From contig JAVJWO010000032.1 of NCBI GenBank assembly GCA_040222015.1, positions 1 through 18,256 on the forward strand: a stretch of 18,256 nucleotides of DNA, written 5' to 3'. Positions 1 to 18,256 of the stretch are shown here, one piece after another (the first letter of the stretch is position 1; each line of letters opens with the position of its first letter). Source of the DNA: Coleofasciculus chthonoplastes F2-STO-03 (lineage in GTDB: Bacteria; Cyanobacteriota; Cyanobacteriia; Cyanobacteriales; Coleofasciculaceae). The translations under genes were made by a program, and so were the position numbers. Under the pieces are notes generated by a model, which was given only the letters and a program-made list of their open reading frames with translations, was not told the DNA's origin and made no database searches.

Positions 1-1
1 T

Positions 2-1919
<1,918 letters not shown>

Positions 1920-1956
1920 ATTGGTTCATTTCATCCACTAAAACTTAATTGGCTTG

Positions 1957-1988
1957 AAGGCTCTTGTTGAAACGCAAGAGCCTTTTTT
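1957..1988 (+). terminator. Rho-independent terminator of psbDC
   Basis: AAGGCTCTTG-N8-CAAGAGCCTT stem followed by a T run, 37 nt after the psbC stop. Confidence 0.85.
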
Positions 1989-2014
1989 ATAGAGCAAAAA
2001 CTTCTCTCCAAGCG

Positions 2015-2034
2015 GTTGTATACAACGTCTCTAC
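2015..2034. repeat. Partial REP-like palindromic element
   Basis: GTTGTATACAAC perfect palindrome followed by GTCTCTAC; the CTAC end is shared with other REP-like units in this window. Confidence 0.5.
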
Positions 2035-2104
2035 AATATTTAGAGGAGTTGGTTAGTATTCTGGTTGGAATTACGGACAGGGAGGGTTAAGACGGATGAA
2101 ACAG

Positions 2105-2710
2105 TTAGCGTAAAGCTCGCCCATCTGTTCCTTTTTCGATACGTTGAACAGACGGCGAAGTCCGATCATGTTCTACCTCAATGACAGCTAAAATTCCTTC
2201 CTCAACAGGGACAGCACGCCATAGGGGAAAATAGGGTTCAATCTCAGGAAAATTACCGATCCGGTCTGTCAACCACTGGTACATTTCCCGTGAGGGTACA
2301 ATAAGCAAGCCTCCAACAATTGCCCGTTGAAGGAGTCCAATGGCAATTTTGTTTAAAGCGCGGTGGCTTGAGGATACATTACCTGTTTCCCATTCAACTA
2401 CGAATTGTCTATCATTAGAGAGTGTTTTAACCGCATCTACTGGACCAGGGCGAGCATTCGTTATGATCTTCATACGTTTTTCCCGTTGCCAGCCAAACTG
2501 CTCATCTAGGACAGTTATACAGCTTTCCTTTATCGGTTTTACACCATTTTTATGTTTCTTGTTTTCCTCACGCAGGATAAACTGATTATTGCCTGGGGGC
2601 CAGTGAACTGCATGAATCGCAGTATAAACTTCTTCTAGGACTTGCTCAAATTCCTCTGTGTCTGCAAACTGCCCTTTTCTAATCAGAAATTCAGTCCTGT
2701 TTATCTTCAT
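2105..2710 (-). CDS. Type II restriction endonuclease, BamHI family (predicted GGATCC)
   Basis: Collinear with recalled BamHI motifs: WP, NGVKPIK, WQREK, GPVD, EWETGNVSSSHRALNK, LTDRIGNFPEIEPYF, KGTDG; catalytic E..D..ExE set present. Confidence 0.93.
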   Translation of the reverse strand: MKINRTEFLIRKGQFADTEEFEQVLEEVYTAIHAVHWPPGNNQFILREENKKHKNGVKPIKESCITVLDEQFGWQREKRMKIITNARPGPVDAVKTLSNDRQFVVEWETGNVSSSHRALNKIAIGLLQRAIVGGLLIVPSREMYQWLTDRIGNFPEIEPYFPLWRAVPVEEGILAVIEVEHDRTSPSVQRIEKGTDGRALR

Positions 2711-2930
2711 TCAGCAGGTTTTCTACTTCAGCCACAATGGATGCAGCCGACACACCAAGCGCCTCTGCAAGCTTGATAATCGTTGATAGGGTAGGTTGTC
2801 TTAGCCCCCCTTCCAGACGAGAAATAAATGTTCGGTCAAGCTGACTTCGGAAGGAAAGCTCTTCTTGTGAAAGGCGTTTTGCCTTCCTCAGACGCTGAAG
2901 AACCTTCCCAAATGCTTTTTCTGGCGTCAC
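2691..2930 (-). CDS. XRE-family HTH controller (C) protein of the R-M system
   Basis: FGKVLQRLRKAKRLSQEELS...LDRTFISRLEGGLRQPTL; GTG start with GGAGG RBS; directly upstream of and overlapping the endonuclease by 20 nt, divergent from the methylase. Confidence 0.9.
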   Translation of the reverse strand: MTPEKAFGKVLQRLRKAKRLSQEELSFRSQLDRTFISRLEGGLRQPTLSTIIKLAEALGVSAASIVAEVENLLNEDKQD

Positions 2931-2961
2931 GGTGTATCCTCCAAACTAGAGGGTATCCTGG

Positions 2962-2995
2962 TTGACGGAACGATGCAGTTGCCTATAGGCTACAA
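2962..2995 (+). promoter_or_regulatory. Candidate methylase promoter overlapped by a C-box-like palindrome
   Basis: TTGACG (2962-2967)-N18-TAGGCT (2986-2991); palindrome gttGCCTATAGGCtac (2978-2993) with a central TATA. Confidence 0.55.
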
Positions 2996-3040
2996 AAGCC
3001 TCACCCCAGTCTGATTGACATAACGGAGAAAACTTGGCTC

Positions 3041-4333
3041 ATGTCTGTCGCTTATCCATTGTTTCAAGCCATCGGTATCAAATCCGATGATTCAGTCGCG
3101 ATTAAGCAATTAGCGTCTAAAACAGGTATTTCTGTTGAACGACTTAGATACTACGATAAAAATAGAATTTTGCCTTCGGATACAGATTTAGATAAAATTT
3201 GTTCGGTGACAAATATTCCTCGCCTAAAACTTAAGTTGTTAATGGGTTGTCTGGATCGGAAAACCATTGCCGCCATACAGAATAAGGCTGAAGAAATTTA
3301 TGAAATTATTAAAACTGATAGTCCATCATTGCCTGCTGATACAACGACGCCAAGATTAATGTTCAAAACTGATTATGGACAGTTATATCAGGGAAATTGC
3401 CTAGATTTGATGCGCGACATGGAAGCAGAAACGGTTGATTTAGTTTTTGCCGATCCCCCTTTTAATCTCAGTAAAAACTATCCTTCAGGCATAGATGATA
3501 ATTTAAACAAATCTGATTATTTAGAGTGGTGTGAAGCTTGGCTCAATGAATGTATTCGCATCTTAAAGCCTGCGGGTAGTTTATTCCTCTGGAATCTGCC
3601 TAAGTGGAATAGTCACCTATCTGGATTTCTGAATCACCGCCTAACGTTTAGGCACTGGATATCTGTTGATATTAAATACAGATTTCCTATTGCTGGACGG
3701 TTATATCCTTCCCATTATTCACTGCTTTACTATTGTAAGGGGGAAAAGCCAAAAACCTTTCATCCGGATAGGCTTCCGCTAGAGATATGCTCAAACTGTT
3801 ATCGGGAGTTGCGCGATTACGGAGGCTATAAACATAAAATGAATCCTAGAGGTGTCAATCTAACCGATGTCTGGTACGATATTCCACCCGTTAGACACAA
3901 GCGTTATAAGCAGCGAGAAGGAGCGAATGAACTTTCTATTAAACTGATAGATCGGATTATTGAAATGGCATCTGATCAAGGAGATATTGTTTTTGATCCC
4001 TTTGGTGGTGCAGGGACAACTTATGTAGTCGCAGAGATGAAACATCGCCGTTGGCTTGGTATTGAGATTGGTTCTGTCGATGATATTTTAAGCCGTTTCC
4101 AGAAACTTGATCAGGAACGTGATTATTTACAACAGATTCGAGAGGGTTATAATTGCCTGTTTACTAACAAAACAGTGAAGGTAAGGAGGGAGAAGGGACT
4201 CTGGACTTCAGAATCGGTTAGAGAAAAAGCTCAGATGTGTGTAAAAACACAAGGGAAGGGTAAGAAGAAAGCTTTAGGTATTCAAACTGAACTGGATTTC
4301 TCAGGAATTAATAATCGGTCAAAGCTTACCTAG
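3041..4333 (+). CDS. Amino-DNA methyltransferase, beta class (M.BamHI-like, probably N4-cytosine), with N-terminal HTH-like extension
   Basis: Motif IV DLVFADPPFN precedes motif I DPFGGAGTT; LYPSHYSLLYY and TDVWYDIPPVRH; adjacent to a BamHI-like endonuclease. Confidence 0.93.
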   Translation: MSVAYPLFQAIGIKSDDSVAIKQLASKTGISVERLRYYDKNRILPSDTDLDKICSVTNIPRLKLKLLMGCLDRKTIAAIQNKAEEIYEIIKTDSPSLPADTTTPRLMFKTDYGQLYQGNCLDLMRDMEAETVDLVFADPPFNLSKNYPSGIDDNLNKSDYLEWCEAWLNECIRILKPAGSLFLWNLPKWNSHLSGFLNHRLTFRHWISVDIKYRFPIAGRLYPSHYSLLYYCKGEKPKTFHPDRLPLEICSNCYRELRDYGGYKHKMNPRGVNLTDVWYDIPPVRHKRYKQREGANELSIKLIDRIIEMASDQGDIVFDPFGGAGTTYVVAEMKHRRWLGIEIGSVDDILSRFQKLDQERDYLQQIREGYNCLFTNKTVKVRREKGLWTSESVREKAQMCVKTQGKGKKKALGIQTELDFSGINNRSKLT

Positions 4334-4418
4334 ATCAGGGCACGATAATCAGAGTGCCCCTACCGCATCAATTCGTTGTAGGGGCATGGCATTGCCATGC
4401 CCTATTAATTAGGTGGAC
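4330..4418. repeat. REP-like composite repeat, copy A (intact)
   Basis: GGGCAC..GTGCCCCTAC hairpin plus GTAGGGGCATGGCATTGCCATGCCCTA hairpin; 4330-4373 matches 4918-4961 at 41/44; 4388-4418 matches 5264-5279 joined to 5376-5391. Confidence 0.85.
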
Positions 4419-4560
4419 TTTGTTTAATTGCCATTTCCCAGACGCTAGCAATACTAATATTTTTTTCATGGTTGGTATCTTCCATTAGTTCACGGACAGT
4501 ATTGCTGAGAGTAGAATTGCCAGAAAAGAACCAAATCAGGGCATGAGTATCCAGGATAAG
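4417..4560 (-). pseudogene. Truncated PIN/VapC toxin fragment
   Basis: Manual translation LILDTHALIWFFSGNSTLSNTVRELMEDTNHEKNISIASVWEMAIKQS; no start codon, and homology ends at the repeat boundary. Confidence 0.85.
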
Positions 4561-4561
4561 G

Positions 4562-4681
4562 CGATACTAATTTAACCATTGGCAGGTCATTCTTAGTGAT
4601 CATGATTTCTGCGCCTAGTGAGGCATTTTCAAGGAGTTGATGGATTTGTTGTCAGGCTTGATTAATATCTATTGCTTCCAT
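4562..4681 (-). pseudogene. Phd/YefM-family antitoxin with nonsense codon, 3'-truncated
   Basis: MEAIDINQA*QQIHQLLENASLGAEIMITKNDLPMVKLVS; TGA at 4652-4654; abuts the PIN fragment out of frame. Confidence 0.8.
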
Positions 4682-5036
4682 AAATAAATGCTTTTTGTTT
4701 AGATTAATTACTACCATTGATTCCCAAACTGAAGCCGCCTGAATGCATTCCTATGGCTGGATTGAAGGAACCTATCCTATAGACTACAGGATACTATTTT
4801 ACTGATGAGCAGGTATGAGTGCAAAGCATTTCTTCATTCATAGAACTCGATCATCTGCCCGAATTCGCGATCGCATCAAACGAACGCTACCACGAGTCAA
4901 ACTAACCAGTCGGGGCGCTAGATCAGGGCACGATAGTCGAAGTGCCCCTACCGCATCAATTTGCTCTCCGCCATGGTAGGGGCTCTTCTGTGCCCATTGG
5001 TGTCAACTTAAGCCACATTACCCACGATAGGATACT

Positions 5037-5064
5037 GGGTGTGGGGTATGGGGTGTGGGGTGTG
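5037..5064 (+). repeat. Heptamer tandem repeat (GGGTGTG)x4, STRR-like
   Basis: gggtgtg gggtatg gggtgtg gggtgtg. Confidence 0.9.
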
Positions 5065-5170
5065 GGGGGAGCGAGCAATTTTGGCTCACTATGTATTAAA
5101 GTTTCCTGTTTGGAAAAAACGTTGTGGATGAATAGGTGAGGTGAATGATGGTATGTGTTAGGTTTTTTAA

Positions 5171-5224
5171 CCGACACCCGACACTCGACACCCGACACCC
5201 GACACCCGACACCCGACGACACCC
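5171..5224 (+). repeat. Heptamer tandem repeat (CCGACAC) x about 7, STRR-like
   Basis: Six near-perfect units from 5171 to 5212 plus a degenerate tail. Confidence 0.9.
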
Positions 5225-5279
5225 TTGCTCAACCGAGCTTTTCACCTTAAGTTGACGCGGATGGGCATTGCCATGCCCT

Positions 5280-5370
5280 CAGGACTTACGCAGGTACATC
5301 ATATATGGTGGCAATGGTGCGTTAGCGTAGCGTAACGCACCCTACAGATAGAGGTGTTGCGTAAGTCCTA
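5280..5370. mobile_element. 91-bp MITE with 12-bp perfect TIRs and 5-bp target-site duplication
   Basis: AGGACTTACGCA (5281-5292) and TGCGTAAGTCCT (5358-5369); GCCCT at 5275-5279 and 5371-5375; internal REP-like hairpin GGTGCGTTA..TAACGCACCCTAC (5316-5345). Confidence 0.85.
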
Positions 5371-5524
5371 GCCCTATTTAATGAGGTGGACAGCATAAAA
5401 GTCGAGGAAATGGGACAAGGATTTGCCCGGAAACCCCGAAAACCGAAGCGTGAAGACACGACTACGCCAGAACAATCCTCACCGTTGCTGCTCAAAACTT
5501 GGTCATTCGAGTCTTTTACTCGGC

Positions 5525-5650
5525 GTTTCGTGTTCTGAACTCCACGTTTCGTGTTCTGAACTTCACGTTTTGTGTTCCGAACTCCACGTTCCGTGTTCTG
5601 AACTTCAGGTTCCGTGTTCCGAACTCTAAGTTCCGTGTTTTGAAGTCAAA
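5525..5650 (+). repeat. 21-bp tandem repeat x6 (consensus GTTYCGTGTTCYGAACTYCAC)
   Basis: Units start at 5525, 5546, 5567, 5588, 5609 and 5630, with no spacers. Confidence 0.95.
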
Positions 5651-5774
5651 ATGTTCCAGCAGTTGGAGCAAGGCAGAAATTGCTGTTTGAGAACCGATTT
5701 CACCTAATGCCTCGGCTTAGTACTTCTATGGTTAATTTTAATCTTTTCCTTCCCCATTTCTCCAATCCTTCAAA

Positions 5775-7148
5775 CTAAGGTATAGGTCGAGACGGTGGCA
5801 CTTGCAGCTCAGCAGAAGCCGTCAGCGTTTGGTATAAGCGCTCCGATAAGATGCGGTTGGCTTCCTCGGTCAAATGAATAGCATCCCAAAACGCCCGATC
5901 AGAAAAATCGTTATAAACATCGTAGAAGTTCAGCGTTTTTACATTTTCGGGATACCAGCTTTGAAGCTGATCCAGTGATTTGGCTAAAGCGACATAGCCA
6001 TCTTGGATTCGTGTCTGATAATCTGCTCCTAATTCAACCAAAATTTCCTGCTCTCTGAGTGAAATCTGTTGATTACCCCCACGACCGGTAATTTCTGGTT
6101 GTATGGCGATAATTAAGGGAACAGATGCCCCAGTTGCCAAGCGAATCATTTGCTTGTGGCGATCGCGATAACGGGTAACTCGTTCTTGCAGTTCCTCTGA
6201 GTCAGGGGGAAGATAGTTGGCTAGGTGGGTTGTACCATTCAACGCCGCTAAACTCAGCCGACTGACTGAGGGTTGGGGATTGAATATCCAGTATTGGATG
6301 GCTCTGACAAGATAGGTGTTGGTTACCACAGAGGTTAACTCTTGGGAGAGGTGGCTCCAAAAATGACCATACGCATTACTAAGAAAGGTTTCAATATGGG
6401 GAATATCCGTTGCCATGCGATCGCTCGGTAGGAGCAAGTCCATGTATCCATCCAAAACCACGATCGCATCCGGTTGATAGGGCAAAATCTGCAACGCTAA
6501 CTGAGCCAATTCATTCCCCGATGCATACCCCGGTACAGCCGCATTAATCACCCGATATTGACCATCTTTAATCTTAGGAGGTAATGCCAACGCCTTTTCT
6601 AAATCTGGTTTATAGAAGGGCAAATTTGTTGGTCGATATTTCTCCGGAGAACGCTGCTGCTGGGCAACCCGTTCCTTCAGACGCGCTTCCAGTTGAGCCG
6701 CAATGGTCGCTTGATTACTGGGATTCCATTGACCAAACGCCGTCGATCCTCCCAGCAAAAAAATCCGAAATTCAGTGTTGGGTTTGTCTAGGGGAACAGG
6801 TTCAGTGTCGCGGAATCCTTGGGGATTAATCTGCCAAAAATTGCTGGTTTGGTCGCCAACAAGCTGATAGCCTACGGCAAGACTACGTTGGGCGGCAAGT
6901 CGCCCTTGTTCGGATAAACCATCATAAGGCTTGTTACTGTCATTCAAAAACTTGAGGCGGTAAACATTCACAATCGCTGGTTCACCCTCATAGGCAGCTA
7001 ACTCAGCGCTTTTGCCCATGACACCAACCAACAGCCGAGTGGACAATTCTAAGACAATCAAGGCGATCGGAATCGCCAAAATGATCGCGAGCAACGGCAA
7101 GGGACTGCGGCGCTTACGGTAGGTGCGACGGCGGCGCGACTTGAACAT
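5775..7148 (-). CDS. Membrane-anchored SGNH/GDSL-family hydrolase
   Basis: Basic N-terminus plus TM helix; block I LGGSTAFG, block II INAAVPGY, block III-like LDGYMD, block V DAIH; ATG at 7148 with GAGGA upstream. Confidence 0.85.
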   Translation of the reverse strand: MFKSRRRRTYRKRRSPLPLLAIILAIPIALIVLELSTRLLVGVMGKSAELAAYEGEPAIVNVYRLKFLNDSNKPYDGLSEQGRLAAQRSLAVGYQLVGDQTSNFWQINPQGFRDTEPVPLDKPNTEFRIFLLGGSTAFGQWNPSNQATIAAQLEARLKERVAQQQRSPEKYRPTNLPFYKPDLEKALALPPKIKDGQYRVINAAVPGYASGNELAQLALQILPYQPDAIVVLDGYMDLLLPSDRMATDIPHIETFLSNAYGHFWSHLSQELTSVVTNTYLVRAIQYWIFNPQPSVSRLSLAALNGTTHLANYLPPDSEELQERVTRYRDRHKQMIRLATGASVPLIIAIQPEITGRGGNQQISLREQEILVELGADYQTRIQDGYVALAKSLDQLQSWYPENVKTLNFYDVYNDFSDRAFWDAIHLTEEANRILSERLYQTLTASAELQVPPSRPIP

Positions 7149-7298
7149 CAAATAATTTTCCTCAAATCATCACAGAATCGGGCGGCGGCGTTGCTAAACT
7201 TAACACGGATGCGGCTATATGACCGACATTAAAACGTGATAGTCACTGCTGATCGCGGGTTAAACATCCAATTTTGTACAGAACTATCCATTATACCT

Positions 7299-7799
7299 AT
7301 GCCCTGCACACTACTCTTTGTCTGCCTTGGTAATATTTGCCGTTCTCCCTCCGCCGAGAACATTATGAATCACTTAATTGAACAAGCGGGACTTCAAGAC
7401 AGCATTGTCTGCGACTCAGCGGGGACGGGTGATTATCATATTGGTTCTCCTCCCGATGAACGCATGACTCTCGCCGCCAGCCAACGGGGAATCATCCTCA
7501 AGGGCAAAGCCCGACAGTTTCAAGTCTCTGATTTTGAAGCGTTTGACCTGATTTTGGCGATGGATCGGGAGAATTTACGGGATATTCGGTTTCTGGATAC
7601 AAGGGGGAAGTATGTGGATAAAGTGCGATTAATGTGTGATTTTGCCACTCATCATCAGATACGAGACGTTCCTGATCCCTATTACGGGGGTCCAGAGGGA
7701 TTTAACCAGGTGATTGATTTACTCCTGGATGCTTGCGAGGGATTATTGGAGTATGTGATTAAGACCTATTCCCTACCCGCCAAAGGCAAAGTTCAATGA
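7299..7799 (+). CDS. Low-molecular-weight protein-tyrosine phosphatase
   Basis: FVCLGNICRS P-loop, DSAGT, LILAMD, VPDPYYG; likely start ATG 7299; ATGA overlap with the next gene. Confidence 0.95.
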   Translation: MPCTLLFVCLGNICRSPSAENIMNHLIEQAGLQDSIVCDSAGTGDYHIGSPPDERMTLAASQRGIILKGKARQFQVSDFEAFDLILAMDRENLRDIRFLDTRGKYVDKVRLMCDFATHHQIRDVPDPYYGGPEGFNQVIDLLLDACEGLLEYVIKTYSLPAKGKVQ

Positions 7800-9250
7800 G
7801 CTTTTTTGAGAAACTCAATGCCGCGATCGCACAGAATCAAAGTTTACTGGTAGTCGGACTTGATCCTAACCCAGAAATGATGCCCAGACGTTACTCCACC
7901 GGAGAATACTCAGGTGATCTGATGGATGGGTTAAGGGATTGGTTGCACTGGATTATCCAGCAAACCGCCGATTTAGTCTGCGCCTATAAGCCCACATTTG
8001 GCTTTTACAAAGCATTGGGCGCACCGGGACTCAACCTATTAGAACAGACACTCGCGGCGATTCCTGACTCCATTCCGATTATTTTAGATGCCAAACATGG
8101 TGACCTAAACACTAGCACTGTCTTTGCGGAAACCATTTTTACGCGATGGCGGGTTGATGCGGTTACGCTGAGTCCTTATTCTGGACAAGACCACGTTGCA
8201 CCCTTTTTAATTTATCCCGGTAAAGCCGTTTTTATTCTCTGCTGCACCTCCAATCCGGCGGCTGTGGCGATTCAGCAGTATCCCCAACCCCAAACCCCCC
8301 TTTATCTGCAAGTGGTTAAAGAAGCCAAAACCTGGGGCGCACCCGAAGATTTAGCCTTAGAAGTTGGCACAAACTCGCCAAGTATATTAGCAAAGATTCG
8401 GGCAATTGCCTCAGAACGCTTAATTTTAGCCCGGAGTATTTGGGCGGAGGGGGGTGCTGAACTCAATCAAATTTTAGCGGCTGGGTTAAATGCCAATGGT
8501 GAGGGGTTATTAATACCAGTTCCCCAGGATATGTTAGCCACAGAAGAACCCGCCACCGCGATACAACCCCTAAGAGAGGAGATAAATCAGGCAAGAGGAA
8601 AAAAGATTCAACAGGGTTCGGCTTGTGATTTATGGATGCCGGATGTCTGTTTTCTAGAACAACATCCCCATCAAGATTTAATTCTCCAACTTTATGACAT
8701 GGGTTGTATTCTATTTGGTGAATTTGTCCAAGCATCTGGGGCAGTTTTTCCCTACTATATTGATTTGCGGAAAGTTATCTCCAATCCCCAACTTTTCCAT
8801 CAAATGCTGAGTGCTTATGCCGAGATTCTGCAAGGTTTAACCTTTGACCGGATTGCTGGGATTCCCTATGGGTCATTACCCACGGCAACCGGGTTGTCCC
8901 TACGCCTGCATCACCCCATGATTTTTCCCCGTAAAGAAGTGAAAGCCCATGGGACGCGACGGGTGATTGAGGGTCACTTTGAGCCAGGGGAAACGGTGGT
9001 TGTGGTAGATGATATTTTGATTAGCGGTAAGAGTGTGATGGAGGGGGCGGCGAAGCTGGAGACAGGGGGGTTAAACGTGCAGGATATTGTCGTATTTATT
9101 GATCACGAAGGTGGGGTCAAGGATAGATTGAGGGATAATGGTTATCAGGCGCATTCCGTGTTAACGATTTCAGAAATTACCCAAACTCTGTATCAAGCGG
9201 GGCGGATTACTCAGGAACAATTTCAGGCATTTAACCACAGTGTTCAATAA
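7796..9250 (+). CDS. pyrFE: Bifunctional orotidine-5'-phosphate decarboxylase / orotate phosphoribosyltransferase
   Basis: N-half VGLDP, AYKP, ILDAKHGD, DAVTLSPY, TSNP (PyrF); C-half FPYYIDLR, RKEVKAHG, VVVVDDILISGKS (PyrE). Confidence 0.93.
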   Translation: MSFFEKLNAAIAQNQSLLVVGLDPNPEMMPRRYSTGEYSGDLMDGLRDWLHWIIQQTADLVCAYKPTFGFYKALGAPGLNLLEQTLAAIPDSIPIILDAKHGDLNTSTVFAETIFTRWRVDAVTLSPYSGQDHVAPFLIYPGKAVFILCCTSNPAAVAIQQYPQPQTPLYLQVVKEAKTWGAPEDLALEVGTNSPSILAKIRAIASERLILARSIWAEGGAELNQILAAGLNANGEGLLIPVPQDMLATEEPATAIQPLREEINQARGKKIQQGSACDLWMPDVCFLEQHPHQDLILQLYDMGCILFGEFVQASGAVFPYYIDLRKVISNPQLFHQMLSAYAEILQGLTFDRIAGIPYGSLPTATGLSLRLHHPMIFPRKEVKAHGTRRVIEGHFEPGETVVVVDDILISGKSVMEGAAKLETGGLNVQDIVVFIDHEGGVKDRLRDNGYQAHSVLTISEITQTLYQAGRITQEQFQAFNHSVQ

Positions 9251-9290
9251 GTGAACGTCCCACGCCTTAAGTTAAATTCGTGTGAAGTTC

Positions 9291-9392
9291 GTAGTTGCGC
9301 TTTAGCGCCATAAACACTATAGCGCTGACTACCAAGGTTTCTATGGCAATCTCTGCATCCTCACCGAAATCTATCGCAGAAACCCGGTTTCT
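9291..9392. repeat. Degenerate REP-like elements
   Basis: GTAGTTGCGCT (9291) and AGCGCTGACTAC (9321) imperfect inverted repeat; AGAAACCCGGTTTCT near-palindrome at 9378-9392. Confidence 0.55.
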
Positions 9393-9425
9393 TGCCCCCA
9401 CCCACATCTCAGAGAGGAAAGCAGT

Positions 9426-9854
9426 TCATCGCTTGGCTTCCCACGGATTAACCAAATCAATTCCACAATCCAAAAAGTCGCGTATGTTGCGGGTCGCTAA
9501 TGTTGCCTGGTGAACTCGGCAAATGGCTGCAATTTGTGCATCAAATTGTGAGATGGGGCGACCGATTTGTTTGCGGTAAGCTGCTATTTGGGAATAAAGC
9601 TCAGCGGCTTTTTGATCGAATGCTAAAATTCGCTCTGCCAAGTAATCCTCAAAGACGATCAATGCTCCGTCGAGCAATTTCTGTCGTCGCTGTCCTTCTG
9701 GAAGAATTTGAATACCGTACAGAATTTCGGCTTGGGTAATGCTGGTTGTGTACAGTGATGCACCGTTTTGGCTGGCTAACCATTCGCGGATGACGCTCGA
9801 ACCCCTCGGCTGAATGAGTTCCGAAATGACGTTGGTGTCGAGAATGATTTTCAT
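9426..9854 (-). CDS. vapC: PIN-domain VapC/FitB-like ribonuclease toxin
   Basis: IILDTNVISE, SITQAEILYG, ISQFDAQIAAI, LATRNIRDF, LVNPW; acidic PIN residues present. Confidence 0.95.
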   Translation of the reverse strand: MKIILDTNVISELIQPRGSSVIREWLASQNGASLYTTSITQAEILYGIQILPEGQRRQKLLDGALIVFEDYLAERILAFDQKAAELYSQIAAYRKQIGRPISQFDAQIAAICRVHQATLATRNIRDFLDCGIDLVNPWEAKR

Positions 9855-9880
9855 GGTTCGCCAAACAGGGTTTCGTCAAC
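9811..9880. repeat. 70-bp direct repeat, copy 1 (antitoxin-vapC junction)
   Basis: 69/70 identical to 10716-10785. Confidence 0.95.
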
Positions 9881-10111
9881 TCGAATGGGTTCCCGTGGCT
9901 CGATGAGAATTTCGTTGGGTTCGATCTGGCTGAAGTGTCGCTCAAAGACTGCGATGAGCCACTGACCTTCGTTTTCAAAGTTTTCGGGTTGAAGTTTTGG
10001 GGCGGGTGTGTGGGGGGTTGGGTGCAGTTCGCGATCGAGAAGCTCGAACAGTTTTTGCTTGTCGGTAGGGTTGAGTTGATGAATGGCTGGCAAGAGTTCA
10101 TTGAGTGTCAT
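9851..10111 (-). CDS. Probable cognate antitoxin (86 aa)
   Basis: ATG at 10111 with AGGAG RBS (MTLNELLPAIHQLNPTDKQKLFELL...); acidic C-terminus; ATGA coupling to vapC. Confidence 0.75.
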   Translation of the reverse strand: MTLNELLPAIHQLNPTDKQKLFELLDRELHPTPHTPAPKLQPENFENEGQWLIAVFERHFSQIEPNEILIEPREPIRVDETLFGEP

Positions 10112-10298
10112 CTCTGGCTCCTGTTGTGTTGTATCTACTATTTTGCCTTCTGAGAACGTCAGGGGTGCGATCGCCAAGCATTGGGTTGAATTGTTCCTCA
10201 AATATGTTGATTGGGGCGGTTTGCGTGATTCTGCTTTGAGTACCTGGTTCGCCTTTGATGAAGTCACTGATGACACAAGTATCAAGGAGGTATTGCAT
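10098..10298 (-). pseudogene. Truncated second VapC/PIN toxin
   Basis: MQYLLDTCVISDFIKGEPG is a PIN N-terminus; PIN-like character is lost after about 32 codons and later catalytic motifs are absent. Confidence 0.8.
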
Positions 10299-10540
10299 TA
10301 GAAAATTTCCGGTTCGCGAGGGGGAAGCAGTTCATCCCGATAGGACTCGAAAGCGGGGAAATCAGGGACTCCTTGATAAGACAAAATCGCCTCTGGCCAT
10401 TGGGACACTGAAATGGGTGGCGTTTGCAGGGTGCGGCGTAACACTTGCACAATTAAAGTAGGCAGGGGAATATTAGATTGTGTGGCTTGATGGATGAGGT
10501 CTTGTTCGAGGTCTGGCGGTAGGTCGATGGTAATTTGCAT
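10298..10540 (-). CDS. Probable antitoxin (RHH-like N-terminus)
   Basis: MQITIDLPPDLEQDLIHQA...PTLIVQVL; stop overlaps the ATG of the truncated PIN gene; GAGGA upstream. Confidence 0.75.
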   Translation of the reverse strand: MQITIDLPPDLEQDLIHQATQSNIPLPTLIVQVLRRTLQTPPISVSQWPEAILSYQGVPDFPAFESYRDELLPPREPEIF

Positions 10541-10628
10541 CGGTGATTTTCCTCAATTTATCCCGCTTCGAGATTTTATCACCCTCCATGATAAACTCAA
10601 CGAGAATTGAATGTCTGCGGTGAGGATG

Positions 10629-10711
10629 AGCTTGCCAAACAAGGACTGTAGCTTTTAATCGCCTTAAAACTCTCTTGAAATCCGGGTAAAAATGGTTAAA
10701 GCTATTGCTGT
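10629..10711 (-). mobile_element. Internal fragment of the MITE family seen at 14544-14728
   Basis: Reverse complement aligns to 14598-14679 at about 62/83 by hand (ACAGCAATAGCTT...TTTCAAGA...CTACAGTCCTTGT.TGG.AAGCT). Confidence 0.75.
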
Positions 10712-10715
10712 TTAA

Positions 10716-10785
10716 TGAATGAGTTCCGAAATCACGTTGGTGTCGAGAATGATTTTCATGGTTCGCCAAACAGGGTTTCGTCAAC
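10716..10785. repeat. 70-bp direct repeat, copy 2 (orphan antitoxin end plus vapC start)
   Basis: 69/70 identical to 9811-9880; encodes MKIILDTNVISELI on the minus strand. Confidence 0.95.
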
Positions 10786-10801
10786 CCAGAAACTCTCTTT
10801 C

Positions 10802-11038
10802 TCAACTTTCAGTTATCAAGATGGTCAGGGCGCGTTTTATGGCTTCCTCTTCTGTGGTACAAATTCCACTGGCTAGGATGCGATCGAGCAAATTACGGAT
10901 ATCTGGACGGGATAAAATCTGATAGGCTTTGCGTTCAGCATGGCGTTGTTCTAAAGCGGTTGTTAGCGTCATCACATCTTGATGAATATCGTCAGCCGAT
11001 AGTAATTCTGTATTGGGTTCGGGAACTTGTTTAGTCAT
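10802..11038 (-). CDS. Small hypothetical protein, possibly ParD/CopG-like antitoxin
   Basis: 78 aa ATG-started ORF; IRNLLDRILASGICTTEEEAIKRALTIL resembles the helix-SG-helix pattern of RHH antitoxins. Confidence 0.55.
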   Translation of the reverse strand: MTKQVPEPNTELLSADDIHQDVMTLTTALEQRHAERKAYQILSRPDIRNLLDRILASGICTTEEEAIKRALTILITES

Positions 11039-11107
11039 GGTTTACCTTCCGTAAGTTTCTGCAAGGGTTTCAATTAATCGATCGCTGTAATAAGTGCCTT
11101 GTTGCTG

Positions 11108-11173
11108 GGCTAACGCTTTCCCCGTCGCCAAGTGCCACAGTTCCAGCGTCTGATCATCAGAAGCGGAAGCAGC
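11108..11173 (-). pseudogene. Isolated WD40-repeat coding fragment
   Basis: Manual translation AASASDDQTLELWHLATGKALA, preceded by an in-frame TAG and with no start codon. Confidence 0.7.
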
Positions 11174-11303
11174 CTATAATGAATTTAATCGTAATATTGA
11201 GCAGGACATTCTATGACAGCAAAACGGCTAGAAATCGAGGGAACTTGGGAAGAGATTGTCAGCCATTCCGATGCTTTAGCTGGAGTTTATCTGTTCTCTA
11301 CTT

Positions 11304-12653
11304 CTAAAATTGATTGTTCACATATTCTTTAATTGCTGGTGGGAGGCTGAAGTGCGATCGCCCCTTGTCCTTTACTTTTTCAATTAAACTCCGTTTTAAT
11401 AAGGATTGAACGGCTTTTAATAAGTCATAATCGGAGACAGGTAAATCTGTCGGATGTGCGGGAAGTTCCACAGCTTTTTCTTGGCTGGCTAACCAATAAA
11501 GCGCTTGTTTTTCTATCTGCGATAAGCGTTTATAATGTTCCTGCAATATTATTTCTAAATCTCCCAAGAACGGACTCTGACAAGATAAAAAGTCAGCCAC
11601 GCTGCCGTCAAATAGTTCTTGAATCGTATTAGCTGCTATCTTTAGCCATAAAGGATTGCCGCTATAAAGTTGGATTAATTCTGACCATCTATCTGGATCA
11701 GTTAATTCCATTTCGGTTAATATTTCTTGAGCCGATTCGCCTAAACCATCAACTTGTAAGGTGCGACAAAAATTTTTTCTACCTTCTAATGTGGCAACTT
11801 CTATGGGTTTTTCCCAACTCATAATCAGCAGGCAACTGTTGTGATGCGTGGTGGCTATTTGTTTAATAAATTTGCTATAATCTTGGTAGTCTGTTCGGTA
11901 AGTACCGGCTAATTTACCACTGGTAAATTGTTCTTGAAAGTCATCGAGGATAATCAGGCAACGATGCGATCGCAAACAGTCGATTAAAGATGGGGATTTT
12001 GTTTCCGTTTGTGGTGAGAGAAATTGGATTAAATTAGTTTTGAGCGATTTTAAGGTGGGGGCATTGGTACAGTTGCGCCATAAAAGGCGATCGAAGTTAT
12101 CTTTAATTTGTGTCACCAGTTCGACTGCCAAAGCAGTTTTGCCAATACCCGATAAACCGATAACGGTGACAATGGGGATTTTATCTTCGAGTATCCATTG
12201 TTTAAGGGTGTTGAGTTCTTGAGTACGGTTGTAGAGGCGATCGCTTTTTGGAACTTCCGTTAAATCGTGGCGTTTTTCTGGTTGAACCTTATCATAATTG
12301 GTAGTGGAGCGTTTTTTTACGGTTTTTGGATAGGGTAAATTTTCATTACAAACATTGATGTCGCCATTACCAATATGCAGATTTGCAATGTGCGAATATC
12401 TCCCATTTTCTACAATAGACCTAAGATTAGATTTTCTAACATCTTCCTCGAAAACATCTGAGAGAAGTTGCCATAATTTCCAAGCTTCTTTTCTGATATG
12501 ATGTTTGCTGCAATGTTTATTATCTCCTATTTGTTCGTAAGTTTCCCGTTGCCAAACCCCCTCTAAAATAGCCTTTTGCAGAGAATCCAGATGTTTTCCG
12601 GTTTTCGCGAACACGCGATCGTCAGTCCACTTTAAAGCTTCTTCAATATCCAT
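11304..12653 (-). CDS. STAND/NB-ARC ATPase with N-terminal HTH-like domain and no C-terminal sensor repeats
   Basis: Walker A GLSGIGKT, Walker B LIILDD, GNPLWL (GxP), terminal winged helix AVQSLLKRSLIE; N-terminal LDSLQKAILEGVWQRETYEQIG...HIRKEAWKLW. Confidence 0.88.
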   Translation of the reverse strand: MDIEEALKWTDDRVFAKTGKHLDSLQKAILEGVWQRETYEQIGDNKHCSKHHIRKEAWKLWQLLSDVFEEDVRKSNLRSIVENGRYSHIANLHIGNGDINVCNENLPYPKTVKKRSTTNYDKVQPEKRHDLTEVPKSDRLYNRTQELNTLKQWILEDKIPIVTVIGLSGIGKTALAVELVTQIKDNFDRLLWRNCTNAPTLKSLKTNLIQFLSPQTETKSPSLIDCLRSHRCLIILDDFQEQFTSGKLAGTYRTDYQDYSKFIKQIATTHHNSCLLIMSWEKPIEVATLEGRKNFCRTLQVDGLGESAQEILTEMELTDPDRWSELIQLYSGNPLWLKIAANTIQELFDGSVADFLSCQSPFLGDLEIILQEHYKRLSQIEKQALYWLASQEKAVELPAHPTDLPVSDYDLLKAVQSLLKRSLIEKVKDKGRSHFSLPPAIKEYVNNQF

Positions 12654-12680
12654 AGATTTGACATGGAGTTTAAGCAGGGC

Positions 12681-12813
12681 TTGTATCCTATCTTATCATA
12701 CCTTTTCCTATTTGGGGGATAAAATCATATTTTTTTCTATGCGACATGGTTTTAAAATATCCTACAAAATCCTATTTTTCGGGGTTGTCAGACAGAAATT
12801 TAGGTAGCAAAAT
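12681..12813 (+). promoter_or_regulatory. 10-bp-phased direct repeats and candidate promoter of the RiPP operon
   Basis: WTCMTA-like hexamers at 12685/12695/12705, 12724/12734 and 12759/12769; TTGTCA (12785-12790)-N17-CAAAAT (12808-12813). Confidence 0.45.
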
Positions 12814-12858
12814 ATTGTTTAGGCAGCAAATTTAATTTTGGATCAAAAGAAAATACCA

Positions 12859-13131
12859 ATGGTCAAGACATTAGGGTTTCAAGAAAAGGTTTCGGACAAG
12901 TTACCTTTTGCAATGCTTTTTGCGGTAGAACCTGCTTTTACCAGCATTCCTCAAGAGTTACTAGAACAGAAACTTTGCTATAATGCCGTACTCCAGATTA
13001 ATGAGGAATCCCAATTAAATCTGATTGTCGGTGGACAAACAAGTACAAGCATGAGGCAATCAACTACTACTGGCATTATTTGGTGGGACTCAAAAGATGA
13101 TGATGACAACATGAATGATGAAAGCCAGTAA
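12859..13131 (+). CDS. Graspetide (ATP-grasp RiPP) precursor peptide, 90 aa
   Basis: Directly upstream of the ATP-grasp gene; leader LPFAMLFA, YNAVLQIN, QLNLIVGG; core QTSTSMRQSTTTGIIWWDSKDDDDNMNDESQ with T/S donors followed by D/E acceptors. Confidence 0.85.
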   Translation: MVKTLGFQEKVSDKLPFAMLFAVEPAFTSIPQELLEQKLCYNAVLQINEESQLNLIVGGQTSTSMRQSTTTGIIWWDSKDDDDNMNDESQ

Positions 13132-13154
13132 ATTGATAATTATATAACCAACAC

Positions 13155-13188
13155 AGATAGGTGGCTATCAATTTATAACCGCCTATCT
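13155..13188 (+). terminator. Stem-loop downstream of precursor (mRNA stabiliser or leaky terminator)
   Basis: AGATAGGTGGCTAT-N6-ATAACCGCCTATCT, 12/14 Watson-Crick plus one G-U pair; no strong U-tract. Confidence 0.65.
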
Positions 13189-13248
13189 AGTTAAACCTGC
13201 CTTCAATCGAATTTTTTAATCAGTTTATTTAGTTCGAGCAATTGTACC

Positions 13249-13332
13249 ATGGTGTAAATATTAGGAACTCAAGAAAGTAGTTTGATAATATGGCATGGAG
13301 ACAAAGACTACGATAGTATAGATGATGAATGA
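13249..13332 (+). pseudogene. Degenerate second precursor core
   Basis: MV*ILGTQESSLIIWHGDKDYDSIDDE* aligns with STTTGIIWWDSKDDDDNMNDE of the precursor. Confidence 0.6.
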
Positions 13333-13391
13333 AAATTACTGATAAAGTCCTCAATATAAAATTTATTAAAGAATAGTTAATCCTCAATAAT

Positions 13392-14381
13392 ATGATTAAG
13401 CCAATTTTAGTAATTACGGATAAATGCGATGTTCACGCAGATTTTGTCACCATTGAACTCAGAAAAATAGGTGGCGATATTGTCCGCATGAATACTCAAG
13501 ACATGGGTTTTAATTCAGACTTTACTTTGGGAAAATTAGACTTAGCAGAACCTTGGCAACTTCAATTTCACTTTAAAGACTCTGACAAAACAGTAACATC
13601 AGATAGTTTTGATACTATTTGGTATCGAAAACCAGAACCAGTTGAGCCAGACCAAAGCATTACCGAAGAACACGCACAGGTCTTTGTTAAAGAAGAGTAT
13701 AGCTACTTTTTACGCTCATTTTATAACCTGTACTCCCACAAAACATGGGTTAATCCGTTTTGGAACTTAAAACACGCCAGCCAAAAACTGCCAAACTTAG
13801 AACTAGCAGTAAAGTTAGGCTTAAAAGTTCCTAAAACCTTAATTACTAACAATCCGGAAGTCGCTAGAGAATTTGGCGAGCATTGTCACTGGAATTTACT
13901 GGTGAAAACATTTCATTTTTCCGGTTTTGTGGTGAATCAAACTGAGGCATGGCACTGCTTTGCTAAACGCATCGATAAAGAGCAGTTTATTCAATTTGCA
14001 GAAACCATAAATTTTGCCCCCACGTTTTTACAGCAATACATTGATAAATCCATAGAGTTAAGGGTGACAATTATCGGAGAAGAAGTTTTTACCGCTGCGA
14101 TTCATTCTCAGGAAATTGAAAAAACTAAGTCGGACTGGCGTGCAATAGATAGTTACCAGATTAAACACACTGTTTACGATTTACCAGTTGATATCGCGCA
14201 GAAACTTTTAGCTTTTAACCGTCATTATTCTTTGGTCTTCTCAACTTTCGATCTAATTCTCACTCCTGAAGGGGAATACTACTTCTTAGAATGCAACCCT
14301 AACGGTCAATGGTATTGGATTGAGGAATTGACACAAATACCGATGGCTAAAACAATGGCTAAATTGTTAATGAGTATTTGA
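13392..14381 (+). CDS. ATP-grasp peptide maturase, MvdC/MvdD (graspetide synthetase) family
   Basis: ILVIT..DVHADFV, IWYRKP, WVNP..ASQKLPNL..A..LGLKVPKTLITN, QQYIDKSIELRVTIIG, DWR, DLILTPEGEYYFLECNPNGQWYWIE. Confidence 0.93.
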   Translation: MIKPILVITDKCDVHADFVTIELRKIGGDIVRMNTQDMGFNSDFTLGKLDLAEPWQLQFHFKDSDKTVTSDSFDTIWYRKPEPVEPDQSITEEHAQVFVKEEYSYFLRSFYNLYSHKTWVNPFWNLKHASQKLPNLELAVKLGLKVPKTLITNNPEVAREFGEHCHWNLLVKTFHFSGFVVNQTEAWHCFAKRIDKEQFIQFAETINFAPTFLQQYIDKSIELRVTIIGEEVFTAAIHSQEIEKTKSDWRAIDSYQIKHTVYDLPVDIAQKLLAFNRHYSLVFSTFDLILTPEGEYYFLECNPNGQWYWIEELTQIPMAKTMAKLLMSI

Positions 14382-14543
14382 TTTTTATAGATATTATAAG
14401 AGGGTTATTATTTAGCATTTTTAGCAGGGATTAATCCTATAATTTAGCAACAAAAAATCAGGTAATTATAAACTGGAAAACTCTGCAACTCATCCAGAAG
14501 TTCATCACGCCGCCGCCCCATATTTGGAAAAGTTACTGAATTC

Positions 14544-14728
14544 GGTTCTTCCGTATTTAGTGTGCTAAATTGTTAGTTTGATTTGCCAGAATATTGGACA
14601 GCAATAGCTTAATTATTTTCATCCTAATTTCAAGAAATGCTTGAGGTAGTTTTTAACTACAGTCCTTGTCTGGTAAGCTTCCTAGTTCATTGGAACTGAT
14701 AGTTTAGCACACTAAGTCCGGAAGATCC
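14544..14728. mobile_element. 185-bp MITE-like element with 35-bp TIRs (ISL3-like termini)
   Basis: 14544-14578 vs 14694-14728 match 29/35 inverted; ends read GG(T/A)TCTTCCG; no target duplication visible. Confidence 0.7.
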
Positions 14729-14759
14729 CGTTTTTAGCTCAAATAGCATAATTGTCGCG

Positions 14760-15068
14760 ATGAAGAACCTTTCCCAAGAACAGCTTCGCAATTTTGAGTT
14801 AGCCCATAAAGCCGAGATAGAGACAATCACCCAGGTTTTGACGCGGATAACCACAAAAAGTCCAGAGGTGATTAAACCCTACTTGGATGCAATACTTAAG
14901 CGCTTAGTCCAACTCCAACAGGTGCAGCTTCCTTTATATGAAACAGCCAGTCCAGAAGAATTGGCATAAGCCTTTTATTTGTGGGCTGCAAGTCATGAGT
15001 ACCATTCACCCCTGTTATCAGATTATGCTGTGAGCCGGGAAAGTATGTACTCAGACAAGGAATCATAG
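14760..15068 (+). pseudogene. Antitoxin-like small protein with internal nonsense codon
   Basis: Frame continues after TAA at 14967-14969 as AFYLWAASHEYHSPLLSDYAVSRESMYSDKES*; PLLSDYAVSRESxY is recalled as the C-terminal motif of cyanobacterial proteins that precede PIN genes. Confidence 0.7.
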
Positions 15069-15187
15069 CATCCTAAACGAAATTAAGTTGAGACGGAACA
15101 AATTATAGAATAAAAGGATATGAGTAAAAAAGCTACTCCTCATTTAGATGCAAAATAGAGATAAGCGCTGAATTGCCAACTACCCCC

Positions 15188-16330
15188 ATGAGTTACTGTC
15201 TCAATCCTAACTGTACCAACCCCCAAAATCCCGCCGGAACCAAATTTTGCCTCACCTGCGGGTCAAAAGTACGCCTCAAGGAACGGTATCGCACGGTTCA
15301 ACCCTTGGGACAAGGGGGTTTTGGGCGAACATTTTTAGCCGTGGATGAGGATAAACCGTCTCATCCCCCTTGTGTGATTAAGCAGTTTTTCCCCCAAGCC
15401 CAGGGAACCAGTACGGTACAAAAAGCGGCGCAGTTATTTACCCAAGAAGCAGTACGGTTAGATGAGTTGGGTAAACATCCCCAGATTCCAGAACTGTTGG
15501 CATATTTTTGCCAAGATAGCCATCAATATTTGGTGCAAGAGTTTATTGAGGGCGAAGATTTAGCCCAGGAGTTGGCAAGGAAAGGCGCATTTACAGAAGC
15601 CCAAGTTCGCGATGTGTTGAATAATTTGTTGCCTGTTTTACAATTCGTTCATCAACATCATGTTATTCACCGCGATATTAAACCGGAAAATATTATTCGT
15701 CGAAATCGCGATAAGCAACTATTTCTGGTTGATTTTGGCGCATCAAAAGTGGCGACAGGTACAGCGTTAGCCAGAACCGGGACAGTGATTGGTTCGGTGG
15801 GGTATGTTGCACCGGAACAAAGTATCGGGAAAGCCGTGTTTGCGAGTGATATCTATAGTCTCGGTGTGACCTGTATCCATCTGCTAACGGGAATCCATCC
15901 CTTCGACTTGTTTGATGTGAATCAGGGGGTTTGGATATGGCGACAAGGGTTGAAAAATCCAGTCAGCGATCGCGTGGCTAAAATTTTAGATAAGATGTTA
16001 GTCAATGCGACGAATCAGCGCTATCAATCTGTGGCGGAGATCCTCCAGGATTTACAGTCTCAAACCCCTGTAGCTAAGGTTAAACCGGCAAAACCTGCAC
16101 CTCCTCCGGCTTCAGCGCCAATTAAGTCACAACCCAATCAACCTCACTATGGGAAAGGTTTAGATAAAGAATTAGCGGATTTAAAGTCTGAATTTTTGCA
16201 GCAACCAACATCTAAAAATACGCCGCAAAAATCGACACCGCCTACTAAAGGTTCTGCCAATACTCAAAAAACCAAAAGTCAAATTGAGCGGGAATTGGAG
16301 GATATAAAGTCTCAGTTTTTGGGTGAATAG
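15188..16330 (+). CDS. Hanks-type Ser/Thr protein kinase with N-terminal 4-Cys motif
   Basis: MSYCLNPNC...FCLTCG; GQGGFG, VIK, HRDIKPEN, DFG, APE, SDIYSLG; Pro-rich tail. Confidence 0.95.
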   Translation: MSYCLNPNCTNPQNPAGTKFCLTCGSKVRLKERYRTVQPLGQGGFGRTFLAVDEDKPSHPPCVIKQFFPQAQGTSTVQKAAQLFTQEAVRLDELGKHPQIPELLAYFCQDSHQYLVQEFIEGEDLAQELARKGAFTEAQVRDVLNNLLPVLQFVHQHHVIHRDIKPENIIRRNRDKQLFLVDFGASKVATGTALARTGTVIGSVGYVAPEQSIGKAVFASDIYSLGVTCIHLLTGIHPFDLFDVNQGVWIWRQGLKNPVSDRVAKILDKMLVNATNQRYQSVAEILQDLQSQTPVAKVKPAKPAPPPASAPIKSQPNQPHYGKGLDKELADLKSEFLQQPTSKNTPQKSTPPTKGSANTQKTKSQIERELEDIKSQFLGE

Positions 16331-16483
16331 ATTGTTCTGGTGTGGCAAAGCTTACGCCCCGTGCGCCCGATTCAATGGTCAAATCTATTGCCCTATTTTT
16401 GTGGTGTCGCGCCACCAGCTTGGGAAAACGCAAGGAAATTTAACAGAATCAAGGGCTCGCATCCCTTACTACAAAACTGAATC

Positions 16484-16576
16484 AGGGCGGGCGCAAGTTG
16501 TTCCGTTATCGGTGAATATCTGAATTTAGTCCCTAAACCCGCCCCGACAATTGTGGCTAAACCCGCCCCGACAATT
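16484..16576. repeat. REP-like repeat: 20-bp direct repeat CTAAACCCGCCCCGACAATT x2 with upstream complementary GGGCGGG
   Basis: Identical copies at 16533-16552 and 16557-16576; AGGGCGGG at 16484; lies between convergent genes. Confidence 0.75.
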
Positions 16577-16580
16577 TAGT

Positions 16581-16883
16581 TTAGGCGTTGACTTTATCCA
16601 ACAGATTAGACGTGATAAACTCCCATTCTTGATTCAATTCACCGTTAAATTGTGACTGTCCACTGCGTCTGTACCAATAACGGGCGTTGCTTAAGTCACC
16701 TTCTTCGCGGTGAAGATAAGCATGAACCCATGCACTATCACTATCGCTGGCATTCTGCACGATGTCATGCGCCCTGTGCCAATCCCCTCTTTTGTCATAC
16801 CACAACGCTTGCAATGCTTTGGGTAATTCAGAAGGACATTTTTCCTGTTTCGCCGTTAATTGGGTAAATTCATCCAATACCAT
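16581..16883 (-). CDS. Conserved hypothetical protein (100 aa)
   Basis: ALWYDKRGDWHRAHDIVQ...AWVHAYLHREEGDLSNARYWY pattern of a widespread small helical family; function unknown. Confidence 0.85.
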   Translation of the reverse strand: MVLDEFTQLTAKQEKCPSELPKALQALWYDKRGDWHRAHDIVQNASDSDSAWVHAYLHREEGDLSNARYWYRRSGQSQFNGELNQEWEFITSNLLDKVNA

Positions 16884-17148
16884 AGTTCTAATAGGCTATA
16901 CAGTTAGGTTACTTAGGTTGAGGTTCAAAACCCCACATTGATGCTCATCGCTCAATCTATTATAAAATCTGTTGCCGTATAATACAAATCACGGCTTGAG
17001 TAACCTTCTAATCATTATCAGGAATAATCAAGGGAATAAACCAATAGCGATACCGAAAATAATACTCCATAAAATTGACCAGATAAATGGATGTATGGGT
17101 AACGAAAAATCGGGACGCCATTGGATGATAATGTTTTGGGTGAGGGGA

Positions 17149-17266
17149 TAAGCTGTTCGGCATTTAAATTGGGATACCTAAAACCCTGAAAGGCAACAGG
17201 CAACAGGCAAAAGGCAAAAGGCAAAAGGCAACGCCTGAATACACAATTTAAATGCGTTTTAGCTTA
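17149..17266. mobile_element. MITE-like element with TA-flanked inverted repeats (IS630-like) containing (AGGCAAM)x6
   Basis: ATAAGCTGTTCGGCATTTAAATTG (17148-17171) and CAATTTAAATGCGTTTTAGCTTAT (17244-17267), 19/24; heptamers at 17191-17232. Confidence 0.75.
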
Positions 17267-17277
17267 TGAACGAACAG

Positions 17278-17305
17278 AAAAAAGACCCACTGGAGGTCGT
17301 GGGTC
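17278..17305 (-). terminator. Rho-independent terminator, minus strand
   Basis: GACCCAC-GACCTCCA-GTGGGTC followed by T6 on the minus strand. Confidence 0.7.
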
Positions 17306-17485
17306 GTCTAGTCTAGTGCAACGCTTTTATACTACCGACTGTAAAATGGGGGAGTATTGGTTTAGCTCACAGTGTTCTAGTGATTTTAAAGTGACGGGAG
17401 TGCGATCGCGATATCACAGAACTGGCTCCCTCATTCCCCTGACTGCTGTGCTAAGGTTACGTTGACTGGCATTGGGATACACCGA

Positions 17486-17890
17486 CTAAGGAGAGCGATC
17501 GCCGTAAACCTGTTCAAAGTGAGCATCAATCGGTTCGCAAAAGCTAGGTACACCTTGGTTGAGAGCAGACATCAGGACAGGTGTTGCTAGAATCGCGGGA
17601 AGTAGGGGAGTCTGGGCTAAGTATTCAATCACCTGAGTATAAGAGCCATCAAGCAAATCTTGGCGAAATTCCGGCTTACAAATAACCGCACGGCATTTTT
17701 TGGCTAAATCATCTAACCATCGAGCATTGTCGCTTTGGGGTTGTTGTCCCGCCCGAATTGCGAGTGCGATCGCGGCGTCTTCTAAATCTCCCTCGCAATC
17801 CTCAATCGCATCAAGCGCTTGCATCGCTTCGGCGTTATGGGAAAGCTGAGAACGGAATCGGGCAATTTCTTGAGAGGTCACAATAGTCAT
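17486..17890 (-). CDS. Conserved cyanobacterial hypothetical protein (134 aa)
   Basis: ATG-started ORF with AIEDCEGDLEDAAI and LAKKCRAVIC motifs; contains HIP1 sites like native genes. Confidence 0.8.
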   Translation of the reverse strand: MTIVTSQEIARFRSQLSHNAEAMQALDAIEDCEGDLEDAAIALAIRAGQQPQSDNARWLDDLAKKCRAVICKPEFRQDLLDGSYTQVIEYLAQTPLLPAILATPVLMSALNQGVPSFCEPIDAHFEQVYGDRSP

Positions 17891-18125
17891 AGTTTATTTT
17901 GGGCAACTTACCCAGCCTGGAACAGGGTTTGGCAACTATAACTATTTTCGTCTATTGCACTGTTGAACTACCATCTGTAGGGAACCCTTGATTAAGAGTC
18001 CCCTATCTAGTGCCATAAGGCAGAAATAACGCCAACAGCAAACATCTCCCCCAGCTTTTCTATACCGACAAAGCTGCTCACCTATTTCCGCTATGACACG
18101 CCTAGCAGCAGATCGCCAACTAAAT

Positions 18126-18179
18126 GTCGGCAGGGGTCGCCCGTTATACCCGTAGGGTTAACGGGTGGGGAATGCCGAC
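18126..18179. mobile_element. Subterminal hairpin of an IS200/IS605-family element
   Basis: Nested stems GTCGGCA/TGCCGAC, CCCGTTA/TAACGGG and ACCC/GGGT just downstream of the tnpA stop. Confidence 0.65.
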
Positions 18180-18207
18180 CAGTATAAAACTGAGCGACAG
18201 CGAATCC

Positions 18208-18255
18208 TTATAATTCTGGAGTTGCTTGCTGTTCGACATATTTCTTGATCTGTTC
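18208..18255 (-). CDS. tnpA: IS200/IS605 Y1 transposase, C-terminal 15 residues (rest outside window)
   Basis: EQIKKYVEQQATPEL* matches the catalytic Tyr helix (IxxYxxxQ) of TnpA; adjacent hairpin. Confidence 0.7.
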   Translation of the reverse strand, partial: EQIKKYVEQQATPEL

Positions 18256-18256
18256 A

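Follow-up and report, generated by a model that had tools for sequence, protein, structure and literature searches.

Analysis of a cyanobacterial DNA region from Coleofasciculus chthonoplastes F2-STO-03 revealed a compact cassette in which a peptide gene is followed by a gene for an ATP-grasp ligase. The explanation to which we lean overall is that this ligase staples the peptide into a hairpin of about four esters with a strain-variable loop. The two genes are conserved and linked in a family of patchy distribution, and the loop of the cassette differs from strain to strain.

Gene layout of the cassette

The window analysed here is the whole stretch of 18,256 nucleotides. Genes at its start, recognised from their translations, are of the psbD/psbC type, and the window is cyanobacterial. 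The cassette and its parts are as follows.

11303..14417, no strand: whole low-GC three-gene cassette, likely horizontally acquired
11304..12653, minus strand: divergent gene for an HTH and NB-ARC protein, 449 aa, likely regulator of the cassette
12654..12858, no strand: divergent intergenic region, likely with both promoters within it
12859..13131, plus strand: graspetide precursor, 90 aa, with a leader of 59 aa (ending in G58-G59) and a core of 31 aa
12904..12924, plus strand: leader motif P16-A22 (PFAMLFA), ligase-binding helix by analogy
13036..13128, plus strand: predicted core Q60-Q90, with donor arm T61-T71, variable loop, and acceptor arm D81-E88
13072..13098, plus strand: predicted displayed loop G72-D80 including IIWW, hypervariable across the family
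13249..13332, plus strand: broken second precursor gene, recognised by its translation and by aligning its DNA with the unbroken second precursor of Arthrospira platensis L001/L082
13392..14381, plus strand: ATP-grasp graspetide synthetase, 329 aa

An earlier note on this DNA had described a 90-aa peptide followed by one ATP-grasp ligase, and both open reading frames (12859–13131 and 13392–14381, plus strand) were confirmed. The precursor frame gives 90 aa from its ATG and would give 97 aa from an alternative TTG at 12838. One precursor is indeed intact, as that note had it, but the broken second one at 13249–13332 was overlooked. The divergent HTH-NB-ARC gene and the low-GC cassette common to A. 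platensis had also escaped it. A genome search found this ligase as the single one of graspetide type. The cassette is devoid of a peptidase or exporter gene, and seven matches to C39 peptidases, five of them strong, were found in the genome.

The ligase and its relatives

The ligase matches PF21068 and PF08443. Four graspetide maturase models match it, all below their cut-offs (among them TIGR04187 with 220 of 350 bits, MvdC with 192 of 425, and MvdD with 175 of 475), and its five PDB matches include 5IG9, 5IG8, 7M4S, and 7MGV. Graspetide synthetases use ATP to phosphorylate a carboxylate, onto which they direct a Ser, Thr, or Lys nucleophile. In PsnB, a D(F/W)R loop and core-binding arginines are needed (10.1101/2021.03.09.434688). 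In our 102-row alignment, K172, Q214, R224, D248, D287, E300, and N302 are invariant, and R79, K132, and R250 are present in 100 to 101 rows. D248-W249-R250 is also present in the ligase, and the graspetide catalytic residues are kept; D248-W249-R250, R79, and R224 are the apparent counterparts of the PsnB residues, matched by motif with PsnB itself left unaligned. The enzyme thus has what defines the graspetide class, namely, a RiPP-type ATP-grasp ligase with the D(F/W)R loop and conserved Arg and ATP residues. To judge from these sequences, the ligase very probably modifies the precursor.

Among the 80 genome loci listed, seven full-length matches had a ligase identity of 52–94%; these are from A. 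platensis, Okeania, Roseofilum, an Oscillatoriales bin, a contig labelled Flavobacterium, an Acidobacteriota bin, and a Chitinophagales bin. A matching precursor lies just upstream of the ligase at all seven loci with at least 52% ligase identity, and a protein search returned 31 homologous small proteins; a conserved small ORF of the T/S...D type, which the earlier note expected beside close ligase homologues, is therefore present. The ligase is 93–94% identical to the A. platensis members, and the precursor is 74–76% identical to the first paralogues there.

Phylogenetic trees were constructed with FastTree (95 rows) and IQ-TREE (44 of those rows) from sequences that include no characterised enzyme, and the group labels in them derive from precursor motifs at the loci. 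The 14 family ligases form one clade (SH 99 in FastTree; 100/99 in IQ-TREE), apart from microviridin- and plesiocin-type ligases in both trees. This clade is sister to that with the PLMMHL leader (SH 95 in FastTree; 93/89 in IQ-TREE, just under the starred threshold), and the sister group of the family ligases is probably group 17. The best alignment score to eight group-17-type ligases was 58, under the threshold of 70 of the published groups. The placement in a tree or network that had been proposed thus sets the family apart in a clade of its own, whereas single linkage at 70 gave a less clear-cut result: there is no direct edge to group 13, but the family is chained through L008, L093, and L007 (70.5–71.7, then 71–79) to ligases of proteobacteria with precursors that Carter assigns to group 13, in a set that contains no actinobacterial ligases.

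The precursor and the predicted topology of its product

The composition that had been described for the last 31 residues (60–90; positions 13036–13128) was found to be correct: eight Ser/Thr at residues 61–71 precede the hydrophobic stretch and seven Asp/Glu (six D and one E) at residues 77–88 follow it. As a control for chance, 2 of the 20,225 small ORFs of the genome passed a tail filter (ORFs of 50–130 aa with at least six S/T and then at least five D/E), the precursor being one of them and the filter having been defined after the precursor was seen. Stronger evidence than this control comes from the homologous small proteins and from the matching precursors at the seven loci. The precursor has a single, unrepeated core, and a search of Pfam and NCBIfam with it matched no family. 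G58-G59 closes the leader, Leu lies at -7, and Ile lies at -4, a pattern that we take to resemble double-glycine leaders; G59 is found in 33 of 34 homologues and position 58 is G or A, so that G/A58-G59 is conserved. Further upstream, P16, F17, F21, and A22 are invariant in all 36 aligned precursors, and a low-confidence model has a leader helix at residues 17–21. The peptide combines the leader motif Phhx(1,2)h, as defined in PMC8939145, with conserved donors N-terminal of conserved Asp/Glu acceptors, as in a graspetide precursor.

For the core, 35 sequences were taken and 34 were parsed (P0063 missed the anchor pattern); P0010, P0062, P0064, P0065, and the peptide of locus L005 were omitted. 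T69, D81, and D87 are each present in 34 of 34 cores, position 71 is T or S in all of them, and D83, E88, T61, S62, T63, and S68 are each present in 33. All length variation lies between G72 and position 79, and the arms have a fixed spacing in the 34 cores. An AlphaFold2 model of the precursor (36-row alignment; mean pLDDT 57.7, pTM 0.23) has a core free of secondary structure and was uninformative as to topology.

Albusimiditide and fuscimiditide are established stem-loops, each made by a single ligase, in which a loop separates a Thr-rich arm from an Asp-rich arm. Because the arm spacing is fixed and insertions and deletions occur only in the loop, we read the family core as a stem with a free loop, like these two, and the product is probably a nested ester hairpin. 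In albusimiditide, the links are T9-D42, T11-D40, T17-D34, and an inner link to D32 (PMC12291112), and the fuscimiditide ligase accepts loops of 4–72 aa (10.1101/2021.05.19.444834). The same spacing was found in group 17, where, among the 36 of 47 sequences that were parsed, S63 is present in 36, T/S71 in 35, S61 in 32, D81 and D83 each in 35, and D87 and D88 each in 36. Since the donor positions 61, 63, and 71 and the acceptor positions 81, 83, 87, and 88 are retained in group 17, four nested esters are predicted. We assign them tentatively as exactly T71-D81, T69-D83, T63-D87, and T61 (or S62)-E88. Strongly conserved S68 is unexplained by this pairing. The calculated monoisotopic mass of the core Q60-Q90 is 3591.50 Da when unmodified and would be 3519.46 Da after four losses of 18 Da. 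In heterologous tests of other graspetides (Gra-5 and Gra-8), conserved residues were under-used.

An arrangement that we regard as rather unlikely is a cage of interlocked esters, like that of rosaritide or the microviridins, in which S68, T69, and T71 or T61–S64 would be linked crosswise with D81, D83, D87, and E88. There is a precedent in rosaritide, the N-terminal donors of which are interlocked with C-terminal DxDxD acceptors as S8-D22, S9-D26, and T11-D24 (PMC13097080). Furthermore, the adjacent donors (T61-S62-T63 and S68-T69) and acceptors (D87-E88) exceed the needs of a simple ladder, and the near-invariant residues are never all used by any single register. However, a donor arm of 11 residues and an acceptor arm of 8 residues, with fixed spacing and with insertions and deletions only in the loop, are as in the characterised stem-loops.

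The pairs predicted for the nested hairpin break the strict equal-spacing rule of group 13, as their position sums are 152, 152, 150, and 149. A hairpin obeying that rule would have S62-E88, T63-D87, S68-D82, and T69-D81, together with T71-D79 in most homologues and possibly a Lys-Asp83 amide in members with Lys67; it is a sub-case of the hairpin reading. In a register scan, the sum of 150 gave the most donor-acceptor pairs (a mean of 5.0 possible, compared with 3.0 for the sum of 152) and left D83 unused, and the equal-spacing rule predicted albusimiditide correctly (PMC12291112). Nevertheless, this strict register seems improbable: D82 gives way to Pro or Ser in 4 of 34 cores, position 79 is Lys in the precursor and five others, D83 (33/34) would lie opposite Gln, Arg, or Lys, and group 17 has Gly at position 62 in 25 of 36 sequences.

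Variability of the loop

Among 30 precursors, we found 28 distinct loops; loop length ranges from 3 to 8 aa, and Trp occurs in 4 of 34 loops. Because the loop varies in this way, IIWW is one variant of a hypervariable loop and not a family motif. The earlier note regarded IIWW as the displayed loop, which did not hold: the IIWW loop is specific to this copy, and the predicted loop, G72-D80, is wider than IIWW. Of 26 pairs whose leaders share 90% identity or more, none had the same loop, although most rows are representatives of 90% clusters, a bias towards difference. Within one A. platensis cluster, four members are identical over a leader segment of 55 residues, and yet each has its own loop. 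The IIWH loop of the second paralogue was considered as a source of IIWW by recent gene conversion; this was unsupported, as the codons differ (by eye).

The divergent HTH-NB-ARC gene and transcription

The 449-aa protein encoded on the opposite strand has an N-terminal HTH (HTH_VMAP-M9-like) and an NB-ARC ATPase domain (Pfam E=1e-11) and is devoid of a C-terminal repeat domain; its atlas neighbours carry PF26355 and PF00931. Of the 10 family loci, 9 have this divergent HTH-NB-ARC gene upstream, as do 49 of the 53 group-17-type loci that could be scored. It was found at none of 12 microviridin, none of 5 plesiocin-type, and none of 22 proteobacterial group-13-type loci, and at 5 of 44 others; many of the loci in these counts are close kin. 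The group-17 versions inspected are mostly short and HTH-only, without the ATPase domain. Two loci within the ligase clade of the family have, in its place, a divergent HTH gene of the XRE type, and L006 has none. The N-terminal domain of the NB-ARC protein has 11 matches in the genome, and paralogues of about 70% identity lie opposite unrelated operons, both in same-genus genomes and in the host genome. A gene specific to graspetides was thus rejected, because its paralogues also front unrelated operons, and the protein is likely to be a generic regulator of mobile cargo, to judge from its distribution.

That the protein is instead an obligatory partner of the ligase or a receptor for the peptide, in a partner-dependent or signalling system, seems to us most improbable. 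The tight linkage in two ligase clades, the existence of partner-dependent synthetases (MirC, PMC13097080), and the lack of a sensor repeat domain in the NB-ARC protein would fit such a role; the paralogues at unrelated operons, the absence of the ATPase domain from most group-17 versions inspected, and the clade loci with an XRE-type gene or none argue against it.

A scan for promoters and terminators performed no better than shuffled sequences (6 sites against 7.2 expected and 1 terminator against 1.2), and aligning seven intergenic regions revealed no clear shared operator. In A. platensis, RNA contigs from six runs of five studies end at 2529–2590 and restart at 2759–2773 of L001, flanking the divergent intergenic region, and two runs of unrecorded kind span that region. 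These contigs hint weakly at two divergent transcripts from the orthologous locus and bear on A. platensis only. The depth values of the RNA contigs are unable to rank genes and were not used, and uncovered parts inside genes were ignored.

Probable horizontal acquisition and possible decay of the cassette

The cassette (11303–14417, 3.1 kb) has 87–92% nucleotide identity to A. platensis L001/L082, and the alignment ends at those bounds. Its GC content is 0.370, compared with 0.454 for the genome, and 1.3% of 2,373 windows are as low. With a precursor profile, matches were obtained in 3 of 301 genomes of the order, consisting of the host genome, one true match, and one in G002 that we treated as a chance match (E=1e-3, internal stop); the same profile search did not find the precursor in eight same-genus genomes. 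The site, between a pyrimidine gene (7796–9250) and a kinase gene, is occupied by other cargo in the eight same-genus genomes that were inspected. A repeat search of 10900–15200 found no terminal repeats at the cassette ends. The identity to A. platensis DNA, the low GC content, and the failure to find the precursor in the eight same-genus genomes indicate that the cassette was likely acquired horizontally.

The remnant of the second precursor has a stop at codon 3, and its start and end match the intact second A. platensis paralogue; an in-frame deletion of about 183 bp has removed most of the leader and the donor arm. It is very unlikely, in our opinion, that the whole cassette is likewise decaying cargo in its host and gives no mature peptide. 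The broken second precursor, the NB-ARC gene split in two A. platensis assemblies, the loci L085 and L086 lacking the precursor and the first 134 ligase codons, and the lack of a dedicated peptidase could be taken as signs of decay. However, the frames of the precursor, the ligase, and the NB-ARC gene are unbroken, every conserved active-site residue is present, and four sequencing runs have one extra base at the L001 break, suggesting an intact NB-ARC frame in those strains.

Relation to published graspetides

The locus and the family are already catalogued in two surveys, and we found no characterised member of the ligase clade. In the supplements of Makarova 2022 (PMC8939145), the precursor family is "cluster1198", with six A. 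platensis precursors. This cluster is marked "known" because one of its six members matched the group 8 motif of Lee; three A. platensis ligases have no Lee or Iyer match in the same survey. The A. platensis C1 precursor EKD07310 differs from the precursor described here at four positions within residues 1–60 (by eye). In the RODEO dataset of Carter 2026 (PMC13097080, supplement file 2), row 20428 is an identical peptide with identical coordinates, and at least 11 rows belong to the family, the group cell being empty in all 11. In both surveys these are table entries, and the main texts of PMC8939145 and PMC13097080, in the parts covered, discuss neither the family nor its topology, its loop variation, the HTH-NB-ARC gene, or the broken precursor. 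Our literature search found no experimental study of the family in the graspetide literature (e.g. PMC11626197, PMC9576775, PMC10125368, and PMC13039773), with subscription papers mostly outside the search, and the parts of the literature that it covered held no pairing of a graspetide with a divergent HTH(-NB-ARC) gene. The suggestion of an uncharacterised group made in the earlier note stands insofar as we found no numbered or characterised group with the same core; the locus and family themselves are not new.

Group 17 (Microcoleus-type) resembles the family in its layout with a divergent HTH gene and in the spacing of 61/63/71 and 81/83/87/88, but this spacing skeleton is all that the cores have in common. 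Its ligases are about 29–35% identical to those of the family, and the family does not match either its PLMMHL leader or its SGSW[CS]T...S[TS] / DxDxxEDD core; where group 17 has G62-W64-C/S65, S70, and E86, the family has S62-S64, S68-T69, and G/Q/N86. The group 17 label is borne by 2 of 42 matching RODEO rows, and we found no characterised member.

Group 13, which includes fuscimiditide, amycolimiditide, and albusimiditide (10.1101/2021.05.19.444834, 10.1101/2023.06.21.545981, and PMC12291112), shares with the family a single ligase and a single core with a Thr/Ser-rich arm, a loop, and an Asp-rich arm, and is the best working model for the product. In contrast to group 13, the family loci inspected have no O-methyltransferase and no conserved loop Asp-Gly, the loop is shorter, and the family is not actinobacterial.

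The microviridins (group 1, MdnB/MdnC) have the same enzyme fold and a Pro-Phe-led leader helix and are also cyanobacterial. Unlike them, the precursor has no TxKYPSD motif, one ligase is found in the genome, it falls below the MvdC/MvdD cut-offs and in a separate clade, and a divergent HTH gene is found at 0 of 12 microviridin loci; the locus is thus of non-microviridin type, as had been noted. Rosaritide (group 21, PMC13097080), like the cassette, has N-terminal Ser/Thr donors, C-terminal DxDxD acceptors, and one ligase, but it is interlocked, requires a partner resembling a PPIase, and comes with a PCAT of its own, whereas the cassette has neither such a partner nor a PCAT. As for group 8, the Legionella-labelled rows that were listed (29 of 101) belong to it and have a different, short leader (by eye, in that subset of group 8), and the A. 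platensis ligases have no Lee match and are ungrouped in the file of Carter.

Possible mechanism and significance

By analogy with the known mechanism and from the conserved active site, the leader helix P16-A22 would dock on the ligase, which would phosphorylate core carboxylates with ATP for attack by core hydroxyls, closing the predicted esters around the loop G72-D80. A C39 peptidase/transporter encoded elsewhere may then cut after G58-G59 and export the 31-residue core, and the divergent HTH-NB-ARC protein may control transcription. The product would most likely serve as an extracellular conflict peptide, its target set by the loop. Protease inhibition is the role that we would put first, by analogy with microviridin, plesiocin, and chryseoviridin, at somewhat less than an even chance. 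Rosaritide showed no antibacterial activity in PMC13097080, and bioactivity is not treated in depth in the fuscimiditide paper (10.1101/2021.05.19.444834); the proposed role is therefore an analogy only.

A specialist may not be surprised by these results, since graspetides are well studied, stem-loops are known, and the peptide is already in a public prediction table. Nevertheless, the cassette is a compact test case, a two-gene and apparently tailoring-free system, and some 30 natural cores, with differences mainly in the loop, could serve directly for studies of topology, loop tolerance, and target specificity. As A. platensis, which is used as food, has members of the family, it would be easy to try to detect the native product. 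The pairing with a divergent HTH(-NB-ARC) gene gives a handle on the timing of peptide production.

One speculative possibility is that the family and group 17 form a single cyanobacteria-centred lineage of four-ester hairpins and a natural library for loop display, in which the leader, stem, and ligase of a mobile, HTH-NB-ARC-controlled cassette stay constant while each strain rewrites the loop against changing targets. If so, the targets would be proteins of grazers, competitors, or phages, the ligase would be a naturally loop-tolerant macrocyclase, and edible Arthrospira platensis would carry, and probably transcribe, a loop-display cassette.

Insertion site and neighbouring genes

The region at window 9250-15173, bounded by an orotate decarboxylase/phosphoribosyltransferase-like gene and a Ser/Thr kinase gene, is an insertion hotspot. 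At the same site, the genomes of the same genus (L212-L219) carry toxin-antitoxin pairs, further HTH-NB-ARC genes that accompany unrelated operons, and also protease-like or methyltransferase-like genes, the names of these cargoes being assigned by eye. The following features were found in the window, within and outside this region.

2105-4333: genes for a BamHI-like restriction endonuclease and an N4/N6 methyltransferase, with an HTH controller gene
about 5499-5690: tandem-like short repeats, unit about 21 nt
9426-11038: PIN/VapC toxin and small gene upstream
about 10098-10298: second PIN gene, disrupted
14544-14728: inverted repeat, 35 nt, 83%, arms 115 nt apart

A 70-bp piece is repeated within the PIN/VapC region, and an intact copy of its second PIN pair is present on contig C206. 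The inverted-repeat region occurs in numerous copies in this genome and in genomes of the same genus, and is likely a small mobile element. The restriction gene set, whose methyltransferase has an N-terminal HTH, lies directly after psbC, and the about-21-nt repeats give repetitive ORFs on both strands.

Rearranged cassettes and a probably mis-binned contig

The cassette of A. platensis (L001 and L082) has 1.03-kb direct repeats on both sides, each of which includes a Uma2-family gene.

L001, 1-1028 and 4541-5568: direct repeat pair
L082, 1487-2518 and 6022-7053: direct repeat pair

The identity between the two copies is 100% in L001 and 99.8% in L082. This arrangement looks as if the cassette had been integrated by a single crossover; the duplicated flanks may alternatively be an assembly duplicate. 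In two other loci (L085:4744-4746 and L086:606-611), a deletion joins the NB-ARC gene from codon 18 to the ligase from codon 135, with loss of the precursor gene. In the small proteins P0064 and P0065, leader residues 1-26 of the precursor family are joined to an unrelated 73-residue sequence. Contig L003, labelled Flavobacterium, bears the cyanobacterial cassette, whose precursor is the same as that of L083 and near that of L004, and is probably mis-binned.

Related precursors and ligase clades

A separate precursor family, with the core W/C-x-RS-x-TTG...DPDEDxD, adjoins related ligases in metagenomes and in bins labelled Heliobacteriaceae, Heimdallarchaeota and Saprospiraceae (the last being L008).

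L007:3641-3898, L020:671-886, L093:2678-2893, L106:1522-1725: precursors of this family
L084:1695-2654, L087:2484-3443: gene of 315-319 aa with a weak glycosyltransferase-9 match

The latter gene, conserved 3' of the ligase in these two loci, possibly encodes a tailoring enzyme. The divergent HTH gene is present in a third cyanobacterial ligase clade too (L171 and L179), and the L179 precursor is similar to rows labelled group 43 in the RODEO dataset (PMC13097080). In the precursor family, Cys replaces S64 in Okeania/Trichodesmium-type cores (P0041, P0048, P0050 and P0051; four of the 34 parsed), and 24 of 36 sequences of group 17, the probable sister clade, have Cys at position 65. It is conceivable that the Cys at either position forms a thioester or a disulfide.
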